DNA from: Patescibacteria group bacterium
Lineage (GTDB): Bacteria > Patescibacteriota > Minisyncoccia > Phycocordibacterales > Phycocordibacteraceae
NCBI GenBank assembly: GCA_038064695.1
Contig: JBBTSO010000001.1
Coordinates: 85,932 to 149,931, forward strand
DNA: 64,000 bases
Direction: 5' to 3'
Shown here piece after piece: positions 1-64,000 of the stretch. Below the pieces are notes generated by a model. The model was not told where the DNA came from and did not search any database. It saw nothing but the letters and a program-made list of their open reading frames with translations. Each line of letters opens with the position of its first letter. Positions within the stretch are counted from its first letter, which is position 1. Position numbers and translations under genes: made by a program.

Positions 1-102
1 GATACGGGTGTTGCAGTATTCCAAGGCCTTGAAAACTTTAAACGGGTATACGATTCAATTAGCAACCTTCCCAACGGAAGCCGTGTTTTTGTTTTTCAAG
101 GA

Positions 103-510
103 GTGATTTCAGCTCAAAGTGCACTTTCGCACATCAGTAATAAATTTTTTTCCAAACTTCACCAAGCCATTAAAAAAAGGAAGATTATCACTGAAGCTGT
201 TACAGGAGAAAAAACACTGGCGTTGTTTGAGACGCTTCCCACCGAACTCCTTGAGTCCCACTGGGGTCGTGCCACTATTGTCCACGTTGTTCCTGATGAG
301 TACGCTTTTTTTGACGCAGATTTTTTTTCGGTTCAAGACAAACTCTACCTACTTAACTTTTCACAAGAGCTTGCCGTAATCATTTCCAACCCTGCTGTTA
401 CTCACGCATTTCACGCCCTTCTTGGTCTTGCTGTTCACGCAGGAAGACGTGTTGACCTTAACGGTCATATAGGCGCTATTTTAGAAAAAAGAAAATTAAA
501 TCTTCTTTAG
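103..510 (+). CDS. hypothetical protein (may be 5' truncated by window start)
   Basis: ORF of 135 aa with no recognised motif. Nothing rules out the reading frame continuing upstream of position 1. Confidence 0.3.
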   Translation: MISAQSALSHISNKFFSKLHQAIKKRKIITEAVTGEKTLALFETLPTELLESHWGRATIVHVVPDEYAFFDADFFSVQDKLYLLNFSQELAVIISNPAVTHAFHALLGLAVHAGRRVDLNGHIGAILEKRKLNLL

Positions 511-537
511 TTAACGGCGCTACGGTATAGTAACTGT

Positions 538-969
538 ATGGAGGTAACGTTGGAAAAAATGAGAGAATTCGCGGCGCAGTTTGTGGCGAGGTTGCCCAAA
601 GTTCCTGGTGAAAAGGCTCATATAGTGGGGCTTTCGGGTGATTTGGGTGCGGGGAAAACAACGTTTGTGCAGCACGTGGCGCGTGAACTTGGGGTGAAAG
701 AGCAGGTGACGAGTCCCACGTTTGTTATTGCGCAGGCATACCAAACGACGCACCCTCTCTTTACGCGCCTGGTGCATACGGACGCATATCGCCTTGAGGG
801 CGAAACCAAAGACACCGTGGGGTTTGAAGAGTTTTCACACGATCCCCACACCCTTATGCTCGTTGAGTGGCCGGAAAAATTACCTCGTGAGGCAATTTTT
901 CCGGCAGACGCCTCAGTGCTGAAGTTTGAGGTAGTGGATGATAACACAAGAAATATTTCTTATGCCTAA
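538..969 (+). CDS. tsaE: tRNA threonylcarbamoyladenosine biosynthesis protein TsaE (YjeE-type P-loop ATPase)
   Basis: P-loop GDLGAGKTTF, TsaE-like SPTF motif and the characteristic size of about 140 aa. Confidence 0.85.
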   Translation: MEVTLEKMREFAAQFVARLPKVPGEKAHIVGLSGDLGAGKTTFVQHVARELGVKEQVTSPTFVIAQAYQTTHPLFTRLVHTDAYRLEGETKDTVGFEEFSHDPHTLMLVEWPEKLPREAIFPADASVLKFEVVDDNTRNISYA

Positions 970-3364
970 AAAACAAAAGCCGATTTTGGTCTTGATTGAC
1001 TCCCACGCCATTATTCACCGTGCGTACCACGCGCTTCCTGAGTTGACTGACTCTAAAGGAAACCCTGCGGGTGCTTTGTATGGACTCGCCTCAATGTTGG
1101 TGAAGTTGATAAAAGAGCTCAAACCCGAACACATTGTGGCCGCGTATGACTTGGCAGGCCCCACGCACCGCCACGAAGTGTATGAAGACTACAAAGGCAC
1201 GCGTGCAAAAACAGACGACGCGCTCATTGCGCAGCTAGATCGTTCGCGTGATATTTTTGCCGCGTTCCACATTCCTATTTATGAAGCAAAAGGGTTTGAG
1301 GCAGACGACATTATTGGGACTCTCGCCACCACATTAAAAAAAGAATTTGACGTCGTTGTTGCTTCGGGCGATATGGACACGGTACAGTTGGTGGACGATG
1401 TAGGCGTGCGTGTCTTTACTCTTCGCAAAGGCCTTAACGACACCGTGATGTACGACGAGGCGGCGGTTATGGCGCGTTACGGGTTTGCGCCCGAGTTTAT
1501 TCCCGACTACAAAGGGTTTGCAGGCGATGCTTCCGACAACATCATCGGCATTTCTGGTATTGGCGAAAAAACGGCGACAAAACTCATTCAGGCGTACGGA
1601 AGTGTTGAGAATATTTACAAAGCGTTAGAAAAAAAACCGGAAGAATTTAAAGAAAAGACAGGGGTCACCGAGCGCGTTTTTAACTTGCTTCGCGACAACC
1701 AAGAAGAAGCTGAGTTTTCAAAAGTACTCGCCACTATACGCACCGATGCCCCCGTGGCGTTTGATGAAGAAGAAGCACACTGGCAAAAGAATTTTAGTAC
1801 TGACGCCGCAAAAAAACTTTTCACGGAACTTGGATTCAGGTCGTTGATCGCAAGAGTTGAGACTCTTGTGACAGGAAACAGTGATGAAGGGTCAGTAAAG
1901 AGTGAGAAAAAAGAACAGTTAGAAAAAACTGATGATTTGTCACCAATTCCTGTATACACCGCGGATTCCTTGCTTGCCAAGGAATCCGCGGTGATGCTCT
2001 GGCTTTTGCAGTCGGAAACCACAAACCCCTCTGTGGAAGATGTGCTCAACAACACGGACTCAAAAACATTAGAAGAAGCACACGAAAAACTGCTCCGTGA
2101 CCTCAAAAAAGAAAACCTTTTAGATATTTACGAGCGTATTGAAAAACCACTCGTTCGTGTGTTGGACGTAATGAACGCAAACGGTGTGTTAATTGACGCG
2201 CCGTATTTAAAAAATCTCTCCAAGGAGTACCACAAAGAGTTAGACGCGCTCGCAAAAGCGATTTTCAAAAAAGCAGGAAAAGAATTTAATATCAACTCAC
2301 CGAAACAGTTAGGCGAAGTGTTGTTCGTGCATATGGGTATCAAGCAGGCACGCGCGAAGAAAACCTCTACCGGCCAACTTTCTACCAAAGAGTCAGAACT
2401 TTTAAAACTTAAAGATGAAAACCCGATCATTGCTGACATTCTGGCGTACCGAGAACTCCAAAAACTACTTTCTACCTACATCGACGCTATTCCACCGCTT
2501 TTGGGCGAAGACGGTCGTTTGCATACCACCTTTATTCAAACAGGGGCGGCAACAGGCAGACTTGCCTCGCAAAACCCTGGGGTTCAGAATATCCCCGTCA
2601 AAACTGAGTTAGGGCGACGTATTCGTGGTGGGTTCGTTGCTCCAAAGGGCTCGGTGTTACTCGCGCTTGATTACTCGCAAATAGAGCTTCGCCTCGCCGC
2701 CATTCTTTCAGGGGACGAAAAGTTGAAACAGATTTTTATAAACGGGGAGGACGTACACACCGCCGTTGCCGCACGCGTGTTTGGCGTGGCGCCTGACGCA
2801 GTTGAGTATGAAATGAGACGCAGAGCAAAGGTCATTAACTTCGGCATTTTGTACGGTATGGGGGTGAATGCGCTTCGGGAACAGCTGGGAACGACCCGTG
2901 AGGACGCGCAGGCATTTCTTACGCGCTACTTTGAAACCTTTACGGAACTTGAGGCATACCTCACGAAAACAAAAGCAACCGCCACACGCCTCGGGTATAC
3001 CACCACCCTCTTCGGGCGAAAACGATTTTTCCCCGGACTCAAATCAAAACTCCCGTTCGTGCGCGCCTCATCCGAACGTATGGCGATTAACGCGCCCATG
3101 CAGGGGAGTCAGGCAGATATGATCAAACTCGCAATGGTTAATATCCAGGAGCGTATAGAAAAAGATTTTGCCGATACGGTGAAAATGGTACTTCAAATTC
3201 ACGACGAATTGATATTTGAAGTGAAAGACGACGCACTTTCTGTATTCACCCCCATCGCGCGGCATTTGATGGAGTCGGTACTGTCTAAAGAAGACGCGCA
3301 GGGCGTGCCCATTATTGTTTCAAGCGAAGCCGGTCCTTCGTGGGGGGAAATGAAGAGTATATAG
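962..3364 (+). CDS. polA: DNA polymerase I: 5'-3' exonuclease plus polymerase domains, 3'-5' exonuclease domain reduced
   Basis: Family A polymerase motifs DYSQIELR, RRRAKVINFGILYGM and QIHDELIFE. N-terminal FEN-like domain present. Start taken at ATG 962 (MPKKQKP) rather than 938, which overlaps tsaE. Confidence 0.93.
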   Translation: MPKKQKPILVLIDSHAIIHRAYHALPELTDSKGNPAGALYGLASMLVKLIKELKPEHIVAAYDLAGPTHRHEVYEDYKGTRAKTDDALIAQLDRSRDIFAAFHIPIYEAKGFEADDIIGTLATTLKKEFDVVVASGDMDTVQLVDDVGVRVFTLRKGLNDTVMYDEAAVMARYGFAPEFIPDYKGFAGDASDNIIGISGIGEKTATKLIQAYGSVENIYKALEKKPEEFKEKTGVTERVFNLLRDNQEEAEFSKVLATIRTDAPVAFDEEEAHWQKNFSTDAAKKLFTELGFRSLIARVETLVTGNSDEGSVKSEKKEQLEKTDDLSPIPVYTADSLLAKESAVMLWLLQSETTNPSVEDVLNNTDSKTLEEAHEKLLRDLKKENLLDIYERIEKPLVRVLDVMNANGVLIDAPYLKNLSKEYHKELDALAKAIFKKAGKEFNINSPKQLGEVLFVHMGIKQARAKKTSTGQLSTKESELLKLKDENPIIADILAYRELQKLLSTYIDAIPPLLGEDGRLHTTFIQTGAATGRLASQNPGVQNIPVKTELGRRIRGGFVAPKGSVLLALDYSQIELRLAAILSGDEKLKQIFINGEDVHTAVAARVFGVAPDAVEYEMRRRAKVINFGILYGMGVNALREQLGTTREDAQAFLTRYFETFTELEAYLTKTKATATRLGYTTTLFGRKRFFPGLKSKLPFVRASSERMAINAPMQGSQADMIKLAMVNIQERIEKDFADTVKMVLQIHDELIFEVKDDALSVFTPIARHLMESVLSKEDAQGVPIIVSSEAGPSWGEMKSI

Positions 3365-3390
3365 TATTTTGTATAGAGTATTTAGTATGG
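3363..3390. repeat. heptad-periodic ATACTNN array (inverted copy) abutting the start codon of the IVS-family gene
   Basis: Reverse complement reads atactaa-atactct-atacaaa-atactat. It pairs with the direct copy at 3761-3790. Confidence 0.6.
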
Positions 3391-3755
3391 GAATCAAACA
3401 TTTCTCAGAACTCGATGCTTGGAAGAAAGGGCACACGCTCGTTCTTCTTGTCTACGAATATACAAAAAATTTTCCTGATGATGAGCGGTTCGGTCTAGTT
3501 AATCAAATGCGCAGAGCTGCCGTATCAATTACCTCAAATATTGCCGAAGGCTTTGGAAGAACAACCATCAACGATAAAGTACATTTCTATACCATGGCAA
3601 AGACGTCGCTTTCAGAGATTGAAAACCAAATGCTAATAGCCAAAGACCTTGACTACGTGGCCACAAATATCTATGAGCAATTTAAAACTCTGGTCGATGA
3701 AGAACATCGCCTCCTGGGGGGTCTAATGAAATCGGCACGTTCAAAAACGCACTAA
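3387..3755 (+). CDS. four-helix-bundle protein of the 23S rRNA intervening-sequence family
   Basis: About 120 aa helical protein (GIKHFSELDAWKKGH...MRRAAVSITSNIAEGFGR) typical of the TIGR02436-like family. ATG at 3387 preferred over TTG at 3369. Confidence 0.7.
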   Translation: MGIKHFSELDAWKKGHTLVLLVYEYTKNFPDDERFGLVNQMRRAAVSITSNIAEGFGRTTINDKVHFYTMAKTSLSEIENQMLIAKDLDYVATNIYEQFKTLVDEEHRLLGGLMKSARSKTH

Positions 3756-3760
3756 TGCTC

Positions 3761-3790
3761 GATACTAAATACTGAATACTCTATACTGTG
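3761..3790. repeat. heptad-periodic ATACTNN array (direct copy) upstream of the holA-like start
   Basis: gatactaaatactgaatactctatactgtg gives four 7-bp repeats of ATACTNN and is the inverted partner of 3363-3390. Confidence 0.6.
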
Positions 3791-3793
3791 TGT

Positions 3794-4480
3794 ATGCTCC
3801 ACTTGCTTATTGGTGTTGATGTCGTGGCGGCAAAAGCCGAGGCGCGCAAGCGCGCCAAGGGGGAAGTGGTCGTATTTGGCGAAGGCGCGCAGTCATTCGA
3901 CACGGCGCTTTCATACCTTGGTTCACAAGGACTTTTTGCGCCAAAAATTTCACTCCTATTTGACCGCGCGCTTGAATCTGCTGAAGGAAAAGCACTATTT
4001 GAAGAACACGCAGAAACACTCCATTCGCATGATACGGATGTATTTGTGATTGAAACGTCACTGAACGCGGAAGTAAAAAAACTTTTTCCTAAAGGTGTTG
4101 AGGTAACAGACTTTGGGAAAAAAGAAGCGGAGGAAAAGCCGATGCCGTTTACGCTCACTGATTTATTTATGGCAGGCGACCGAAAAGGTGCGTGGATTGA
4201 ATACCAAAAACTTCTGGGGCAGGGACTTTCAGCAGAGGAAATTCACGGAACGCTTTCGTGGGCAGTGCGCAGTGCGCTTTTGTCAGCAAAAACAAAAAGC
4301 GCGGACGAGGCAGGGTTAAAACCATTCGTGTACACAAAATCAAAACGTTTCGCGGAAAAGCTCGGCGTCAATGTCGTTGAAAACCTTTCACGAAAGCTTG
4401 TCCACATTTACCACCGTGCCCGTGCGGGCCAGGGAGATATGACGCTCGGAATTGAGAAATTGATTCTGGAAAAAAGTTAA
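3794..4480 (+). CDS. holA: DNA polymerase III delta subunit-like protein (short)
   Basis: N-terminal LLIGVD resembles the delta-subunit start. Helical C-terminal region (LSWAVRSALL, LVHIYHRARAG). Located next to polA. Confidence 0.5.
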   Translation: MLHLLIGVDVVAAKAEARKRAKGEVVVFGEGAQSFDTALSYLGSQGLFAPKISLLFDRALESAEGKALFEEHAETLHSHDTDVFVIETSLNAEVKKLFPKGVEVTDFGKKEAEEKPMPFTLTDLFMAGDRKGAWIEYQKLLGQGLSAEEIHGTLSWAVRSALLSAKTKSADEAGLKPFVYTKSKRFAEKLGVNVVENLSRKLVHIYHRARAGQGDMTLGIEKLILEKS

Positions 4481-4839
4481 ATTGTTTTTAAAATTTCGCC
4501 TAACTTTGCAATCATTTCTTCAGAATTTTCGTACTCAAAACGCTGAGTAACAACGTTGTCTACGGAAAATGAGACGTGAGCACCTTTTTCAGACATCGCG
4601 ATTACCGGTACACCAAACGCATCTGCCCACCCCATTTCAATGCCTGTTCCGAGCGAGGGACGCGAAACTTCAGCAACAAGCACATCAGCTCCTCGAATCA
4701 TATCTCGCGTGATTTCCTCCACTTCACCCTCGTGGGGAAGTAGAATTTCATGCTCAGTGTTGAGCGAAGAGGTGCGGAATGGTTCGTAAATCTTATTTTT
4801 AAAATCAAAGTCGCTTGAGTGAGCAATGTAGATTTGCAT
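4477..4839 (-). CDS. nucleoside 2-deoxyribosyltransferase-like protein
   Basis: GTGIEMGWA...GVPVIA resembles the NDT active-site region (G.G.E.GYA...GKPV). The MQIYIAHS N-terminus fits the family fold. Confidence 0.5.
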   Translation of the reverse strand: MQIYIAHSSDFDFKNKIYEPFRTSSLNTEHEILLPHEGEVEEITRDMIRGADVLVAEVSRPSLGTGIEMGWADAFGVPVIAMSEKGAHVSFSVDNVVTQRFEYENSEEMIAKLGEILKTI

Positions 4840-4985
4840 ATAAAAAGTATAACAAAAATAGGAAACGTCTCATAACGCTCCGACCCGGACTTTGTCGTCA
4901 CGAATAATTACTCGTCAGCCCTCGTAATTTTCGCGACCCCGGCTCACGGTCTCGTCTGCTGACTCGACATCGTTCCGCCTCGGAC

Positions 4986-5016
4986 AAAATCATAAAACCT
5001 GCCGCAGGGCAGGTGT
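4986..5016 (-). terminator. intrinsic terminator downstream of tRNA-Lys
   Basis: In the minus sense the sequence reads cctgcc-ctgc-ggcagg followed by ttttatgatttt. Confidence 0.55.
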
Positions 5017-5028
5017 TTATGTATTTTG

Positions 5029-5101
5029 TCCGCCCGCTTGGGATCGAACCAAGGACCTTCTCCTTAAAAGGGAGCTGCTCTACCGGCTGAGCTACGGGCG
5101 G
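5029..5101 (-). tRNA. tRNA-Lys (anticodon TTT)
   Basis: Manual fold of the reverse complement: acceptor CCGCCCG/CGGGCGG, D arm GCTCAGCCGGTAGAGC, anticodon loop CTTTTAA, T arm CTTGGTTCGATCCCAAG. CCA is not encoded. Confidence 0.85.
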
Positions 5102-5139
5102 AAGTTGCTCACGAAAATGATGCGGAGCATCGGTTTTGT

Positions 5140-5262
5140 GAGAGAAAGAAAAAGGATGTTTATATACTTTTTCTTGAACAAACAAAACCGTTCGGGAGTA
5201 AATTTTGTTAGAACGCCCCGCCCGTATGAACCGGCTCTGCAAGCCGACGTCATACGGGCGGA
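5140..5262 (-). promoter_or_regulatory. conserved tRNA upstream module (hairpin plus promoter-like segment), copy 1
   Basis: Shares an ordered run of blocks with 17690-17830: ccgcccgtatga...tcatacgggcgg hairpin, ttttgt.agaacgc, acaaaa, tttat.ta. It lies about 40-160 bp upstream of the tRNA-Lys 5' end. Confidence 0.45.
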
Positions 5263-5322
5263 TGTTTGAAATTATGCCTTACTTTTTTACTTTTTTCCAG
5301 CGTTCGTTGTTATACTAACTAT

Positions 5323-5868
5323 ATGACCTTCGTTTTTATTACCGGCCCCATGAAGAGCGGGAAGTCGCTGGAACTGATCGCCCGCGTAGCCCCCTTTGCA
5401 TTTGCCGATAAAAAAATTCTCTACGTTTCACCTGGGCGCAATGTTCGTGAATCAAATGTTCAGTCACGTCTTGGCATCAACGCTGAGGCGATGGTGGCGA
5501 GTTCGCTCAGCGAAATTCCTAGCACCTTTGATGTCGTGGGGGTTGATGAAGTGCACATGTTTGACGAAACAGACGCTCCCATTATTGAGCAGTGGGTGAA
5601 GGGAGGAAAGGATGTTTTTATAAGTGGACTGGATTTAGATTACCGTGGCGGCATGATTCCCATTGTGCAGAGAATTTTTGAATTTCGCCCTGATACCGTG
5701 TTGATGAAAAATGCTGTGTGCGAAGTGTGTCACGTGTACGACGCGCGGTTCACTCAAATTTTAAAAGATGGTGTGGCTGTGCGTGGCGGACTTCCTCCCG
5801 TGGTGCCGGATGATGGGAGTTATCAATATGAGACACGATGCCGCGCGTGTTTTATGAAATCAAACTAG
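5323..5868 (+). CDS. tdk: thymidine kinase
   Basis: P-loop FITGPMKSGKS, VVGVDEVHMF and a C-terminal zinc ribbon (CEVC...CRAC). ATG at 5323 is preceded by ttatact 7 bp upstream. Confidence 0.9.
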   Translation: MTFVFITGPMKSGKSLELIARVAPFAFADKKILYVSPGRNVRESNVQSRLGINAEAMVASSLSEIPSTFDVVGVDEVHMFDETDAPIIEQWVKGGKDVFISGLDLDYRGGMIPIVQRIFEFRPDTVLMKNAVCEVCHVYDARFTQILKDGVAVRGGLPPVVPDDGSYQYETRCRACFMKSN

Positions 5869-6218
5869 TACGGGAGATCAAACGCGATTGCGCCAGCGCC
5901 AGTTAAAACGAGTGTTGCCAAAATAGAAATGGCAAGTATTTTTTCTCGCCAGCCTTCTTTAGGGGCGTCTACCCCAAGCCACATGCCACGTAAAAAAACG
6001 ACCAGTATGCCAAACACGGCAACGAGTTGAGTGAGAAGACCCGCAGCAAAGAAGAGCGCAAACGCGAGCTCTTTGATCGCGAGGAGTTTACTCTTCTGAG
6101 TCTTTAGCATCCACATGCCGTAGGCGTGAAAGAGGAAGTACAACCCAATGCCTGCACGAAGCAGCACAGGGGCAAAGTAGGGGCCTAGAAATAGTAAGTC
6201 TGGAAAAATTGCGTTCAT
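5865..6218 (-). CDS. DoxX family membrane protein
   Basis: About 117 aa with 3-4 predicted transmembrane helices and DoxX-like composition. Confidence 0.55.
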   Translation of the reverse strand: MNAIFPDLLFLGPYFAPVLLRAGIGLYFLFHAYGMWMLKTQKSKLLAIKELAFALFFAAGLLTQLVAVFGILVVFLRGMWLGVDAPKEGWREKILAISILATLVLTGAGAIAFDLPY

Positions 6219-6223
6219 ATGTT

Positions 6224-6257
6224 CAGTATAGAGTATTGAGTATAAAGTATACAGTAT
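6224..6257. repeat. heptad-periodic ATACTNN array filling the 37-bp divergent spacer between DoxX and trmH
   Basis: Reverse complement reads atactgt-atacttt-atactca-atactct-atactg. Both flanking genes start within 8 bp of the array. Confidence 0.6.
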
Positions 6258-6735
6258 GGCTCAAAATATATTTCTCATCATTCACAACGTGCGGAGTGCT
6301 CACAATGTGGGTTCCTTGTTCCGCACCGCTGACGGCATGGGGGTATCAAAAATACTTTTGACAGGCTACACCGGTGCGCCCGTCGATCGTTTTAATAGAA
6401 AAGATTTAAAAATTGCGAAAGTTTCGCTTGGCGCGGAGGATGTGGTGCCGTGGGAAAAGAAAGATATTTTTGAATTGATTTATGATTTACGAAGTAAGGG
6501 TGTAGAGGTTGTGGCACTTGAACAAAGTGCACAGTCTATCTCGCTTGATTCTTTTGTCCCAAAAGGGCCGGTTGCGCTTATTGTGGGGAACGAGATAGAG
6601 GGAGTTACTGAAGATGTGCTGGCTCTTTGCGACGCTGTGATTGAAATCCCCATGAAGGGGGGAAAGGAGTCGCTCAACGTCTCAAACGCTGGCGCTATTG
6701 CGCTCTATCAGTTGTCACAAAAATTGGAATTCTAA
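6256..6735 (+). CDS. SpoU/TrmH family RNA 2'-O-methyltransferase
   Basis: C-terminal SPOUT motif IEIPMKGGKESLNVSNAGAIALYQL. Confidence 0.8.
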   Translation: MAQNIFLIIHNVRSAHNVGSLFRTADGMGVSKILLTGYTGAPVDRFNRKDLKIAKVSLGAEDVVPWEKKDIFELIYDLRSKGVEVVALEQSAQSISLDSFVPKGPVALIVGNEIEGVTEDVLALCDAVIEIPMKGGKESLNVSNAGAIALYQLSQKLEF

Positions 6736-6738
6736 TAA

Positions 6739-6765
6739 GGATTTGAAAAAATTTTTTTCAAATCC
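6739..6765. terminator. bidirectional hairpin terminator between convergent genes
   Basis: Perfect palindrome ggatttgaaaaaatttttttcaaatcc. A second hairpin (gcaatacaaaaa/tttttgtattgc) sits at 6786-6812. Confidence 0.5.
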
Positions 6766-6828
6766 TTGCTAACTTCCTCGACTCAAGCAATACAAAAAAC
6801 TTTTTGTATTGCTCCTCGTTCTACGTCG

Positions 6829-7821
6829 TTAGTAATCCACCGAGTCAATCACTAAGCCGTTTTCATCAAGCAAGCGAATGCGCTCGCGAGTGTTTTTCCA
6901 TAGCTCTTGGTCGCGGTCTAGGTAAATGCGCCACTCATTGTCATAAAAGTTTGTCTCGTTTTTGTACGCGGCCACACAGGCGCTATAGGTGAGGTCTTCC
7001 AAAATAAAGTTTCGACACTGCCCACCAATATTTTGGGGGATTTCGCTCAGGGTACTGCGACACCGCGGAATATTTTCTACAAAGCTAATGCATGCTTCAC
7101 TTGGTACAAAACTTGCCGTGATGGTGTCTGCGAGCACGTCTTCGGGTGCAGGGCACGCTTCTTCAAGGTCGGGTTCAAAGGCTTGGAACTGCGCAAAGTA
7201 GCCGGTGCACACGTTGGTGCGGAATGAGGTGCCAATAGGGGAGCGTCCTGTTACTACATAGATGGTGCTGCCGGGCGAAACCGCCACCGGAGATTCCACG
7301 TTCACCTGCCCCGAATAGGGAAGGTACGCAGCGTTCCCCAACGTTACTCCGAGCGTTGAAACCGTTGAATCAAGACGCCACGATGAAACAACCAGTCGAT
7401 CAGAAATATTTTTTCCAATTTTGATGGTGACATACTCTCCTTCGGGGTCAGTGTCACGAGCTCGTCCGATGCTCAAAGAAACGTCATTCGCGTAGGGGGA
7501 GGTAGATTCATTTATTTCTCCAAATCCGCTTCGAATTCTTTTAATAATACTGTCCAGTGAGTTTTCGGCGTCACGGTCACGGTCGGTGAGATTGGATTCA
7601 CTCGATTCAGGAATGGTGACCCCCGGAATCCCAAAGTCGGTGAGTGAGTACCCCGTTTCATTTCCTAGAGGGAAGGGAGGATTAAGGAAGGGTCCTGAAC
7701 GCGAGATGGCTCGGTCAGGGCCTCCCGTTAACGCCCACACAATTCCAAGCACGACTAAAAAAAAGATAAAAAATAAGAGATCAGTACCAGCGCCACCCTT
7801 TGGTTGTTTCATGGTATGCAT
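6829..7821 (-). CDS. membrane-anchored extracellular protein, possible lamin-tail-like domain
   Basis: N-terminal TM helix (LLFFIFFLVVLGIVW). The GEYVTIKIGKN...LVVSSWRLDS region resembles an LTD fold. No close family recognised. Confidence 0.4.
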   Translation of the reverse strand: MHTMKQPKGGAGTDLLFFIFFLVVLGIVWALTGGPDRAISRSGPFLNPPFPLGNETGYSLTDFGIPGVTIPESSESNLTDRDRDAENSLDSIIKRIRSGFGEINESTSPYANDVSLSIGRARDTDPEGEYVTIKIGKNISDRLVVSSWRLDSTVSTLGVTLGNAAYLPYSGQVNVESPVAVSPGSTIYVVTGRSPIGTSFRTNVCTGYFAQFQAFEPDLEEACPAPEDVLADTITASFVPSEACISFVENIPRCRSTLSEIPQNIGGQCRNFILEDLTYSACVAAYKNETNFYDNEWRIYLDRDQELWKNTRERIRLLDENGLVIDSVDY

Positions 7822-8642
7822 TATACCCTCGTCCAGTGGTCATCAAACGCATCTTCCATAAACCCTGCGATTGCCTGATTTTCAACCATAACTCCCACGT
7901 TATCTTTAAAAGAGAAGAGATATATACGGTTCCCGATCAAATAAATGCCAGCGTTCTGTTCGTCGATGTCGAGATGTTTAATGTCACGTCCCAGTCGTGT
8001 TGACTCGTCGGTGATACGAAAGTCGTCGGGACCTTTCGCAATAAAAAGTTTAGTGATAACCCCCATCGCACTTCGTTTCTTCAAAAATGAACGGATATAC
8101 TCTTCGAGTCCACGTGTTTCCGCAAGAAAGTTGACTCCATATCCGCGAAACCGTTTGTACTTTCCGCGCCTATAGAGGTCAAGCATACTGTCAAATAAGT
8201 GTTCAAGTCCGAGCGACCCTTCATAGTACGTAACGGAGGGAAGTGCAGTGATATTTGACTCGAGGGCTACAGAAGGGGAGAGCCCCGTCTCCAGTGATCG
8301 TTCGATACGTTTGAGTCGTGACTGTTCGTTTTTTATAAATCGGGCAAGGTGGCGATAATCACACACAAAATAACGAATGCCTCCGCGTACAGTTGACGTT
8401 ACTAATCCTTGCTCGCCGAATCGTTTTAAAATGGAATACACCGTTTGACGTGGCTCATCGGTTTTCTTTCCAATGATTGATGCCCGCGCACTTTTTTCTT
8501 CAAGTAACGCCAACGCCACTTTTACTTCCCGTTTTGAAAAGCGAAGGGCAGTCAAAATATCCTCAACATTACCGAAGTCAAAAACGGCTTTACTTCTGAC
8601 CATATCACCATATATACCATAAGTGACGAAAAAATTCGTCAC
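7821..8642 (-). CDS. TrmB-family transcriptional regulator
   Basis: N-terminal wHTH (TVYSILKRFGEQGLVT) plus a C-terminal TrmB-like domain. Confidence 0.5.
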   Translation of the reverse strand: MTNFFVTYGIYGDMVRSKAVFDFGNVEDILTALRFSKREVKVALALLEEKSARASIIGKKTDEPRQTVYSILKRFGEQGLVTSTVRGGIRYFVCDYRHLARFIKNEQSRLKRIERSLETGLSPSVALESNITALPSVTYYEGSLGLEHLFDSMLDLYRRGKYKRFRGYGVNFLAETRGLEEYIRSFLKKRSAMGVITKLFIAKGPDDFRITDESTRLGRDIKHLDIDEQNAGIYLIGNRIYLFSFKDNVGVMVENQAIAGFMEDAFDDHWTRV

Positions 8643-9169
8643 TGTTTCTATAATGAGTTGAGGATAGGTGGCTGACAGGAGAGAAGGGTGCTGAACGGTA
8701 GAAATTTTCTATTTTTATTGCAAAATTTTACTACAGTCTGATAAGAGACTGGTTAAATTTAAAGGAAAAGTATGAATTATAAAGAAAAATATCTCGTAGG
8801 TATGGCTGGCGGGGTTTTGGCTGGTGTTCTATATGAAGTCTTGTTGCAAGGTGGATGTCTTGAGTTTCTCTACTTTGCCGATTAGGAGTTTTCTCCATTA
8901 AAAATATTATTCAAAGTTTTAACTAAAAGATACGTATGGCAAGTGAAAACTTTTCAGAAACTCCTAGGCCTATTTTGAATGGGTACACAATTGGATTTTT
9001 ATCATTTACCGTTGTCATGGTATTGCTAAAACTTACTGACACAATTCCTGCACATAATTCATTTGAGTTGTGTCTTCCTCCTGAGAAATAATGGTGAATC
9101 ACCACACGTAACCTCAAAAGTGGATAGTTGTTAGGCTTTGATGCTTAGAACGCTGCTAGAAACTAACCA

Positions 9170-10402
9170 CTAGTTAAACCCTAGTGCAGCGAGTTCTTCG
9201 CGGACGACGGTGGCGTCGTCCCACGGGGTTTTTTTGCCACCCGCCTCCATAATGTAGGGATCGGTGCCTTTTCCTGAAATTAAAACCGCGTCATTTGCTT
9301 TAGCGAGCGTGAGTGCGTGGTGAATAGCTTCGCGACGGTCCATGACGATGGTGGGCGTTCGTTTCATCTCGGTCGTCATATCATTCACTATTTTTTCAGG
9401 GTCTTCGTCGTATGGGTCTTCATTGGTGAGAATAACGGTGTCGCAATGTTCATCGGCAATTTTCCCCATGAGTGGGCGCTTCCACGTGTCGCGTCCGCCG
9501 CCGGTGTTGCCGAGCACACAAATTTTTCTTTGTGGGTAGGCGCTGTAGAGGGCCTCGAGCGAGTCAGGAGTGTGAGCGTAGTCCACGATAACTTTGAACG
9601 GTTGGCCCGCCTCAATAGGTTCTACCCGTCCGCGGACTTGCGGCAAAGTTTTGAGAGCCTGGAGCGCTGCTTCATGAGGAACACCGAACGCTTCTACCAT
9701 TTTTAATGTTGCGAGAGCATTTAGATTATTGAATGTGCCTGAAAGCGGCGTGAGCGCTGGCATCCCTGACGCCTCTTCATCTCTAAAAGAAATGCGCGTG
9801 GGAACCTGAGCGTTTTCAAAAAAGATACGCACGTTTTCATCGCTCGCGTTTGCTACCAACACGCGGTGTTTTTTGGGGGAGCGCTCCAACTCGTGTACAA
9901 TGGCGCGTTTCGCGGCAACGTAGTTTTCAAAAGAACCGTGACGTTCTAGGTGTTCGCGCTGAATGTTGGTAACGATAAGTCCGTCCAAGTTTAAATAGCG
10001 ATGCCGTTCATCAAGCGTCCCTTCGGAAGTTATTTCAACGATTGCGTGCGTGGCCCCTTCGCGCTTCGCGCGAGCGAGAAAGAAGTGGAGGAACCCTCTG
10101 CCCTGCATAGTCATTTTAAAGCGATTGGGCTCTTCTCCTGACGGGGTTGCAAATCGAATGGTTGAGGCAAGTGCCGTTTTGTACCCCGCATGGGTGAATA
10201 CGACATAGAGCATATCGGCGACGGTTGATTTTCCCTTAGTGCCGGTTACTCCAATCACGGTGAGGTGTTTTGTGGGCGTGCCGTAGTAGTGATAGGCGAA
10301 CAGGGAAAGTGCCTGGTGGTACGGTGCGCGTAGCATATGTACCAGCCACTCGGGCATTACTTTTTTTAAAATCTTTGCAAGAAAAGAAACAATACTATAC
10401 AT
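9170..10402 (-). CDS. Mur ligase family protein (MurE/MurF-like UDP-MurNAc-peptide ligase)
   Basis: ATP-binding GVTGTKGKST and DYAHTPDSLEALY (Mur ligase middle domain). Short for a Mur ligase at 410 aa. Confidence 0.6.
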   Translation of the reverse strand: MYSIVSFLAKILKKVMPEWLVHMLRAPYHQALSLFAYHYYGTPTKHLTVIGVTGTKGKSTVADMLYVVFTHAGYKTALASTIRFATPSGEEPNRFKMTMQGRGFLHFFLARAKREGATHAIVEITSEGTLDERHRYLNLDGLIVTNIQREHLERHGSFENYVAAKRAIVHELERSPKKHRVLVANASDENVRIFFENAQVPTRISFRDEEASGMPALTPLSGTFNNLNALATLKMVEAFGVPHEAALQALKTLPQVRGRVEPIEAGQPFKVIVDYAHTPDSLEALYSAYPQRKICVLGNTGGGRDTWKRPLMGKIADEHCDTVILTNEDPYDEDPEKIVNDMTTEMKRTPTIVMDRREAIHHALTLAKANDAVLISGKGTDPYIMEAGGKKTPWDDATVVREELAALGFN

Positions 10403-10404
10403 GC

Positions 10405-10977
10405 TTATTTGGTGCCTGAGAGGAGTCGTAGCGCCTCGCGGATGCGGTCTTCCGCGCGCGTGAGTTCTTTCGGTATCGCGCGCGCGGTATCGCGCGCCTC
10501 TTTGAGTGAGTACCCCAAGCTGACCAGCGCGTCCACCACTTCGCCATCCGACGCGCCACTGCCCGCGCTCCCCGGTGTTGCCACTACTTTTTCTTTCAAC
10601 TCCAGCACAATTTTTTCAGCTGTTTTTCGTCCAATACCAAACGCTCGCGCCAAGACGCTCGCGTCGTTTCCTGAAATAGCGCTTTCAAGTGTTTGGATGT
10701 CGGCACTGTTTAACACGGCAAGTGCCGAGCGGGGGCCAATGCCGGAAACCGTTAAGAGTAGTTCAAACCACTGTAACTCCTCCTTACTTTCAAAGCCGTA
10801 GAGGTCGTGAGAATTTTCTCTAACCGCAAGATGAGTCCATAATGAAAGCTCAACCCCTTCGCGGGCGCTGGCAAGTGTAGGGGCAAGAACCCGCACACGG
10901 TAGCCCAACTGACCCGCGGAAATGATGACCGAGTCTCGAATGGCTGAGAGTACGGTGCCGTGGATATGTCCGATCAT
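10405..10977 (-). CDS. ruvA: Holliday junction DNA helicase RuvA
   Basis: MIGHIHGTV N-terminus, OB fold, HhH region LLTVSGIGPRSALAVL and C-terminal domain III. Confidence 0.85.
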   Translation of the reverse strand: MIGHIHGTVLSAIRDSVIISAGQLGYRVRVLAPTLASAREGVELSLWTHLAVRENSHDLYGFESKEELQWFELLLTVSGIGPRSALAVLNSADIQTLESAISGNDASVLARAFGIGRKTAEKIVLELKEKVVATPGSAGSGASDGEVVDALVSLGYSLKEARDTARAIPKELTRAEDRIREALRLLSGTK

Positions 10978-11049
10978 AAAGACAGTATAGAGCACTCCGC
11001 ACTCATCATTCAGTGCCAGTGCGGTTCAAACAAAAATGCTGATTTCCTT

Positions 11050-11077
11050 GATACTTTATACTGAATACCGTATACTG
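11050..11077. repeat. heptad-periodic ATACTNN array upstream of rpsT
   Basis: gatactttatactgaataccgtatactg matches 3761-3790 at 22 of 26 positions. It ends 10 bp before the rpsT ATG. Confidence 0.6.
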
Positions 11078-11086
11078 CTTTTCTAT

Positions 11087-11353
11087 ATGGCAATTACTAA
11101 AAGCGCAAAAAAGGCTATTCGCTCTCAAGAGCGAAAGCGTGTATTTAACGTCCGCACCAAACGCGCACTTTCAAGCACCGTAAAGGCGACCTCAGCGGCT
11201 CTCGGGAAAGATCGAAAAGAGCAAAATGAAGTCTTAAAAGCCGCCTACAAGGCAATTGATAAAGCAGCAAAACGCGGCGTCATAAAGAAAAATACCGCAG
11301 CGCGTAAAAAGTCCCGCCTCGCACAACGCCTCAAGAAATCATCCGCAAAATAA
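11087..11353 (+). CDS. rpsT: 30S ribosomal protein S20
   Basis: MAITKSAKKAIRSQERKRVFNVRTKRA is typical bS20. Start set to ATG 11087. Confidence 0.85.
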   Translation: MAITKSAKKAIRSQERKRVFNVRTKRALSSTVKATSAALGKDRKEQNEVLKAAYKAIDKAAKRGVIKKNTAARKKSRLAQRLKKSSAK

Positions 11354-11381
11354 AAAACCGCCCTCAGGGGCGGTTTTTGTT

Positions 11382-11831
11382 TTATGCGTGTGAGAGTTTT
11401 CTCCCTCCCAGCATTTTTTTTACTATAGGAACGCCAAATTTAAATCCTACCCCCGCTAGCGCTGTTGCTACTCCCGCCGCCAAAATTGTTTGAGGCATGT
11501 TTGATTTCTGCTTCATAGGAACATACTCGCCCTCCGCGTCGCGTACGTATCCCTGCGCGCGTGCCCACTCGTCATTTTTCATTTGTCCTTCTTCAATATA
11601 ACTTTGGTATTGTCGATTGCCTGCGAGGTCAGTTTTATACCCGAGCTCATCAGTAAAAGGGGAGCGAGTAGGTTTTGCTGCTGGATCAGCATCGCCACTT
11701 TCAAGGTCTATTCCAAGCACTTCACGCACCTCTTCTAAGTTTGAATAAATCGCTACGATTGCTGCTACTGCCGCAACAAGCATTCCACCCATTAAAATAA
11801 AGTTAGGTCGTTCTTTTTTTGTTTCTGCCAT
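11382..11831 (-). CDS. hypothetical membrane protein
   Basis: Two predicted TM helices. No recognised domain. Confidence 0.35.
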   Translation of the reverse strand: MAETKKERPNFILMGGMLVAAVAAIVAIYSNLEEVREVLGIDLESGDADPAAKPTRSPFTDELGYKTDLAGNRQYQSYIEEGQMKNDEWARAQGYVRDAEGEYVPMKQKSNMPQTILAAGVATALAGVGFKFGVPIVKKMLGGRKLSHA

Positions 11832-11915
11832 AAAAGTAAATTTAAACGCGCCAATAAAAGCGCTATTTGAGCATTATATACTTAAATTCTTATTTTGTCA
11901 AATATTCTGTAAGAC

Positions 11916-12866
11916 CTATTTTGAAAGGGTAGTGATGGGGCGGCTTTGGAGAATATAGAGCGTGCCGTTTTCAATTGCCCACTCAATGTCTTGTGGCCTT
12001 CCGTAGTGCTTCTCAATCATTTCTATAACGTCGGCAAGGTGAAGAATATGTTCATCGGCGAGTTTCTGGGCCTCTCTTTTTTCAGAAGGAATGTCTCTCC
12101 ACTCGCTGTCTCCTGTCTGTTTTTTGTAAAGTCCCTTTTCTTGAGAGGCAATATTTTTTTCAATAATTTCTCGTGGTTGTTTGGAAATCACGTACGCGTC
12201 TGGGGTCACGTGCCCTCCCACCACTGCTTCACCTAAACCCCACGCTCCTTCTATGAATAGGTGATTATGGTCTTCCGTAACGGGGTCTACGGAGAAGGCG
12301 ACACCTGAGGCGTCGCTCTGCACCATTTTTTGTATTACCACTGAAACAGAAATGTCGGTTTGACCAAGATTTTTCTCGTAGCGATAAAAAATAGCGCGTG
12401 GGGTGTAGAGCGATGCCCAACAGCGGCGCACATTCTGAAGCACGTGTTCTTTTGTGGTGTTGAGGTACGTATCGAGTTGACCTGCCCACGCAGCGTCGGG
12501 GCCATCTTCAACGGTTGCGCTGGAACGTACCGCCACAAATTCTGCGTTGAGTGCTCCAAACGCATCCATTATTTCGTTCGCCATCTCTGTAGGAATGGGG
12601 TGGGTATTATTTAAAATGCGCTCCTGAATTTTTTCTGACGCGAGGTCCACGCTCGCCGAGTTTTCAATGGAAACAGGCTTTAAAAGTTCTTCAATTTCTG
12701 CTTTGAGCGACGTTGAGGTAATAAAATGTTCAAAGGCTCCTGCCACCACCACAAACCCTCCTGGAACAGGAATTCCCGCACGGGTCATTTCACCAAGCGA
12801 TGCGCCTTTTCCCCCGGCGATGTTTGCGTCGTCTTTTCCGAGCTCTTGGAAGCGTTTAGTCCACAC
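11916..12866 (-). CDS. PEP-utilizing enzyme, N-terminal ATP-grasp (PPDK_N) domain protein; split pyruvate-phosphate dikinase / PEP synthase, part 1
   Basis: GGKGASLGEM...GIPVPGGF start and the YILQSRPITT C-terminal hallmark of the PEP/pyruvate-binding domain. The N-terminal 72 codons of the listed ORF look like a spurious extension. A GTG at 12866 is the proposed start, but it is uncertain. Confidence 0.7.
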   Translation of the reverse strand: MWTKRFQELGKDDANIAGGKGASLGEMTRAGIPVPGGFVVVAGAFEHFITSTSLKAEIEELLKPVSIENSASVDLASEKIQERILNNTHPIPTEMANEIMDAFGALNAEFVAVRSSATVEDGPDAAWAGQLDTYLNTTKEHVLQNVRRCWASLYTPRAIFYRYEKNLGQTDISVSVVIQKMVQSDASGVAFSVDPVTEDHNHLFIEGAWGLGEAVVGGHVTPDAYVISKQPREIIEKNIASQEKGLYKKQTGDSEWRDIPSEKREAQKLADEHILHLADVIEMIEKHYGRPQDIEWAIENGTLYILQSRPITTLSK

Positions 12867-12958
12867 AATGATACAGATTGTATCGTATGAGCTCCCGAGA
12901 CGCCATCTACCGAGTGAACCAATACTCTTGTACACTGTGGATACAAGATCTGGTTTGT

Positions 12959-14254
12959 ATGAAGATTGCTCACATTCACGCGCGCGAAGTTTTTGATTCG
13001 CGAGGCACACCCACTTTAGAGGCAGAAGTAACCACTGAACACGACATAGTGGGGCGCGCCATAGTTCCTTCAGGTGCTTCAACAGGTACCCATGAAGCTC
13101 ATGAGCTCCGAGATAATGATGAAAAACGCTTTGGGGGAAAGGGAGTATTGAAAGCGGTTAGGCACGTGAACGAAGACATCGCGCGAACGCTCATCGGGAT
13201 GCCCATAGATGCGCAGGAAACCATTGACGAGGCACTGATTACGCTTGACGGGACTCCGAATAAAAAACGCCTCGGGGCGAACGCGCTTCTCGGGGTGTCG
13301 CTTGCGACCGCTCACGCCGCAGCGAAAGAAAAAAACATTCCTCTCTATGAGTACGCGAGTCTTCTTTCAGAAGAAAAACGCGAGCCGGTGTTGCCGCTTC
13401 CGCTCATCAATATTTTAAATGGGGGCGCGCATACGCTCTGGGAATCTACCGACATTCAAGAGTTTATGATTGCTCCCGTGGGAGCTGACTCGTTTTCGCA
13501 CGCGCTTCAGATGAGCGCGGAAATTTTTCACGCGCTCAAAGGCGTCTTGAAAGAAGCGGGATACGGGACGGGAGTGGGGGACGAGGGAGGGTTTGCGCCT
13601 GCGCTTAAAGACGGTAACGAAGAAGCGTTTGCACGAATTGCCGAAGCGGTCGGGAATGCAGGGTACGTGTTGGGAAGCGACGTGGTGTTTGCGCTTGATA
13701 GTGCCGCTTCAGAATTTCATCGTGGAGAATCGTACGCGCTTCCGCTTGCGGGCAGAACTCTCACGAGCGATGAGATGATTTCGTGGTATCGCTCACTTTC
13801 AAAAAAATTCCCCATTGCTTCTCTTGAAGATGGGCTTGCAGAAGGTGATTGGGATGGGTGGAGACTCCTTACTCGTGAACTAGGGGACACGATGCAACTT
13901 GTAGGAGATGATCTTTTGGTTACCAACACCACGTTTTTAAATCGGGCAATAGAGGAAAAGGCAGGGAACGCTATTTTAATAAAGGTGAACCAAATAGGAA
14001 CACTCACTGAAACTATTCGTGCCGTTGATAGTGCGCACCGCGCAGGGTGGCGCACCGTTATGTCGCATCGTTCAGGAGAAACAGAGGACACTACCATCGC
14101 ACACCTTGCGGTAGGGTTGGGGTGCGGGCAGATAAAAACAGGGTCGCTCAGTCGTTCTGACCGTGTCGCGAAATACAACGAACTGCTTCGTATTGAAGAA
14201 CGTTTAGGAGACCGCGCAGTATTTGCGGGAAATGTTTTTCTTACTAATAACTAA
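12959..14254 (+). CDS. eno: enolase
   Basis: [38 protein letters not shown] and [10 protein letters not shown]. Start at ATG 12959. Confidence 0.95.
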
Positions 14255-14280
14255 CCACTAGCCACTAAACACTAATTTCT

Positions 14281-14898
14281 ATGGCACATCTTTTTTTAAT
14301 GCGACACGGCATGAGCGAGTGGAACAAGCTCGGACTCTGGACTGGGTGGACTGACGTTGATTTGGCTCCGGAAGGGAGAAATGAAGCACGTGCCGCTGCA
14401 AAGTTTTTTAAAGATGTTGCAATTCAGAGTGTACACACTTCTACACTGAAACGCGCGCAACAGACTTTTGCTGAAATTCAAAAAGAACTTTCGTGGCATG
14501 ACCTTGAGCCGTGTGTCTCACCGGCATTAAACGAGAGAAACTATGGGGTTTACACGGGACTCGTAAAAGAAGAAGTGCGAAAAAAGGTAGGGGAGGAGGA
14601 GTATAAAAAAATTAGACGCGGTTTCTCCCATCCCATTCCTGAAGGAGAGTCACTCGCAACCGTGTTTGAGCGCATTAGCTGTTATTTTGAAGATCATGTT
14701 CGCCCTGAACTTCGTCATGGGAAAAACGTGCTCATCGTGGCTCACGGCAACTCGCTCCGCGCACTCGTCAAATACTTAGAAAACATTGACGACGAATCTA
14801 TTGTTGACGTGCATATAGAAACGGGGGAAGTGTACCGGTATGAATTTGATTCGCGCGGACTCTTGGTGGGGAAGCAGATACTAAAAAACGCCGCGTGA
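14281..14898 (+). CDS. gpmA: 2,3-bisphosphoglycerate-dependent phosphoglycerate mutase
   Basis: LMRHGMSEWN (RHGxSEWN motif) and a histidine phosphatase fold. Confidence 0.85.
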   Translation: MAHLFLMRHGMSEWNKLGLWTGWTDVDLAPEGRNEARAAAKFFKDVAIQSVHTSTLKRAQQTFAEIQKELSWHDLEPCVSPALNERNYGVYTGLVKEEVRKKVGEEEYKKIRRGFSHPIPEGESLATVFERISCYFEDHVRPELRHGKNVLIVAHGNSLRALVKYLENIDDESIVDVHIETGEVYRYEFDSRGLLVGKQILKNAA

Positions 14899-14912
14899 GC
14901 GGTGGCGCGTGT

Positions 14913-16211
14913 TTAACGTTTCGCTTCAACGTCGCCGATGATGTTGCGGGTTGCAATAACTGCGTCAGGACTCACCGATACCGAAGTGATACCCCACTCC
15001 ACCAACTTTTGAGTGAGGTCAGGGTAGACCGAAGGCGCTTGCCCGCAAATAGAAACAGGAACACCTCTCTTTTTGCATGTGGTAATAATACGCTCCAGTG
15101 ACCACAATACGGCTTCATTTCGTTCATCAAATAGTTCTGCAAAACGCTCGTTGTCGCGATCAACCCCGAGGGTGAGTTGGGTGAGGTCGTTTGAACCAAT
15201 AGAAACGCCGTCAACACCAACATCTAAAAACTTGTCTAACAAAATAACATTGGAAGGAAGCTCAGCCATCATCCAGATACCCGCCTTTCCTATATTTTTT
15301 TCTTTGAGAAGCGCTTTCACTGTGCGCAGTTCTTCGGGAGTGTGAATGAAAGGGATCATGATGCGCACGTTATCGAATATTTTTTCAACCCGATGTAGCG
15401 CTTCTGCTTCAAGGTCAAATACATCCTTATCCACTGAGTAGCGGAATGCTCCACGAAATCCAATCATCGGGTTTTCTTCCACGGGCTCGTACTTTTCACC
15501 GCCTTCCAAGTCGCGGTATTCGTTTGTTTTAAAGTCAGTGAGGCGATAGGTAACAGGGCGGGGATGAAATGCTTTTGCAAAGATAGAAATTTTTTCAGCG
15601 AGGGTTGCGGTAAATTCTTCTCCCTTTCCTTCTTCAATCATAAAGCGGGGGTGGCGCCCAAGGTGCGCTACGATAAACTCTGCGCGAAGTAATCCTACGC
15701 CGTCAACGTTCATTTTTGCGACTTCTTCGGCGCGTTCGGGGTCAGCGAGGTTCACGTACACGTTCGTTTTTGTTTTTGAATGACGCATTGTTGCGGCAAG
15801 GTTGGTATCGGGAGTAATAGTTTGCTCTCCCGCATAGACTTTTCCTGTCGTTGCGTCAACGGTTATCATTTGGCCGTCTTTTAAGACTTCAAGCGCGTTG
15901 CCTGTTCCCACAATGCAGGGGATACCAAGTTCGCGAGACACAATTGCCGCGTGACATGTGCGCCCACCCTTGCAAGTAATAATTGCTGCCGCTTTTTTCA
16001 TGAATGGCACAAAGTCTGGCGTGGTCATATCGGTCACCAAAATAGACCCTTCGGTGAACTTTATATGAGCTTCCTTCGCATCTCTGATGATAATGACTTT
16101 CCCGGTTGCTGAACCACGACTTGCGGGAGACCCTTTCACGATCACGTCAGATGGTGTGTCCATAATTTTTTGTAGTATGGCGTTCATTATACCTAACAAG
16201 TGAATAAACAC
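14913..16211 (-). CDS. PEP-utilizing enzyme, phosphohistidine swivel domain plus C-terminal TIM barrel; split PPDK / PEP synthase, part 2
   Basis: GGRTCHAAIVSRELGIPCIVG (mobile His domain) and SIGSNDLTQLTLGVDRDNE (PEP-utilizers C-terminal domain). Confidence 0.8.
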   Translation of the reverse strand: MFIHLLGIMNAILQKIMDTPSDVIVKGSPASRGSATGKVIIIRDAKEAHIKFTEGSILVTDMTTPDFVPFMKKAAAIITCKGGRTCHAAIVSRELGIPCIVGTGNALEVLKDGQMITVDATTGKVYAGEQTITPDTNLAATMRHSKTKTNVYVNLADPERAEEVAKMNVDGVGLLRAEFIVAHLGRHPRFMIEEGKGEEFTATLAEKISIFAKAFHPRPVTYRLTDFKTNEYRDLEGGEKYEPVEENPMIGFRGAFRYSVDKDVFDLEAEALHRVEKIFDNVRIMIPFIHTPEELRTVKALLKEKNIGKAGIWMMAELPSNVILLDKFLDVGVDGVSIGSNDLTQLTLGVDRDNERFAELFDERNEAVLWSLERIITTCKKRGVPVSICGQAPSVYPDLTQKLVEWGITSVSVSPDAVIATRNIIGDVEAKR

Positions 16212-16227
16212 GTATTACACTCATATA

Positions 16228-16255
16228 TTGACGTTCAATTTTTTGGTTATATAAT
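16228..16255 (+). promoter_or_regulatory. sigma70-like promoter (TTGACG, 16-nt spacer, TATAAT)
   Basis: ttgacg at 16228-16233 and tataat at 16250-16255. The ATG of a small ORF follows at 16264, implying a leaderless transcript. Confidence 0.45.
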
Positions 16256-16263
16256 ATATTTAT

Positions 16264-16428
16264 ATGGTTAGTATGGATCAAAAAGTACTTAGTTCTTCTG
16301 AAAATCCATTCGGATTGTCTACACTCCGTGGTCCGGTCGCGTTATTGGTTGTAGCACTTGCTGGGGCAGGTCTTCTTGCAGGAGGTGCAGCATGGGGAAT
16401 TGGTGAAATGATTAAACACTACTTATAA
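16264..16428 (+). CDS. small glycine-zipper membrane peptide (54 aa)
   Basis: MVSMDQKVLSSSENPFGLSTLRGPVALLVVALAGAGLLAGGAAWGIGEMIKHYL. Below the ORF-track cutoff, but it is driven by the promoter above. Confidence 0.3.
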   Translation: MVSMDQKVLSSSENPFGLSTLRGPVALLVVALAGAGLLAGGAAWGIGEMIKHYL

Positions 16429-16480
16429 AGATTCCCAAGCATCGGCTTGAAGAGTGTTTCACCTCTGCGCTTAATGGATT

Positions 16481-17107
16481 TTATTTTTCAGCCGCAAGAA
16501 ACTTTTGTTCCCATAACTCCATACGTGTCGGAATCTCATCAATGAGTCCTCTCTTTCTTAATATTCCATAAAAGCCTCGATCTATGGTACAAAGTTTCCC
16601 TCGGGAAATACCCTCATAGTGTTCATGATAGTAAGCGAGAAGCTCTTGGTCAGACATCGAAACCCAGTCACGATACGCAGTAGGAATCTCGTCAATTAAA
16701 TTGCGGTTTCGTAGTGTTTGATAAAAACTAGGATCAATGTCTTGTAGTTTTCTCCTCGATAGTCCCTCGTAATGTTCTTTGTAGTAGGCGAGCATCTCGC
16801 TGTCGCTCATTGTTTTCCATGAACGATATTCGCGCGTTTCTTCAGCAGCTTCTCGAGAACGGCCTCCTTCACGTTCGCGAATGCGTCTCTCATCCTCGCC
16901 TTCTCCTGCAGCGCGGTCAGTACCAAGTCGCACGTCGTCTTCACTTCCTGAATCGTTAGCGGTCAGCACTATGCCTATAGCTACAGCCGCAATACTCATA
17001 CCAAGCAAAATCACACCAGTATTGTCTTTGGTTTGTGAGGTATTATCCACACCAAAATAGAATAGCGCTGACTCGGTATTACGCATAGTTCTAAAACCTC
17101 TCAACAT
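16481..17107 (-). CDS. hypothetical membrane-anchored protein with an internal 45-aa tandem duplication
   Basis: N-terminal TM helix. Two copies of MSD(S/Q)E(M/L)LAYY(K/H)EHYEG(L/I)SR.KL..ID..FY..LR.R.LIDEIPT. Confidence 0.4.
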   Translation of the reverse strand: MLRGFRTMRNTESALFYFGVDNTSQTKDNTGVILLGMSIAAVAIGIVLTANDSGSEDDVRLGTDRAAGEGEDERRIREREGGRSREAAEETREYRSWKTMSDSEMLAYYKEHYEGLSRRKLQDIDPSFYQTLRNRNLIDEIPTAYRDWVSMSDQELLAYYHEHYEGISRGKLCTIDRGFYGILRKRGLIDEIPTRMELWEQKFLAAEK

Positions 17108-17201
17108 TGATGGACTTTACTCTCTCCCGGCGTTTGTTGTCAAATAACTACTAATTTTTTGTGGTCACGAGTCACTAAGTATTTCAAACGCTCTCGGTAC
17201 C

Positions 17202-17335
17202 TGCGGGCCGAGCATTATACCCTCGGTCATTGGCATGCAAGCACGCCATGACCCTCGTGTGTGCTCTCGGTAACTAACGTTGCCGATTCGCACAACTTCA
17301 AAAATACTGAAGCAAGCTTCGTATTTTGTTCAGTT
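17202..17335 (-). repeat. additional tandem copies of the tRNA-Arg(GCG) 3' end separated by long hairpins
   Basis: gctctcggta-type copies at about 17202 and 17264. A 17-bp-stem hairpin (cacaacttcaaaaatac...gtattttgttcagttgtg) lies between copies. Confidence 0.5.
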
Positions 17336-17498
17336 GTGCTCTCGGTAGGAAGTGTCTTGTGTAAGACACAAGCACGCATCGGTCACGGATAATTTTCTGC
17401 TAAAAATTTCCGCGACCCGACAAAAGCGACGGCAGGCAGTTTTTGTCCCTGCATAGACAGGTGAGGCGCCGTCGCGCCTCCGGTTTTCGATTCCTACC
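17336..17498 (-). mobile_element. miniature tRNA-3'-end-associated element (copy at the tRNA-Arg-GCG locus)
   Basis: In the tRNA sense it starts ggtaggaatcgaaaaccggag, an inverted copy of the cognate T-loop region. It ends gacacttcct followed by taccgagagcac, a direct repeat of the tRNA 3' acceptor. It contains the ~75 bp core shared with 28033-28105. Confidence 0.55.
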
Positions 17499-17590
17499 TT
17501 TTTGCGTAGCAACACAAACCCCCGTTCAGGAAGATAGGAGTGTAAACGACGTAAGAAACCTTTGGTGTCTTACGTGGGGGTCGGGGGTTT

Positions 17591-17662
17591 GTGCTCTCGG
17601 TAGGAATCGAACCTACATTGCAAGCTCCGCAAGCTTGCGTCCTATCCATTGAACGACGAGAG
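17591..17662 (-). tRNA. tRNA-Arg (anticodon GCG by manual fold)
   Basis: Reverse complement gives acceptor GCTCTCG/CGAGAGC, anticodon stem CAAGC/GCTTG with loop TTGCGGA, and T arm GTAGGTTCGATTCCTAC. Confidence 0.7.
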
Positions 17663-17689
17663 CATAGTTGCTTACGGGAAGCGCGTAGC

Positions 17690-17830
17690 GCGTGTTTTTG
17701 TGCAAAGAAGGAAAATAGAAGCTCGTTTATATTTTCCTGAATGAACAAAAATTCGAGTAAGCAGATTTTGTCAGAACGCGCTTTCGTATGAACCGGTCAG
17801 TCGACGTCATACGAAAGCATTTACTGACTC
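17690..17830 (-). promoter_or_regulatory. conserved tRNA upstream module, copy 2
   Basis: cgtatgaaccgg...gacgtcatacg hairpin, attttgtcagaacgc, gaacaaaaa and tttatatttt, in the same order and spacing as 5140-5262. Confidence 0.45.
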
Positions 17831-18046
17831 TCTATTTCGAGAGCAGCATAGTGGAATGTACCACGAGAGCGGAGTTTTTTCACTGGTTGGCGAAGCCAGA
17901 AAGCCACAGCCGTAAGGCTATGGCTGAATGGTCGCATAGGAAAAGAACGCCCGGTGGGGCGTTCCCTGACCAGCAAAACGCCACTGGTAGCCGCCCGCGG
18001 AAAGCCCCGTCCGTTAGGGTGAGGTTAGACGGACGGCTCGTTTTAC

Positions 18047-18505
18047 CTATAATCCCAATTTTTCAACGAGCATTTCAGTGAAGGAGTCAATATCGTCAAC
18101 TTCTTCAATGTTGTTGTTTTTAAATTCGGTACGTACCGCGCGATGGTCAATATCAATAAGGGGAATGACCGTGGTTCCAAGCAACGTTTTAGTTTTGATA
18201 GTGAGACGGTAGGGGCTTGCGCGGTCGTTTATTGAAAAGAGTTCTACCGATGCCCAGGGAATGATGCGTTCATCAAGGTGAACTCCCGAATCGCTGAGTC
18301 CGTACTTTTTTTCACCCGCAGGACGAGACCCCGCAAGCATCACGGTAAAACCTCCGATTAAGATAAGGAACCCAAAAAGAATATTCCCCACAATGAAGCT
18401 CGCAAGTGCGACACCTCCCGCCACGATGCCGATAGTGACGTACCAGTTTTTGGTTTTTTTAGAAGCCGCTTCCTGGTGGCTTTGCCACATGTACTTTTTC
18501 TTCAC
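18047..18505 (-). CDS. hypothetical membrane protein (bacterial PH-domain-like)
   Basis: Two TM helices followed by a small beta-rich domain. Confidence 0.35.
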   Translation of the reverse strand: MKKKYMWQSHQEAASKKTKNWYVTIGIVAGGVALASFIVGNILFGFLILIGGFTVMLAGSRPAGEKKYGLSDSGVHLDERIIPWASVELFSINDRASPYRLTIKTKTLLGTTVIPLIDIDHRAVRTEFKNNNIEEVDDIDSFTEMLVEKLGL

Positions 18506-18567
18506 CTCTTTATTGTATATGAAAAAAGAAGTTTCATATTCACCTTGTTTAGGTATACTAAGATGTA

Positions 18568-19479
18568 ATGAAAAAACAAATAGGACTCGTTGGCTTGGGG
18601 AAGATGGGCAAGGGAATTAGCCTTCACTTACACGAACAAGGGTGGGACGTAGTAGGGTTTGATGTGTCGCCTGACGCTACTAAAGCAGTAGCTGATGCGG
18701 GGGTAAAAACAGTTGCGTCTCTCGCTGAAATGGCTAAGCAGCTTTCTGCACCACGCGTAGTGTGGGTTATGTTGCCCGCAGGATCTGTAAGCGAAGAAGT
18801 GTTTCTCGGTAAACAAGGGTTACGTGAACTTTTATCTGCAGGTGACGTAGTCATTGATGCGGCGAATGCATTTTATGAAGACTCAATGAGGAGGGCAAGT
18901 TCTTTTGAAAAAGAAAACATTTCATTTATTGATGTAGGATTTTCTGGAGGGCCACAGAGCGCTCGTACAGGAGCGTGCATTATGGTAGGGGGGGTTTCAT
19001 CTGTCGTATCTTCGCTCGCATCGCTTTTTGATGCACTGACAGTAAAAGAGGGCTGGGCACATTGCGGGTCTTCAGGGGCTGGTCATTTTACTAAAATGGT
19101 GCACAACGGAATTGAATACGGCATGATGCAGTCTCTCGCGGAGGGGTTTGCGGTTTTGCGGGAGTCTCCTTTTAACTTAGATTTAGTCACTATTGCTAAC
19201 CTGTATAACCATCGCAGTATCATTGAGTCGCGTCTTGTTGGGTGGGCGGAGAGTGGGCTTGAGCAGTTTGGTATTGATTTGGAAGAAGTATCAGGGACCG
19301 TGGCTCACACAGGAGAGGGGAAGTGGACAGTGGAAACGGCAAAAAAACTTGGCGTCCCCGTGCCGTCTATTGAGCTGGCGTACAATTTCCGCGTAGAGTC
19401 AGAAAAAAATCCTTCCTACATCGGTAAAGTGCTCTCCATGCTCCGTAACCAGTTTGGGGGACATGTCGCAAAAAAATAA
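18568..19479 (+). CDS. 6-phosphogluconate dehydrogenase (decarboxylating)-like NAD(P)-binding protein, short form
   Basis: Rossmann start MKKQIGLVGLGKMGKGI and a 6PGDH-type C-terminal helical domain. About 300 aa, like YqeC/Gnd-like proteins. Confidence 0.7.
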   Translation: MKKQIGLVGLGKMGKGISLHLHEQGWDVVGFDVSPDATKAVADAGVKTVASLAEMAKQLSAPRVVWVMLPAGSVSEEVFLGKQGLRELLSAGDVVIDAANAFYEDSMRRASSFEKENISFIDVGFSGGPQSARTGACIMVGGVSSVVSSLASLFDALTVKEGWAHCGSSGAGHFTKMVHNGIEYGMMQSLAEGFAVLRESPFNLDLVTIANLYNHRSIIESRLVGWAESGLEQFGIDLEEVSGTVAHTGEGKWTVETAKKLGVPVPSIELAYNFRVESEKNPSYIGKVLSMLRNQFGGHVAKK

Positions 19480-19481
19480 GT

Positions 19482-20489
19482 ATGGACATCGCGCGTATTG
19501 TTCAGCACTGGCCCGTTGAATTTTCTGCCGAAGCGCTCGGGAGTGCGAAACGTCCGACGACGGGGCTTTTAAATAAAACATTCTTGCTGCGGGAAGCGGG
19601 GGTTTTGTACGTGTTGCAGTCGGTACACCCGGCAGTGGCGTTTGACGGTTCGTTTAAAAACTATGACAACGTGACGCAATTTTTAAAATCAAAAGGATTT
19701 CAAACACAAACCTTCGTGCGCACCAATTCGGGAGCGCTGTGGCATGAAGAAGAAGGAGCGCGTTGGCGCCTACTTGTTGGGGTTGAGGGTGTCACCCACG
19801 AGTTCACGACCGACCCCGCGCTCGCACGGGAGGCAGGAAGTTTTTTAGGGAGTTTTACCGACGTGCTCGCTTCGTACCCTCACGCGCTTGATGAGGGGCG
19901 CCGGTCATTTGTGTATGAAGGAGAAATTGAAAGACTTGACCTCTACCACGATGAACTTATGCACGACCCTGACCCGCGTATGGGGGAGGCTGCCGAGCTG
20001 CTGCTCCGTGAATTGCCGCACCTGTTGTTGCCGAAAGATTTGCCCGAGCGCATTATTCACACCGATCCAAAAATTTCTAATTTTCTTTTTTCCTCTGACG
20101 GTCGTGCGGTTTCAATGATTGATCTAGACGCGCTTCAGGTTTTGAGCCCACTCTACGACCTCGGCGATGCTATTCGTTCGTGGTGTGGGCAAGCGGAAGA
20201 CGACCCGAACAACACCTTTAATAGTGGAATATATGAAGCGTTGGTAAAAGGGTACACAGGAGCTCTAAAAACAAGTCCACTTTCTGAAAGGGAAGTGGCG
20301 CTTATTCCAAACGCTGCAAAGTTGGTGATGCTAGGGCTCACGACACGATTTTTAAATGACTACATAGACGATTCATATTTTGGGTGGGATGCCACTCGGT
20401 ATACAAGTCGCAAAGACCATAACAAGGCGCGAGTTATGGGGCAGTTGTCACTCTATAAAACATTCGAGAAGTTTCAGGCGAATATTTGA
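19482..20489 (+). CDS. phosphotransferase family protein (APH / homoserine kinase type II-like)
   Basis: Catalytic loop IIHTDPKISNFLF and metal-binding MIDLDAL. Kinase-like fold. Confidence 0.55.
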   Translation: MDIARIVQHWPVEFSAEALGSAKRPTTGLLNKTFLLREAGVLYVLQSVHPAVAFDGSFKNYDNVTQFLKSKGFQTQTFVRTNSGALWHEEEGARWRLLVGVEGVTHEFTTDPALAREAGSFLGSFTDVLASYPHALDEGRRSFVYEGEIERLDLYHDELMHDPDPRMGEAAELLLRELPHLLLPKDLPERIIHTDPKISNFLFSSDGRAVSMIDLDALQVLSPLYDLGDAIRSWCGQAEDDPNNTFNSGIYEALVKGYTGALKTSPLSEREVALIPNAAKLVMLGLTTRFLNDYIDDSYFGWDATRYTSRKDHNKARVMGQLSLYKTFEKFQANI

Positions 20490-20544
20490 CAAGTTGTTTT
20501 TGTTAAGTATAATTTAAAAATATTTAGTTAATTAATTTTATTGT

Positions 20545-20781
20545 ATGGCGGAAATTACTAGAGCAGAGGGGGAAGGACTTCGTAATAATGCAGCGTGGTG
20601 GGCTATTTTCATCGGCGGAATTTTTATGGCTGCCGTTGGCTTGGATGTAGAAATTGAAGAGGGCAATGAAGTGGGTAAGGGTGCACCTGTCATTGTAGCT
20701 GGTGCTTTGATGGCAGTTTCTCCATGGGTGGTTAAGGCACTTTTGAAAAAGAAACCTGCAGTTGGACCAAATCAACACTAA
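20545..20781 (+). CDS. small membrane protein
   Basis: 78 aa with two hydrophobic helices. Followed by a strong terminator. Confidence 0.35.
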   Translation: MAEITRAEGEGLRNNAAWWAIFIGGIFMAAVGLDVEIEEGNEVGKGAPVIVAGALMAVSPWVVKALLKKKPAVGPNQH

Positions 20782-20790
20782 TTAATTTAA

Positions 20791-20820
20791 AAACCCTCCG
20801 CAGTGCGGAGGGTTTTTTGT
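20791..20820 (+). terminator. intrinsic terminator
   Basis: ccctccgcagtgcggaggg followed by ttttttg. Confidence 0.6.
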
Positions 20821-20878
20821 TGCGTGCACACGGATAATCAACTTTAACAAAAAACAATATTTTATATTGTTAATGTGT

Positions 20879-20967
20879 TGGCGGAGGCGGTGAGATTCGA
20901 ACTCACGGTACCGTAAAGGTACGGCGCATTTCAAGTGCGCTGGAATAAACCACTATCCGACGCCTCC
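20879..20967 (-). tRNA. tRNA-Ser (anticodon TGA), CCA encoded
   Basis: Reverse complement gives acceptor GGAGGCG/CGCCTCC, anticodon stem GCGCA/TGCGC with loop CTTGAAA, a long variable arm, T arm GAGTTCGAATCTC and a 3' GCCA. Confidence 0.85.
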
Positions 20968-20972
20968 CTAGC

Positions 20973-21452
20973 CTAGTGAGATAGTTTACCACCTAACCAA
21001 CTTTTTTCCAGGTAGTGTTCTTCATAGTGACAATTGGGACAAATGAGTTCAAGATTTAGAAGATCATTGTTACTCCGGTCGCGGTCTTTATGGTGCACGT
21101 GTAAAATTTCTTTTCGACTATACTGGCATCGCTCACACTCTACTCCACGTAGCTGGAGTAGTCGGATTTTTAGAGCTCGTTGTGTTGCCACTTTATCTTT
21201 TGGTCTACCAATATGGTATTTAATGCCAGCTCTATTTTTATTTGCGCAGCTTCGGCTACAAGTTTTTTTATGAAGTTGGGCGAGAATAGGTTTTTCACAT
21301 ATCACACAAGGTTTTTCTTTTCGTTGAGCTTGCGCGTAGCATTTCTGGCCACAAAATACGCGTCCGCGTTTAATTTCACTCGGTCTCCGGTATATCTTTG
21401 TCCCACAAACACTACATCCAATATTAGGATTTCTTTTGTACGATGTGTTCAC
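20973..21452 (-). CDS. HNH endonuclease with N-terminal zinc-ribbon repeats
   Basis: HVHHKDRDRSNNDLLNLELICPNCH (HNH motif) and four CxxC pairs in the N-terminal part. The stop codon lies 6 bp from the tRNA-Ser 5' end. Confidence 0.7.
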   Translation of the reverse strand: MNTSYKRNPNIGCSVCGTKIYRRPSEIKRGRVFCGQKCYAQAQRKEKPCVICEKPILAQLHKKTCSRSCANKNRAGIKYHIGRPKDKVATQRALKIRLLQLRGVECERCQYSRKEILHVHHKDRDRSNNDLLNLELICPNCHYEEHYLEKSWLGGKLSH

Positions 21453-21582
21453 TCATTCAGTATACCACTCATTCATTCAGCCACTCGAGTTGCATTGAGA
21501 CATTTTTGTTTATAACAAAGGTTTCTGAGCCGGGGTCGCGAACCTTAGCATTTTACGAACCAGGGGAGTAAAATGGTTAGGA

Positions 21583-22008
21583 ATGAAACTAATCAAACCG
21601 TTGAATGAAAATACTCTGGACGAGTTTGTTGTTGTTCTCTCAGAAATCAACGAGGAGCCTCTTTTGACGGAAGTAATCCAGCGTCTGAAAGACGATTTTC
21701 TACGGAACCACTACCGTGGTTTTTTGCAATATGAAGATGAAAAGATATGCGGAGTTGCGATTGTTGTTGAAGCATACTCCGCAATTCACGCAAGAAAAAT
21801 TCTCATACTCGACGAGCTTTATATACGAAAAGAATTTAGACAAAAAGGATTAGGAAAGGTTCTTTTCGATCACATTGTAGAGTATGCAAAAGGGTCCAAG
21901 TTTATGCGTCTTGAGTGGCGAACCGAAAAAGGCAACATCACTGCGCAAGATTTTTATTCTCACTATGAAGCGGATACAGACTGGATTTTTTACGCTATGA
22001 AACTCTAG
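21583..22008 (+). CDS. GNAT family N-acetyltransferase
   Basis: Acetyl-CoA-binding region RQKGLGKVLFDHIVEYAK. Confidence 0.75.
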   Translation: MKLIKPLNENTLDEFVVVLSEINEEPLLTEVIQRLKDDFLRNHYRGFLQYEDEKICGVAIVVEAYSAIHARKILILDELYIRKEFRQKGLGKVLFDHIVEYAKGSKFMRLEWRTEKGNITAQDFYSHYEADTDWIFYAMKL

Positions 22009-22014
22009 GAGTTT

Positions 22015-22452
22015 ATGAAAGTCTTTATAGAGCAACCTGTTCAAGAGAATAAGAAAAATGTTTTTGATAAGAAGACAGGACAGTTTTTGAAGACTGTACC
22101 TATTAAGTTGACCTACCCATTTCCATATGGATATATTCTAGATACTCTGGCAGAAGATGGCGACAACTTAGACTGTTATGTTATTACCAATAAGAAACTG
22201 AAAACAGGAAACATTATTGAATGTGAGCCAATCGGTATGGCGGAGTGGTTTGAAGACGGGCAAGAAGACCATAAAATACTCACCATCCTAAAAGGTGAAG
22301 ATACCGATATTACAGCGGAGATGAAAAGTAAAATAACCTATTTCGCTGAACATTTCTTTGATGATCAGCCAGATAAGAAATACAGAATGGGAAAATTTTA
22401 CGGGAAAGAAAGTGCGTTAGAGCTCATCCAAAAATATTCTAACCCTGCATGA
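22015..22452 (+). CDS. ppa: inorganic pyrophosphatase (family I)-like
   Basis: PYGYILDTLAEDGDNLDCYVI corresponds to the DGDPLDVLV motif region. Short at 145 aa. Confidence 0.65.
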   Translation: MKVFIEQPVQENKKNVFDKKTGQFLKTVPIKLTYPFPYGYILDTLAEDGDNLDCYVITNKKLKTGNIIECEPIGMAEWFEDGQEDHKILTILKGEDTDITAEMKSKITYFAEHFFDDQPDKKYRMGKFYGKESALELIQKYSNPA

Positions 22453-22532
22453 TTTTTGAGTTGCTCACTAAAATTGAGCGAGGATGCAGTGAGAGGAATG
22501 CATAAAAGTAAATGTTCACGTTAAACTGAAGT

Positions 22533-23033
22533 ATGCAAAAATACGCTTTTCTCGATAGAGACGGGACGTTTCTCTATGAGCCAGAGAAACCCGAAAAGGT
22601 AGACCCTCGCGAAACGTTTCCGCTCAAATCTATGAGTGAGTTTAAGTTTATGGACGGGGCCATAGACGGAATTCGTGCTCTCACTGAAAAAGGATTCAAA
22701 TTGGTGATGGTTACTAACCAAACATTTCTGGGAACACCAAAGCACCCGAAAGAGATGTTTGACGCAGTGATGGATAAAATAGATGAAGAATTAAAAAAAT
22801 ATAACATCAGTTTTGAGTTTAAGATGGTCTGTCCGCATGGGCCTGACGAGGGGTGCGAATGTCGCAAGCCAAAAGTCGGCGGATTAGAAGAATTTTTCAA
22901 AACGCACGAGGTTGATTTTAAAAATTCTCTTATGTTTGGCGATCGTGCCACGGATAAGGAGTTTGCAAAAAACATTGGAGTCCGCTTTGTGGAAATTAGT
23001 ACTAACGGAAAGTTTGCAGTGCCCAACGATTAG
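22533..23033 (+). CDS. HAD-IIIA phosphatase (GmhB / histidinol-phosphatase-like)
   Basis: FLDRDGT (DxDGT motif) and the Zn-binding CPHGPDEGCECRKP insert typical of GmhB/HisB-N. Confidence 0.7.
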   Translation: MQKYAFLDRDGTFLYEPEKPEKVDPRETFPLKSMSEFKFMDGAIDGIRALTEKGFKLVMVTNQTFLGTPKHPKEMFDAVMDKIDEELKKYNISFEFKMVCPHGPDEGCECRKPKVGGLEEFFKTHEVDFKNSLMFGDRATDKEFAKNIGVRFVEISTNGKFAVPND

Positions 23034-23038
23034 TTTTT

Positions 23039-23569
23039 ATGAATGAGCTGGATCTTTTTTTATTTTTCGCACTGCACAACCTGTCAGGACAATCAGCACT
23101 GGTTGATGGACTCATTGTGTTGGTAGGGCAGTACGCGCTCTACCTCGTGTTAGCCATGCTCGCGTTCTTTTTTATTCGCGCTCTGCAGCAGAAAAAGATA
23201 TCGCAGGTGTACGGAGGGGTAAGCGCGACCGTGGTCGCGCTCATTGCCCGTTTTGGTGTTGCTGAAGTCCTCTATGCGTTGTTCCAGCGTCCGCGTCCGT
23301 ATGTTGCTTTTGATATCTCACACCTCCTCTCAAGTTCTGCTTTTTCATTCCCTTCGGGGCATACCGTTTTCCTTTTCGCACTTGCTACTGGTATGTATGG
23401 AGTACATAAGACGTTTTCGCTTATTCTTTTTGGTGTCGCGGCTCTCGTAGGAGTTGCGCGTGTTATGGGGGGCGCACACTATCCTTCAGACATTCTCGCA
23501 GGCGCGGTTTTAGGAACCCTCATCGGAGGAGCAGGGATTATCTTTTTAAAAAAAATAACGAAACACTAA
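23039..23569 (+). CDS. PAP2 family phosphatase (undecaprenyl-diphosphatase-like)
   Basis: PAP2 motifs SFPSGHT and GAHYPSDILAG. Multi-pass membrane protein. Confidence 0.8.
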   Translation: MNELDLFLFFALHNLSGQSALVDGLIVLVGQYALYLVLAMLAFFFIRALQQKKISQVYGGVSATVVALIARFGVAEVLYALFQRPRPYVAFDISHLLSSSAFSFPSGHTVFLFALATGMYGVHKTFSLILFGVAALVGVARVMGGAHYPSDILAGAVLGTLIGGAGIIFLKKITKH

Positions 23570-23580
23570 CGAAGAAAATG

Positions 23581-23832
23581 CTACGGAGTAGAAGGTTCGG
23601 TGACCGGAGCTGCTTCTTTTGATTTTTTGCCGATGAAGAAAATATAAATTATTTCAAGAATGCCGAGCGTATTTATGAGGAGGAGTGCTACAAACCAGTA
23701 CCGGTGGTTGTTGCGCGCCGCTCTCCACAGTGCCCACCCTTTCCACGCAAGAGACCAGAGTAAAAGTATTCCAAACACCATCAAGAGTGAACTGCCCATA
23801 AAAAACCCTTCCATATTAGTGTATGGTATCAC
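23581..23832 (-). CDS. small membrane protein (PLD-nuclease N-terminal-like)
   Basis: 83 aa with two TM helices and W-rich loops. Confidence 0.4.
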   Translation of the reverse strand: MIPYTNMEGFFMGSSLLMVFGILLLWSLAWKGWALWRAARNNHRYWFVALLLINTLGILEIIYIFFIGKKSKEAAPVTEPSTP

Positions 23833-23873
23833 CCCTGTATACTAGACACTATGAATCCCGTTAGAATTTCTAG

Positions 23874-23907
23874 AAAGAAAAATTATCATATATGATAATT
23901 TTTCTTA
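23874..23907. promoter_or_regulatory. 32-bp perfect palindrome inside the ruvX leader (candidate operator)
   Basis: aagaaaaattatcatat|atatgataatttttctt. It lies between the inverted repeats at 23854-23870 and 23974-23987. Confidence 0.5.
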
Positions 23908-23986
23908 AAATGTTACCGTTGGAGCAAACTATCCAGAATGGGTACCCGATACACGCATGAATAACAAAAACCAAAATTCTAACGGG

Positions 23987-24385
23987 ATGAAGTGCGTTGG
24001 CATTGACTACGGAACAAAGCGCGTCGGGGTTGCGGTGTCGGACGAGGCGGGGAGACTCGCATTTCCTAAAATGACGCTCCCTAATGACAAAATGCTTATC
24101 AGCGACGTGGTTGCTTTTATAAAAAAAGAGAAAGCAGAGTGCGTCGTGGTGGGGGAATCTAAAAACAACCAGGGCCTGGAAAACCCCGTGATGCAGGGCG
24201 CGCGCGACTTCGCCAAAATGATAGAGCGTGAGACGGGGCTCACGGTTGTGTTTGAGCCAGAGTTCTATTCATCTCTAGAGGCGCGCCGTTTAATGGACGG
24301 CGGAGGCCAAGTCGATGCGGAAGCAGCTGCTATTATTTTAAATAGTTATCTTGCTAGAATAAATACCTATGACGATTTCAATTGA
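23987..24385 (+). CDS. ruvX: Holliday junction resolvase-like protein RuvX/YqgF
   Basis: MKCVGIDYGTKRVGVAVSD, a RuvC-like fold. Start taken at ATG 23987. Confidence 0.85.
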   Translation: MKCVGIDYGTKRVGVAVSDEAGRLAFPKMTLPNDKMLISDVVAFIKKEKAECVVVGESKNNQGLENPVMQGARDFAKMIERETGLTVVFEPEFYSSLEARRLMDGGGQVDAEAAAIILNSYLARINTYDDFN

Positions 24386-24698
24386 TCAGTTTAAAGAAGC
24401 AGACATTCGCGTGGGTACCGTACGCACGTGTGAAAAAGTTCCTGATACCGACAAACTCCTTCATCTGGAAGTTGATTTTGGTGACGAAGTGGGAGTACGA
24501 CAAATTGTTTCAGGCATCGCGCTGTACGTGTCTCCAGAAGAAATGGTGGGGAAGCAAGTGTTGTTTGTGGTGAATTTAGAGCCGCGAACACTTCGCGGTC
24601 TTGAATCGCAGGGCATGTTGCTTGCAGTTGGCGAAGGAGACACTTTTTCATTTTTAGTACCCACCAAAGCAGTCGCGCCGGGGAGCAAGGTTCGCTAA
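24369..24698 (+). CDS. tRNA-binding domain protein (CsaA / MetRS C-terminal EMAP-like)
   Basis: OB-fold tRNA-binding signature RVGTV...DKLLHLEVDFGDE...QIVSGIA...VNLEPR. Confidence 0.7.
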   Translation: MTISIDQFKEADIRVGTVRTCEKVPDTDKLLHLEVDFGDEVGVRQIVSGIALYVSPEEMVGKQVLFVVNLEPRTLRGLESQGMLLAVGEGDTFSFLVPTKAVAPGSKVR

Positions 24699-24703
24699 TT
24701 CGC

Positions 24704-25327
24704 ATGGATGATATGTCGCCGCAAAAAAATATAGTGTCGCGCTTGCGCGCGTGGTGGGCGTGGTTTCGCACACAGGCAGAATCACGCCATGCGCCACTTG
24801 CGGTTGCCGTGTGGTCATTTTTAAATCCGCTCCTGGTTCCGTTTCCCGCGGAGTCTCTCCTTGCTCCTATTGCGCTTGCCAATCGAAAACGAGCAGTATT
24901 TTTAACCGCACTCGCATCCGTCATGAGCACCCTTGGCGCGGGGACTGGGTACCTGCTCGCGATGTTTCTTTTTGATGCGTTTGTAGCCCCTTTGGTGGTA
25001 GGGGCAGACCTCCAAGCTCAACTTTCCGCCTTCACCAGCGCCGCGGGCCCACTCACCATTTTTTGGATTGTATTCATCGCAGCGCTCACCCTTATTCCAG
25101 ATCCGCCCTTCATCGCGGCGGCAGGGTTGCTGCACGTTGATTTTTTTACCTTTATGATTGCCTTCTTTCTTGGACGCACCCTGCGTTTTGTGCTGGTAAT
25201 TGGCGTGGTGCTTCTTTTTGGGCGGCGTGCGTGGTTTTCTTTTGAAAAAAACGAAAAACGCATCGCGCTCGCGCTTTTTCTTCTCACCATACTTCTGGGC
25301 GCGGCTTTTTTCTTTTTCTTCACATAA
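24704..25327 (+). CDS. DedA/YqaA family membrane protein
   Basis: Multi-pass membrane protein with DedA-like topology. Confidence 0.4.
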   Translation: MDDMSPQKNIVSRLRAWWAWFRTQAESRHAPLAVAVWSFLNPLLVPFPAESLLAPIALANRKRAVFLTALASVMSTLGAGTGYLLAMFLFDAFVAPLVVGADLQAQLSAFTSAAGPLTIFWIVFIAALTLIPDPPFIAAAGLLHVDFFTFMIAFFLGRTLRFVLVIGVVLLFGRRAWFSFEKNEKRIALALFLLTILLGAAFFFFFT

Positions 25328-25440
25328 AGCAAATCGTCCGCGCGTTTTGAATGTAGGGCGCGTTTTTTGTTGCGTATAATAGTGGTATGGATTTGTTTAC
25401 GCACCTCGGCGCTGTGTTTCCACCTCCCGCGTACCTTGCG

Positions 25441-26478
25441 ATGTACGCCGCGGGTGTTGATATTGGAGAACGTTCAGTGAAGGCGGTTACGTTTAAGTCA
25501 CACGTGGGGAGGTGTTTCCTTGAAAATTATACGCAGGCAGAGCTCGCTGATGGAGTCGTGGTGGGTGGAGACATTGAAAAACCCGACGCACTCGTTGAAG
25601 TGCTTCGCTCGTTTCGCCTGCGTGAACGTATTCATTTTGCGCACGCCTCTCTTCCTGAGCGTAAAGCGTACCTGTACCAAACACTCATTCCGCGCGAATC
25701 AAAAGATGATCTTAAAACGGGAGTTGAGTTTTCTTTAGAATCGCACGTTCCCATCGCGCCGTCTGATGTTCTTTTTGACTACGAAGTGGTGCGCACCGTT
25801 GAAAGTGGGACCATTGTGAGCGTTACCGCCTATGCAAAGCGAGTTGTTGAGCAGTATGTAGATGTGTTTCAGCGTGCCGGCATCACACTTCGGTCACTTG
25901 AAATTGAATCCCAAGCGCTCGGACGAGCGTTGTGGGGGAAGGAAGATAAAAACCGCACGGTGATGGCAGTTGATTTCGGAAGAAAGACCACGCGTATTGC
26001 CGTATTTGACCACGGGTCGGTAGGGTTTACCGCGACCGTTGATGTGGGAGGAGACGCACTGACGAGTGCCGTTATGAAAAACTTTTCTATATCTGCAGAG
26101 GAGGCAGAAAAAATAAAAAGTGAAAAAGGATTTTTAGAAGGAGAGAGTAATCGTCAGCTGTACGAAGCGCTCGCCACGACTGCCTCGGTGTTGAAAGATG
26201 AAATTTTGCGACACCTCTCCTATTGGAATACGCAGTCGGATGACGATATTCCTCGCCACGCCGTTGAGGCGATTGTGTTGGTGGGTGGGCACGCAAACCT
26301 CAAAGGACTACCCGAACACCTTGCGCGCTTCTTGCACATTCCCGTCTTAGTGGGGGACGTGTGGAAGAACGCGGTATCATTAAATGAACACATTCCAAAA
26401 ATGCCTCACAATACGTCGCTTGAGTTTTCAACGACCGTGGGGCTAGCACTCCGAAGTTGTAATTGTCATACATGGTAA
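25441..26478 (+). CDS. pilM: type IV pilus assembly protein PilM (actin-like ATPase fold)
   Basis: N-terminal AGVDIGERSVKAV, actin/HSP70-like fold and PilM-like length. Confidence 0.65.
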   Translation: MYAAGVDIGERSVKAVTFKSHVGRCFLENYTQAELADGVVVGGDIEKPDALVEVLRSFRLRERIHFAHASLPERKAYLYQTLIPRESKDDLKTGVEFSLESHVPIAPSDVLFDYEVVRTVESGTIVSVTAYAKRVVEQYVDVFQRAGITLRSLEIESQALGRALWGKEDKNRTVMAVDFGRKTTRIAVFDHGSVGFTATVDVGGDALTSAVMKNFSISAEEAEKIKSEKGFLEGESNRQLYEALATTASVLKDEILRHLSYWNTQSDDDIPRHAVEAIVLVGGHANLKGLPEHLARFLHIPVLVGDVWKNAVSLNEHIPKMPHNTSLEFSTTVGLALRSCNCHTW

Positions 26479-27011
26479 ACGTACTCCCTCCCAAACACAC
26501 CCGAATGATGACTGTGCGGTACTATACCCGCCTCGCGACGCTTCTGTTTTTCATACTCGCGGGGTCGTTTTTAGTGGGAGGGGCGCTCCTCATTCCTTCT
26601 TACATCGCCTCATCAGCGCAAGCAGATTCGTTTGAGCAGTACCGCGACGCGCTGGCGGGAAGCATTGGGCTTAAGGAGCGCGGGCAGACAGAAAGCACCG
26701 TGCTCGCGCTCGCAGAACGGCTTCGCATTGTGAAAGAGCACCACGAACTCGTGCGTGTCGTTGATGTACTGGAGACACTGTTTGCAAAACAGTCATCAAC
26801 GATTCTGATTGACGCGGTGTCGCTGTCGCGTACCGAAGGGGGCGTTACCATTAAAATTGCAGGAGTTGCCGACACTCGCGCCGCGCTCATTGCATTTGTT
26901 GATGTGGTGCGTGCAGATACTGCATTCAGTAACGTCGCACTCCCTGTCGCGCAGTTGGTTATTGAAAAAGATGTTCCATTTTCGCTCGGTATGGAATACC
27001 GAATTCCGTAA
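26463..27011 (+). CDS. PilN-like pilus assembly protein
   Basis: Single N-terminal TM helix plus periplasmic domain. Follows pilM in an operon. Confidence 0.45.
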   Translation: MSYMVNVLPPKHTRMMTVRYYTRLATLLFFILAGSFLVGGALLIPSYIASSAQADSFEQYRDALAGSIGLKERGQTESTVLALAERLRIVKEHHELVRVVDVLETLFAKQSSTILIDAVSLSRTEGGVTIKIAGVADTRAALIAFVDVVRADTAFSNVALPVAQLVIEKDVPFSLGMEYRIP

Positions 27012-27020
27012 CATACTTCT

Positions 27021-27536
27021 ATGAAACCTTTCTTACCACTCATTGCAACATCTATCGCAGTACTCCTCCTCGGGGGCGGATATTTTTTCATGCTGACACA
27101 AGTAGACGCATCGGTTTTGCGCATTGAGAGCGCCATTGCGTCTGCTGAAGCGTTGACGAAAAAAGATGTTGGGTTGCAAACGACAGAAGTTTTTCTTAAA
27201 GAAACCACCGAACTCAGGGAAACGCTTGCGACCACCGTGATCGGAAAAGATGATGTGGTTGAAATAATCCAACTATTGGAAACGGTTGCGCGCGACACCA
27301 ACACTGACCTCTCCATCTCTGATGTTGTTCTTGAAAGCGGGGGAGGATGGCAAAGTCACGAGCGAGCGATTGTAGTGTTTTCTCTTGAGGGGTCATTCGG
27401 TGCACTCGTTGAGTTTATGGGGACGATAGAGTCTCTTCCGGTCGTTGCACGTGTGGAAAATTCAAACTTAGAAAAATCGGGTGCACGCACGTGGTTTGGT
27501 ACGTTTACCGTCACCGTGGTAAAAGAAAAACTATGA
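27021..27536 (+). CDS. PilO-like pilus assembly protein
   Basis: N-terminal TM helix, then coiled-coil and ferredoxin-like domain. Operon context. Confidence 0.45.
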   Translation: MKPFLPLIATSIAVLLLGGGYFFMLTQVDASVLRIESAIASAEALTKKDVGLQTTEVFLKETTELRETLATTVIGKDDVVEIIQLLETVARDTNTDLSISDVVLESGGGWQSHERAIVVFSLEGSFGALVEFMGTIESLPVVARVENSNLEKSGARTWFGTFTVTVVKEKL

Positions 27537-27838
27537 AATTCACTTTTTCTCTCAATGACTTTGTCCGATCGCTTTCCCGCCCGCACCCTATTCGCGATTG
27601 GTTTTTACTCATTATTCTTGGAGCAGGGACGCTCATTTCACTTGTTACCTTCGCGGTGTATTACTTTCTCGGCATTCAGTCGGGGAGCATTATTGGAGAT
27701 GCAAGCCAAAACGTGACTCCTATCCCACGAGTGTCACGAGTAGAGTTACAAGAAGTAGTGGACGTACATACGCTACGAGCGGTGAATTATGAAGAAGGGG
27801 AAATTTCTATCCCCGACATTTCTGACCCGTCGCTGTAG
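27533..27838 (+). CDS. small membrane protein (possible PilP-like or other pilus accessory)
   Basis: One TM helix. Start at the MKFTFS ATG. Operon context only. Confidence 0.3.
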   Translation: MKFTFSLNDFVRSLSRPHPIRDWFLLIILGAGTLISLVTFAVYYFLGIQSGSIIGDASQNVTPIPRVSRVELQEVVDVHTLRAVNYEEGEISIPDISDPSL

Positions 27839-27867
27839 GGTATCAATAATGGTATTATCGGCACATT

Positions 27868-27940
27868 GGCCCCGTAGTTTAATGGATAAAACAGGAGACT
27901 TCTAAGCTCTTGATCCAGGTTCGATTCCTGGAGGGGCCAC
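27868..27940 (+). tRNA. tRNA-Arg (anticodon TCT)
   Basis: Acceptor GGCCCCG, D arm GTTTAATGGATAAAAC, anticodon loop CTTCTAA and T arm CCAGGTTCGATTCCTGG. One mismatch at 31-39 and one at 7-66. Confidence 0.8.
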
Positions 27941-27948
27941 CCGCATAA

Positions 27949-27977
27949 AACGCCGACTCTATGTCGGCAGTTTTTAT
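27949..27977 (+). terminator. intrinsic terminator after tRNA-Arg(TCT)
   Basis: gccgactctatgtcggc followed by agttttt. Confidence 0.55.
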
Positions 27978-27992
27978 AAGGGAGGGGCGCTG

Positions 27993-28116
27993 GGCCAGGA
28001 ATCGAAAACCGGAGATGCGACGGCATCGAGGTGGGGTCGCGGAATTTTTCAGCAGAAAAATATCCGTGACCGATGCGTGCTTATGTTTTATATAAGACAC
28101 TTCCTGGCGGGGCCAC
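27993..28116 (+). mobile_element. miniature tRNA-3'-end-associated element (copy at the tRNA-Arg-TCT locus)
   Basis: Starts ggccaggaatcgaaaaccggag, an inverted copy of the tRNA T-loop/3' stem. Contains the ~75 bp core at 28033-28105. Ends acttcctggcggggccac, a direct repeat of the tRNA 3' end ttcctggaggggccac. Confidence 0.55.
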
Positions 28117-28826
28117 TAAAGCACTATTTCTTTTTTCTCTCTGAGTAGGCGGATACCGAGGTAGGAGAGCGGGGTATACAAGAAACCCATCGCTACCTTA
28201 AAGAGCCACCACGTAATAATAATGCTAATGAGCGTGTTGGTGTCGTAGACTCCCAAAAATGCAATGAGCATAAAAATGACCGTGTCTAAAAGTTGAGACC
28301 ATGTGTTTGAAAGGAATGAGCGAAGCCAAAATAATTTTGCGCCGAATTTTTCTCGAAAAAAGAAAAACGACACTACGTCTTGATACTCTGCAATTAAAAA
28401 CGCCGCGAGCGACGCTACGGCAATGCGAAGCGAAATACCAAATACTTGGTTGTACCCGTTGTGCACCCACTCACCACTTTCTGCCCAGGGAAGCGCGAGC
28501 GAAAGTAGTGAGAATGCAATAAAGAGTGCCGTACTTATAAACCCCGCAAACACAAACAGTTTTGCGATGCGTTTTCCGTACACTTCACCAATAACGTCGG
28601 TCATTAAGAATACGATAGGGAATGAAAACACCGCCACCGAGAGGTGTGAACCAAACAAAAAAGGCATTATTTTTAGCCCGAGCGTGTTTGCGGCAAAAAG
28701 CGCTGTGAGGTACACCGTGAGTGCAATACCAAGGTTGCGAATGGAGCGTTCGGAGAGTTCAGGCATAGTGAATGAAAACAGTATGCCACAGAGAAACAAT
28801 AAGCCGAACATTCTTTTTGCGGTCAC
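28116..28826 (-). CDS. YhhQ-family (queuosine-precursor transporter-like) membrane protein
   Basis: VFSFPIVFLMTDVIGEVYGKR resembles the YhhQ/DUF165 signature. Six TM helices. Confidence 0.55.
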   Translation of the reverse strand: MTAKRMFGLLFLCGILFSFTMPELSERSIRNLGIALTVYLTALFAANTLGLKIMPFLFGSHLSVAVFSFPIVFLMTDVIGEVYGKRIAKLFVFAGFISTALFIAFSLLSLALPWAESGEWVHNGYNQVFGISLRIAVASLAAFLIAEYQDVVSFFFFREKFGAKLFWLRSFLSNTWSQLLDTVIFMLIAFLGVYDTNTLISIIITWWLFKVAMGFLYTPLSYLGIRLLREKKEIVL

Positions 28827-29062
28827 AATTCTTTATTTTGTGGTCACCCGGCGCTGAGAGACTTGGTCAAGCGCTCGTTCGGCGTATAAAACAATGAGCC
28901 GAACATTCTTTATGTGGTCACTCGTCACTAAGTATTTTTCTTCCTGTTGTCGAAAAATACTAAGTGCGTTCGACCCCGCCTCGCGGTCGCGTGCTTCACG
29001 CGACATCACTCCGGCCCCCACAAAGCAAAAAACCGGTACGCAGGTACCGATTTTTGTCTTTG

Positions 29063-29135
29063 TGGGCGCTGAGGGACTTGAACCCCCGACCTTCTCAGTG
29101 TAAATGAGTTGCTCTACCAACTGAGCTAAGCGCCC
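29063..29135 (-). tRNA. tRNA-Val (anticodon TAC)
   Basis: Reverse complement gives GGGCGCT acceptor, GCTCAGTTGGTAGAGC D arm, anticodon loop TTTACAC and T arm GGGGGTTCAAGTCCCTC. Confidence 0.85.
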
Positions 29136-29194
29136 GCTGAGTTTGAATCATAGTATATTAAGCGCCGTTTTTCAAACCGCGGTATAGTTCTTGC

Positions 29195-29473
29195 ATGGGC
29201 GCCGCACTGCACACAATTATTTCCGGGCGAGTACAAATGGTGATGTTTCGTGACTTCACCCAACGTAAGGCTCGTGAACTTGGATTAGTTGGGGAGGTGG
29301 AAAATCTCCCCGACGGTACCGTGCGTGTGTACGCCGAAGGGGAGAAAGAAAAACTTGAAAAGCTCGTTGAACATCTTAATAAAGGGCCTCTGCTTGCACA
29401 TGTTGAGAATGTGGCGGTGTCTTTTTCTGATGCGGTTGGGACCCATAAAGATTTTGTCATTCTATTTGAATAA
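29195..29473 (+). CDS. acyP: acylphosphatase
   Basis: VQMVMFRDFTQRKARELGLVGEVENLPDGTVRV matches the acylphosphatase signature pattern. Confidence 0.75.
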   Translation: MGAALHTIISGRVQMVMFRDFTQRKARELGLVGEVENLPDGTVRVYAEGEKEKLEKLVEHLNKGPLLAHVENVAVSFSDAVGTHKDFVILFE

Positions 29474-29475
29474 CT

Positions 29476-30195
29476 ATGGATATTATTTTTGAAAACAGTG
29501 ACGTGTGCGTCATCAATAAGCCAGGTGCGATGAGTGCTCACCAGGATGGTTTTCGTGAAGAATATACGGTGTCCGACTGGTTTGTGGAGCATGTGCCTTC
29601 CGCAAAAGATGTCGGGGAGCCGCTGGTTTTAAAAGATGGAACGAGTGTCCCCAGACATGGCGTGGTACACCGGCTCGACAAAGAAACCTCAGGGGTAATG
29701 ATACTCGCCAAAACACAAGAAGCGTTTCTCTTTTTAAAAACACAATTTCAAGACCGCGAAGTTGAAAAAGTGTACCGAGCTTTTTTGTGGGGGGAGATAA
29801 AAGTAGACGGTGGTGTTATAGACAAACCAATCGGGCGCTCTCGAGGGGACTTCCGCACGCGTTCAGCAGAGTTTGGCGCCAAACCACCGCTCCGTGAAGC
29901 CACAACAAACTTCACCGTACTCGCTCGTGGCGGGGGATTTACCTACGTTGAAGCACGGCCAGAAACGGGACGCATGCACCAACTGCGGGTGCACTTTAAG
30001 GCACACGGGAACCCCATTGTGTGTGACAAACTCTATATGCCCAGGCGTGACTGTGCCCTTGGCTTCTCTCGCCTTGCGCTCCATGCCCTTTCCCTTTCTC
30101 TAACCCTTCCCACGGGAGAAAAACATACTGTAGAGGCGCCACTTCCTGAGGATTTTCGCCAGGCAGAAGAAGAGATAAGGAAAAACATTGCTTAA
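29476..30195 (+). CDS. RluA-family pseudouridine synthase
   Basis: Catalytic motif HRLDKETSGVMILAKT. Confidence 0.85.
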   Translation: MDIIFENSDVCVINKPGAMSAHQDGFREEYTVSDWFVEHVPSAKDVGEPLVLKDGTSVPRHGVVHRLDKETSGVMILAKTQEAFLFLKTQFQDREVEKVYRAFLWGEIKVDGGVIDKPIGRSRGDFRTRSAEFGAKPPLREATTNFTVLARGGGFTYVEARPETGRMHQLRVHFKAHGNPIVCDKLYMPRRDCALGFSRLALHALSLSLTLPTGEKHTVEAPLPEDFRQAEEEIRKNIA

Positions 30196-30225
30196 AAGCT
30201 CGCTTCATGGTATTTTTCTCCGTAC

Positions 30226-30789
30226 ATGACTATTACGCTAGACGCTAAGACTCTCTCACCGGTAAACGTTGAGGAACGCAAAAATCTCGGTATTCGCGCA
30301 GGGGACACTGTTCGCGTACACCAGAAAATTCAGGAAAAGGGTAAAACTCGTATCCAGATTTTTGAGGGGCTCGTTATTGCGCGAAAACACGGCAGTGAAG
30401 CAGGGGCAACCTTCACCGTTCGCGCCACGCTCTCGGGAGTAGGCGTTGAAAAAATCTTTCCTCTTTATTCACCTCTCATTGATAGAATTGAAATCGCTCG
30501 ACGTTCAAAAGTACGACGCGCAAAACTGTACTACATTCGTGAAAAAGTTGCTCGTGAAATCCGCCGACAACTTCGCAATATGCGCATGGTGTCGCTTTCA
30601 ACCGAAAGTGAACGCGAAGTAGCGGAACGTGCTGAGAAAGAAGCTGCTGATGCCGCTGCGACGCTTCAAGCAGAAGCAGAGGCGAAGGCACTTGCTGAAA
30701 AGGAAGCAGCCGAAAAAGAAGCGGCAGCTGCCGCTCCCGCTCCCGTAGAGCCAACTCCAGAGGTGGCCGAGGAAAACAAAGAGGCGTAG
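30226..30789 (+). CDS. rplS: 50S ribosomal protein L19 with a C-terminal Ala/Glu/Lys-rich extension
   Basis: [29 protein letters not shown] is bL19. A low-complexity tail of about 60 aa follows. Confidence 0.85.
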
Positions 30790-31122
30790 TATAGGATATA
30801 TATATATGTCTTCTATAGAAGAAAGGGCAGGTTTAAAACAGGCTGGTAGAGAACTAAGAGACGTTGGAGTGTATGTAATAGGATGGAGTGCGTTCCATTT
30901 GTTTGCGACCATTCCTGCCATTGTTGTAGGAATAGTTGCAACGCATGCCCTTTTTAATGACATTCCTCTTGATGAGGCGTTTTCTATATTTGCCACAGAG
31001 GAATAGTTTTGTTTGCAAAAAGGCAAAAACCCCATAGAATACAAACACGCGCAGGTATGCAAGTATACCTGAGCAGCATTCGTAGAAAATGCGCACGTTG
31101 TCGCTCGTTTTCCTACTCATTT

Positions 31123-31206
31123 GCGCAGGTGGCGAAATTGGTAGACGCACTACCTTGAGGTGGTAGCTCCCGCAAGGGAATGGAGGTTCAAATCCTCTCC
31201 TGCGCA
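31123..31206 (+). tRNA. tRNA-Leu (anticodon GAG)
   Basis: Acceptor GCGCAGG, anticodon stem CTACC/GGTAG with loop TTGAGGT, a long variable arm and T arm GGAGGTTCAAATCCTCT. Confidence 0.85.
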
Positions 31207-31210
31207 CACG

Positions 31211-31243
31211 GCCCAAAAACTCAAACTTCTTTGAGTTTTTGGG
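31211..31243 (+). terminator. intrinsic terminator after tRNA-Leu
   Basis: gcccaaaaactcaaa-cttc-tttgagtttttgggc. Confidence 0.6.
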
Positions 31244-31371
31244 CACGTATGCGGGCCGGAGCCATGTTTTCCGTTTCGGAAAACGGGCGAGGAGGGGTCA
31301 CAACCGAGGCGAACGACGGTAAGCCGAGAGTTGTGACCACACGGCGATAAATCCGCATCCCGCTTCTTCAT

Positions 31372-31444
31372 GGTGGCTATGGTGTAACGGTTAACACTGG
31401 AGCTTGTGGAGCTCTCGATCAGGGTTCGATTCCCTGTAGCCACC
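31372..31444 (+). tRNA. tRNA-His (anticodon GTG) with genomically encoded G-1
   Basis: GGTGGCTA...TAGCCACC gives an 8-bp acceptor including G-1. Anticodon loop TTGTGGA, T arm CAGGGTTCGATTCCCTG. Confidence 0.85.
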
Positions 31445-31507
31445 CAGAATAATAAAATTCCGCGCGTGCGGGTTTTTTATTGCTCTGGGGGCTAAACGAG
31501 CAAATTG

Positions 31508-31627
31508 TTTTGCTCGTGTTGGGAATCGAAAGTCGGAGCCATGTCGCTTGCGACAGGTGAGACCGGGTAGGAGCCACTTAACGAGTGTGGCGAGTTTAGT
31601 GAGCTGGCGCCGATTCCCTGTAGCCAC
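31508..31627 (+). mobile_element. miniature tRNA-3'-end-associated element (copy at the tRNA-His locus)
   Basis: Starts gggaatcgaaagtcggag, an inverted copy of the tRNA T-loop region. Ends ccgattccctgtagccaccca, a direct repeat of the tRNA-His 3' end. Confidence 0.5.
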
Positions 31628-31655
31628 CCATTTTGTACGTTATAGTTTGAGTAAC

Positions 31656-32735
31656 GTGAAAAGTTTTTTTGAGTTACTGGAGAGATACAAACAACGCCTT
31701 CCTACCGTTGCGCTGGTGGTTGGTTTCGTTGTTGACATCATTACCTTTCGAAATCTTAACCTCTTCTACTCGCAAATTATCCTTGCAACACACCTTGCCA
31801 TTGTGGCGTTTTCAATTTTGATTATCGCGCTTCCCGTAAAAGCTGCTCGAGACTCATTTTTTATGAAAGTGCGGTCATGGCTACCAGTTGCACAGCAGTA
31901 TTCAACGGGTAACCTTCTCTCTGCGTATGTGGTGTTGTACTCAGCGAGCGCCTCAATCGTGAACAGTTGGATATTTTTTGCGCTCCTTGCGCTCAGCGTG
32001 TTAGGAAATGAACTCTTCAAATTAAAGAAGTATCAACTATCTTTCAACACCTCGCTCTTCTTTTTAAACCTGCTGCTCTTCTTTGCTCTAGCGCTTCCGA
32101 TTGTGGTGGGTTCAATTTCAGTAGCGACTTTCTTGCTCGCGTTGATTGCCGGTGCGGTTGTTTTTCAGATTTTTCAATGGATTCTCAGATTCGTGGCGAA
32201 AGAGGTTTTTTTGCGAAACCGCAAAGGCATTCACCGCGGCGCGCAATTCGTGTTTGTGTTCCTTACCGTTCTTTATTTTTTGAACATCATTCCACCTATT
32301 CCGCTTTCACTCAAAGTTGCTGATTTTTATCACCGCGTAGAAAAGGTAGGAAGCGAGTATGTGGCGTACGACGAACCGCGCGGGTTTTTTGAACATTTTT
32401 TTACCGTGCAGGGGAAAACGCTCCGCCTTGCGCAAGGTGAAGACGCATACCTCTTTAGTGCCGTTTTTGCTCCGGCGCGCATCGACGCGAACATCGTTCA
32501 CCGGTGGGAGTTTTTTGACCTGACCTCTGGGCAGTGGCATGCAAAAAATGAAGTAGGGTTCTCTATTGTAGGAGGGCGAGACTTAGGGTATAGAGTATTT
32601 TCTTATACCGAAGACCCCGTGCCTGGCAGGTGGCGGGTATCGGTTGCGACCACCAAAGGTCAGGTGATCGGGCGAGCGTATGTTTTTGTTGAGCGCGTAA
32701 ATACGCCGCCCCTCTTAGAAAGTTTTCAACAGTAA
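31656..32735 (+). CDS. multi-pass membrane protein with a C-terminal soluble domain (hypothetical)
   Basis: The listed ORF starts inside the tRNA-His 3'-end repeat, so it is trimmed to the in-frame GTG at 31656. Six to eight TM helices. Confidence 0.45.
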   Translation: MKSFFELLERYKQRLPTVALVVGFVVDIITFRNLNLFYSQIILATHLAIVAFSILIIALPVKAARDSFFMKVRSWLPVAQQYSTGNLLSAYVVLYSASASIVNSWIFFALLALSVLGNELFKLKKYQLSFNTSLFFLNLLLFFALALPIVVGSISVATFLLALIAGAVVFQIFQWILRFVAKEVFLRNRKGIHRGAQFVFVFLTVLYFLNIIPPIPLSLKVADFYHRVEKVGSEYVAYDEPRGFFEHFFTVQGKTLRLAQGEDAYLFSAVFAPARIDANIVHRWEFFDLTSGQWHAKNEVGFSIVGGRDLGYRVFSYTEDPVPGRWRVSVATTKGQVIGRAYVFVERVNTPPLLESFQQ

Positions 32736-32775
32736 TTTTTTTGAGAAGTAGCTATGACGGTGTACGGTTACCCAC

Positions 32776-33006
32776 ATGAGAGAGAAATTTTTTAATTCAC
32801 TTTACGCGTCTCTAGAGTGGCGATTTTTTGCCTTTGTCATCACGAATCTTTTTCTTTGGACAACCTCGCACTCCTTTTGGAAGGCGGCAGGACTCGCGTT
32901 AGCGCTTCAAATTATTCTTTTTGTCGCGTACACCTTCTGGCATTTTGTTCGCCACGAACACGGGCTTGACCGAATGTTTGCTGGTACGCCCCCACAACGC
33001 TCATAA
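32776..33006 (+). CDS. small membrane protein
   Basis: 76 aa with two TM helices. Confidence 0.3.
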   Translation: MREKFFNSLYASLEWRFFAFVITNLFLWTTSHSFWKAAGLALALQIILFVAYTFWHFVRHEHGLDRMFAGTPPQRS

Positions 33007-33035
33007 GGGTAGTAGGAGTTTGCTAGACTGAATGT

Positions 33036-33419
33036 ATGCACTACATTCAAAACCTTGAAGACGATACACGCGCCAACACGAACTTTAGAACGGTCGTCTA
33101 CACGGACCCTCGTTTTCAGTTGGTCCTTATGAGTCTTTTACCAGGGGAAGACATTGGAGAAGAGGTGCACGACCTGGATCAGTTTATTCGCATTGAAGTA
33201 GGTAATGGGCAGGCAGTTGTTGACGGTACTACCCATGTGCTTTTTCCAGGAAGTGCCGTCATTATTCCAAAAGGAGCGCGCCACAACATTGTAAATACCT
33301 CAGAGGCCGAAGCGCTTAAGCTCTACTCCGTGTATGCGCCCGCACAACATCCCGCGGGAACCGTGCATAAGACTAAAGCTGAAGCGCAAATCGCTGAAGC
33401 AGGAGAGCACGGAAATTAA
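33036..33419 (+). CDS. cupin domain protein
   Basis: Two-His cupin motifs (EEVHDLDQFIRIEVGNG; PKGARHNIVNTSE). Confidence 0.7.
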   Translation: MHYIQNLEDDTRANTNFRTVVYTDPRFQLVLMSLLPGEDIGEEVHDLDQFIRIEVGNGQAVVDGTTHVLFPGSAVIIPKGARHNIVNTSEAEALKLYSVYAPAQHPAGTVHKTKAEAQIAEAGEHGN

Positions 33420-33635
33420 TAACTAATGCAGGTCGGCGCTTGCGTCGCGTCGTAAGGACGGTACGCGACATGATCCCGCAGGATCAATTGCGCCGGCCTG
33501 ACTTCGCTAAGTCACATGAAAAAACAAATTCCTTTTCGAGGCACTGGAGATAAACGAACGTCACCTATGCGCGTTGCCCCTCGTATGGGCAATCAGCAGA
33601 AAAATAGGGGAATGAAAAAATCTTCTCGAGGGTAA

Positions 33636-34424
33636 CTATTCAACCAAGAGGAGCGCGAACATTATTCCAATACCAACAATAACGGCAATAAATTCAACCG
33701 CTGACTTGACCGGGTGATGCGTTTTTTGTAATTCAGGAACAAGATTTGCGGCGGCAATATAAATAAACCCGCCGGCGGTGAGCGCGATGGCAATGGGCTC
33801 AATTGATTCTATGCGGTCTCCGAGCGCGAGGAACGCAAAAATGCCCAAGAACGCAGTGATGGCAGAAATAAAATTCCAAAACAGTGCTTCGGCACGCGTG
33901 TACCCTGAGTGTAAGAGGAGCGCGTAGTCGCTCACTTCCTGAGGAACTTCGTGAAGAAATACGGCAACGGTCGTTGCAATACCTACAGGAATTGAGACAA
34001 AGTAACTGGCAGCAATAATACCGCCATCTATAAAGTTGTGAACACCGTCTCCGAAGAGCACCAAAAGCCCGAGTGGTTTTTTATTGCTGACGACACACAC
34101 CTCTCCCGGCGGGCATACTTTGTGGTGATTTGTTTTATTGTACCAACGGAGGTATTTCTCCAAGAAAAAAAAGAGGACAATGCCCGACAGTACGGCCCCC
34201 GCAAAAAGAGCACCGCTCAAACCTGCTTCAAAGACTTCAGGAATAAGGTGAATAAACGCGTCTCCTAAAAGGGCGCCCGCGGCGAGTCCAATAAAAACGT
34301 GCATACTTTTTTTTATCAGCCGGTCGTGTTTTGAGAATATAAAAATGCCAATGAGTGAGATGAGACTCACTATAAGGGTACTGAGAAGTGCGTAGGCAAG
34401 GGGGGTTGTCATAAGTTCCTGCAC
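33636..34424 (-). CDS. ZIP family metal transporter (ZupT-like)
   Basis: HNFIDGGIIAAS and GIATTVAVFLHEVPQEVSDYALL, the ZIP metal-binding helices. Confidence 0.8.
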   Translation of the reverse strand: MQELMTTPLAYALLSTLIVSLISLIGIFIFSKHDRLIKKSMHVFIGLAAGALLGDAFIHLIPEVFEAGLSGALFAGAVLSGIVLFFFLEKYLRWYNKTNHHKVCPPGEVCVVSNKKPLGLLVLFGDGVHNFIDGGIIAASYFVSIPVGIATTVAVFLHEVPQEVSDYALLLHSGYTRAEALFWNFISAITAFLGIFAFLALGDRIESIEPIAIALTAGGFIYIAAANLVPELQKTHHPVKSAVEFIAVIVGIGIMFALLLVE

Positions 34425-34573
34425 AGAGAGGATTCCTATATTCTAGTATACCTCTCCCTGCGCCAGGTGAAAGAAATTCGTTGCTCAGGCGTCTTTGAAT
34501 TGTAACCACCCTTTATTACAACAGTGGTACAATTTTGAGATAGAAACCTAAACGTCATAACCATAAAAACCAT

Positions 34574-35362
34574 ATGAAACTTTTCGAAAGTGCCCGCATT
34601 GAAAAACTTGCCGCACTCTTTCTGTTAGTCGCTGCACTCCTCGTTGCTTTCCAAGCGATTGGTGCACTAAAGGGCCTTTTTGAGCCACGCGCTGCCTACG
34701 GCAACGTCATCACCGTGGAAGGGGTAGGAAAGGTAACGGCAATTCCTGACATTGCACGCGTCTCGTTTAGCGTAAACGAAGAAGCTGACACTGCAGCCGA
34801 TGCACAGGAAATGGCAGCGGAGAAAATTAATGCCGCATTGGATCTTCTAAAAGGCGAGCTCGGAATTGAAGAAAAAGATATCAAAACCACGTCGTACAAC
34901 ATTTCTCCAAAGTATTCGTACCCACGTCCTTGCTACAGCGGATTCTGTCCCGAAATACAGTACGAACAAACTATCATCGGATATACCGCGTCACAGTCCA
35001 TTGAAGTAAAAATCCGTGACACTAAAACAGTAGGGGATGTGCTTGTAGCGCTCGGAGGTGTCGGTATTGAAAACCTCTCAGGGCCAAGCTTCACCATTGA
35101 TGATCCTGAAGCGCTCAAAGCAGAAGCGCGCGAAGAGGCAATTGAGCAAGCACGTACTAAAGCGAAGGAGTTAGCAAAAGACCTCAACGTGCGTTTGGTT
35201 CGCGTGACGGGGTTCTGGGAGAACACTGGCGGATATTACCCTTACGCTGAAAAAGCATACGGCCTTGGGGGTGACATGGCAGTCAGTTCAGTTGCACCAG
35301 AATTGCCTCTCGGGGAGAGTGAAGTGCAGGTAAACGTCTCAGTGACCTACGAAATTCGCTAA
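34574..35362 (+). CDS. SIMPL/DUF541 domain periplasmic protein
   Basis: Signal/TM region followed by a SIMPL-like fold (GVGKVTAIPDIARVSFSV...). Confidence 0.65.
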   Translation: MKLFESARIEKLAALFLLVAALLVAFQAIGALKGLFEPRAAYGNVITVEGVGKVTAIPDIARVSFSVNEEADTAADAQEMAAEKINAALDLLKGELGIEEKDIKTTSYNISPKYSYPRPCYSGFCPEIQYEQTIIGYTASQSIEVKIRDTKTVGDVLVALGGVGIENLSGPSFTIDDPEALKAEAREEAIEQARTKAKELAKDLNVRLVRVTGFWENTGGYYPYAEKAYGLGGDMAVSSVAPELPLGESEVQVNVSVTYEIR

Positions 35363-35666
35363 GAAACTTTTCAAAAACAGCACCTTGACAAAGGTGCTGT
35401 TTTTTTGTTTCATATACTCTATGAGTAAATTCATTGAGTCTTTTGACACAAATCAATCAAGCTCTGTTGAGTGGAATGAAGTTCTTGGTCCCATTGTGGC
35501 CATTCTAGCTATAAGTATCCTTCCTTACCTGCTGAATCGGCTAATTTGGGGCAAGCACGTAAGTGTACCTCCAGGTCAGGATTTTTCACTAAAGTTTTGA
35601 CTCCCGTTGTTCCACATGCTAGTATTTAAAAAGGCCCGGGGAAGGGGCCTTTTTAAATACAAAAAT

Positions 35667-35855
35667 ATGAAATCATTCTTGGACTATCTTGCTGGCGTTC
35701 GCGCTGAACTCACTCACATAAAGTGGCCTACCACCGCGCAGGCGATGGGGTACACGGTGCTCGTTATCGTGGTGTCTCTTGTCGTTGCGGCACTCCTCGG
35801 GGTGTTTGATTTTGCGTTCACGCTCGGTATTGAAGAAATTATTAAAAACTTTTAA
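35667..35855 (+). CDS. secE: preprotein translocase subunit SecE
   Basis: [22 protein letters not shown] plus a single TM helix. Sits directly before nusG. Confidence 0.8.
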
Positions 35856-35863
35856 TTTTTTCT

Positions 35864-36409
35864 ATGGCAAAACAAACACAACAGGGAGAGCGAGGATGGT
35901 ACGCGGTGCACACCTACTCAGGGTACGAAAACGCAGTACTGCGCAATTTGAAACAGCGCATTGAAAGCCTAGGTATGGGACACAAAATTTTTGATGTCGT
36001 GATTCCTTCGGAGAAAAAAATTAAAGTAACCGGCGGAAAGCGTCAAACGGTAGATGAAAAAATTTACCCAGGCTACATTCTCATTGACATGGTGGTTGAC
36101 GACGAAAGCTGGTTCGTTGTTCGTAACACTCCGCGCGTAACGGGCTTTGTGGGAGCAGGGACTACGCCGGTTCCACTCACCCAGGCAGAGCTGGACGTAC
36201 TGTTTAAACGTATGTCCACCGATACCGCAAAACACAAAATTGATTTCACTCCTGGCGAGGCGGTTGTGGTTATGGACGGTCCTTTTAAAGACCTGGAAGG
36301 GAGAATTGGCGAAATTGACGAGGAGAAAGGAAAAATTAAAGTCTTGGTTTCAATGTTCGGTCGCGAGACCCCCGTTGAACTGGACTTCTTGCAAGTCAGG
36401 AAAATATAA
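35864..36409 (+). CDS. nusG: transcription termination/antitermination factor NusG
   Basis: NGN domain [15 protein letters not shown] and a C-terminal KOW domain. Confidence 0.9.
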
Positions 36410-36428
36410 GTAGTATTGAATAACCTCT

Positions 36429-36857
36429 ATGGCAAAAAAGAAAATCACTAAGGTCATTAAGCTTCAGATCCCCGGCGGGGCAGCAACTCCTGCGCCACCT
36501 ATCGGTACCGTTCTTGGTCCTGCAGGCGTTAACATCGGTGAGTTTGTAAACCAGTTTAACCAGAAAACACAAGACAAGCGTGGCGACATCGTTCGTGTAG
36601 AATTGACCGTCTACGAAGACCGTACGTTTGATTTCATAATGAAACAGCCACCTGCGGCTCGCATTCTCTTGAAACTTCTTGGGAAAGATAAAGGATCAGG
36701 AAAAACTCCTGCGGTAAAAGCTGGCGTACTCACCAAAGCGCAACTTCGTGAGGCAGCAGAGAAAAAAATGTCAGACTTAAACACCGAAGATGTTGATCAA
36801 GCCATGAAAATTATGGCAGGCACCGCCCGAAGCATGGGGATTGACGTGAAAGAATAA
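36429..36857 (+). CDS. rplK: 50S ribosomal protein L11
   Basis: [29 protein letters not shown] is uL11. Confidence 0.9.
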
Positions 36858-36882
36858 AAACATCTGACACTATACAAACAAT

Positions 36883-37158
36883 ATGACGCAGGAAAATCCC
36901 GGTAAAAAAGATTCAAAAATAAAACCGTTTGTGCCGCACCCTGTTCTAGCACAACGTAAAAAAGAGGCAGATAGATTTATTGTTGCAACTATTAGAGAGG
37001 TGCTTAAGTCGGCTGGAGTTTTAGGGGCAATTTTTTTAGCACTTGATGTTACCGATTCAGCATATGCTGCAACCGATTGGTTTGACCTCTCTCCAGAGCC
37101 AGATTCAGTAGATGAGTTCTTGACCACGTACGAAGACTATCAAGTTTCCTCACGATAG
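36883..37158 (+). CDS. hypothetical small protein (occupies the usual rplA position)
   Basis: 91 aa. No uL1 similarity. Confidence 0.3.
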   Translation: MTQENPGKKDSKIKPFVPHPVLAQRKKEADRFIVATIREVLKSAGVLGAIFLALDVTDSAYAATDWFDLSPEPDSVDEFLTTYEDYQVSSR

Positions 37159-37198
37159 AAAAAGCGCCGTGGCGCTTTTGCCGGTTTAGGATGTACGT

Positions 37199-37945
37199 AT
37201 GCAATTTATCCCGTATAAAACGCGTGTCCTCACTCCGCCTAAAGACGACCTTTTTGAAGCTATTAAGAGTGCAAAACTCAATATCAAAGATGGGGACGTG
37301 ATCGTCGTTTCTTCAAAGGTGGTGAGTATTGGTGAGGGGAGGTGTCTTCCTTTCAAAAACCAAGCTCAAAAGGATCGCCTTGCCAAAGGTGAAGCTGACT
37401 ATTTTGTAGACATACGCCGTTCCTCTGTATGGAAATCGCTCTTTACGGTTACCGAAGGGGTGCTTATAGGGCGAGCGGGAATTGATGAAAGTAACGGCAA
37501 AGGTCACCTCATTCTGTATCCGAAAAACCCTATGAAAAGTGCGGATACTTTACGAAAATGGTTTCAAAAAACGTACTCAGTAAAAAAACTTGGAGTCATA
37601 ATTTCCGACTCGCGCAGCACCCCTTTGCGTCGTGGTGCTATCGGGTTTGCACTTGGGTGGGCAGGCATTGTGCCCTTAAAAGACTACCGAAAAACAAAAG
37701 ATTTATTTGGGCGCGCGTTTCAGGTTGAAATCGCGAACATCGCCGACGGACTCGCGGGAGGAGCGGTGGTAGCGATGGGGGAAGGGAATGAGCAAACGCC
37801 GATAGTTGTTATACGAAATGCGCCGGTGGTATTTACTGAAAAAAAACGACCACAAGAGCGAATAGTAAAAGTGAAATTAGAAAATGACCTTTTCAGTCCG
37901 TTTCTTTTAAAATTGAAGTGGAAGAAAGGAGGGGGAAGAGATTAA
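37199..37945 (+). CDS. coenzyme F420-0:gamma-glutamyl ligase (CofE)-like protein
   Basis: DGDVIVVSSKVVS.EGR and GIDESN motifs of the CofE/FbiB N-domain family. Confidence 0.55.
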   Translation: MQFIPYKTRVLTPPKDDLFEAIKSAKLNIKDGDVIVVSSKVVSIGEGRCLPFKNQAQKDRLAKGEADYFVDIRRSSVWKSLFTVTEGVLIGRAGIDESNGKGHLILYPKNPMKSADTLRKWFQKTYSVKKLGVIISDSRSTPLRRGAIGFALGWAGIVPLKDYRKTKDLFGRAFQVEIANIADGLAGGAVVAMGEGNEQTPIVVIRNAPVVFTEKKRPQERIVKVKLENDLFSPFLLKLKWKKGGGRD

Positions 37946-38439
37946 ACTTTTTCGTAGCGCGCCCACTGGTACACTACTCCGCCTTCTTCACGTGGTGCTT
38001 CACGACTTACTTCTCTAAAAAGATTTTCATACGCGGGGAAGAATGTGGTTGCGTTTGGTTCTTCGCCTTCAATGTGGGTAAGTTCAAGATGGGTGGCAAA
38101 GGGAAGTGCTTGCGTGTATATTTCTCCGCCGCCAATCACAAACACTTTGCTACTCCCTAATTCGTGAGCATAAGAGGATGCTTTTTCTAAGGAGTGGGCA
38201 ACCACCACGCCTTCGTGCGACCAGTTGGTGTCGCGGGTGACGACGATGTTGATGCGATTCGTGAGTGGTTTTCCGATTGAGTCAAACGTTTTCCTTCCCA
38301 TGATGATGGGGTACCCGGTGGTCAGCTCTTTAAAGTGCTTCAGGTCATCTTTGAGACGCCACGCAAGTTCGCTTCCTACTCCCAACTCTCGGTTTTTGCC
38401 AATCCCCGCAATGATAATTATTTCGTCTTTTTGTGCCAC
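37942..38439 (-). CDS. folA: dihydrofolate reductase
   Basis: IIIAGIGKNRELG...MGRKTFDSIG. Confidence 0.85.
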   Translation of the reverse strand: MAQKDEIIIIAGIGKNRELGVGSELAWRLKDDLKHFKELTTGYPIIMGRKTFDSIGKPLTNRINIVVTRDTNWSHEGVVVAHSLEKASSYAHELGSSKVFVIGGGEIYTQALPFATHLELTHIEGEEPNATTFFPAYENLFREVSREAPREEGGVVYQWARYEKV

Positions 38440-39116
38440 GGCTGTTTCTTTTTTATATCACGATCATTCCAGAGTTGGGGAAGCATCATTTCAGGTTTCC
38501 AACTTTTTTTCAACTTTGCGAGGTCGGTAGTTGTTTGGTATTTGCCGCTCGCGGTATAGTCGCGCGCGATAATGGGTCCTGTTTCGTAAAAAATAATTTG
38601 CGCGATGCGTCGCCCCACGACTAGCGGAATAATGTAGTGTTGAGAACTGTTCTGAATTTCCATCGTCCAGCGGTTGATATACCCCACGTCGCCCCACCCT
38701 GCGCACTTGCAGACGTTTATAAAATTTCTTCCTAAAGACGAGCGCGCCTTCATCATCGTCGTTACGGTGTCGCGTCCGCCAATAAATTCTTGCGTGTGGG
38801 CAAGAATAGTTTCCCCCGGTTCAAGCAGAATGACCTTATCGTCGGGGCGGATGCCATCGTGCACCAAACTCACGTTTTTAAACGATTCCTTGGCGCTCTT
38901 GGCTCGGTGCGGTTCAGCGCCCCACACTTTCTCCGTGTCGCTTTTGCTGTAGAGGTTAAAAACTTTTTTGTGATTTTCGGGTGGTTGTTCGCGGTAGTAC
39001 CATTCGCCAAGAGTTACGTCGTAGCTTGAAGTCGCGAGGTTTTCTTTCGCAAACGGTTCAATAACCACCGTTCCTTTTTTCTTTTCTTCTAGAATGCGTT
39101 TGTCAGAAAGTGCCAT
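38418..39116 (-). CDS. dCTP deaminase family protein
   Basis: N-terminal MALSDKRILEE...GTVVIEPF resembles dCTP deaminase / dUTPase-like beta-barrel. Larger than canonical Dcd. Confidence 0.5.
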   Translation of the reverse strand: MALSDKRILEEKKKGTVVIEPFAKENLATSSYDVTLGEWYYREQPPENHKKVFNLYSKSDTEKVWGAEPHRAKSAKESFKNVSLVHDGIRPDDKVILLEPGETILAHTQEFIGGRDTVTTMMKARSSLGRNFINVCKCAGWGDVGYINRWTMEIQNSSQHYIIPLVVGRRIAQIIFYETGPIIARDYTASGKYQTTTDLAKLKKSWKPEMMLPQLWNDRDIKKKQPWHKKTK

Positions 39117-39233
39117 GGAAGACAGTGTACAGCGGATAGTGTTCAGTGGATAGTTGAAAACAAAAAACTAGATATTTGTGGAGAGCCATACGTCGCTTGA
39201 CATTTCTTTTTTACCATAGTATAAAGGATTTCT

Positions 39234-39500
39234 ATGAATAAATTTTCTGCTGTGCCTTTGGGGGTACTGTCTTTATTCGCCGCTTATGTAAGCTTGGTCA
39301 GTGTCGATATGTGGGATGGTGAAATGAACTGGTTCACCTTACCTGACGATGTTAGCGCGGAAGAGCAGGCAGAATATGCAGATGGTGCGCGAGAATATGC
39401 CGGTGAATACTCTGCATTTAAAAAAGGAGTTATTACGAGTAGTTTTGCTGGACTCTCGGCGCTTTCTGGATTTACCTCTTATCGAATTGCCCGACGTTAA
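39234..39500 (+). CDS. hypothetical small secreted protein
   Basis: Signal-like N-terminus. No recognised domain. Confidence 0.3.
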   Translation: MNKFSAVPLGVLSLFAAYVSLVSVDMWDGEMNWFTLPDDVSAEEQAEYADGAREYAGEYSAFKKGVITSSFAGLSALSGFTSYRIARR

Positions 39501-39511
39501 ATTCTTGTATT

Positions 39512-39542
39512 AAAAAACGGGCGCAAAAAGCGCCCGTTTTTT
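39512..39542. terminator. bidirectional intrinsic terminator
   Basis: aaaaaacgggcgcaaaaagcgcccgtttttt, a symmetric hairpin with a U-run on both strands. Confidence 0.55.
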
Positions 39543-40374
39543 ACACCGCCATGTTGGCTTTGATGGGGGGGTGTGATTCGTACCCTTCAAGTTTGATGTC
39601 GTCCATTTTAAAGTCGTCTATATTTTTTATATCAGGGTTGAGCCAGAGTGCTGGCGGTTTTAAAGGGGTGCGTGACAGTTGTTCTTTGACCGCGTCAAAG
39701 TGGTTGTTGTAAATGTGCGCGTCTCCAAGTGAGTGGACAAGCTCTCCTGGCTTTAATCCCGTCACCTGCGCCACCATCTGCAAGAGAAGCGAGTATGAAG
39801 CAATATTGAATGGGACACCAAGAAACATGTCGCACGAGCGTTGGTGCATGAAGAGCGACAATTTGCCATCTGCTACAAAAAATTGGAAAAACATATGGCA
39901 GGGAGGTAACGCCATTTCAGAAAGTTCCCCTGGATTCCAGGCGGTGACAATCATACGTCGGTCGGCGGGGTTCGTTTTTATTTTTTGAATTACTTCCGCG
40001 ATTTGGTCGACGGTTGTACCATCTGGTTTCTTCCACGCTCTCCACTGCACGCCATAGATACGTCCTAGATCCGTTTCGTGTGCACGTTTCGGTTTCCAAT
40101 AATCTGCTTCAAGATTTGCAGTCCAAATTGTTTTCTCACTCCCGTTTAACTCGCGTAGTCGCGCGTCGTCGTTTGACCCTTCCAAAAACCACAACAATTC
40201 ACTCTTCACTGCCTTGAACGCGAGTTTTTTGGTGGTGACTGCGGGGAACCCTTCCGAGAGGTCAAAACGCATTTGCAATCCAAACAGTGCACGTGTTCCC
40301 ACTCCCGTTCGGTCTTTACGGTCTGACCCCTCGTTAAGAATCTTTTGGAGGAGTGAAAGGTACTGCGTTTCCAT
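39541..40374 (-). CDS. thyA: thymidylate synthase ThyA
   Basis: HMFFQFFVADGKLSLFMHQRSCDMFLGVPFNIASYSLL. Start set to MET at 40374 (METQYLSLLQ). Confidence 0.9.
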   Translation of the reverse strand: METQYLSLLQKILNEGSDRKDRTGVGTRALFGLQMRFDLSEGFPAVTTKKLAFKAVKSELLWFLEGSNDDARLRELNGSEKTIWTANLEADYWKPKRAHETDLGRIYGVQWRAWKKPDGTTVDQIAEVIQKIKTNPADRRMIVTAWNPGELSEMALPPCHMFFQFFVADGKLSLFMHQRSCDMFLGVPFNIASYSLLLQMVAQVTGLKPGELVHSLGDAHIYNNHFDAVKEQLSRTPLKPPALWLNPDIKNIDDFKMDDIKLEGYESHPPIKANMAV

Positions 40375-40395
40375 ATAAGGTATATTGTAGCAAGA

Positions 40396-41016
40396 ATGAA
40401 AAAAGGAGTTTTTATTGCTATTGAAGGGGGAGACGGGTCGGGAAAGTCCAGCGCGGTCCAATGGCTTAAACAAGAACTCGGAGAAGAAAAATTTTTATTC
40501 ACTCGCGAACCGGGGGGAATAGACTCTGCGGAGGAAATTCGTAACGTGTTGGTGAAGCATCGCGAACAAGACTTGGAAGTGTTGACGCAACTTTTTTTGT
40601 TTGAAGCGGGGCGCACGGAACATGTGACAAAAAAAATACGCCCCGCGTTGGAGTCAGGTATGCATGTTATTACGGATCGTTTTTCTGCTTCAAGCTACGC
40701 CTATCAAGTTGTTGCCGGAGGCGCGCCGCATCTTAAATCTTTTTTTGAGGACGCCGACCAACGCGCGCGCGGAGGGTTGCTCCCCGATCTCACTATTTTC
40801 CTTGACGTCGCTCCGGAGATAGGGATTGCGAGAAAAAGTTCTTCGGGGGACGAGCTGAACACTTTTGATACCAAAGAACTCGCGTTTTACACCAATGTGC
40901 GCAATGGGGTAAAGGAGTACCTCGCCGACAAACCGCACGTTACTATTAACGCAGAGCAATCGCAGGAAAACGTGCGTGGAGCAATCAAAAAAGAAATTTT
41001 AAAAATAACGACGTAA
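40396..41016 (+). CDS. tmk: thymidylate kinase
   Basis: P-loop FIAIEGGDGSGKSS. Confidence 0.85.
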   Translation: MKKGVFIAIEGGDGSGKSSAVQWLKQELGEEKFLFTREPGGIDSAEEIRNVLVKHREQDLEVLTQLFLFEAGRTEHVTKKIRPALESGMHVITDRFSASSYAYQVVAGGAPHLKSFFEDADQRARGGLLPDLTIFLDVAPEIGIARKSSSGDELNTFDTKELAFYTNVRNGVKEYLADKPHVTINAEQSQENVRGAIKKEILKITT

Positions 41017-41025
41017 TAAAAATAT

Positions 41026-42270
41026 ATGCACGACGAAGCAGTATTCAATGCCATCGCGGGAGAAGAGAAACGCCAAAGGGAAGGACTGGAGTTAATCCCT
41101 TCTGAAAATTACGTGTCACGCGCGGTGCGTGAAGCTTTGGGAAGCGTGATGACCAACAAGTATTCAGAAGGATACCCGGGCGCTCGCTACTACGGAGGTC
41201 AAACGTACACTGATGTTGTTGAAGACCTTGCTCGTGAGCGCGCTAAACAACTTTTCAACTGTCAGTTTGTGAATGTGCAGCCGCTCTCGGGTGCCCCAGC
41301 AAACTTAGAACTCTACGCGGCACTTTTGAACCCCGGCGACACGGTTTTAGGAATGGACCTCTCCCACGGTGGGCACTTGACCCACGGCCACCCCGTCACG
41401 CTTCCCGCAAAAATTTACAATTTCGTTCGATACAAAATGAAAAACCCTGACACGGGTGAAATTGACTACGACGAAATGCGCGAGGTGGCGAAGCGTGAAA
41501 AACCAAAAATTGTGCTTGCGGGTTTTTCCGCGTACTCTCGCGAACTAGACTACGATGCCTTTGTTTCTATCGCGCGTGAAGTGGGGGCGTTCGCCGTGTT
41601 TGATATCGCGCACATTGCAGGGTTGATTGCGGGGAAGGCGATCAGAAATCCGTTTGACGCAGGATTTGATGTGATGACCACCACCACGCACAAAACGCTC
41701 CGTGGTCCGCGGGGCGGGATGATTTTGACTCGCGAGGATGCTGACATTGCAAAGAAAATTGATAAGTCTGTTTTTCCTGGGCTTCAGGGAGGCCCCCACA
41801 TGAACGTCATTGCCGCAAAGGCCGTTGCGTTTGGCGAGGCGCTCACGCCAGCGTTTGGAACGTACGCCATGCAAATTTTGAAAAACGCGAAAGCGATGGA
41901 GGTCGTGTTTGCCAAAGAAAAAGTGCGTATGTTGGGAGGAGGAACGTCTAATCACCTCATTTTGGCGGACGTGTTCGGTAGCTTGGGTGTCACGGGCGCT
42001 GAAGCGGAAAAAGTATTGGATGAGGTAGGCATTACGCTCAACAAAAACTCCATCGCTGACGATACGCGGAAACCAATGGACCCTTCAGGTATTCGCTTTG
42101 GCACCCCTGCTGTTACCACGCGCAATTTTAAAGAGGCAGAGTGTACGCGTGTTGCCGAGCTTATGATCCACACCCTCAAACATAAGGATGAAGAGAAGGT
42201 AAAACTAGACGTACGCGCGGAAATCAAGGCACTCGCCGAAAAATTTCCGATTCCCGAGTCGTTTGTCTAA
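41026..42270 (+). CDS. glyA: serine hydroxymethyltransferase
   Basis: LIPSENYVS and TTTHKTLRGPRGG (PLP-lysine region). Confidence 0.95.
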   Translation: MHDEAVFNAIAGEEKRQREGLELIPSENYVSRAVREALGSVMTNKYSEGYPGARYYGGQTYTDVVEDLARERAKQLFNCQFVNVQPLSGAPANLELYAALLNPGDTVLGMDLSHGGHLTHGHPVTLPAKIYNFVRYKMKNPDTGEIDYDEMREVAKREKPKIVLAGFSAYSRELDYDAFVSIAREVGAFAVFDIAHIAGLIAGKAIRNPFDAGFDVMTTTTHKTLRGPRGGMILTREDADIAKKIDKSVFPGLQGGPHMNVIAAKAVAFGEALTPAFGTYAMQILKNAKAMEVVFAKEKVRMLGGGTSNHLILADVFGSLGVTGAEAEKVLDEVGITLNKNSIADDTRKPMDPSGIRFGTPAVTTRNFKEAECTRVAELMIHTLKHKDEEKVKLDVRAEIKALAEKFPIPESFV

Positions 42271-42280
42271 AAGTTTTCAA

Positions 42281-42302
42281 CAGGCCGAAAGGCCTGTTTT
42301 TT
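42281..42302 (+). terminator. intrinsic terminator after glyA
   Basis: caggccgaaaggcctg followed by tttttt. Confidence 0.6.
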
Positions 42303-42359
42303 ATATACAAAACCTGTGCACACCGTACTATATGCGTATAACAATAAATACGAAAAGAA

Positions 42360-42761
42360 ATGACACAGGCTGTTGCACTAAAAAGTGCATTAGAAGTTGA
42401 GTACGATACGCAAAAATGTTGGGGGGTTGTTGCTTCCGTCAACGTGTATGGGTGCCATAGCGAGTACATCAAAACTCCAGAGAAAATAAAACAGTATGTA
42501 ACCGAACTGTGTGAAAAAATTGGGATGATAAAGCACGGTCCCACGCTGGTTGAGCGTTTTGCGGAAGGAGCATTGGAGGGGTATTCAGGGTTTCAGTTCA
42601 TTGAAACGTCATCCATTACGCTCCACTTCGACGAAACAGAAAACCGCGCGTTCATTGATATATTCAGCTGTAAATACTTTGACCCGGAACTTGCTAAAAA
42701 GTTCAGTTTAGAGTTTTTTGAAGGAACATCTGCCTCTGTAGTACACTTACTCAGGAGCTAG
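42360..42761 (+). CDS. speH: S-adenosylmethionine decarboxylase proenzyme (SpeH-type)
   Basis: GFQFIETSSITLHFDETENRAFIDIFSCKYFDP parallels the SpeH self-processing region (ESH.T.H..PE......D..TCG..DP). Confidence 0.6.
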   Translation: MTQAVALKSALEVEYDTQKCWGVVASVNVYGCHSEYIKTPEKIKQYVTELCEKIGMIKHGPTLVERFAEGALEGYSGFQFIETSSITLHFDETENRAFIDIFSCKYFDPELAKKFSLEFFEGTSASVVHLLRS

Positions 42762-44438
42762 ATGGAGGAACTTTTAAAGAACAAAATTAAAGAGGCACTA
42801 CAGGCGCTCGGGATTGAGGATGTCCTACCGGCGTTGGAATTTCCTGCGGAACTATCACATGGGGATTTTTCCACCAACGTGGCGTTGGTGGCTGCAAAAA
42901 ACGCGAAGCTCTCTCCAAAAGCGCTCGCCGAAAGAATTGTTGACGAGCTTGGTACTATAGACGGTGTTGAGAAAATTGAGGTCGCGGGCCCCGGATTCAT
43001 CAACTTCATCCTTCCCCGTGCATATTTTTCAAATACGATTTTAGGGATAGATGAGATGTGGGGGGAAAATAGTGTCCACTACGGGAAAAAGATTGTTGTT
43101 GAACACTCAAGTCCGAATTTGTTTAAGCCTTTTCACATCGGACACGTAATGAATAATGCTATCGGTGAATCGATGGTGCGTCTCATGCGGTTTTCCGGGG
43201 CAGAAGTTGCCGCTATTTCGTACCCTTCCGATGTCTCGCTCGGAATTGGCAAAGCAGTCTGGGTCATCCTCAATGATGGGGGAGTAGATAAACTTAGATC
43301 AATTGGTGGCTCTGTGGAGACACTCGCGTATCTGGGTGATTGCTATGTTCAGGGCACAAAACTGTATGAAGAAAACGCAGAAGTTGCACAAGCAATGAAG
43401 CAAATAACTTCTGACCTTTACGAAAAAAAGAAAGGTGAGGCGTACCGTGTATATGAAGAAGCAAAAGAAATTAACCTCGCTTATTTCAAAACAATAACAA
43501 GTCGTCTCGGGTCAACGTTCGATGATTTTATTTTTGAAAGTGAGGCGGGCATTGAGGGAACCGAAATCGTTCGAGCCAATACACCGGCGGTGTTTAGTGA
43601 GTCGCAGGGAGCATTCATATATGAAGGAGAAAAAGACAACTTACACACACGCGTTTTTATAAACAAGGAAGGGTATCCTACCTACGAAGCTAAAGATGTC
43701 GGTCTACTTTCGCTTAAATTTAAAAAATATAATCCCGCCCTTTCGATATTTGTCACTGACCACGAGCAAGAGCAATATTTTAAGGTGGTGATAGCGGCGG
43801 CAGGAAAAATAAAATCTGAGTGGAAAGATAAAACAGTACATGTAACTCATGGCCGAATGACCTTTAAGGGTAAAAAAATGTCTTCACGGCTCGGAGGTGT
43901 TCCCATCGCTCAAACGCTTGTCGATTCTCTATTTTCAGAAGTTGCTGAACGCGCTGAAAGACTCGATGCGGAAAAAGATTGGTCGAGTATTAACGCGATT
44001 GGTGTCGCGTCTCTCAAATATAGTATTTTGCGTGCTGGGTGTGGAAAAAATATTGATTTTGATCCGGAACAGTCGCTCTCATTTGAAGGGGACTCAGGTC
44101 CGTATTTGCAGTATTCATATGTGCGCGCAAAGAGTGTTTTGGAGAAGGCGAATAGTCAGCATCCAACAGTCAGTAGTCAGCCTGAAGTGTTATCTCAACT
44201 TGAACGTTTACTCCCACGTTTTCCACACGTAGTTCTACGCGCGCAGCGCGAATTTGAACCTCATTTCGTTACGACATACCTCACTGAACTTGCGAGCGCG
44301 TTTAACAGCTGGTACGCGAACGAAAAAATTATAGGAGGCGAGCACGAAGCCTACAAGCTCGCGCTTACGCGAGCGTTTGCTCAAACGATGAAAAATGGCC
44401 TCTGGCTCCTCGGTATTGCCGCACCGGAAAAAATGTAA
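42762..44438 (+). CDS. argS: arginyl-tRNA synthetase
   Basis: N-terminal HGDFSTNVALVAAK, HIGH-like PFHIGHV and a C-terminal DALR anticodon-binding region. Confidence 0.85.
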   Translation: MEELLKNKIKEALQALGIEDVLPALEFPAELSHGDFSTNVALVAAKNAKLSPKALAERIVDELGTIDGVEKIEVAGPGFINFILPRAYFSNTILGIDEMWGENSVHYGKKIVVEHSSPNLFKPFHIGHVMNNAIGESMVRLMRFSGAEVAAISYPSDVSLGIGKAVWVILNDGGVDKLRSIGGSVETLAYLGDCYVQGTKLYEENAEVAQAMKQITSDLYEKKKGEAYRVYEEAKEINLAYFKTITSRLGSTFDDFIFESEAGIEGTEIVRANTPAVFSESQGAFIYEGEKDNLHTRVFINKEGYPTYEAKDVGLLSLKFKKYNPALSIFVTDHEQEQYFKVVIAAAGKIKSEWKDKTVHVTHGRMTFKGKKMSSRLGGVPIAQTLVDSLFSEVAERAERLDAEKDWSSINAIGVASLKYSILRAGCGKNIDFDPEQSLSFEGDSGPYLQYSYVRAKSVLEKANSQHPTVSSQPEVLSQLERLLPRFPHVVLRAQREFEPHFVTTYLTELASAFNSWYANEKIIGGEHEAYKLALTRAFAQTMKNGLWLLGIAAPEKM

Positions 44439-44485
44439 TAAAAGCCTTCTATCTTCTAAAAACCCCTCCGTGATACTATAGAAAA

Positions 44486-47368
44486 ATGAATGAGGAAGTT
44501 CAGAAATCTGAATCCGCGTTACGGGAAGAGAAGATTTTAGAGTTTTGGCACGACAGAGATATTTTCGCAAAAACCCTGCAGAAAAAATCCCCCAAGGGTG
44601 AGTTTGTGTTTTACGATGGGCCGCCCTTTGCGACGGGGCTTCCTCACTACGGACATATTCTGGCGTCGGTTATCAAAGACACCGTGCCGCGGTACTTCAC
44701 CATGCGCGGGTACCACGTGCCGAGAGTGTGGGGGTGGGATTGCCACGGACTCCCGATAGAAAATATTGTTGAAAAAGAGCTCGGATTCAAACATAAAAAA
44801 GAAATCCGCGAGTATGGAGTGGCAAAGTTTAATGAAACCTGTCGTGAACGTGTTTTAACCTACACATCGGAGTGGGAAAAAATTATTCCTCGCATCGGGC
44901 GATGGGTAGATATGAAAAACGCGTACCGAACCATGGACAAGTCGTTTATGGAAAGCGTGTGGTGGGTTTTTAAATCAATTTATGACAAGGGGTTGGTGTA
45001 CGAGGATTACCGTTCAATGCACGTTTGCCCGCGATGTGAAACAACGTTAAGTCAGCAAGAGGTATCAGAAGGATACAAAGACGTAAAAGATATTGCGATA
45101 ACCGTCAAATTTAAATTGAAAAAAAATAACGTGATCGGATTGTCTGGGGATGTGTATGCTCTTGCGTGGACCACGACCCCTTGGACACTTCCTGGTAACG
45201 TTGCCCTCGCAGTAAACTCAGAAATTGAGTACGAAGTATGGGAGAAAAACGGCGAGATGTTACTTGCGTCTAAAAAATACTGGGAGGAGCATCCTGGCGA
45301 TAAACCCGTAACACGCGGGGTATTATCTGGGGTCACTCTCCTTGGTCTTGAGTACGAACCGCCGTTTGATTACTACAAAAACGATACGACACTCAAGAAT
45401 CGCGAAAATGGATGGAAGGTGTACCATGCTGACTTTGTGACGGCAGATGCGGGAACGGGTATTGCGCATGAAGCCCCTGCCTTTGGTGCGGATGACTGGG
45501 AACTTTTAAAGAAAGAAAATCTTCCTTTTGTTCAGCACGTGAATTACGACGGAACCATGAAGACAGAAGTTGCTGCATTTGCGGGGATGGAAGTAAAGCC
45601 ACGCTCTGACGATGACCGAGTTCGTCTTGGTACCGATATCGCTGTCCTCACGTACCTTCAAGAACACAATCTCCTCTTTTTGAAAGAAAATATTACACAC
45701 GCGTATCCTCACTGTTGGCGATGTGATTCACCACTTTTAAATTACGCTACTTCGTCATGGTTTGTAAGTGTAGAAAAAATTAAAGACCGAATGTTAAAGA
45801 ACGCGCAGTCAATCAACTGGTCTCCCAAACATATAAAAGAGGGGAGGTGGGGAAAGTGGTTAGAGGGCGCGCGCGACTGGTCTATTTCACGTCAGCGCTT
45901 TTGGGCGAGCGTCATACCGATTTGGGTATGTGAAACCTGCAAAGAAAAACGTGTGTTCGGTTCAGCGTCAGAGCTTGAAAATGCGAGCGGAAAAAAGGTA
46001 GATGACCTTCACAAGCACATCGTGGATGAAATTACTGTTCCGTGCGCGTGTGGCGGCGTGATGCGACGCGTTTCTGATGTACTCGATACGTGGTTTGATT
46101 CAGGGTCCATGCCGTATGGAGAAAAACACTATCCTTTTGAAAAAAAAGAAGCATTTGACCGTACGTTTCCGGCGCAGTTTATTGCCGAGGGGCAAGACCA
46201 AACGCGAGCGTGGTTTTACTATCTTCACGTTTTTGCGACGGCGCTTTTTAACAAACCAGCCTTTCAAAATGTCATTGTGAACGGGATTATGCTTGCCGAA
46301 GATGGCAAGAAAATGTCTAAAAGGCTTCAAAACTATCCTGACCCAATGAAGGTGGTTGACCGCTACGGCGCAGACGCGCTTCGCTACTACCTCCTCTCGT
46401 CTCCCGTGGTCCAATCAGAAAACTTAAGCTTCGCTGAGAGCGGTGTTGACGAGGTATTGAAAAAACACATCAATCGTTTAATGAATGTGCTCTCATTTTA
46501 CAAACTCTATGAAGACGGAACAAAACGTTCGGGGGAGAGTAAACACGTTCTTGATCGTTGGATATTGCTCCAACTTGATGAACTCGTGTGGGAAATAACC
46601 CGTGCGTATGAGCGCTATGAATTAAACAATGCAGTACGACCGCTCGCGCTTTTTGTTGATGACCTTTCGGTGTGGTATTTGAGAAGAAGCCGAGATCGTT
46701 TAAAAAACAGCAGTGCTGACCAAAAAGCTGCACTCGCGACCCTGCGTCAGGTACTCTATACACTTTCACTGGTGATTGCTCCTGCCATGCCATTTACGGC
46801 AGAATCGCTCTACCAAGAAGTTAAAGAAGGTGACGATCTGGAGAGTGTTCATTTATGTAGTTGGCCTGAAAGACGTAAACCATTCTTTTCTTTCCCTCAC
46901 CACTTTGGCAGATCTCTTAAAGAGTCGCCCCTTATTGCGGACATGAGCGAGGTACGTCGCGTGGTGTCGCTCGCGCTTGAAAAGCGTTCGTCGGTAAACA
47001 TTAAGGTGCGCCAGCCACTGCAGCAGCTCACCGTGAAGGATGAACGGTTGAAAGGGAAATATGAACTTGTAGAACTTATTAAAGAAGAGGTGAATGTGAA
47101 GGACGTGGTGTTTGATAAGAATCTTTCCGAAGATGTTCTCCTAGACACGGCTATCACCGACGCATTAAAAGAAGAGGGAGATGTTCGTGAGTTGGTGCGT
47201 CTCATTCAAGATTTGCGAAAAGCATCAGACCTTTCGCCAAAGGATACAGCGACTCTTACGTTTGCGGGAGATGCTACGCTCTTAGAAAAATACTGGGAAC
47301 AAATTTCAAAGACGACGAACCTTGCGCGATTTGAGCGCGGAGACGAGAACCATGTCACGAAGTCATGA
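44486..47368 (+). CDS. ileS: isoleucyl-tRNA synthetase (eukaryote/archaeal type)
   Basis: FYDGPPFATGLPHYGHIL, KMSKRL and a CP1 editing domain. 960 aa. Confidence 0.9.
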   Translation: MNEEVQKSESALREEKILEFWHDRDIFAKTLQKKSPKGEFVFYDGPPFATGLPHYGHILASVIKDTVPRYFTMRGYHVPRVWGWDCHGLPIENIVEKELGFKHKKEIREYGVAKFNETCRERVLTYTSEWEKIIPRIGRWVDMKNAYRTMDKSFMESVWWVFKSIYDKGLVYEDYRSMHVCPRCETTLSQQEVSEGYKDVKDIAITVKFKLKKNNVIGLSGDVYALAWTTTPWTLPGNVALAVNSEIEYEVWEKNGEMLLASKKYWEEHPGDKPVTRGVLSGVTLLGLEYEPPFDYYKNDTTLKNRENGWKVYHADFVTADAGTGIAHEAPAFGADDWELLKKENLPFVQHVNYDGTMKTEVAAFAGMEVKPRSDDDRVRLGTDIAVLTYLQEHNLLFLKENITHAYPHCWRCDSPLLNYATSSWFVSVEKIKDRMLKNAQSINWSPKHIKEGRWGKWLEGARDWSISRQRFWASVIPIWVCETCKEKRVFGSASELENASGKKVDDLHKHIVDEITVPCACGGVMRRVSDVLDTWFDSGSMPYGEKHYPFEKKEAFDRTFPAQFIAEGQDQTRAWFYYLHVFATALFNKPAFQNVIVNGIMLAEDGKKMSKRLQNYPDPMKVVDRYGADALRYYLLSSPVVQSENLSFAESGVDEVLKKHINRLMNVLSFYKLYEDGTKRSGESKHVLDRWILLQLDELVWEITRAYERYELNNAVRPLALFVDDLSVWYLRRSRDRLKNSSADQKAALATLRQVLYTLSLVIAPAMPFTAESLYQEVKEGDDLESVHLCSWPERRKPFFSFPHHFGRSLKESPLIADMSEVRRVVSLALEKRSSVNIKVRQPLQQLTVKDERLKGKYELVELIKEEVNVKDVVFDKNLSEDVLLDTAITDALKEEGDVRELVRLIQDLRKASDLSPKDTATLTFAGDATLLEKYWEQISKTTNLARFERGDENHVTKS

Positions 47369-47942
47369 CATCACCGCGCGAGGAGTGGTGGTGAGTCGTG
47401 CTCCCTCCGGGGAAGGAAGCGTGCGGGTTTCTATTTTTACTGAAAGCTTGGGGTTAGTGAATGTGCTTGCGAAAAGCGCGCGTGAAGAGCGTTCCAAACT
47501 TCGCCCCCACTTGCAGGTTGGGTCGTACGGGTCGTATACGCTTGTTCGTGGTCTCTACGACTGGCGCGTTACCGGTGCTGTTGATACAGAAAATTCATAC
47601 TTTGAACTTAGGGGCAAACGGTACGCGCAAACGGCAGGCGCGCGTGTTGTTGGTGTGGTTCGTCAGTTAGTTCACGGTGAAGAAAAAAACGCTGAATTGT
47701 TTGAAGCGCTGTGGTTTTTTCTCTACGCGCTCGGTACGTTGTCGGAAGATGAAGTAAAAACTGCCGAACACCTCGCGGTGGTGCGCATTCTCTCAGCTCT
47801 CGGCTACGTTCCTCCTCAGAAAGAAGTGCCGTTTGTGGAAGAGGTGTCCTACACTGCTGAAGTCTTAAACGCGGTAAAACCGTATGAAAAAAAGCTTGTA
47901 AGGGCAATTAATGAAGCACTTTTGGCAAGTAATTTGGCGTAA
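47352..47942 (+). CDS. recO: DNA repair protein RecO
   Basis: N-terminal OB fold (GVVVSRAPSGEGSVRVSIFTESLGLV) and helical C-terminus. Overlaps the ileS end by 17 nt. Confidence 0.6.
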   Translation: MSRSHDITARGVVVSRAPSGEGSVRVSIFTESLGLVNVLAKSAREERSKLRPHLQVGSYGSYTLVRGLYDWRVTGAVDTENSYFELRGKRYAQTAGARVVGVVRQLVHGEEKNAELFEALWFFLYALGTLSEDEVKTAEHLAVVRILSALGYVPPQKEVPFVEEVSYTAEVLNAVKPYEKKLVRAINEALLASNLA

Positions 47943-48026
47943 TAATAGGAAACAGTAATGAGTGAAGAGTAATCAGCGGTGAGTAATGAGAGATAGAAAT
48001 GAGTATCGTATAATGCAAAGATATGG

Positions 48027-48139
48027 ATCCCGTTAGAAATAACGGACTCCTAAAAGTTTTCATGTTTATTTTTATTAAAAAACTTAACCGAATAGGCGTG
48101 CGTAATAAAATTACGTTTACGTCCTATTTCTAACGGGAT
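48027..48139 (+). promoter_or_regulatory. inverted-repeat-bracketed 5' leader of the surface-protein gene
   Basis: atcccgttagaaat (48027-48040) pairs with atttctaacgggat (48126-48139). The downstream arm abuts the ATG at 48138. Same architecture as the ruvX leader. Confidence 0.45.
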
Positions 48140-50003
48140 GGAAAAAAAGAGCGCGCTTGAGCGCCTCGCGAAAAAATTAAACTCGCGCACCGACGGAGAG
48201 TTCCACGCGCGTCGCTCAACACTTTCCGCGGAAAGTACTACTCCCGCTCGGTCGTGGCAGAGTGAAAAGCCGGTCACCGCGCTTGAAACAGGTGGTCGTA
48301 AAAAAATGAAAAGACTGAGTTACCTAGAACTATTTTTTATTGGCTCAGTGGTCTTTTTTGTTATTGCTGGCGCGTCCGCCGCGTTCCTCTTCTTTTCGGG
48401 AAGCAACACGGTTTCAACGAGAAACGTAGATATTGCCATAAGCGGTCCGACTTCAGTGCGCGCCGGCGAAGTACTTCCACTCCAAATAGTGTTGACTAAC
48501 CGCAACTCGGTGCCGATGGAACTTACCGACCTCGTGGTTGAGTTTCCACCAGGCACGCGAAGCGAGAATGATGTCACGCTTGAATTGCCGCGTATTCGCG
48601 AAAGCCTCGGCACCATAAAACCAGGGGAGAGCGTGAACCGAACCGTGCGCGCCATTATGTTTGGACAGGCAGATCAAAATTTAGACATCACCGTTTCGGT
48701 TGAGTACCGCGTACCATCTTCAAACGCCATTTTCCTTGCTGAAGAAACGTACTCGCTCCCCATTAGCCAGTCGCCCGCAAGCATCACGGTGGAGTCGCTC
48801 CAAGAAATAGTGTCAGGTCAAGAAACCGCGCTCACGGTCACGGTCACTTCAAACGTGACCGAGGTGTTAGACAACCTTCTCTTAGTTGCGGAATATCCGC
48901 CAGGGTTTTCATTTAAATCCGCCTCGCCTACCGCGGTGACGGGGAGCAACACATGGCGCTTGGGCGACATAGAGGCGGGAGGAAAACGCACCATCACTAT
49001 TCGTGGGGTGTTTACAGGCGAAGATGGTGACGAGCGCGTGGTGCACTTCACGACGGGAACTGAAAATGGAAATGCAAAAGATGAAATTGCGGCGCCACTG
49101 GCAACGGGGGATGTCGCGTTGAAATTGGCAAAGCCATTTGTTTCACTTTCGCTCTCGCTCGACGGGAGTGTTGCAACGGAAAAGGTGGTCGTGCGTGGGG
49201 CTCCCGTTCGCGTGGACTTGCGTTGGGTGAACAACCTGCCCCAGCGCGCGCAGGATGTTGAGCTAGAGGTGAAATTAAACGGCGCTATTTTGGATAGAAA
49301 CAGCATCGTGGCGCAAAAAGGTTTCTGGCGCTCTAGCGACAACACCGTTATTTTCAGTCGAGAAACTGACTCTGCACTGAACGATGTGGCTCCAGGGGGA
49401 ACAGGAACGTATTCGTTTAGTTTTGCGTCACTTCCGTTTGAATCTGGAGTATTTAAAAACCCCGAAATAACACTCTCGGCAACGGTGCGCGCGCGCCGTA
49501 TTACCGAATCAAACGTACCTGAAACTATTGAATCTAAAACAACGTCGCGGGTGCTGGTGGCAACAGACCTTTCACTCGCAAACTCTCTTTCATACCTCTC
49601 GGGGAGCAAACCTCCCAAAGCAGACACCGACACCACCTACCTTGTCAGTTGGACAGTGAACAATACCGCAAACGCGGTGGCGAACGCGCAAGTAACAGCA
49701 GCGCTGCCGAGCTACGTAAAATTTGTTCAAGGGTCAACGAACGACGCTATTTCGTACAACTCAATTGGTGGCGTGGTGACGTGGACGGTGGGGGATTTGG
49801 AGGCAGGGCAGTCAAAAAATGCCACATTCCAGGTTACCTTAACCCCATCTCTTTCTCAGGTGGGGAATATGCCAACGGTGATTTCTGACCAGCGTGTCTA
49901 CGGGTTTGACCGCTTTACCAGAACTAACATAGAACGTTCTGCTCAGGCACTGACCACGCAGAGCGCCGGCGCTACACCGCAGCTGTCGTCTGTGGTACCG
50001 TAG
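48138..50003 (+). CDS. large membrane-anchored extracellular protein (hypothetical)
   Basis: TM helix at about aa 60-85, then about 530 aa of beta-rich Thr/Ser/Val-rich repeats. Confidence 0.5.
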   Translation: MEKKSALERLAKKLNSRTDGEFHARRSTLSAESTTPARSWQSEKPVTALETGGRKKMKRLSYLELFFIGSVVFFVIAGASAAFLFFSGSNTVSTRNVDIAISGPTSVRAGEVLPLQIVLTNRNSVPMELTDLVVEFPPGTRSENDVTLELPRIRESLGTIKPGESVNRTVRAIMFGQADQNLDITVSVEYRVPSSNAIFLAEETYSLPISQSPASITVESLQEIVSGQETALTVTVTSNVTEVLDNLLLVAEYPPGFSFKSASPTAVTGSNTWRLGDIEAGGKRTITIRGVFTGEDGDERVVHFTTGTENGNAKDEIAAPLATGDVALKLAKPFVSLSLSLDGSVATEKVVVRGAPVRVDLRWVNNLPQRAQDVELEVKLNGAILDRNSIVAQKGFWRSSDNTVIFSRETDSALNDVAPGGTGTYSFSFASLPFESGVFKNPEITLSATVRARRITESNVPETIESKTTSRVLVATDLSLANSLSYLSGSKPPKADTDTTYLVSWTVNNTANAVANAQVTAALPSYVKFVQGSTNDAISYNSIGGVVTWTVGDLEAGQSKNATFQVTLTPSLSQVGNMPTVISDQRVYGFDRFTRTNIERSAQALTTQSAGATPQLSSVVP

Positions 50004-50046
50004 GTCATACGAAGTATGACCAGTAAACAGGAATCAGTAATGAGTT

Positions 50047-51453
50047 ATGAGTGAAAACCAAGAAAACGTAATGGAAAAAATTGTGTCGCTCGCCAAAAGG
50101 CGCGGGTTTATTTTTCAAGGTTCTGAAATTTATGGGGGGCTTGCGGGCGTGTATGATTTTGGCCCGAACGGAGTGGAACTTTTAAGTAACATCAAACAGT
50201 CGTGGTGGAAAGCGAATGTGTACGATAAAGAAAACTATTTTGGTATTGATTCTGGAATGTTCAAACATCCCAAAACGTGGGAGGCGTCTGGCCACACGAG
50301 CGGGTTTTCAGACCCACTTGCGGAGTGTAAAAACTGCAACACGCGCATTCGTGTTGATAAAGAGCTCGCCGCGCTTGGTGTAGAGGCGGATGAAAAAATG
50401 TCTGAGAGCGAGCTCAACGAGTTGTTTGACGCGCATCGGGAGAAAATAAAATGCCCTACCTGTGGTAAAAAAGATTTTTCAAAAGTCCGCGCGTTTAACT
50501 TGTTGGTGAAATCAAATCTCGGCGACTTCACTTCCGAAGGTACCGACCCGGTGTACCTGCCGGGCGAGGCGTGCCAGGGAATCTACCTCAACTTTAAAAA
50601 TATTGTGGACAGCATGCACCCGAAAATTCCTTTCGGCGTTGCGCAAATCGGTAAGGCATTTCGAAATGAAATCAGTCCTCGTAACTTTCTTTTTCGTACA
50701 CGCGAGTTGGAACAGGCGGACACGCAGTACTTTGTAAAACCAAACGAAAACAAAGATGCGTACGAAAAAATAAAACAAGAACGCTGGCAGTGGTATCTAA
50801 GTTTGGGCATTGAAGAAAACAAACTGCGTTGGAAACAACATGAAAACCTTGTCTTCTACGCGAAAGACGCGTGGGACATTGAGTACGAATTTCCGGGAGG
50901 GTTTGATGAAGTGGAAGGTATCCACGACCGCACTGACTACGACTTAACCCAGCATATGAAGTTCTCTGGAGTTGACCTACGCTACACCGACCCGGAAACC
51001 GGCGAGAAGTACATTCCGTGGATTCTTGAAACTTCTATGGGTGTGGGGCGCGTATTCCTTGCGGTGCTTGCAAACGCGTACCGCGAAGATGAACTCGGAG
51101 GGGAGAAGCGCGTGTACTTAAAACTTCCTCCGCACCTGGCGCCCGTAAAAGCGTGCGTGTCGCCACTCCTTAAAAACAAACCAGAGTTGGTTGAAAAAGC
51201 GCGGGAAGTCTATGCAACACTCAAAAAAGAGGTTCCACAAATCGTGTGGGACGACAACGGCAATATTGGTAAACGCTACCGCCGTCAAGACGAAATTGGT
51301 ACGCCGTTCTGCATCACCGTTGATTTTGACACCTTGGGCGAACACGCGGAACTAAAAGACACCGTAACGCTGCGCCACCGTGATACTGGAGAACAGGAGC
51401 GTTTGAGTATTGAAGATGTCGTTAAAAAAGTAAAACAGAAAATTACTTTGTAA
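50047..51453 (+). CDS. glyQS: glycyl-tRNA synthetase (alpha2 dimeric type)
   Basis: RRGFIFQGSEIYGGLAGVYDFGPNG, class II motifs, a zinc-ribbon insert and a C-terminal anticodon-binding domain. Confidence 0.85.
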   Translation: MSENQENVMEKIVSLAKRRGFIFQGSEIYGGLAGVYDFGPNGVELLSNIKQSWWKANVYDKENYFGIDSGMFKHPKTWEASGHTSGFSDPLAECKNCNTRIRVDKELAALGVEADEKMSESELNELFDAHREKIKCPTCGKKDFSKVRAFNLLVKSNLGDFTSEGTDPVYLPGEACQGIYLNFKNIVDSMHPKIPFGVAQIGKAFRNEISPRNFLFRTRELEQADTQYFVKPNENKDAYEKIKQERWQWYLSLGIEENKLRWKQHENLVFYAKDAWDIEYEFPGGFDEVEGIHDRTDYDLTQHMKFSGVDLRYTDPETGEKYIPWILETSMGVGRVFLAVLANAYREDELGGEKRVYLKLPPHLAPVKACVSPLLKNKPELVEKAREVYATLKKEVPQIVWDDNGNIGKRYRRQDEIGTPFCITVDFDTLGEHAELKDTVTLRHRDTGEQERLSIEDVVKKVKQKITL

Positions 51454-51459
51454 TTTTTT

Positions 51460-52287
51460 ATGCAAAAAAGTGCTTTGTGGCGTTTTATTTGGCTGCAAGC
51501 TTTCTTTAAAAACTTTCATTACTACATTTCTAATAGAGATGTGTATAGGGCCTTCAGAAGGGCTGAGCAAAAAGGAATGTTTAATCTTGGCACTGGCAAA
51601 ACCGAACTACGTGCAGAGGTTCAGAATCCAAACATAACTGATATTTTAATTAAAGAATTTAAACCCCACGAAAACGTTTTCCAGCTCACCATTACCGATC
51701 ATTATAAGATTCAAAAAGAACGCGACTTAGTAAATAAAAAATATGAGAAACAGCTAGAGAGAAGCAAGGAAACCGCAGGCCCAGGCATAGGAGGGGAAGT
51801 TTTTGCAGTTGATGGATTGATTTATATTGGCACTTTTGTTTTGACGTTTTTTATACAGTGGATAACACAACATCTTGCTGGAGAAATAGATGATAAAGCG
51901 TGGTCACTATTTAAAAAATCATTTATAAATGTTTTTGAAAAGTTAAAAAAACAAAAAACTGAAGGCAGTATTGCCATTGTCACATCTTATAAACCAGAAC
52001 AAGCTCCAAGACCAACCATTTACTTTGTTCTCCCGACATCTATTTCTACAGAAAAGGAATTAATGGAAATATTAGAAACAATTAGAAATTTTACTTACGT
52101 TATTAACTCTATACACCAGGAGTTTAATGGGCGAATATCAGTTTACTCCATATGTTTTGATACTGAAGCCAAGATATGGAGGCTCGGTACTTCCGGTGAG
52201 TGGAATCCGGAAGAATCAGAGATTCAGGAAAACATAGAAAAGGTGATTCATGAAAAAACAAACATTCAAATCATAATTCGAAAATAG
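51460..52287 (+). CDS. hypothetical protein (low-GC gene)
   Basis: 275 aa. No recognised domain. Visibly AT-rich relative to its neighbours. Confidence 0.35.
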   Translation: MQKSALWRFIWLQAFFKNFHYYISNRDVYRAFRRAEQKGMFNLGTGKTELRAEVQNPNITDILIKEFKPHENVFQLTITDHYKIQKERDLVNKKYEKQLERSKETAGPGIGGEVFAVDGLIYIGTFVLTFFIQWITQHLAGEIDDKAWSLFKKSFINVFEKLKKQKTEGSIAIVTSYKPEQAPRPTIYFVLPTSISTEKELMEILETIRNFTYVINSIHQEFNGRISVYSICFDTEAKIWRLGTSGEWNPEESEIQENIEKVIHEKTNIQIIIRK

Positions 52288-52314
52288 CGTATAACTCTTT
52301 GATATAGTGCCGGT

Positions 52315-52872
52315 ATGAAAAAAGTTTTTATTCTCCACGGGTGTCCGTCTTTTGAAAAAGAAGGTCCAGAGCAGACCTATGCGAAACACTGGATGCCGTG
52401 GATAGAGAGAGAACTTATTGAAAGGGGATATGAAGTAGTGCGCCCCATGATGCCAGAGCCGTGGGCGCCGAAGTACGCTGCATTTAAAGAAGAATTTGAG
52501 AAAAACGAAATACCTGATGATGCTATTTTGATTGGCCACTCTTGTGGCGCCGCGTTTTTAGTTCGGTGGCTTGGAGATACAAAGCACAAGGCCTCACAAT
52601 TAATTTTAGTCGCTCCTTGGAAAATTCCTGATGAAGGTGATGTGGGGCGGCAAAAATACTATGGCTACGACATAGACAAAACAATTCCATCTCGAGTGCC
52701 GAATATCGTGATGTTCACTTCTGACACTGAGGAAGAAGAGGGGAAAGAGAGTGTAAAAATTTTTCACGAAGCGCTCGGCGGAAAGTTGATAGAATTAAAA
52801 AACAAAGGACACTACAAGCTTGGGGAAATGGGCGGAGAAGAGTTTCCTGAACTTCTTGAAGAAATTTTATGA
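52315..52872 (+). CDS. RBBP9/YdeN-family serine hydrolase (alpha/beta fold)
   Basis: LIGHSCGAAFL nucleophile elbow and the family-typical length of about 185 aa. Confidence 0.65.
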   Translation: MKKVFILHGCPSFEKEGPEQTYAKHWMPWIERELIERGYEVVRPMMPEPWAPKYAAFKEEFEKNEIPDDAILIGHSCGAAFLVRWLGDTKHKASQLILVAPWKIPDEGDVGRQKYYGYDIDKTIPSRVPNIVMFTSDTEEEEGKESVKIFHEALGGKLIELKNKGHYKLGEMGGEEFPELLEEIL

Positions 52873-53591
52873 ACCTCATCGTTGATGCAAAACTTCAGGA
52901 AACAATTGATGCCATAACATTGAACTTTAATCCGGTGTCAATTTTTCTTTATGGTTCGCGTGCTCGTACCGATGCACTTGATCAAAGTGATTATGAAATC
53001 GGAGTACTTTATAAAAGAGAAAATAAAATATCACGTCTAGAGTTAAAAGCTATAAACCCACACGAAGAGGTCGTTATTTATCCATTTGAATATGAGGATT
53101 TTCTGGCGTACAAAATTGATACGCCCTTCCCTGAAGGGATTTATTTTAGAGAGCTTATTGGTGTGGGAAAAACTTTGTATGGTGAGGAGGTTCTTGAACA
53201 CCTAGATTCGCCCAAAATCACTACACTGGATTTATTGCAACGTGTCCGTTTTGATACCGCTTTTGCACTTGCGGCCATTTTGTCAAAACGGAATGGCGAC
53301 GAAACTACTGCAGCAACAGAATTTTCAAAATCATGTCTGTTCGGGGTGCGTTGTCTGATTATTCTTGAGACAAAACGATTTCCGTTCACCTATGACGATA
53401 TTTATGAACAGTCTAAATTACTCGACTTAGGTGAGTATGGTCACGTTGTTGAACACGCTTTTGCTGTACGAAAAGGAACAGAGAGGCTAGACGAAAATTT
53501 GCTTTATCGCAATGTATCGTTGTTAAATAAAATTATTAAAAACCGAATTGTAGATTTAATGGGGAAAGAGGGGAATAAAGGATTGTTGTAA
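52869..53591 (+). CDS. nucleotidyltransferase (Pol-beta superfamily) with fused helical C-terminal domain (KNTase/ANT(4')-like architecture)
   Basis: LYGSRARTDALDQSDYEIGVLY (GS...SD.D motif) plus a helical substrate-binding-like C-terminus. Confidence 0.5.
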   Translation: MNLIVDAKLQETIDAITLNFNPVSIFLYGSRARTDALDQSDYEIGVLYKRENKISRLELKAINPHEEVVIYPFEYEDFLAYKIDTPFPEGIYFRELIGVGKTLYGEEVLEHLDSPKITTLDLLQRVRFDTAFALAAILSKRNGDETTAATEFSKSCLFGVRCLIILETKRFPFTYDDIYEQSKLLDLGEYGHVVEHAFAVRKGTERLDENLLYRNVSLLNKIIKNRIVDLMGKEGNKGLL

Positions 53592-53596
53592 CTTAT

Positions 53597-53956
53597 ATGA
53601 ACCTCATCGTTGATGTACAGGCGAAAGATTTGAATAGGGCAGTGAAGTTTTATACTGATGTTCTTGGGTTAAAGTGTCGTATTCATGAAAAAGATTGGGC
53701 GGGGATAGTGGTTGGGGATGCGGAAATACATTTGTACGTTGACGGGGGTGTCACTGAAGGAGTTGAATTTTATGTGGATGACATTGACACAGAAGTGAAA
53801 CGTCTTTCGGCGCTTGGGGTACAGTTTTTTGCAGGAAGCGATAAACCAAGTTTTATAAAGGCAGATGAACAAAACATCAGTGAGTTTCCATTCGGCCGCT
53901 TAGCATACTTCAAAGACTCCGAAGGCAACGAACTCGCTCTCGTTAAAGATTTTTAG
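53597..53956 (+). CDS. VOC family protein (glyoxalase / bleomycin-resistance fold)
   Basis: KFYTDVLGLK...HLYVDGG...FKDSEGNELALV. Confidence 0.7.
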   Translation: MNLIVDVQAKDLNRAVKFYTDVLGLKCRIHEKDWAGIVVGDAEIHLYVDGGVTEGVEFYVDDIDTEVKRLSALGVQFFAGSDKPSFIKADEQNISEFPFGRLAYFKDSEGNELALVKDF

Positions 53957-53996
53957 TAAGGAGTTTTGAAGGTATAATGCTTTTTGAAAATGTTTT

Positions 53997-54992
53997 ATGA
54001 AAACTCTAGCATTTTTTACGCCATCATTGATTATCTCCGTGTTCGTTTTGGGAGCGGTGTTTTGGTACGGGGGAGTGGAAGCACTTTTTTTGGCGGCGCT
54101 TCTTTCAGTCTTGGAAGTAACCCTCTCCTTTGACAACGCGGTGGTGAACGCCAAAGTGTTGGCGCGCATGACCCCTGCATGGCAACAACGCTTTCTTACG
54201 TGGGGGATTTTGATCGCCGTGGTAGGGACACGGCTCATCTTGCCTATTTTAATTGTGGCGGTAACCGTGTGGACCTCCCCGTGGGTGATTGCCAAACTCG
54301 CGTTTTTTGATCCTGAAGCGTATGGGCACCTGTTAGAAGGTGCGCGATACGCCATTAATTCATTTGGCGCATCATTTCTGCTTATGGTGTCTTTAAAATA
54401 TTTTATGAATGCTTCAAAGGACCGTCACTGGCTCCATGTGATTGAACATTATCTTGCGCGTTCAGGGAAGATTGAATCTATCGCGGTTGCGGTAGTGTTG
54501 ATAGCCCTCACCGCCGTTTCGTTTTTGGTGCCTGACGAAGCATCAACAGTGGTACTAGTTGCCGGTATTGTGGGGATAGTTATTTTTATTTTAATGGAAG
54601 GTATCACTAGTTCGTTTTCGGTTTCTACCGAGGAAGTAGAAAAGGCAGGACTCGCGATGTTTATTTACCTTAACGTCTTAGATACCGCATTTTCATTGGA
54701 CTCTGTCGTTGGTGCGTTTGCGCTTTCAAATTCCATTCCGGTTATTGTAGCGGGCTTAGGTATTGGTGCGTACTTTGTTCGTACACTCACCATTTACCTT
54801 GTAAAGAAAAAAGCACTCGACACCATTATTTTTCTAGAGCATGGTGCTCACTGGGCAATTTTTGGACTTGCTGCTTCAATGTTAGTGGGGACGCTGGTTG
54901 AAGTTCCTGAAATTATTACAGGAGGTATCGGTCTCTTTTTTGTCGTTGCTGCCTATTACTCATCGTTACTCTTAAAGAAAAAAGAAGTATGA
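53997..54992 (+). CDS. TerC/DUF475-family integral membrane protein
   Basis: LSFDNAVVNA (SxDN-type motif). Eight to nine TM helices. Confidence 0.5.
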   Translation: MKTLAFFTPSLIISVFVLGAVFWYGGVEALFLAALLSVLEVTLSFDNAVVNAKVLARMTPAWQQRFLTWGILIAVVGTRLILPILIVAVTVWTSPWVIAKLAFFDPEAYGHLLEGARYAINSFGASFLLMVSLKYFMNASKDRHWLHVIEHYLARSGKIESIAVAVVLIALTAVSFLVPDEASTVVLVAGIVGIVIFILMEGITSSFSVSTEEVEKAGLAMFIYLNVLDTAFSLDSVVGAFALSNSIPVIVAGLGIGAYFVRTLTIYLVKKKALDTIIFLEHGAHWAIFGLAASMLVGTLVEVPEIITGGIGLFFVVAAYYSSLLLKKKEV

Positions 54993-55201
54993 CTCTAAAA
55001 ACACTGCTTAAATTTCTGCGAACATTTTCTATCGTTATCGGACTCGTCCTCATTTGGCGGGGAATTTGGTACATTTTGGATTGGATAGACTTCACCTTTT
55101 TAGCGAGTCAGCACGTGTGGACAGCGGTCGGGGGGATTGTGTTGGGGCTCCTTATTCTCTACATTCCCGACGGAGATTTGAAAGAAATTGAAAAGTTGTA
55201 A
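54989..55201 (+). CDS. small membrane protein
   Basis: 70 aa with two TM helices. Start overlaps the stop of the preceding gene (translational coupling). Confidence 0.3.
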   Translation: MTLKTLLKFLRTFSIVIGLVLIWRGIWYILDWIDFTFLASQHVWTAVGGIVLGLLILYIPDGDLKEIEKL

Positions 55202-55281
55202 TCTTTGTCCTAAAAAATACAATACGTCAGTTTTGTGCCGGCACACCGGTGAGTGGTTGACAGGGTTGATAGAATAAGAGT

Positions 55282-55821
55282 ATGAAAACCGTTGCCGTTC
55301 TTGTAGGTAGTCTGAGGAAAGAGTCGTTTAACCGATCGCTCTTTGAGGCGTTTAAAAAGTATGCTCCCGCTGACCTTCACTTCCAAGAGGTGTCTCTTAC
55401 GATGCCTCTTTATAATGCTGATGTGGAGGAGCGTGGAATTCCTGAAGAAGTTCAACGCGCAAAAGAAATAATTGACCGCGCCGATGGGGTGCTTATCGTC
55501 ACCCCTGAATATAACCGCTCACTACCGGGGGTGTTAAAAAACGCCATCGACTGGACTTCGCGCCCTGGTGGAAAAAGTTCGTGGAAGGGGAAACGAGTTG
55601 CGGGAGCGGGTGCTACCAACGGGTCACTAGGCACGGCACCAGCACAACAACACCTCCGTTCGATATTGGTATATCTTGACACCCGCGTTATGGGTCAGCC
55701 GGAGTTTTATCTCTCTGGGGTTAAAGAAAAAATTGATACCGATGGAACTGTCCGCGATGTGCCTACCAAAGAGCGTGTAGAAAAATTTCTTGCGTCATTT
55801 CTGGCGTTTTTAGAGGCATAA
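55282..55821 (+). CDS. NAD(P)H-dependent FMN reductase
   Basis: VAVLVGSLRKESFNRSL and IVTPEYNRSLPGVLKNAIDW. Confidence 0.8.
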   Translation: MKTVAVLVGSLRKESFNRSLFEAFKKYAPADLHFQEVSLTMPLYNADVEERGIPEEVQRAKEIIDRADGVLIVTPEYNRSLPGVLKNAIDWTSRPGGKSSWKGKRVAGAGATNGSLGTAPAQQHLRSILVYLDTRVMGQPEFYLSGVKEKIDTDGTVRDVPTKERVEKFLASFLAFLEA

Positions 55822-55847
55822 AGTTGTCTTTGTGTTACTATTTGCCT

Positions 55848-56921
55848 ATGGCAACGAAGGCGCCTTCTCCCATTATTATTCATATTTCTCCGACCAGCGT
55901 TCTCTCCACGATCGCTATCGCGCTTGCTATTTGGCTCTTGTTTTACCTCAAGGATCTCGTTCTTATTGTCTTAACCGCCATTGTCATTGCTTCGTCCATT
56001 GAACCCGCGGTCTTATGGTTTATGCGCTATCGGGTAATTCGCCCGGCGGCGGTGGCACTGGTATATGCGCTAGTGTTTGGGTTTTTGTTTGGGTTTGCAT
56101 ACCTCCTCTTTCCACCGCTGATTGAAGAAACAAGTGGATTTGTTTCAACACTTCCAAAGTACATTGAGACATTTAATTTGAGCAGCCTTCTTTCAAATCA
56201 GTTTGCCGCTACCACGCAAGAAGTTACCTCTACCGCTTCACTTGCCACCACCTTGAGCGAGTTCCAGAGTATTTTCACTGCAACAGGTGAAGGTGCATTC
56301 CGTGCTGTTGCCGGTGTGTTCGGCGGGGTGTTCTCCTTTTTCCTCATTCTTCTCTTATCGTTCTATTTTGCCGTTCAGGAAACAGGCATTGATGACTTCC
56401 TTCGCGTCGTGACCCCTATCAAACACCAAAAGTACGCCATTGGCCTTTGGCGCCGCTCACAAGTAAAAATTGGGCTCTGGATGCAGGGACAACTCCTCCT
56501 ATCGCTCATTGTGGCAGTGTTGACCTACCTTTGGCTCACCGTGCTCGGCGTGCCGTACGCCCTTCTCCTTGCCATATTTGCGGCTATTGCTGAGCTAGTT
56601 CCGGTGTTTGGCTCCTTGGCGGCGGCAATACCCGCTATCGCGGTTGCAGGGACTTTTGGGGGCCTCCCTACGGCTCTTTTGGCGGGAGGTGGGTACCTCA
56701 TCATCAACCAAATTCAGGGAAACTTAATTTACCCCCTCGTGGTGAAGCGTGTGGTGGGAGTACCTCCGCTTTTGGTTATTTTGGCGTTGATTGCCGGCGC
56801 GCAGTTGGCAGGATTTTTGGGTGTTCTTCTTTCAGTGCCAATCGCGGCGGCTTTGCAAGAGTTGGTTTCTGATGTAGAAAAGAGCAAGCGCGAACACGAA
56901 CTCGCTGAACAGAATGGATAA
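55848..56921 (+). CDS. AI-2E family transporter (PerM/YhhT-like)
   Basis: Eight-TM topology and a conserved LVPVFGSLAAAIPAI region. Confidence 0.65.
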   Translation: MATKAPSPIIIHISPTSVLSTIAIALAIWLLFYLKDLVLIVLTAIVIASSIEPAVLWFMRYRVIRPAAVALVYALVFGFLFGFAYLLFPPLIEETSGFVSTLPKYIETFNLSSLLSNQFAATTQEVTSTASLATTLSEFQSIFTATGEGAFRAVAGVFGGVFSFFLILLLSFYFAVQETGIDDFLRVVTPIKHQKYAIGLWRRSQVKIGLWMQGQLLLSLIVAVLTYLWLTVLGVPYALLLAIFAAIAELVPVFGSLAAAIPAIAVAGTFGGLPTALLAGGGYLIINQIQGNLIYPLVVKRVVGVPPLLVILALIAGAQLAGFLGVLLSVPIAAALQELVSDVEKSKREHELAEQNG

Positions 56922-58359
56922 GAAACCGCTCTACATTACCACCACATTGCCGTATGTGAACGCCGATCCGCATATTGGGTTTGCGTTAGAAATTTTACAA
57001 GCAGACGTGTTAGCACGACACGCATCGCTTTCAGGCAGGGAAGTATTTTTTAATACCGGCACCGACGAGCATGGGCAGAAAATTTTTGAAACCGCACAGA
57101 AAGCAGGGCGTGACGTGCAGGAATATGTTGATTATTATGCGAGCGAGTTCAAAAAATTAAAAGATGCGCTTGGACTTTCTTCCAGTCTTCATTTCATTCG
57201 CACTACAGAACCTCGTCATATTGAAGCAGCGCAAGAAATGTGGAAACGATGTGCAGCAAACGGCGACATTTACAAAAAAGCATACGAGGGGCTCTACTGT
57301 GTAGGGTGTGAAAAGTTCCTCACCCAAAAGGAAATAGTAGACGGCAAGTGTCACATTCACGGGAAAGAGCCGGTTTTACTTAAAGAAGAAAATTATTTTT
57401 TTAAATTCTCAGAGTACCAAGAAAAATTACTCCAATATCTAAATCGTACTGACGTGGTCATACCAGAGTGGCGCAGGCAAGAGGCAATCAACTTTGTGAA
57501 AGAGGGACTGGAAGACTTCAGTATTTCGCGAGAGAAAGCGCGACTTTCATGGGGTGTGCCAGTGCCGGGGGACGATACGCAGGTGATGTATGTGTGGTTT
57601 GATGCGTTGACGAGCTACATCTCCACCTTAGGTTGGCCGAATGAGGGAGGGGACTTTGAGAAATTTTGGCAGGAAGGTCATGTATTGCAGATGGCGGGGA
57701 AGGATCAAATTCGCTTTCAGTCTTTAATATGGCAGGCGATGATTATGTCGGCAGGAGTAAAAAACACCGACCAAGTTTTCTATCACGGATTTATCAACTC
57801 CGGCGGGCAGAAAATGTCCAAGTCACTAGGGAACGTCATCAACCCGTACGAGCTGGTGCAGAAGTATGGCACTGATGCCACGCGCTACCTTTTGCTTCGC
57901 CACGTTCACTCAACCGAAGATACCGATGTCACGTGGGAAAAACTCGATGAGTGGTATACGGCAGACTTGGTAAACGGAATCGGTAACTTTGTCGCGCGGG
58001 TAATGAAGTTAGCTGAAGAGTACCTACCAGGCCCAGTTGCTATTACCGAAGAGAAAAATTCTCTCATGGTCTCTGCCACCTTAGGTGCTTTTGATTTCAA
58101 CGCCGCACTAGGCTCTCTAATGGGAGTTATTAGTGAAGAGGATGAGTTTATTCAAAAGACAGAGCCATATAAAAAAATAAAGAGCGAAAGTTCTGAAGAA
58201 AAAAAACAGGCAGTAGAAAATATTGAAAGGTTAGTGAGACAAATTGAGTGGTTGGCGTATTATTTTCAACCTTTCATGCCCGAGACCTCAGGAAAAATTC
58301 TTAAGGCCATAGCAGAAAACAAAAAACCAGAGAATTTGTTCCCTAGACTACATGATTGA
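56914..58359 (+). CDS. metG: methionyl-tRNA synthetase (core enzyme without C-terminal tRNA-binding domain)
   Basis: TTTLPYVNADPHIGFA, KMSKSLGN and a zinc knuckle CVGCEKF...C.IHG. Confidence 0.9.
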   Translation: MDKKPLYITTTLPYVNADPHIGFALEILQADVLARHASLSGREVFFNTGTDEHGQKIFETAQKAGRDVQEYVDYYASEFKKLKDALGLSSSLHFIRTTEPRHIEAAQEMWKRCAANGDIYKKAYEGLYCVGCEKFLTQKEIVDGKCHIHGKEPVLLKEENYFFKFSEYQEKLLQYLNRTDVVIPEWRRQEAINFVKEGLEDFSISREKARLSWGVPVPGDDTQVMYVWFDALTSYISTLGWPNEGGDFEKFWQEGHVLQMAGKDQIRFQSLIWQAMIMSAGVKNTDQVFYHGFINSGGQKMSKSLGNVINPYELVQKYGTDATRYLLLRHVHSTEDTDVTWEKLDEWYTADLVNGIGNFVARVMKLAEEYLPGPVAITEEKNSLMVSATLGAFDFNAALGSLMGVISEEDEFIQKTEPYKKIKSESSEEKKQAVENIERLVRQIEWLAYYFQPFMPETSGKILKAIAENKKPENLFPRLHD

Positions 58360-58621
58360 AGTTGTTCTCGGATACGCTCTGATGTTTATGAGCCTACTTG
58401 TGGTATTTTTTGCCTTTCCCAGCCAAGTTTGGAAGAATCATAAAGATAAAAAATTTGGAATTTCTCTCATTTTAGTTTTATTTGGAATTGGAATTTATTC
58501 CTTGCGCATCCCATATACTTTTATTCGTGAAGATTATTTTATTCTCATTCCCGATATTTTCGGTTTACTGGTACACCTAATACTAATTTATCAATTTTTC
58601 TTATACAGGCGTTCAAAATAA
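58352..58621 (+). CDS. small membrane protein
   Basis: 89 aa with three TM helices. Confidence 0.35.
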   Translation: MIEVVLGYALMFMSLLVVFFAFPSQVWKNHKDKKFGISLILVLFGIGIYSLRIPYTFIREDYFILIPDIFGLLVHLILIYQFFLYRRSK

Positions 58622-58630
58622 GAAGTTAAT

Positions 58631-59482
58631 ATGCAATTTAAGTATATAGATATTCATTGCCATCCAAACTTGTCGGGGCTTAAAGAAAACCAAGATGAAG
58701 TGATTGCAAAAATGGCAGAGGAGGGGGTGTTAGGAGTTGTCGTCGGCACTAACCTTGAAAGTTCCCGCGAGGCGGTGAAACTCGCCGAGCAGTACAAACA
58801 TCTCTACGCCACCGTGGGGCTCCACCCCAATTACACTCAAAAAGAAAAATTTGATATATCAAATTTTTCGGAGCTTTTGAAACATGAAAAGGTTGTGGGA
58901 GTGGGGGAATGCGGGGTGGATTATTTTAGGCAAAGCACATCTGCGCCAGGAGACACGCATCAAGACGGATGGAAAGAAAAACAGTGGGAAGTTTTTAAAC
59001 AGCACGTAGAGCTTGCGCTAGAGCACGACAAACCCCTCATGATCCACTGCCGTCCCTCAAAGGGAAGCATGGACGCTTACGAAGAGGTCGCCACCTACCT
59101 CGAGTCATTTGGTCAATGTCCGGACATTGACCAAAAGGGGGGAGGGCGGCACGTAAAAGGGAATATGCACTTTTTTGTGGGGAACGTGGAAGTGGCGAGG
59201 CGGTTTTGGAGTTTAGGATTTACTACTTCGTTTACGGGGGTTTTAACGTTTACCAAAGACTACGACGAGGTGGTACGCGAAGCTCCTGCCGATATGATTC
59301 TCTCTGAAACCGATGCGCCGTGGGCCGCCCCGGTTCCTCACCGCGGGGAAACGAACCATCCTACTTACGTTCGCTACGTCGCAGAAGCGATAGCGCGTAT
59401 TCGTGAAGAACCTGTCGAGGAGGTTCAAAAGACTCTCTTTGCCAATGCGAAGCGTATTTTCGTAATTTCTTCGAAAATTTGA
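58631..59482 (+). CDS. TatD family metal-dependent hydrolase
   Basis: IDIHCHPN, GECGVDY and TDAPW motifs. Confidence 0.8.
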   Translation: MQFKYIDIHCHPNLSGLKENQDEVIAKMAEEGVLGVVVGTNLESSREAVKLAEQYKHLYATVGLHPNYTQKEKFDISNFSELLKHEKVVGVGECGVDYFRQSTSAPGDTHQDGWKEKQWEVFKQHVELALEHDKPLMIHCRPSKGSMDAYEEVATYLESFGQCPDIDQKGGGRHVKGNMHFFVGNVEVARRFWSLGFTTSFTGVLTFTKDYDEVVREAPADMILSETDAPWAAPVPHRGETNHPTYVRYVAEAIARIREEPVEEVQKTLFANAKRIFVISSKI

Positions 59483-59542
59483 CAATCTCGTTTCTACAAA
59501 GCATAATTAGTTCGTTTGTTATAAAAATAAAATCCCTTATCT

Positions 59543-60016
59543 ATGGTCCTAGAAGCTTTTGATTTCATTTCAGATTTTTTCCACGCTCATGGTGCGGATG
59601 CGCATGGCAGTGATCTTCTCTATCGCCTTTTCAGTCATGACACAATGAGTAATCTAAACAACCAACAAGTTGTCGCTGATTACGATTCGATAACGGTTTT
59701 GGAAGAAGTTTCACAAGAACAGCCTCCGTCCAACGCTGCTCTGATTGAAAAATGGGACATTGAACTCCAACAGTCGATTAATGATGCTCAGCAAGCAATC
59801 AATAACATGCCTGTCACTACAGATGTCGAAAAAACTTATAAAATCTATCTTCAAAATCAACTTGATCATGTGAGTGATGAGGAACACAAAGTTCTAAAAA
59901 ATTTCCATTACACAAGTCATGAAAGACTTCAAAAACTTTCAGAGCTAAAACAGGCCGCTGACTCAATCGAGTTGCACGCCGAAAATCCTAACTGGAACAA
60001 TCCTTATAATCCCTAG
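59543..60016 (+). CDS. hypothetical protein
   Basis: 157 aa, AT-rich. No recognised domain. Confidence 0.3.
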   Translation: MVLEAFDFISDFFHAHGADAHGSDLLYRLFSHDTMSNLNNQQVVADYDSITVLEEVSQEQPPSNAALIEKWDIELQQSINDAQQAINNMPVTTDVEKTYKIYLQNQLDHVSDEEHKVLKNFHYTSHERLQKLSELKQAADSIELHAENPNWNNPYNP

Positions 60017-60237
60017 GACACTACTCCAGGTCATTTCGTGCCTGCCTCGGTTCCGCACTGTGGGAAGCTAAACCAGCTTGTGCATGTTCAATATGTTGCC
60101 GTGGCGGTCGCGTATTCGAGGAGAAGCAGTTGAAGATGTTCAACGAGCACTCCTTTCGAACGCAAAGCGGGGGTTTGGCATTGCTACAGAGCCCCGTATT
60201 GCCTGAATAACGACCCCGTGATACGCTGTCCTAACTT

Positions 60238-60750
60238 ATGGATACTGATATGGAAGTTACCGATTACAGCGCCGTTGTGGAGGCGGATGCAGCCAAGGAC
60301 GCTACAGGAGTCTATGAAGTGGGATACCACCTCATCCCTTCTCTTTCTGAATCAGACGTTGAAGGACAGGCATCTGCCTTGGTGGTCGCTCTTAAAAAAG
60401 CAGGAGGTTCGGTTATTGGTGAGCGCGCTCCTATTAAAATGAATCTCGCGTACGCGCTTGAAAAAAAAGTTGCGGGCGCCAAACGTTCATATAACGAAGC
60501 GTACTTCGGATGGGTTGCCTTTGAAGCACCAACTGCATCTCTCAAAACGATTGAAAGCGTTTTTGCTAAAGAAGAAAATGTACTTCGCCACCTGCTTGTT
60601 ACCACCACGGGCGACACCGTTGCGGCGGTACTTGCTGACCCGCTGCTTGACGCGGCATCAGTTCCAGAAGAACTTCCTGAAGTAGCTGCCGAAGCTGAAG
60701 CGGGAGGAGTGGTAGAATCAGTAGGAGCCGATTCTTCTGAGGAGGTCTAA
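60238..60750 (+). CDS. rpsF: 30S ribosomal protein S6 with an acidic C-terminal tail
   Basis: YEVGYHLIPSL...NLAYALEKK...AYFGWVAFEAP...VLRHLLV matches the bS6 pattern. Sits before ssb and rpsR. Confidence 0.7.
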   Translation: MDTDMEVTDYSAVVEADAAKDATGVYEVGYHLIPSLSESDVEGQASALVVALKKAGGSVIGERAPIKMNLAYALEKKVAGAKRSYNEAYFGWVAFEAPTASLKTIESVFAKEENVLRHLLVTTTGDTVAAVLADPLLDAASVPEELPEVAAEAEAGGVVESVGADSSEEV

Positions 60751-60762
60751 ACAATTCTACCT

Positions 60763-61206
60763 ATGTATCTCAATAAAGTCTTTGTTGCGGGTAATCTCAC
60801 TCGTGACCCGGAGTTAAAAGCGCTTCCGAGCGGATCGTCAGTCTGCACCTTTAGTGTTGCCACGAACCGTGTATGGTTTGATCAAAATAAACAAAAACAA
60901 GAAGCGGTAGAGTATCACAACATCGTGGTGTTTGGCCGACAAGCTGAAACATCCGCGCAGTATTTAAAAAAGGGAAGTGGGGTGTTGATAGAAGGGCGCA
61001 TACAAACTCGTAGTTGGGAGAAAGAAGGGCAAAAACAGTACCGCACTGAAATCGTTGCTGAGCGCGTTCAGTTTGGTGCACGTGCAGGGACTGCAGGGCC
61101 TACCCAAGAAGTGCGTGGCGGCGACCAGCCAGGCCAGGAGGGAAGTAGCGCGGGAGGTATAGAGTACCCTACTGAAGAAATTAGCCCTGACGATATTCCA
61201 TTTTAG
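60763..61206 (+). CDS. ssb: single-stranded DNA-binding protein
   Basis: OB-fold start VFVAGNLTRDPEL and a C-terminal DDIPF tail. Confidence 0.9.
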   Translation: MYLNKVFVAGNLTRDPELKALPSGSSVCTFSVATNRVWFDQNKQKQEAVEYHNIVVFGRQAETSAQYLKKGSGVLIEGRIQTRSWEKEGQKQYRTEIVAERVQFGARAGTAGPTQEVRGGDQPGQEGSSAGGIEYPTEEISPDDIPF

Positions 61207-61252
61207 GGAATAGTTGAAAATGTAATGAAAAGCGTGTAGAATCTCTGAACAT

Positions 61253-61435
61253 ATGGATAGCACCCCCAAATACCTTGATTATAAAAATACTGCCTACCTT
61301 AAGCAGTTTTTGAATCCACACGGACGAATTTTAGGAAAGAAGCGTTCTCGTGTCCCTGCTTCACACCAACGTGAAATTGCTTCTGCAATAAAACAGGCAC
61401 GCTTCATGGCGCTCCTCCCGTACGTCATAAAATAG
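61253..61435 (+). CDS. rpsR: 30S ribosomal protein S18
   Basis: YLDYKNTAYLKQFLNPHGRILGKKRSRV is bS18. Confidence 0.85.
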   Translation: MDSTPKYLDYKNTAYLKQFLNPHGRILGKKRSRVPASHQREIASAIKQARFMALLPYVIK

Positions 61436-61475
61436 CACTCCACAAAACCCCCTTCTCAAGGGAGATAAACGCTAC

Positions 61476-61500
61476 AAGCCCTTTCGAAAGGGCTTTTGTT
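61476..61500 (+). terminator. intrinsic terminator after rpsR
   Basis: aagccctttcgaaagggctt followed by ttgttt. Confidence 0.55.
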
Positions 61501-61581
61501 TCGTTTGGCAGGGAGATATAAAAGGAAACTAACGGTTTCTCGGGCCGGTTCGTATAATCATAAGCGCGCAGCAGTGCGCGT

Positions 61582-62157
61582 TTATGATTTACTCACCCTT
61601 TCTACGTACTCTCCGGTTTCGGTGTTGAGGCGCACAATGTCGCCTTCATTAATGAAAAGGGGAGTATTCACGACTGCTCCTGTTTCAAGCACTACCTGCT
61701 TTGAGCCGCCTTGGGCGGTATTTCCTTTAACCGCGGGAGGTGCCTCTTTAACCATAAGCTCTACTTTAATAGGAATTTGAATACCAATGACGGATTCGTC
61801 CCACACGAGGGCGGTGACTACGCTCTTTTCCTTTACGTACTGAATTTGTTGCCCCACCATTTCCTCTCCGAGAGCAATGCGGTTTTGAGGTTTTCCTACC
61901 TCATGAAACCACACCTCACCTTTTGCTTTATAAATATAGACAAACTCTTTTTTCTCCACGTCAGCTTCTTCCACCGTTTCAGTTTGGTGGAATGAAATTT
62001 CCAGTACTTTGCCTGTTTTGATGGCGCGGAGCTTCGTTTGGTTCACCGGTTTTCGTTGCTGTTTTCTAAAAACCCACGAAGAAAGAACCTCAAAGGGTTC
62101 GTTGTTATAAATGATCACTTTTTTAGGAAGGATTTCGTTGTATGAAAGTATTGCCAT
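61582..62157 (-). CDS. efp: elongation factor P
   Basis: Three-domain EF-P pattern (GEYVERVSK at the C-terminus; VWDESVIGIQIP in domain II). Start set to MAILSYNEI. Confidence 0.75.
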   Translation of the reverse strand: MAILSYNEILPKKVIIYNNEPFEVLSSWVFRKQQRKPVNQTKLRAIKTGKVLEISFHQTETVEEADVEKKEFVYIYKAKGEVWFHEVGKPQNRIALGEEMVGQQIQYVKEKSVVTALVWDESVIGIQIPIKVELMVKEAPPAVKGNTAQGGSKQVVLETGAVVNTPLFINEGDIVRLNTETGEYVERVSKS

Positions 62158-62246
62158 GTAACCTTTGATGAGTTCGTCGAGTAGTAACAGTAGTAGCCTG
62201 CGCCAGGGAGTACTATACACCACAATACGACGCGCGCGCTACCTCT

Positions 62247-62873
62247 ATGATACCGGTCAAACTTCTTGACAAAGTACATCTGCTCCCGCTTGATGTAGTG
62301 GTACGTATGCACATACACACTGATGACATAGAGAAACTTTCAGACGAGTCACTCTTGTCATACGCGCTTGAACACCCCGACGCGTTCTCATTTTTGGTCA
62401 AGCGGTATCAGCGAGAGTTTCTGGAACGTGCGCAGTACATAGTGAAAAGTCGTGATGACGCAGAAGATGTAGTGCAGGACGCGTTCGTGCGCATTTATCG
62501 GTTTGCGCCACGTTTTCGCGGCCAGTCGGGAACCTTTAAGAATTGGGCACTCACCATTCTTATGAACGTAGCGCGTACGCGGTATCAACAAAAAGCGCGA
62601 GAGTGGAAACGTACCGCGCCTTTAACTCAGGAGCACTACGAGGGGCTCGCTGCGCCTAGCGGGGAAGAGGGGGCTCTCGCGAAGGACATCATTGAGCGCG
62701 CGCTTCTCCACGTGGGGGAAGAGACTGCCACGCTGCTTAAACTGGCCTTCATTGATGAACTGCCGTACGAAGAAATTGCAAAGCGACAAGGTATTCGGGT
62801 AGGTGCCGTGAAAACGCGCGTTCACCGCGCAAAGAGATCACTCCGTTCTATTATTGGAAACATTACACTATAA
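62247..62873 (+). CDS. ECF-type RNA polymerase sigma factor
   Basis: Region 2 (DVVQDAFVRIYRF...FKNWALTILMNVARTRYQ) and region 4 HTH (ELPYEEIAKRQGIRVGAVKTRVHRAKRSL). Confidence 0.8.
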   Translation: MIPVKLLDKVHLLPLDVVVRMHIHTDDIEKLSDESLLSYALEHPDAFSFLVKRYQREFLERAQYIVKSRDDAEDVVQDAFVRIYRFAPRFRGQSGTFKNWALTILMNVARTRYQQKAREWKRTAPLTQEHYEGLAAPSGEEGALAKDIIERALLHVGEETATLLKLAFIDELPYEEIAKRQGIRVGAVKTRVHRAKRSLRSIIGNITL

Positions 62874-62880
62874 TTACTCT

Positions 62881-63240
62881 ATGAAAACTGACCAGGATAT
62901 TACCGATACTATTATGCGCCGCGTGCACGTCGTGCACGCGCGCCGTATGGTGCTGGCGCCCCGCACGCGCTTTTTTGCATTGGTAGTGGTGACGTTTGCG
63001 CTTGGTATTTCAGTTTCAATTAAGAACGTGATTGGGAATGCGCTCGCAGCCGCTTCTTCATGGAGTGGTTTTTTGTTTTTTATTGGAGATGCATTCCGTT
63101 CAACGGAATTTTTTGTTCAACTCTTTATACTGGGCGCAATCATCCTTGCCGTGTTTTCAATTCGCGACGTGTGCGTGTACTGTGTTGCTCACGACTTCAT
63201 TCCGTTTCTTCGCCACGCCGAACACGAACGCTCGGCCTAA
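62881..63240 (+). CDS. putative anti-sigma factor (membrane protein co-transcribed with the ECF sigma)
   Basis: Position immediately downstream of the ECF sigma gene. N-terminal cytoplasmic segment plus three TM helices. Assigned from context only. Confidence 0.4.
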
Positions 63241-64000
63241 CCCGTCTTCAATTTCTCGCGTATCTCTTTGAGTAATTTGTTGGCGATTGGTTTGTTTTCA
63301 CGCAAATAGGTTCGCGCCGCGTCATACCCGCGTCCCAATTTTTCTTCTCCGTACGTGTATGAGCTCCCCGTTTTAGTAACGAGTGCGTATTTTTCGCCAA
63401 GCGCCAAGAGCTCTCCCTCTTGAGAAATACCCTCGTTGTACATGAGGTCAAACTCGGTTTGTTTAAAGGGCGCGGCAACTTTATTTTTTACCACTTTCAC
63501 CCGCACGCGGCCTCCCACCACTTCCTCGCCTTTCTTAATTTGCGCAATGCGGCGAATATCCATACGAACTGAGGTGTAGAACTTGAGGGCTTTTCCTCCC
63601 GGAGTTGTTTCAGGGTTGCCAAACATCACGCCAATTTGCATACGGATTTGGTTAATGAAAATAACCACGGTCTTACTTTTTGCGACAATAGCGGTTAGTT
63701 TGCGGAGCGCTTGGCTCATCAAGCGTGCTTGGCGTCCTACGTGTGTCTGCTCCATATCGCCCTCAATTTCGGCGCGGGGAGTGAGCGCGGCGACGGAGTC
63801 AATGACGATGACGTCTATTTTTCCGCTTCTGACCAGCGACTCTACAATATCCAACGCCTGTTCTCCGGTATCGGGCTGTGAAACCAAGAGGTCGTCTATT
63901 TGTACCCCAAGGCGTTTTGCATACTCAGGATCAAGCGCGTGCTCAGCATCAACGAACGCGCAGATGCCGTTCTTTTTTTGTGCTTCAGCAACAATATGGA
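63237..64000 (-). CDS. recA: recombinase RecA (C-terminal two thirds; N-terminus lies beyond the window end)
   Basis: [51 protein letters not shown] and SVRMDIRR. The reading frame stays open to position 64000. Confidence 0.9.

Follow-up and report, generated by a model that had tools for sequence, protein, structure and literature searches.

The four-helix bundle (4HB) proteins of family PF05635 were first discovered within ribosomal-RNA intervening sequences (IVSs), and in the rRNA-borne IVSs of Leptospira and Salmonella the closing stem is cut out by RNase III. The family is very large and of unknown function, and it has the DGR protein Avd as a relative. Annotations usually list members as stand-alone 'four helix bundle proteins', and those wedged into cas or conjugation operons have sometimes been interpreted as functional partners of these operons. 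Intergenic DNA has been recognised as holding an excess of heptamer repeats ever since the description of the cyanobacterial STRR repeats. The Coxiella IVS carries an S23p ORF and terminal inverted repeats, whose 28-bp stem is cleaved by RNase III; GACAGAT is repeated three times before the ATG and RNase III cuts at the first repeat (PMC4990558). Intergenic heptamer families include the cyanobacterial STRR repeats and the Xanthomonas GGGAATC and Nostoc GGGGAYT repeats (PMC4692102), and paired heptanucleotide 'global regulator sites' were described in Geobacter metallireducens (PMC2700814).

Our analysis of a 64-kb stretch of Patescibacteria DNA, referred to as the window, indicated that positions 3356–3789 are probably an IVS-type insertion cassette, in which a PF05635 ORF is enclosed by two inverted terminal arms of 4–5 heptads. 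We favour this reading because the Coxiella 23S rRNA IVS shows the same plan (S23p ORF, RNase III-cut arms and tandem heptamers). The IVS features found in the cassette are an S23p ORF within stem-capable inverted repeats and five heptads ending in an ATG.

Layout of the polA|holA cassette

The features of the locus, together with two further arrays in the window, are as follows.

938..3364, + strand: polA (DNA polymerase I), upstream neighbour, full length, with PF00476, PF02739 and PF01367 matches
3356..3390, - strand: left arm, five AGTATNN heptads (ATACTNN on the - strand), from sequence, repeat and period-7 detection
3387..3755, + strand: 4HB gene, 122 aa, S23p / 23S_rRNA_IVP family (PF05635 E=1.4e-34; TIGR02436 E=4.7e-32)
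3755..3789, + strand: right arm, 4-5 ATACTNN heptads, inverted relative to the left arm, from sequence, repeat and period-7 detection
3782..3787, + strand: TATACT, a -10-like hexamer made by the last right heptad, from the promoter scan
3794..4480, + strand: holA-like gene (DNA polymerase III delta-like), downstream neighbour, from a weak TIGR01128 match and synteny
6220..6260, - strand: five-heptad solo array of ATACT type, separating the divergent DoxD-like and SpoU-methylase genes, from period-7 detection
11044..11080, + strand: four-heptad solo array of ATACT type, 5' of rpsT (ruvA|rpsT), giving TATACT-N10-ATG

The left arm is composed, in order, of AGTATAT, AGTATTT, TGTATAG, AGTATTT and AGTATGG, with AGTAT cores starting on the + strand at 3356, 3363, 3377 and 3384 and the variant TGTAT at 3370. 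The last two sense codons and stop of polA (AGT ATA TAG, 3356–3364) lie within the first heptads of this arm, and the ATG of the 4HB ORF (3387) lies within the last, AGTATGG. The TAA of this ORF ends at 3755 and overlaps the first right heptad, a degenerate ATGCTCG at 3755, which is followed by ATACTAA, ATACTGA, ATACTCT and ATACTGT with ATACT cores starting at 3762, 3769, 3776 and 3783. The original prediction had placed the arrays at 3363–3390 and 3761–3790, inverted around a single small gene (3387–3755); this arrangement was confirmed with extents of 3356–3390 and 3755–3789, the bracketing is tight to within a few bases, and a 'gaat' gap described in the right array proved to be one extra heptad, ATACTGA. 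The arrays had also been taken as mutual reverse complements; their 2-nt spacers barely match. A repeat search found inverted arms (3356–3388 and 3755–3787, 33 nt) with a complementarity of 76% overall and 94% over an 18-nt core.

Tandem Repeats Finder reported period 7 with 4.7 copies at 3356–3388 and 3.9 copies at 3762–3788. With up to 3 mismatches allowed, ATACTNNATACTNNATAC gave 18 matches in comparison to 2.5 +/- 1.6 in shuffles, and its array matches fell in four clusters only (3350–3388, 3755–3793, 6219–6257 and 11044–11075). Heptad arrays were called with a column-consensus period-7 detector calibrated on shuffles, which found nine arrays in the window versus none in shuffles, with 0–2 for periods 5, 6, 8 and 9. 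Both the excess of ATACTNNATACTNNATAC matches over shuffles and the detector counts place the arrays beyond chance.

The predicted gene identity, a 23S-IVS-type four-helix bundle, was upheld by both profiles above their curated cut-offs (PF05635, 118.9 bits against 33.8; TIGR02436, 110.4 bits against 24). Residues R42, R43, S47, S50, N51, E54 and G55 were invariant in a 40-sequence alignment and a GxxRxxxSxxxNxxE-type motif was present. The closest solved homologue was XCC0516 (PDB 2GSC, E=6.5e-21), deposited with five chains and described as a homopentameric toroid (PMC4990558). A search with the protein returned 3252 homologues at E<=1e-10, and the 64-kb window yielded no second 4HB gene. 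The statement that the family usually lies within 23S rRNA was not borne out, as rRNA adjoined none of 20 sampled loci with 4HB homologues. Profiles and synteny agreed with the proposed position between polA and a holA-like gene, the latter being weakly holA-like (TIGR01128, 37 bits versus a cut-off of 80) and syntenic with the post-polA gene of relatives.

Insertion at polA|holA and heptad brackets across the 4HB family

Judged by comparison with related genomes, the 4HB gene and its two inverted arrays are a discrete inserted unit at polA|holA, because the closest relatives have holA directly after polA. The synteny check suggested with the original prediction showed that in the nearest relatives (L005, L006, L011, L014 and others) holA follows polA after 6–22 nt, with neither array nor 4HB gene, and at 60–68% polA identity holA lies directly after polA with a single -10-like box between them. 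The closest 4HB homologue (64% identity) was found at the same polA|holA site of L171, a more distant genome, and its cassette has the same core and the same unit numbers (5 and 4) as that of the window but different spacers. GTAT cores at 7-nt spacing were invariant at five polA-end junctions. As the closest homologue occupies polA|holA in a more distant genome, the insertion would be either old or recurrent, and a recent transposition of the cassette is not supported. The predicted transposed or recombined mini-cassette can therefore be retained as a discrete inserted unit, but not as a recent transposition, given that neither a target-site duplication nor a direct repeat outside the arms was seen at the locus and no second copy in the window. 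No transposase was found in the window and the 4HB gene is the sole ORF of the cassette; an autonomous insertion sequence or MITE was rejected on the same three grounds of transposase, target duplication and copy number.

The brackets were surveyed at 82 loci with 4HB homologues, with denominators of 77 (upstream), 77 (downstream), 72 (both sides) and 58 (core comparison). Heptad arrays were present upstream in 63/77 loci (~82%), downstream in 65/77 (~84%) and on both sides in 52/72 (72%), and heptad enclosure is a family-wide feature of 4HB genes. The arrays abut the ORFs, with a median gap of 2 nt to the ATG and the downstream array overlapping the stop, and array length has a mode of 4–5 units on both sides. 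The heptad core varies between loci, many of which share one core family. In 41/58 loci the left core agreed with the reverse-complemented right core (>=6/7 positions), in comparison to 17% for cross-locus pairs, and core similarity tracked 4HB protein identity (Spearman 0.33; Mantel 0/500).

A search for other family genes and their flanks, also proposed at the outset, found bracketed homologues at ruvB|ruvC (L010), in conjugation-like operons (L097, L172) and in the ftsE region (L176). Cyanobacterial plasmid 4HB genes were likewise flanked by arrays (L165, with GTAGGGA x8 and TCCCTAC x5; L168; L169), and ORF-less forms with inverted arrays back to back occurred at L067, L100 and L038. The recurrence of the same bracket in most 4HB relatives examined argues that the unit is an inserted, self-contained element rather than an ordinary gene. 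A non-exhaustive literature search returned no statement that heptad arrays generally bracket 4HB genes, only the Coxiella case being described, and an earlier description is possible.

The brackets could in principle be a coincidence of slippage-prone AT-rich microsatellites on either side of a small gene, given that heptamer repeats are over-represented in bacterial intergenic DNA (PMC4692102) and that their copy number differs among Coxiella strains (PMC4990558). We regard this as extremely improbable and effectively refuted, since dozens of independent loci, whose cores differ, carry the bracket, orthologues at 64% identity retain it, and shuffles gave no arrays.

Promoter geometry and solo arrays

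The promoter scan returned TCGATA-17-TATACT at 3759–3787. TATACT at 3782..3787 sits 6 nt before the holA ATG at 3794, a spacing typical of leaderless promoters in this genome. TANNNT-N6-start is the dominant arrangement, with TANNNT placed exactly 6 nt 5' of the start codon in 16/87 genes versus about 2 at other offsets, and TATACT is the most frequent -10 form. The right arm accordingly has the -10 geometry of a predicted leaderless holA promoter. Before the 4HB gene the left arm offers only TAGAGT-N7-ATG, which is lacking at L172 and L176.

This geometry also fits an explanation that we consider unlikely, namely that the arrays serve the host as promoters or gene-junction elements, either tandem reiterations of the -10 box or some other signal close to the start, and are placed at any transcription-unit start. 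The 4HB gene would then be an acquired gene lying between one such element and that of holA, and the inversion would be incidental. The solo arrays point in the same direction. The array at 6220..6260 provides TATACT-N6-ATG for the - strand gene, and the SpoU ATG falls within its last unit. Relatives carry single -10 boxes at both the DoxD-like|SpoU and the ruvA|rpsT junction, and at the latter they lack the array found at 11044..11080. In L058 a solo AGTAT array joins polA directly to holA, with the ATG within its last unit. In an unbiased sample of 972 kb from polA-anchored relatives, 70/72 heptad arrays did not adjoin a 4HB gene and 29/54 non-coding arrays lay no more than 40 nt 5' of a start codon. 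Since arrays also occur solo, the arms are not cassette-specific, and the idea that they are exclusive cassette boundaries was abandoned.

A general promoter role is nevertheless difficult to reconcile with the distribution of the arrays. Only four ATACT arrays were found among ~87 genes, so that the outcome named beforehand as fatal to a cassette, arrays flanking most genes, was not observed. Arrays accompany 82–84% of 4HB genes in comparison to 0.07–0.37 per kb elsewhere, both sides are consistently inverted with a core shared within the locus, and cores co-vary with the protein. Many cores are also poor -10 boxes (e.g. TTAACTC, TAAATC and CTTGTAT), and the upstream arm carries no consistent TANNNT-N6/7 before the 4HB ATG, as at L172 and L176.

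Alternatively, the arrays may be heptad 'iteron'-type DNA or single-strand sites, with binding predicted in both orientations, perhaps by a pentameric 4HB toroid at one heptad per subunit. The 4HB gene within its inverted arrays would then be the 'master' copy of a family of dispersed repeats, as RAYT is for REP, with solo arrays and ORF-less pairs as its non-autonomous derivatives or as targets of regulation. This proposal is possible but doubtful. It is consistent with the retention of cores and 7-nt spacing while spacers drift, the lack of strand asymmetry in the arms, the peak of 4–5 units on both sides and the five-chain homopentameric 2GSC toroid. The core of a 4HB gene recurs (>=6/7) in 34% of the solo arrays close to it versus 9% for other-locus arrays (p=2e-4). 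Arrays are far more numerous than 4HB genes, and their density is 5-fold higher around these genes (0.37 per kb as background in 4HB loci versus 0.074 per kb in the unbiased sample). Conversely, a single genome may carry several different cores in close proximity (L010, L045 and the window: ACTAACC, CAGTAAT and ATACT), although no more than one 4HB gene is detectable nearby, and shared descent alone could produce the correlation of core and protein. To our knowledge, 4HB proteins have no catalytic motif for DNA cleavage or joining.

A broader version, which we put forward as a speculation that is also rather unlikely, would make PF05635 genes and heptad arrays one cross-phylum system. The pentameric toroid, as a RAYT/REP-like but non-catalytic nucleic-acid-binding ring, would recognise runs of about five heptads and always have its own gene nested in inverted arrays. 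The much commoner solo arrays and ORF-less pairs of intergenic DNA would be dispersed targets or non-autonomous derivatives, and the cyanobacterial STRR, Xanthomonas GGGAATC pairs and Geobacter 'paired sites' would count among them, as would the solo ATACT arrays of the window.

Arm pairing and comparison with known systems

The left and right arms were paired in both the MFE and the centroid fold of 3345–3800, and the predicted arms-only hairpin had -28.3 kcal/mol (z = -6.3). Over 73 loci, the arm duplex had a mean of -28.3 kcal/mol versus -17.1 in shuffled arms. Duplex energy showed no strand asymmetry (sense better in 34 loci versus antisense in 39), G.U pairs were not in excess over A.C mismatches (31 versus 36), and RNA-level selection on complementarity was accordingly left without support. 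Unit-by-unit matching of the 2-nt spacers between arms gave no signal (206 versus a null of 212.8), and a whole-unit order test of the arms gave a small excess (16.8 versus 15.9, p=0.0055). As the spacers are poorly matched between arms, the target of selection seems to be the repeated core more than arm pairing, and the sequence comparisons indicate that selection acts on heptad cores and their spacing. No rnc (RNase III) match was found within the 64-kb window with an approximate E. coli query, a negative of no diagnostic value, and an Rfam search of 3000–4200 returned nothing relevant.

Under the favoured IVS-type reading, the cassette would have entered a very short polA|holA spacer, and its organisation would spare the host operon. 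Its left arm would supply the last two sense codons and stop of polA, the innermost heptad of this arm the ATG of the 4HB ORF, and the outermost right heptad a TATACT-N6-ATG leaderless promoter for holA. In a read-through polA-holA RNA the arms may pair as a stem of ~30 bp that closes off the ORF, and RNase III may excise the cassette as in its rRNA-borne relatives. We infer such processing, the mode of cassette movement and the role of the protein. The cassette would then illustrate how an element can avoid polarity although the two genes on either side are essential and tightly packed, namely by carrying a stop codon and a predicted leaderless promoter with it.

If almost every PF05635 member is an IVS-like cassette with heptad arms, associations with cas and conjugation operons become insertions. 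Were this true of PF05635 generally, the classical rRNA IVS would be one particular form of a more general element inserted between genes, and the unexplained excess of intergenic heptamer repeats would gain a concrete tie.

Among known systems, the DGR accessory protein Avd has a homologous four-helix-bundle fold, but a DGR/Avd component was rejected because both scores were below cut-off (PF22296 bAvd, 29 bits against 40; NF033474, 33 bits against 80) and no reverse transcriptase or TR/VR pair was adjacent. MITEs and small elements with outward promoters (Correia/NEMIS-type) resemble the cassette in their terminal inverted repeats, gene-spacer location, possible downstream promoter and ORF-less versions, but for the cassette no transposase partner, target duplication or high-identity multicopy family was seen. 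REP/REPIN with RAYT is comparable by analogy only, both being a small gene within inverted short repeats that are also dispersed intergenically, singly or as inverted pairs. The 4HB protein lacks HUH/Y1 (IS200/IS605-like) transposase motifs (Pfam and NCBIfam matched 4HB families only), and the repeats are tandem heptads and not a palindromic hairpin. The intergenic heptamer families (PMC4692102, PMC2700814) share with the cassette arms tandem 7-nt units that are mostly intergenic, often form convergent opposite-strand pairs and have no known function, but they have G-rich rather than AT-rich cores and no link to 4HB/S23p genes was drawn.

The rRNA IVS occupies helix 25 or 45 of 23S rRNA, whereas the cassette lies between the protein genes polA and holA. 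The cassette arms consist wholly of 4–5 heptads with poorly matched spacers, and these arms carry the stop of the upstream gene and the -10 box of the downstream gene. Like the Coxiella and Leptospira rRNA IVSs, however, it is a 0.4-kb element filled by a PF05635 ORF of ~120 aa, with closing inverted repeats and heptamers directly before the ATG, and it is tolerated within an essential transcription unit.

The gene-plus-arms unit between polA and holA

The occurrence of the ATACT motif in the window is far from chance. Allowing up to three mismatches, ATACTNNATACTNNATAC gave 18 matches in comparison to 2.5 +/- 1.6 expected, and its array matches across the 64 kb fell in only four clusters, namely 6219-6257, 11044-11075 and the two arms listed below. 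A period-7 array detector calibrated on shuffled sequence found nine arrays in the window and none in the shuffles, with periods of 5, 6, 8 and 9 giving 0-2.

Left arm (read on the + strand in sequence 3100-4100): five heptads, AGTAT core at 3356, 3363, 3370 (TGTAT), 3377 and 3384
Right arm (read in the sequence): four heptads, ATACT core at 3762, 3769, 3776 and 3783, with a degenerate unit ahead at 3755
Four-helix-bundle (4HB) ORF: ATG at 3387 to TAA at 3755, starting inside the last left heptad and ending in the first right heptad

Tandem Repeats Finder reported both arms as period-7 arrays, and a repeat search gave inverted arms of 33 nt with 76% complementarity, within which an 18-nt stretch reached 94%. 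Profile matches clearly identified the ORF as a PF05635/TIGR02436 4HB protein, and XCC0516, of which the structure has been solved (PDB 2GSC, five chains), is a homologue (E=6.5e-21). Its upstream neighbour is a full-length polA and its downstream neighbour a weakly holA-like gene, which also follows polA in relatives. The window belongs to a Paceibacteria/Kaiserbacteria-like CPR genome from Hainich groundwater. The inverted arrays that the original prediction described as bracketing one small gene were thus confirmed as period-7 arms directly enclosing a single 4HB ORF.

Eighty polA-anchored loci were retrieved from species-representative genomes. The original prediction had proposed looking for polA followed directly by holA, and this insert-free order was found in the closest relatives (L005, L006, L014 and L011, with polA identities of 68%, 67%, 62% and 60%), where the two genes lie 6-22 nt apart with neither an array nor a 4HB gene at the junction. 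Their empty spacer carries one -10-like box, which in L005 reads TATACT-N7-ATG. Insertion of the gene-plus-arms unit is well supported. Unrelated inserts occupy the junction in other lineages, indicating that it tolerates insertions, and within Paceibacteria it is a hot spot for them. In L008/L009 (6193-8154) it contains 2 kb of inserted sequence encoding a toxin-antitoxin-like pair, and in L062, L071, L074, L078, L082 and L084 a membrane protein of ~160 aa whose C-terminus is conserved ('YGxPYxEYKKxV').

The heptad bracket across the 4HB family

The closest homologue of the 4HB protein (P0002, 64% identity) is found at the same polA|holA junction of a more distant genome, L171 (polA 62%, holA 47%), whose arms share the core, the unit number (five left, four right) and the placement of the ATG within the final unit with those of the window but differ in their spacer bases. 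Across five polA-end junctions the sole invariant columns were the GTAT cores at 7-nt spacing. Neutral DNA would not have retained such a pattern over the divergence that separates L171 from the window. A 53%-identical homologue lies between ruvB and ruvC in L010 with the same layout, where AGTAT-type heptads run into the ATG and ATACT heptads past the stop end in TATACT-N7-ATG of ruvC. This homologue (2119-2522, - strand) is split into two overlapping frames by either a frameshift or an assembly error, both heptad arms being intact.

A metagenome scan using an alignment of 40 homologues gave 80 further loci, and inspection of the flanks, as the original prediction had suggested, revealed inverted heptad arrays around almost every one. 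In bracket statistics on 82 loci (these 80, the window and L010), arrays were found upstream of the 4HB gene in 63/77, downstream in 65/77 and on both sides in 52/72, against a background density of 0.37 per kb in the same loci. The left core was the reverse complement of the right at ≥6/7 positions in 41 of 58 loci, in comparison to 17% across loci. Arrays were most often 4-5 units long, with a median gap of 2 nt from array end to ATG and a downstream array overlapping the stop codon. The core heptad varies between loci (AGTATNN, GAATTAT, GATTTAA, AGTAAAT, GAGTTAA and others), and core similarity correlated with protein identity (Spearman 0.33; matched by 0/500 permutations), indicating that the arms travel with the gene. 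The heptad bracket is therefore a property of the 4HB gene family.

The family had been expected to reside usually inside 23S rRNA, which did not hold: none of 20 sampled loci had rRNA adjacent to the 4HB gene, so its usual home is not rRNA. In L097 (Ga0265296_1000084, 318-5195), four separate 4HB cassettes interrupt one conjugation-like operon of VirB4/TraC type, lying between successive genes. Each of these has its own heptad arms, at least two protein subfamilies are represented, and the first appears to lie inside the remnant N-terminus of another. Many homologues were also found on very short contigs (0.5-2 kb), which fits repeat-flanked elements breaking metagenome assemblies.

Predicted arm pairing, possible host signals and solo arrays

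When 3345-3800 was folded as RNA, the MFE and centroid structures alike closed with a terminal stem between the arms, and the arms alone folded at -28.3 kcal/mol (z = -6.3). Over 73 loci, arm-arm duplexes averaged -28.3 kcal/mol in comparison to -17.1 for shuffled arms. Sense and antisense duplexes were equally good (34 vs 39 loci), G.U-type mismatches between arms were not favoured (31 vs 36, with 128 transversions), the 2-nt spacers were not matched unit by unit, and whole-unit order showed a small excess only (p=0.0055). The lack of strand asymmetry, of G.U preference and of spacer matching does not suit a simple stem model, and selection therefore appears to be directed chiefly at the core repeat and the distance between its copies.

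In 16/87 predicted genes of the window a TANNNT hexamer precedes the start codon by exactly 6 nt, in comparison to ~2 at other offsets, and TATACT is its commonest form; examples are at 523-537, 3782-3796, 4840-4854, 6216-6230, 25372-25389, 29180-29197 and 52300-52317. Shine-Dalgarno-like sequences are rare, and these features suggest that leaderless transcription is widespread in the genome. The last right heptad creates an exact TATACT-N6-ATG ahead of holA, accompanied by a matching -35-like hexamer, and the first left heptads encode the last two sense codons and stop of polA. With the polA stop in the left arm and a predicted holA promoter in the right, the cassette would be equipped to sit between tightly packed essential genes and may leave the host operon without polarity. 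A 114-aa ORF (4898-5242) overlapping the following tRNA gene is almost certainly spurious:

5028-5101, - strand: tRNA-Lys(UUU)

Arrays also occur alone. Solo ATACT arrays in the window lie at the DoxD-like|SpoU and ruvA|rpsT junctions, where relatives have single -10 boxes, and none of the following further arrays has a 4HB gene nearby:

14241-14281, 39121-39150, 47944-47990 and 50017-50052: arrays of period 7 (or 14) built on different cores (ACTAACC, GACAGTG/14-mer, CAGTAAT), located in intergenic spacers immediately ahead of gene starts

The polA-anchored relatives, 972 kb in all, contained 72 arrays and one 4HB gene, and 29 of 54 non-coding arrays were followed by a start codon within 40 nt. 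In L008/L009 and L058 polA is followed by a solo AGTAT array, the last unit of which contains the holA ATG in L058. Start-proximal positions such as these would suit arrays that are primarily host signals, a reading we consider quite unlikely beside the family-wide bracket. Back-to-back inverted pairs without an ORF were found in L067 (same polA|holA junction), L100 and L038. Solo arrays near a 4HB gene shared its core more often than expected (34% vs 9% at ≥6/7; p=2e-4), and compared with the unbiased 972-kb sample, array density in the surroundings of 4HB genes was about five times higher. The arrays might accordingly be heptad 'iterons' recognised by a protein, possibly a pentameric 4HB ring, with the gene-plus-arms unit standing to dispersed arrays as RAYT to REP; we regard this as unlikely. 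The cassette proposed originally thus stands as an inserted gene-plus-arms unit with a family-wide bracket, but it is not rRNA-centred and its arms also occur solo.

The 12-mer ATCCCGTTAGAA occurs four times in the window (expected 0.3) as two inverted pairs (23855-23988 and 48027-48139) in different intergenic regions, with members ~100-120 nt apart. It has the appearance of another, unrelated small palindromic (MITE-like) element; each copy starts with ATG(G/A)ATCCCGTTAGA, alternatively perhaps the beginning of a short peptide.

Comparison with known elements

The best-supported reading of the unit is an IVS-type cassette lying between two protein genes. Its identity and insertion are well supported, and this reading is not mutually exclusive with the host-signal and iteron readings. 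The 23S IVS of Coxiella spans 428 nt and carries an S23p ORF. Its terminal inverted repeats pair into a 28-bp stem cut by RNase III, and three tandem heptamers (GACAGAT) lie ahead of the ATG, the cut falling at the first repeat and heptamer number differing among strains (PMC4990558). The window cassette has the same architecture, with arms pairing as a predicted terminal stem around the ORF, and by analogy with rRNA-borne relatives this stem may be processed by RNase III.

23S_rRNA_IVP ORFs have been noted in CPR rRNA insertions (bioRxiv 10.1101/2024.02.27.582315), and for 4HB genes lodged in cas operons a functional association was reported as possible (PMC3936711). Published accounts of intergenic heptamer arrays, frequently paired convergently, cover Xanthomonas and Nostoc (PMC4692102) as well as Geobacter (PMC2700814) and make no link to a 4HB protein. 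In six plasmid loci from cyanobacteria and Gemmatimonadota (L165-L170) retrieved for comparison, genes with the annotation 'four helix bundle / S23 ribosomal' likewise interrupt operons (nrdB|nrdA, cas6|cas4, cmr2|cmr3), and several are flanked by STRR-like heptad arrays such as GTAGGGA x8 / TCCCTAC x5 in Nostoc edaphicum. With 14 and 10 units the arrays of Pseudanabaena are very long, and their orientation is partly direct. A general rule of heptad-bracketed 4HB genes was not stated in the literature searched, whose coverage is incomplete, and the wider pattern deserves attention as an entry point to a large, functionally uncharacterised family. The element described here differs from rRNA-borne IVS such as that of Coxiella in lying outside rRNA and in having arms composed entirely of heptads.

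Follow-up and report, generated by a model that had tools for sequence, protein, structure and literature searches.

The rRNA IVSs that carry an S23p ORF, described from Leptospira, Coxiella, Brucella, and Xanthomonas, have inverted flanks and a long stem (PMC4990558). In the Coxiella IVS, GACAGAT heptamers are repeated three to four times directly upstream of S23p (PMC4990558). The window analysed here, a stretch of 64,000 nucleotides from a Patescibacteria group bacterium, contained an element that likewise has an S23p ORF, inverted flanks able to form a long stem, and tandem heptamers directly 5' of the ORF. Unlike the described IVSs, this element was located between polA and holA and not in helix 25 or 45 of 23S rRNA, and its arms also gave the neighbouring genes a stop codon and a candidate promoter.

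Two groups of heptanucleotide repeats are also closely related in design. The TAACTGA repeats of marine Beggiatoaceae, cyanobacteria, and Bacteroidetes, reported as 169 sets, resemble the window arrays in having an ACT core in a 7-nt unit that is repeated two to six times, in their location in spacers, mostly a few nucleotides from start codons where ribosome-binding sites are rare, and in a patchy distribution that suggests horizontal spread (PMC4679880). They differ in that the window unit, ATACTNN, has two free positions, belongs to a leaderless lineage, and mimics a −10 box. S23p or IVS proteins are not mentioned in that work and no transfer mechanism was found (MacGregor 2015; PMC4679880); its supplement contained no S23/IVS entries. 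The STRR repeats of cyanobacteria and the GGGAATC and GGGGA(C/T)T repeats of Xanthomonas and Nostoc share the 7-nt period, the intergenic location, and mostly about four units (PMC4692102; Mrazek 2007 as cited there), and they are often arranged as inverted pairs whose length varies between relatives (PMC4692102). In contrast to the window units, the GGGAATC and GGGGA(C/T)T repeats are G-rich, were discussed as G-quadruplexes, and lie closer to upstream stops (PMC4692102). By its sequence, the window family belongs to these long-known and unexplained bacterial heptanucleotide tandem repeats (STRR, GGGAATC, TAACTGA).

The REP/BIME elements with RAYT genes (REPIN-RAYT) are similar in placing a small gene between inverted copies of a dispersed intergenic repeat and in their patchy occurrence. 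However, the four-helix-bundle protein S23p has no HUH/Y1 transposase domain, and the window repeats are tandem heptads whereas REPs are single palindromes. In Haemophilus, tandem repeats of 7 bp similarly separate the hmw1A promoter from its start codon, but they are perfect and phase-variable between isolates (PMC8262952), while the window units are imperfect.

XCC0516 of Xanthomonas campestris, the S23p protein of PDB entry 2GSC, has a start codon that lies within reach of GGGAATC repeat #15, and the two overlap (PMC4692102, supplement). The published Coxiella and Xanthomonas data contain the link between S23p and heptads; it is unremarked there, including for the GGGAATC-type repeats (PMC4692102). 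A literature search for a link between S23p and heptamers gave no report beyond the Coxiella heptamers. The physical coupling of a heptanucleotide repeat class to S23p genes as an IVS-type cassette appears to be new.

Heptad arrays in the window

The initial annotation had described four ATACTNN (AGTATNN on the other strand) arrays in the window. All four were read in the sequence and lay far above chance. A three-unit pattern with at most two mismatches gave 12 matches in the window, compared with 0.07 expected from dinucleotide shuffles. Tandem Repeats Finder reported a period of 7 at three of the four sites (3356–3388, 3762–3788, and 6225–6257). Lag 7, with its harmonic 14, was the standout autocorrelation lag of the whole 64 kb, with 68 autocorrelation windows having at least 15 of 21 matches and none in a dinucleotide shuffle. 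Four further arrays with other cores had been claimed as well; they were present, and all had an AGT/ACT core in common. The 64 kb contained four ATACTNN arrays and four arrays with related cores. As in the definition of the heptanucleotide-repeat class, the arrays consisted of 7-nt units in at least two tandem direct copies in intergenic positions. The units were imperfect, with conserved cores and variable NN positions. The arrays, boxes, and adjoining genes are as follows.

3356–3391, no strand: left arm of the S23p cassette, five AGTAT-core heptads (AGTATAT, AGTATTT, TGTATAG, AGTATTT, AGTATGG), from sequence, Tandem Repeats Finder, and pattern match
3362–3364: polA stop codon TAG, provided by the left arm
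3374–3379, plus strand: TAGAGT, a weaker −10-like hexamer 7 nt before the S23p ATG
3387–3755, plus strand: S23p ("23S rRNA IVS protein") gene, 122 aa, four-helix-bundle family, with its ATG at 3387 also inside the left arm
3758–3790, no strand: right arm of the cassette, four to five units (GATACTA, AATACTG, AATACTC, TATACTG)
3782–3787, plus strand: −10-like TATACT, followed by GTGTGT (6 nt) and the holA-like ATG at 3794
6224–6258, no strand: solo array of five units (AGTATAG, AGTATTG, AGTATAA, AGTATAC, AGTATGG) in the DoxX/SpoU divergent spacer
6225–6230, minus strand: TATACT, followed by GAACAT (6 nt) and the DoxX-like ATG (6218–6216)
6243–6248, plus strand: TAAAGT, a −10-like hexamer 7 nt before the SpoU/TrmH ATG at 6256
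10984–10989, minus strand: solitary TATACT, N6, and the in-frame ATG (10977–10975) of a RuvA-like gene, an example of an ordinary putative leaderless promoter
11050–11077, no strand: solo array (GATACTT, TATACTG, AATACCG, TATACTG) 5' of rpsT
11071–11076: TATACT, 10 nt before the rpsT ATG at 11087
14242–14276, no strand: CACTAAN heptads (TACTAAT, AACTAAC, CACTAGC, CACTAAA, CACTAAT) 5' of gpmA
39121–39155, no strand: CAGTGNN heptads (GACAGTG, TACAGCG, GATAGTG, TTCAGTG, GATAGTT), period 7/14, adjoining the dcd-like start, with TACACT on the minus strand 7 nt before the dcd-like ATG
47954–47990, no strand: GAGTAAT/GAGTGAA units, period 7/14, after the stop of a 206-aa gene
50021–50055, no strand: CAGTAAT heptads (CAGTAAA, CAGGAAT, CAGTAAT, GAGTTAT, GAGTGAA), overlapping the glyQS ATG (50047)

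The stop codon of a 458-aa gene fell inside the 14242–14276 array, with gpmA on the other side, and the next start after the 47954–47990 array was about 150 nt away. At gathering thresholds, Rfam matched only tRNAs in the window, with no match at the arrays and no rRNA. A phase-variable locus was considered as well, but this reading was rejected, since the units were imperfect and there was no copy-number polymorphism relative to a second assembly of the same population (L201), which had one mismatch in 3892 nt and was otherwise identical.

The S23p cassette and its counterparts in other phyla

The first two arrays bracketed the S23p gene, and the right-arm unit was the reverse complement of the left-arm unit. 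The duplex of the two arms had a calculated energy of −35.8 kcal/mol, compared with −14.8 kcal/mol for shuffled arms, and the minimum-free-energy fold of positions 3340–3810 paired both arrays into a stem enclosing the ORF. The arrays at 3356–3391 and 3758–3790 are mutually complementary arms of one S23p-carrying cassette of 438 bp (3356–3793). The gene product matched TIGR02436 with an E value of 4.7e-32 (110 bits, cutoff 24) and PDB 2GSC (XCC0516), an entry with five chains, with an E value of 6.5e-21, and the database gene table listed it under PF05635/PF22296. Its neighbours were polA, holA, a nucleoside deoxyribosyltransferase gene, and tdk. No transposase family of NCBIfam matched the S23p gene, in contrast to RAYT genes, which encode an HUH Y1 transposase. 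The Avd-like protein was also considered as part of a DGR, and this was rejected because the Avd model scored 33 bits against a cutoff of 80 and no reverse transcriptase gene was adjacent.

Homologues of polA and SpoU put the window in Patescibacteria, close to Kaiserbacteria- or Paceibacteria-like entries, and a contig identical to it was from Hainich groundwater. No close relative was among the loci L001–L200, and relatives of the window were found through their polA and SpoU proteins. When the window was compared with the closest relative found (L202; polA 93% identical in amino acids and 82% in nucleotides), the cassette was absent from the relative, in which polA was followed by 4 nt and holA. 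Homology stopped at window position 3355 and restarted at 3809, and the 438 nt at 3356–3793 stood in place of 16 nt (GCGATACAATAATTTT) that carried TACAAT-N6-ATG in L202. The insertion was seamless in the sense that the left arm gives polA its stop codon and the right arm gives holA its candidate −10. The holA junction was TATACT-N7-ATG in L204, and in L208 and L209 the polA–holA junction held an ORF-less array ending in TATACT-N6-ATG. Insertion into a 23S or 16S rRNA helix did not apply, with the cassette between polA and holA and no rRNA match of Rfam in the window. The arms would pair in RNA as a stem of about 35 bp that encloses the ORF, comparable to the rRNA IVSs excised by RNase III. 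This enzyme is reported to be retained in CPR bacteria (PMC12641178).

Outside this lineage, a scan of reference genomes gave more than 120 loci with four exact ATACTNN units, from Patescibacteria, Bacteroidota, Chloroflexota, Ignavibacteria, Atribacterota, cyanobacteria, and others. The proposal that every array adjoins an S23p gene was rejected, and most ATACTNN arrays are solo, because only 4 of about 130 in these loci were adjacent to one. Conversely, all seven S23p-like ORFs in these loci were bracketed by heptad arrays, with a unit that differed per locus. A separate metagenome scan with a three-sequence alignment gave 80 independent loci with S23p relatives. A lag-7 array was located within 150 bp upstream of S23p in 58 of 80 loci (72%) and within 150 bp downstream in 53 of 79 (67%), compared with 89 of 2077 background windows of 140 nt (4.3%), which gave an enrichment of about 17-fold. 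Other lags reached 0–3% at S23p, except lag 8 (9–12%) and the harmonic 14 (~50%). About 25–30% of S23p genes had no detectable arrays.

The arms were complementary in general. The arm duplex averaged −34.3 kcal/mol in 77 S23p loci, compared with −20 kcal/mol for controls (p = 1.3e-11). On the coding strand, upstream arrays carried AGT in 25 cases and ACT in 2, whereas downstream arrays carried ACT in 15 and AGT in 3. The median length was 5.7 units upstream and 4.9 units downstream, and some arrays reached 22 units. In many phyla the units flanking S23p were unlike a −10 box (GGGAGTA, AGCGTAT, GGTGACA, CAGAGGA, and GGGAATC). S23p genes bracketed by complementary heptad arrays were found in at least eight phyla.

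Among the annotated plasmids that come from cultured strains, S23p homologues were nearly confined to cyanobacteria, mostly Nostocales, which are the classic STRR-repeat taxa. Seven of the eight isolate-plasmid S23p genes examined had flanking 7- or 8-nt arrays. The arms were GGGAGTA/CCCTACT on the Nostoc plasmid and GGTGACA/CTGTCAC in Anabaena sp. 90. Pseudanabaena had direct rather than inverted arrays (AAAAGCT, 15 copies), and Picosynechococcus and Gemmatirosa had 8-mer arrays. One of the seven, the Azospirillum S23p gene, interrupted a gene for 23S rRNA (2549 bits with the LSU model of Rfam) as a canonical IVS, with heptad arms (CAGAGGA/TCCGTCC) like those of the window cassette.

These data bear on the proposal that the arrays are binding sites, in RNA or DNA, of a pentameric S23p with about one heptad per subunit and four to six units per array, serving autoregulation and a regulon of array-preceded genes or a RAYT-like propagation. 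The close physical association between arrays and S23p genes, the fixed polarity relative to the S23p coding strand (AGT 25, ACT 2 upstream), and the recurrence of the cassette unit in solo arrays are consistent with it. In DGRs the S23p homologue Avd binds both nucleic acid and reverse transcriptase, and this nucleic-acid binding also points in that direction. So do the median of 4.9–5.7 units and the five chains of the homologue 2GSC, a homopentameric toroid (PMC4990558). However, the units varied widely, even within one contig and within the window, so sequence-specific recognition by S23p would need rapid co-evolution or a reading of shape or period; arrays of up to 22 units exceeded a pentamer. 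Furthermore, the S23p family has, to our knowledge, no known catalytic or nucleic-acid-binding motif. The proposal is judged unlikely.

Putative leaderless promoters and the proximal array unit

Leaderless-mRNA promoters of Actinobacteria and Deinococcus have a −10 element, TANNNT, with 6 nt between it and the start codon. The window genes showed the same signature. TANNNT ended exactly 6 nt before the start in 13 of 80 non-array window genes, compared with about 1.6 at other offsets, and TATANT in 6 of the 80, compared with about 0.1. The window genes were crude ORF calls, and the spacing result was reproduced in three relatives whose genes were taken from independent database calls; TANNNT lay at 6 nt in 13 of 65 genes and at 7 nt, the second most frequent offset, in 7. 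Overall, TANNNT-N6 preceded about 20% of the start codons in the window genome and these relatives. The logo of 26 aligned promoters of the clade was tG-n-TAtaaT, with T at −15 and G at −14, and no −35 signal was found in these promoters. Shine-Dalgarno motifs were nearly absent in the window and spacers were tiny. The TATACT hexamer alone was a weak predictor, because outside arrays it was only modestly enriched at this spacing (a start codon at N6 in 4 of 22 cases, against a background of 5%).

The sharp TANNNT peak at 6 nt, the lack of Shine-Dalgarno motifs, the TGn extension, and the missing −35 are shared with the promoters of Actinobacteria and Deinococcus, so the proposal of leaderless transcripts in the initial annotation is well founded and supported by the sequence signature. 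Unlike those promoters, the ones of this Paceibacteria-like Patescibacterium are known from sequence statistics alone. By these statistics, many mRNAs of the lineage would be leaderless and would be driven by an extended −10 (tGnTAtaaT) that lacks a −35 and ends 6 nt before ATG. No report of a leaderless −10 signature for the Patescibacteria group was found in the literature searched. Such a clean signature helps the annotation of start codons and operons in uncultured Patescibacteria genomes.

The arrays agreed with this signature only in part. They stood close to ATG codons as claimed, although the distances given were slightly off: TATACT ended 6 nt before the ATG of DoxX and holA and 10 nt before that of rpsT. 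The AGTAT-oriented arrays at S23p and SpoU/TrmH extended into the ATG, and their best TANNNT was then 7 nt before it. Canonical N6 spacing was present in two of the eight arrays (DoxX and holA); weaker variants were N7 for SpoU, S23p, and dcd and N10 for rpsT. The arrays of gpmA and glyQS had no TANNNT 6–7 nt before the start. None of the window arrays showed the TGn extension seen in the lineage promoters; the arrays had CTC or CCG at the TG positions (−15/−14). A sigma-70 scan found TTGATA-17-TATACT at the rpsT array (11050–11077) and, in all, TTGATA-17-TATACT and TCGATA-17-TATACT inside two arrays. These −35-like hexamers, supplied by the first array unit, were judged coincidental because the 26 clade promoters show no −35.

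The DoxX/SpoU spacer was 37 nt in the window and was filled by the five heptads. In six relatives (SpoU 65–82% identical) the same spacer was 17–18 nt (...GCATTATAC...) without an array, and one common box provided TATAAT-N6-ATG toward DoxX and CATTAT-N6-ATG toward SpoU. The short single-box spacer of the relatives marks the 6224 array as a derived state, expanded from a putative leaderless promoter that served both directions. L210 had a 97-nt hairpin made of heptads in this spacer, and also an array between convergent genes.

The periodic arrays had originally been read as selected tandem −10 boxes, in which the repetition would offer several registers to RNA polymerase or bind a phased factor and thereby tune leaderless expression. 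TATACT matches the −10 of the lineage, terminal units lie at N6 or N7, arrays stand where relatives have single −10 boxes, and the two −35-like combinations could be added. The periodicity itself was not supported as a promoter device: the same 7-bp design with units unrelated to −10 flanks S23p genes in many phyla. In the fetched loci, arrays were under-represented in divergent spacers and were as common or commoner between convergent genes (such spacers held 19% of the arrays and made up 18% of all spacers in one set; in the second set the shares were 26% and 10%). In co-directional spacers the arrays had a median distance of 25–34 nt from the upstream stop compared with 61–102 nt from the next start; the Xanthomonas repeats are 28 nt from the stop and 160 nt from the start (PMC4692102). 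Furthermore, the distal units would give leaders of 7, 14, or 21 nt without a ribosome-binding site, the lineage promoters prefer a TGn and have no −35, and the gpmA and glyQS arrays lacked a −10. Selection for tandem boxes is therefore considered quite unlikely, and by position and sequence the arrays would not be promoters in general. What stood of the original reading was the likely role of the proximal unit as a −10 in the DoxX and holA spacers (TATACT-N6-ATG); the boxless gpmA and glyQS arrays and the missing TGn argued against extending it to all arrays.

An action in RNA was also considered, in which the arrays would be sites of translation initiation independent of Shine-Dalgarno pairing or sites of a regulator, as proposed for the TAACTGA repeats of Beggiatoaceae with their position near start codons and rare ribosome-binding sites (PMC4679880). 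The window arrays abut ATG codons, Shine-Dalgarno motifs are nearly absent, and the co-directional arrays (gpmA, glyQS, and holA) would sit in polycistronic RNA. Yet a leaderless architecture leaves most of an array upstream of the transcript, the 6224 array could not be a 5' UTR for both genes unless transcription begins within a neighbouring gene, and arrays elsewhere were closer to stop codons. This reading is very unlikely.

Taken together, the arrays are best read as IVS-type heptanucleotide repeat elements that are mobile and linked to S23p and whose proximal unit serves as a −10, with a repetition that does not come from promoter function; a probability of about 0.55 is given to this reading. 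The DoxX and holA type of spacer would be a promoter because the leaderless −10 of the lineage ends 6 nt before ATG, and the proximal unit most likely serves as the −10, judged from its sequence and spacing. Because the ATACT unit resembles a −10, the unit nearest to the gene would replace the ancestral box and provide TATACT-N6-ATG for DoxX and holA. The arrays at 6224 and 11050 and the four AGT/ACT-core arrays are inferred from their units to be ORF-less copies of the cassette repeat family. Slippage in 7-bp steps may have created or enlarged the solo arrays within these minimal spacers, or they may have spread from the cassette. Growth of the 6224 array by slippage from the ancestral ATTATAC box, without any link to S23p, could equally account for this spacer. 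The periodicity may be read by a pentamer of S23p, by RNase III where the arms are paired, or during replication or repair.

Possible mobility and spread of the arrays

Arrays came and went between close relatives. Sampled stretches of two relatives without S23p had no arrays (0 in 22 kb in L203 and 0 in 16 kb in L211). Solo arrays were within one mismatch of the cassette unit of their own contig in 34% of cases, compared with 6% for the units of other loci (p = 3e-10).

Neutral 7-bp replication slippage tolerated in spacers would account for the gain and loss of arrays between close relatives and for the over-representation of heptanucleotide simple repeats in many bacteria, with the S23p link as a shared tolerance or a need for inverted repeats. 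A polymerase footprint was reportedly suggested by Mrazek for slippage in 7-bp steps. However, arm complementarity was kept across different units, polarity was fixed relative to S23p, the lengths were narrowly distributed around four to six units, the enrichment at S23p genes was about 17-fold, and the imperfect units had conserved cores with variable NN positions. These properties make neutral slippage as the whole explanation highly improbable.

When pairs of S23p loci were compared, L123 and L152 had flanks that were 94–100% identical, whereas the array–S23p–array segment was 68% identical with a different unit, and the divergence began and ended at the outer array edges. The pair L146 and L155 showed the opposite, with flanks 83–84% identical and a cassette 91% identical. 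By sequence comparison the cassette would evolve independently of its flanks, and its mobility is suggested by indels and swaps only.

A wider reading, which we hold tentatively and as less probable than the preferred one, is that S23p and its heptad, sometimes octad, arrays form one widespread and previously unrecognised mobile repeat system of the REP/RAYT kind, with binding, maintenance, or spread of the arrays as the presumed task of the pentameric S23p. If so, the cassette would insert both into rRNA helices, where it is the IVS, and into operon spacers, and solo arrays would be its ORF-less progeny, co-opted as promoters in leaderless lineages. Such a system would explain the heptanucleotide excess (STRR, GGGAATC, and TAACTGA) and its patchy, horizontal-looking distribution. 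The coupling of S23p genes and arrays physically ties three puzzles that have stood separately for decades, namely the excess of 7-nt repeats, the function of S23p, and the origin of rRNA IVSs. In cyanobacteria, S23p genes were located within operons, between nrdB and nrdA, between cas6 and cas4 (twice), and between cmr2 and cmr3.

Predicted conventional signals near rpsT and probable position of the neighbourhood

The spacer between the convergent genes rpsT and a 149-aa gene contained a perfect, GC-rich hairpin; T-runs were present on each strand. From its sequence the hairpin looks like a bidirectional intrinsic terminator, which would place conventional terminators in this genome alongside the heptad arrays (7-bp tandem repeats). 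The 149-aa gene is also preceded, at a distance of approximately 41 nt, by a predicted perfect TTGACA-17-TATAAT promoter. The predicted promoter is leadered and contains a -35 element, unlike the -35-less, leaderless promoters that otherwise predominate in this genome. The features are as follows.

11353–11378, perfect 11-bp hairpin, convergent spacer
11382–11831, 149-aa gene
11873–11901, minus strand, TTGACA-17-TATAAT promoter

The loci of two relatives, L203 and L204, begin with dnaA-dnaN (1–2300); the polA/SpoU/rpsT neighbourhood therefore probably lies about 10–20 kb or less from the replication origin in the lineage of the window.

Seven tRNA genes were identified in the window by Rfam:

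5029–5101, tRNA
17592–17663, tRNA
20882–20967, tRNA
27868–27939, tRNA
29063–29135, tRNA
31123–31206, tRNA
31373–31444, tRNA

Some of them were overlapped by crude ORF calls (for example 4898–5242 and 28833–29120), which, because of this overlap, are probably not genes.

Comparison with the relative L202

A heptad array in a coding region was observed within polA of L202, a relative of the window with 93% polA amino-acid identity (1403–1446; AACTGAT AACTCAT CACTCAT TACTCAT). The array apparently falls in the linker that joins the exonuclease domain to the polymerase domain. No heptad array was flagged at the equivalent place in the window polA. Approximately 570 nt downstream of holA, L202 carried a 276-aa gene (4114–4944) with a faint match to LAGLIDADG_3, where the window had different genes. 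This gene is a further indel between the two genomes.

Arrays of other period or orientation

The arrays beside S23p, the 23S rRNA IVS protein gene, had a period of 8 rather than 7 in L215 (Picosynechococcus) and L217 (Gemmatirosa), with units AGGAGATA/ATCTCCTN and CTCCTGCC, respectively. A lag of 8 was also present in 9–12% of the 80 metagenome S23p loci. On a Pseudanabaena galeata plasmid (L214, 1370–1990), AAAAGCT was repeated 15 times upstream of S23p and AAAAGCC 10 times downstream, in direct and not inverted orientation, a departure from the inverted-arm rule.

Among Saccharibacteria and Patescibacteria reference genomes, back-to-back inverted ATACTNN arrays, in which an AGTAT-type array was followed immediately by an ATACT-type array with no intervening ORF, occurred in L002 (4700–4788) and L039 (4228–4329 and 4771–4869). 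These empty hairpins resemble ORF-less IVS elements.

S23p genes within plasmid operons

In the plasmid loci of Nostoc edaphicum, Calothrix, Pseudanabaena, Picosynechococcus, and Anabaena sp. 90 (L212–L216), the S23p genes, which encode four-helix-bundle proteins, were embedded in tight operons. S23p separated nrdB from nrdA, cmr2 from cmr3 in a type III-B locus, and an HlyD-like gene from its ABC transporter; in two type I-D CRISPR loci it separated cas6 from cas4.

Follow-up and report, generated by a model that had tools for sequence, protein, structure and literature searches.

Is a PEP synthase gene that lies in two pieces a broken gene, or does it encode a working enzyme made of two subunits? 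The question arises from a 64-kb stretch of DNA (hereafter the window) from a metagenome-assembled genome (MAG) of a Patescibacteria bacterium, a group with small genomes. The PEP synthase gene is present there as two separate, intact open reading frames (ORFs) on the minus strand, and an enolase and a short-form phosphoglycerate mutase (dPGM) are encoded on the plus strand between them, such that the split dikinase genes are part of a small lower-glycolysis cluster. All four genes lie where the initial annotation had placed them, and the separation that it gave as about 2 kb between the two halves on the same strand measures 2,046 bp. A feature absent from that annotation is the permuted order of the halves: read along the minus strand, the C-terminal half (C-half) comes first and the N-terminal half (N-half) lies downstream. 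The locus is thus no single gene split by an insertion.

The N-half (11916..12866, minus strand) runs from a GTG at 12866 to the stop codon at 11916, included in these positions, and encodes a stand-alone ATP-grasp nucleotide-binding subunit of 316 aa. The protein is identical to NCBI MEK7613368.1, which PGAP names ‘PEP/pyruvate-binding domain-containing protein’. Its sole Pfam domain is PPDK_N (PF01326; E 3e-102, profile positions 2-313 of 328). The NCBIfam model of PpsA, NF005057, matches it at profile positions 8-339 of 798 (347.8 bits), and residues 3-315 align to residues 6-363 of 8a8e, a solved PEP synthase. The nucleotide/Mg site of PpsA is present, with the Lys of GGK, the Arg of VRSS, and the Glu, Gln, and Arg of DIEW...LQxRP. 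The catalytic-site residues K20 (12807-12809), R114, E295, Q307, and R309 (11940-11942) are invariant in all 120 stand-alone homologues listed and in 68 of 68 fused PpsA. The counterparts of K20 and R114 in the rifampin phosphotransferase RPH-Lm, Lys22 and Arg117, matter by mutagenesis (PMC4844700).

The C-half (14913..16163, minus strand, 416 aa) carries the phosphohistidine swivel (PF00391, E 5e-30) and the PEP/pyruvate TIM barrel (PF02896, E 9e-67). The initial annotation had it at 14913-16211, which is the longest ORF (432 aa from a GTG at 16211). The stop at 14913 stands, but the true start is most likely the ATG at 16163, because homologues begin there and the longer ORF contains a conserved TATAAT. 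From this ATG, the protein is identical to MEK7613371.1, a ‘putative PEP-binding protein’ for PGAP. It matches profile positions 353-791 of the 798 of NF005057 (529.1 bits), its residues 5-415 align to 377-797 of 8a8e and to 392-826 of 9dae, and it is 60-64% identical to the C-terminal part of 750-aa Chloroflexi PpsA. The motif GGRTCH, which fits the swivel pattern GGxT(C/S/A)H and aligns with GGRTSH of 8a8e, holds His71 (15951-15953); the other key residues are R160, R207, E301, N325-D326, and Cys373 (15045-15047). All 40 stand-alone C-halves have H71, R160, R207, E301, N325, and C373 unchanged, and 39 of them have an aspartate at position 326; in the 68 fused proteins the whole set, D326 included, is invariant.

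The genes between the halves have clear identities. The enolase gene eno (12959..14254, plus strand, 431 aa; Pfam Enolase_N and Enolase_C) is divergent from the N-half and scores 593.7 bits with the TIGR01060 equivalog (cut-off 300). The product of gpm (14281..14898, plus strand, 205 aa; Pfam His_Phos_1) is a 2,3-bisphosphoglycerate-dependent enzyme that matches the short dPGM model NF002339 (206 positions) end to end and TIGR01258 with 182.7 bits (cut-off 81.7); gpm converges with the C-half, their stop codons being 14 nt apart. The 92-bp divergent spacer common to eno and the N-half contains a conserved -10-like hexamer, TACAAT (12877..12882, minus strand), 10 nt upstream of the start codon of the N-half. 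With this putative promoter, the leader would be very short or missing. In an alignment of the window with three related loci (L001, L106, and L110), TACG-TACAAT and the position of the start codon are invariant, and the remaining spacer has diverged. The -10-like TATAAT of the C-half (16186..16191, minus strand) precedes ATG 16163 by 22 nt, and the alignment of the same four loci shows TAnAAT at equal distance upstream of the gene, making it a candidate promoter. Each ORF has its own start, stop, and promoter-like element; the halves appear to have a promoter each and to be separate transcription units in the window.

The check suggested at the outset, whether both halves together cover full-length PpsA, had a clear result: they tile it except for the linker, with every catalytic residue examined kept. 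The split coincides exactly with the flexible linker between the ATP-grasp and swivel domains of single-chain enzymes, of which 3-13 residues (median 9) are missing relative to 67 fused PpsA sequences. Of the 139 columns with at least 97% identity in fused PpsA, the pair retains 133, and it has the ATP-grasp, swivel-histidine, and PEP/pyruvate TIM-barrel domains of the enzyme, although no single polypeptide holds all three and reaches the cut-offs of NF005057 (598 bits) or TIGR01418 (739.75 bits). Each half is below the former, and their sum (877 bits) is above it. We found no frameshifts or internal stops in the halves, and no docking extensions at their new termini. Relative to the orthologues in L001, L106, and L004, the halves show a pN of 0.18-0.25, with pS saturated at 0.72-0.86; the pN of enolase in the same comparison (0.22-0.24) matches these values. 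Purifying selection on the halves therefore equals that on enolase. The search for a single-chain ppsA/ppdK or a pyruvate kinase covered the 64-kb window, and no single-chain ppsA/ppdK was found within it.

The split also recurs in related genomes, another point that the initial annotation had proposed to verify: it is found with the same layout in three independent diverged lineages and with other gene orders in other Patescibacteria. The layout of the window, C> <gpm <eno N>, is identical in L001, L106, and L110, which come from different samples and show 64-83% amino-acid identity. Other loci have other orders. The N-half precedes the C-half in L112, with a real stop codon and a 71-nt spacer; the C-half precedes the N-half by one base in L109, which also encodes an extra 175-aa swivel-only protein; in L111 and L004 a PEP carboxylase, with or without an aminotransferase, follows the N-half and precedes the C-half. 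Overall, 8 of the 10 sampled C-half loci have an N-half at a distance of 0-3 kb from the TIM barrel gene, in at least four gene orders, and no PPDK_N was found within 8 kb of the C-half in L107 and L108. Stand-alone proteins with the same termini make up 120 of the 120 N-half relatives listed and 40 of the 120 C-half relatives listed. The N-halves of the window-type layout, paired with a TIM-barrel C-half, form one clade (99/100 bootstrap).

Together, the two minus-strand genes thus probably specify a heteromeric pyruvate,water dikinase (PEP synthase, EC 2.7.9.2), one subunit each, that would act in trans, in the glycolytic or the gluconeogenic direction. A functional two-subunit dikinase was among the options of the initial annotation, and it is the one favoured by the tiling of PpsA, the invariant residues, the enolase-like selection, and the conserved linkage. 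We regard the two-gene PEP synthase not as a broken gene but as an unsurprising, so far undescribed form of a known enzyme, and its heteromeric make-up as typical of a group of Patescibacteria. We infer the physical association of the halves, the phosphotransfer in trans, and the substrates. The 316-aa subunit would be the ATP-grasp nucleotide-binding domain, and the 416-aa subunit would link its swivel domain, with His71, to the PEP/pyruvate TIM barrel, with Cys373. The free ATP-grasp subunit would dock transiently on the swivel domain, the beta-phosphate of ATP would pass to His71, and the gamma-phosphate would be released as Pi. The swivel would then go back to its own TIM barrel, where pyruvate would be phosphorylated to PEP; run in reverse, PEP + AMP + Pi would give pyruvate + ATP. 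By the established PpsA/PPDK mechanism, the TIM-barrel half alone could perform only PEP/pyruvate phosphate exchange, and net catalysis requires an ATP-grasp partner (PMC4844700). Sequence proxies predict the PpsA reaction, ATP + pyruvate + H2O -> AMP + PEP + Pi, in which the gamma-phosphate would pass to water and not to Pi.

Could the halves be non-functional remnants of a ppsA broken by rearrangement, as the initial annotation also considered? CPR genomes are reduced, with patchy pathway genes (PMC7304191), PGAP names neither product PpsA, and each half alone is under the equivalog cut-off. However, intact frames, the retention of near-invariant columns and of all catalytic residues, a pN far below pS and equal to that of enolase, conserved linkage, stand-alone relatives with the same termini, and promoter-like elements conserved upstream of each half effectively refute decay, which we consider very improbable. 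An assembly artefact, in which a mis-joined or inverted segment of the MAG mimics a split, is more improbable still: gene order and orientation recur in three further independent assemblies, all from diverged relatives, the flanking synteny (S20, RuvA, Mur ligase) is shared, no repeats were found flanking the eno-gpm block, and the end of the N-half and the beginning of the C-half coincide with those of listed stand-alone homologues.

The exclusivity of the pair is a more delicate matter. Judging from identities, the N-half is diverged from the N-domains of fused PpsA beyond what the C-half predicts: 0.446 where 0.547 +/- 0.038 is expected (C identity of 0.55-0.60) and 0.448 where 0.583 +/- 0.034 is expected (0.60-0.65), with 17 clade-specific substitutions, e.g., ASFAGQ to AAWAGQ. 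Its clade, separated from 14 sampled fused PpsA N-domains with 100/100 bootstrap, is a Patescibacteria-wide ATP-grasp lineage dominated by proteins of RPH architecture and by ATP-grasp genes beside swivel arrays, and a dedicated PpsA role is thus not guaranteed. L107 and L108, the separate transcription of the halves in the window, and their lack of docking extensions also count against the two-subunit reading. Close relatives at 49-58% identity adjoin 1-5 tandem X+swivel genes. In L113, a lone PPDK_N is flanked by at least eight swivel-domain genes (no similarity was found between gpm and the His_Phos_1 genes of this island). The X+swivel proteins are a large, uncharacterised RPH-like family, which at 90% identity comprises more than 3,100 clusters and in which a single ATP-grasp gene may have up to ~10 swivel domains around it. 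Their models are confident (pLDDT 92) and align from end to end with rifampin phosphotransferase (Foldseek E 2.5e-13, TMq 0.52-0.54). Among 50%-cluster representatives, the best for the N-half are fusions of the type PPDK_N-X-swivel that lack a TIM barrel. These observations, with the extra swivel protein of L109, would fit a scenario without a dedicated pair, in which the ATP-grasp protein is a general trans-acting charger of several RPH-like swivel clients and the PpsA C-half is one of them or none. At the extreme, the C-half would act alone, autophosphorylating from PEP like Enzyme I, whose core architecture it has. Yet tblastn found no other swivel or X-domain gene in the 64-kb window, the halves are closely linked in most sampled C-half loci whatever their order, the window-type N-halves have a clade of their own, and a C-half cannot turn over if no ATP-grasp protein charges it. 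Being shared would not preclude a PpsA role, and we find this scenario rather unlikely. The stand-alone, RPH-like use of PPDK_N evoked in the initial annotation holds for relatives of the N-half but was not seen at this locus, the 64-kb window containing no such client.

The dedicated two-subunit PEP synthase remains our preferred reading, and its N-half may have originated by fission of the N-domain of ppsA or by recruitment of an ATP-grasp from RPH-like dikinases. A broader and tentative idea, which we hold possible without favouring it, is that Patescibacteria, as well as some DPANN and some Margulisbacteria, have a combinatorial dikinase system, where a free ATP-grasp ‘charging’ subunit would phosphorylate many swivel clients in trans, the PpsA C-half being one of them. 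The N-half would then be a hub coupling ATP to PEP/pyruvate and to other phosphorylation targets, and the ‘split PpsA’ would reflect the replacement of its own N-domain by a shared subunit instead of simple fission.

Among known systems, single-chain PpsA (NF005057, TIGR01418; 8a8e, 9dae, 2ols) has the same three domains, fold families, and catalytic residues as the split pair, which differs by its separate ATP-grasp polypeptide, by ~9 fewer linker residues, and by a permuted gene order with eno and gpm antisense between the halves. We rejected an identity as PPDK (TIGR01828, cut-off 843): its models score 75.4 bits on the N-half and 120.4 on the C-half, vs 347.8 and 529.1 for PpsA, and matches in the PDB have E of 1e-12 to 1e-20 for PPDK chains and of 1e-70 to 1e-113 for PEP synthases. 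With PTS Enzyme I, the C-half shares the core of swivel histidine domain and PEP-binding TIM barrel (2hro, E 8e-30), but it lacks the HPr-binding subdomain, scores 157 bits with TIGR01417 (cut-off 341.7), and is far closer to PpsA (529 bits). RPH-Lm (5fbs/5fbt/5hv1) and the RPH-like paralogues called ‘PEP synthase’ share ATP-grasp type and swivel chemistry with the window pair; the N-half scores 207 bits to 5fbs and 282.8 bits with NF041857, below its 347.8 bits with PpsA. RPH shows that a swivel need not adjoin the ATP-grasp domain in sequence (PMC4844700), a feature common to both systems; the swivel of the window is on a separate polypeptide, fused to the PEP TIM barrel. The window has neither a RIF-BD-like domain nor a second swivel (tblastn), and with a PEP/pyruvate TIM barrel as partner we rejected an identity as RPH.

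The phenylphosphate and phenylphosphoamidate synthases of Thauera aromatica and Desulfatiglans anilini are also water dikinases with a separate PpsA-N-like ATP subunit (PMC7500099). Their alpha and beta subunits are the precedent for a separately encoded ATP-grasp subunit, which acts in trans on a subunit with a conserved phosphohistidine (PMC7500099). Their histidine subunit, which is devoid of the PEP-utilizers_C TIM barrel, binds phenol or aniline in place of pyruvate; these systems have a third, stimulating CBS-domain subunit and serve aromatic catabolism, not central metabolism, and the phenylphosphate synthase type is encoded in an operon with phenylphosphate carboxylase. The domains of the phenylphosphate synthase subunits were reportedly described by Schmeling et al. 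in 2004. We rejected a phenol- or aniline-specific dikinase for the window, where the C-half has a PEP/pyruvate TIM barrel, eno and gpm are the neighbours, and no carboxylase genes were found among the window ORFs scanned. What the window does share with the phenylphosphate-type dikinases is the two-subunit gene structure, and with it a predicted trans-phosphorylation.

The initial annotation had placed the two halves of a PEP synthase-like enzyme on the minus strand, with enolase (eno) and phosphoglycerate mutase (gpm) between them on the plus strand, and the ORF list and domain scans show this to be right almost to the base. The N-half runs from a GTG at 12866 to a stop at 11916 (minus strand, 316 aa) and consists of the PPDK_N ATP-grasp domain and nothing else (PF01326, E 3e-102). 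The C-half, in the minus-strand frame ending at 14913, carries a phosphohistidine swivel (PF00391, E 5e-30) and then a PEP/pyruvate TIM barrel (PF02896, E 9e-67). The intervening plus-strand genes encode enolase (12959-14254; TIGR01060, 594 bits) and a short 2,3-BPG-dependent phosphoglycerate mutase of 205 aa (14281-14898; TIGR01258, 183 bits for a cut-off of 82). The stop of the C-half at 14913 stands, but its start, originally put at the GTG at 16211, is most likely the ATG at 16163 (416 aa), because homologues start there and a conserved TATAAT (16186-16191) falls within the longer ORF. Read along the minus strand, the C-terminal half precedes the N-terminal one, so the layout is not that of one gene interrupted by an insertion. 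The halves are also predicted to be separate transcription units, since in the window's lineage each has its own conserved minus-strand -10-like element. The TATAAT, conserved in four lineages, lies 22 nt before the ATG at 16163, and a TACAAT conserved in the window's lineage is only 10 nt before the N-half start, which would give an almost leaderless mRNA.

The suggestion that the two genes might add up to one dikinase was supported by alignment to PpsA (PEP synthase, or pyruvate,water dikinase): jointly they cover a full-length PpsA except for a few linker residues. Residues 3-315 of the N-half correspond to residues 6-363 of the PEP synthase structure 8a8e, and residues 5-415 of the C-half to 377-797. 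On the PpsA equivalog model NF005057 (798 positions), the N-half matches 8-339 (347.8 bits) and the C-half 353-791 (529.1 bits). Either score is below the cut-off of 598 bits and their sum is well above it, which accounts for the generic PGAP names of the two NCBI records, 'PEP/pyruvate-binding domain-containing protein' (N-half, MEK7613368.1) and 'putative PEP-binding protein' (C-half, MEK7613371.1), both on a 164.7-kb contig of a 'Patescibacteria group bacterium' MAG. PPDK models give merely 75 bits (N-half) and 120 bits (C-half). A metagenome scan with the C-half as query returned almost exclusively fused, i.e. single-chain, PpsA (70 loci), which served as comparators; 67 full-length fused proteins were aligned to the halves. 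Relative to these, just 3-13 linker residues (median 9) are lost at the junction of the N-half, which ends in …SRPITTLSK, with the C-half, and 133 of the 139 near-invariant columns (at least 97% identical in fused enzymes) are kept.

None of the essential catalytic residues examined is missing from either half. The N-half has K20, R114, E295, Q307, and R309, and the C-half H71, R160, R207, E301, N325, D326, and C373; these positions are invariant, with one case of 39/40, across 120 stand-alone N-halves, 40 stand-alone C-halves, and 68 fused proteins. K20 and R114 are the counterparts of Lys22 and Arg117 of the rifampin phosphotransferase RPH-Lm, both of which were shown to matter (PMC4844700). 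The locus has every domain and residue by which we tested PpsA membership and departs from PpsA in not being a single polypeptide that passes the score cut-off. Judged from its sequence, it should work like PpsA, and we consider it likely that the two genes make a functional two-subunit pyruvate,water dikinase.

Decay of a once intact gene, which had been offered as an alternative, does not fit these data: residues and domains are intact, and both halves are as constrained as enolase. Comparison of the halves with orthologues from three related lineages gives a nonsynonymous divergence of 0.18-0.25 and a saturated synonymous divergence of 0.72-0.86, with equal values for enolase in the same genome pairs. 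An exact look-up of the window's N-half sequence gave no entry. Every one of the 120 best matches listed for it is a stand-alone PPDK_N protein, with few exceptions 312-350 aa long, and those with a named source are from Patescibacteria (CPR). The C-half best matches stand-alone proteins of 410-430 aa, and then PpsA of 750 aa from Chloroflexi/Dehalococcoidia at 60-64% identity. The same split is found in relatives: the exact layout, with C-half and N-half on one strand and gpm and eno antisense between them, recurs in three independent assemblies (L001, L106, L110) at 64-83% amino-acid identity, two of which also share the window's flanking S20-RuvA-Mur ligase synteny. The split is thus neither decay nor artefact. 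The idea that eno-gpm sits within a mobile element or an invertible segment was rejected: a search for repeats bracketing this block gave short chance repeats alone, and Rfam matches are tRNAs only. A tblastn search of the 64-kb window gave no second copy of either half, and pyruvate kinase is absent among the 39 window ORFs scanned with Pfam, which gave housekeeping genes only.

Immediately after the N-half stop is a perfect sigma-70 consensus, TTGACA-17-TATAAT (12/12; 11873-11901, minus strand). This putative promoter would serve the gene of a 149-aa protein that has hydrophobic stretches at either end and no Pfam or NCBIfam match (11382-11831, minus strand), and the three assemblies with the window's layout have an unannotated gene of 151-153 aa at the matching position. 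Upstream of the C-half, a 208-aa protein without family match (16481-17107, minus strand) has a hydrophobic stretch followed by a ~45-aa motif in two tandem copies (W..MSD.E.LAYY.EHYEG.SR.KL..ID..FY..LR.R.LIDEIPT). The plus-strand genes at 18568-20489, some 2.4 kb past the start codon of the C-half, are ordinary CPR pentose-phosphate context: a short 6-phosphogluconate-dehydrogenase-like gene (303 aa) and, after it, an APH-family phosphotransferase.

Elsewhere the halves remain together through changes of gene order: the N-half lies 0-3 kb from a TIM-barrel C-half in 8 of the 10 C-half loci sampled. They are one base apart, C-half first, in L109, and in L112 the N-half precedes the C-half by a 71-nt spacer with a genuine stop. 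L112 belongs to a sister lineage, and in the other two loci of that lineage the halves flank an archaeal-type PEP carboxylase, with an aminotransferase before it (L004) or with PEP carboxylase (PEPcase_2) followed by an unknown 333-aa gene (L111). Depending on the lineage, two sets of PEP-metabolising genes therefore separate the halves: eno-gpm, or PEP carboxylase with or without aminotransferase. A FAD-linked oxidase (FAD_binding_4 and FAD-oxidase_C, D-lactate-dehydrogenase-like) precedes the halves in all three sister-lineage loci (L004:8266-15066, L111:108-6636, L112:1123-5237), and the context suggests a module leading from lactate through pyruvate, PEP, and oxaloacetate to aspartate. Six metagenome loci (L033, L034, L036, L037, L038, L040) have a fused ppsA directly followed by eno on one strand, so the ppsA-eno linkage is not confined to split-gene lineages. 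Two C-halves lack a neighbouring N-half. One follows antisense gpm and eno, with no N-half within 8 kb (L107). The other stands alone (L108:6988-9233), with no PPDK_N within 8 kb and a RimK-type ATP-grasp gene upstream (PF08443, E 7e-53); we rejected the latter as a PPDK_N substitute because it appears to be an ordinary RimK, and its position is probably coincidental.

By its sequence, the N-half is not simply a PpsA N-domain cut off. In pairs of fused PpsA, N-domain identity tracks that of the C-part: at C identities of 0.55-0.60 it is 0.547 ± 0.038, compared with 0.446 for the window N-half, and at 0.60-0.65 it is 0.583 ± 0.034, compared with 0.448. The window N-half and all stand-alone N-halves share 17 clade-specific substitutions (e.g., ASFAGQ to AAWAGQ). 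In an exhaustive search of 50%-identity representatives, the best N-half matches (54-62% identity) are mostly proteins of 550-1,800 aa; none of the 16 scanned has a TIM barrel, and 13 have the architecture of rifampin phosphotransferase (RPH), i.e. PPDK_N, an unknown middle region, and one to three swivels. In the bootstrapped NJ tree, these RPH-like representatives and all stand-alone N-halves form one clade (100/100), apart from 14 fused PpsA N-domains and with a poorly resolved interior. The window groups with L110, L001, and L106 (99/100; 63/100 once the representatives are added). Two histories fit: ppsA was split, after which the separate subunit diverged more rapidly and came to be reused, or an ATP-grasp from RPH-like dikinases took the place of PpsA's original N-domain.

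In many Patescibacteria MAGs (L007-L020, L024, L114; e.g., L008:2066-9190), a lone stand-alone PPDK_N gene adjoins 1-5 tandem paralogues of ~475 aa, made of an unannotated domain of ~370 aa and a C-terminal phosphohistidine swivel. Grouped at 90% identity, this X+swivel family makes up more than 3,100 clusters; its members come from Patescibacteria, Woesearchaeota, and Margulisbacteria and are annotated just as 'PEP-utilizing enzyme'. An AF2 model (pLDDT 92.2) aligns along its entire length with rifampin phosphotransferase (E 2.5e-13, TMq 0.52-0.54), every other PDB match being restricted to the swivel; these proteins look like split RPH-like dikinases without their own ATP-grasp, sharing one. 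On a 428-kb Paceibacterota contig (L113:1-18935), at least 8 swivel-bearing genes with 10 PEP-utilizers swivel domains surround one PPDK_N gene (10001-10996); they include a 1,218-aa protein with three swivels and an HTH+swivel protein. Two His_Phos_1 genes and a low-molecular-weight phosphatase gene also lie there, and a relationship of the window gpm to the former was rejected, similarity being undetectable. The first NJ tree had array-linked N-halves as a derived monophyletic group, a claim we dropped since it received 6/100 on bootstrapping with more loci. Such arrays are the basis of a hub reading, the leading alternative to a dedicated PpsA pair, in which one ATP-grasp subunit would charge several swivel clients in trans. 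The window contains no X+swivel client (tblastn, 64 kb).

For a dedicated pair, the sequence shows two intact, constrained, and linked genes, with the three PpsA domains and all catalytic residues. Following the swivel mechanism established for PpsA, PPDK, and RPH (PMC4844700), the ATP-grasp subunit would dock onto the swivel domain of the other subunit, and ATP would pyrophosphorylate His71, the gamma-phosphate then being lost to water. The swivel would next move to the TIM barrel of its own subunit, where pyruvate would receive the phosphate and Cys373 would serve as acid/base. The C-half alone would be limited to PEP-pyruvate phosphate exchange and thus requires a partner. In RPH the swivel need not adjoin the ATP-grasp domain in sequence (PMC4844700), and phenylphosphate/phenylphosphoamidate synthase indicates that a separately encoded PpsA-N-like subunit can act in trans (PMC7500099). 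The eno-gpm context fits either direction of the PEP-pyruvate step, and the oxidase, PEP carboxylase, and aminotransferase context of the sister lineage suggests PEP synthesis there. This step matters because no more than roughly one third of CPR genomes were found to have pyruvate kinase, and PEP synthase was proposed as its stand-in (PMC7304191).

The split touches metabolic annotation across a very large group of organisms: with halves below the PpsA cut-off and generically named, CPR metabolic reconstructions can miss or miscount the PEP-pyruvate step. A full-text literature search turned up CPR papers that mention PEP synthase, none of them reporting the split. A natural PpsA with an untethered ATP-grasp, the association itself being predicted, offers a ready-made system for swivel-domain docking and phosphotransfer in trans. 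In evolutionary terms, the linkage of the halves persists although the intervening PEP-metabolism genes differ, and the reuse of one ATP-grasp clade with RPH-like clients points to a larger modular dikinase family. In reduced genomes it is no surprise for a gene to split at a flexible linker, and such a split has biochemical precedent. Assignment of the locus to PPDK, RPH, or Enzyme I was rejected on the features that define these families. The subunits of phenylphosphate synthase were reportedly detailed by Schmeling et al. 2004; the window locus is like that enzyme in subunit organisation and unlike it in substrate domain.
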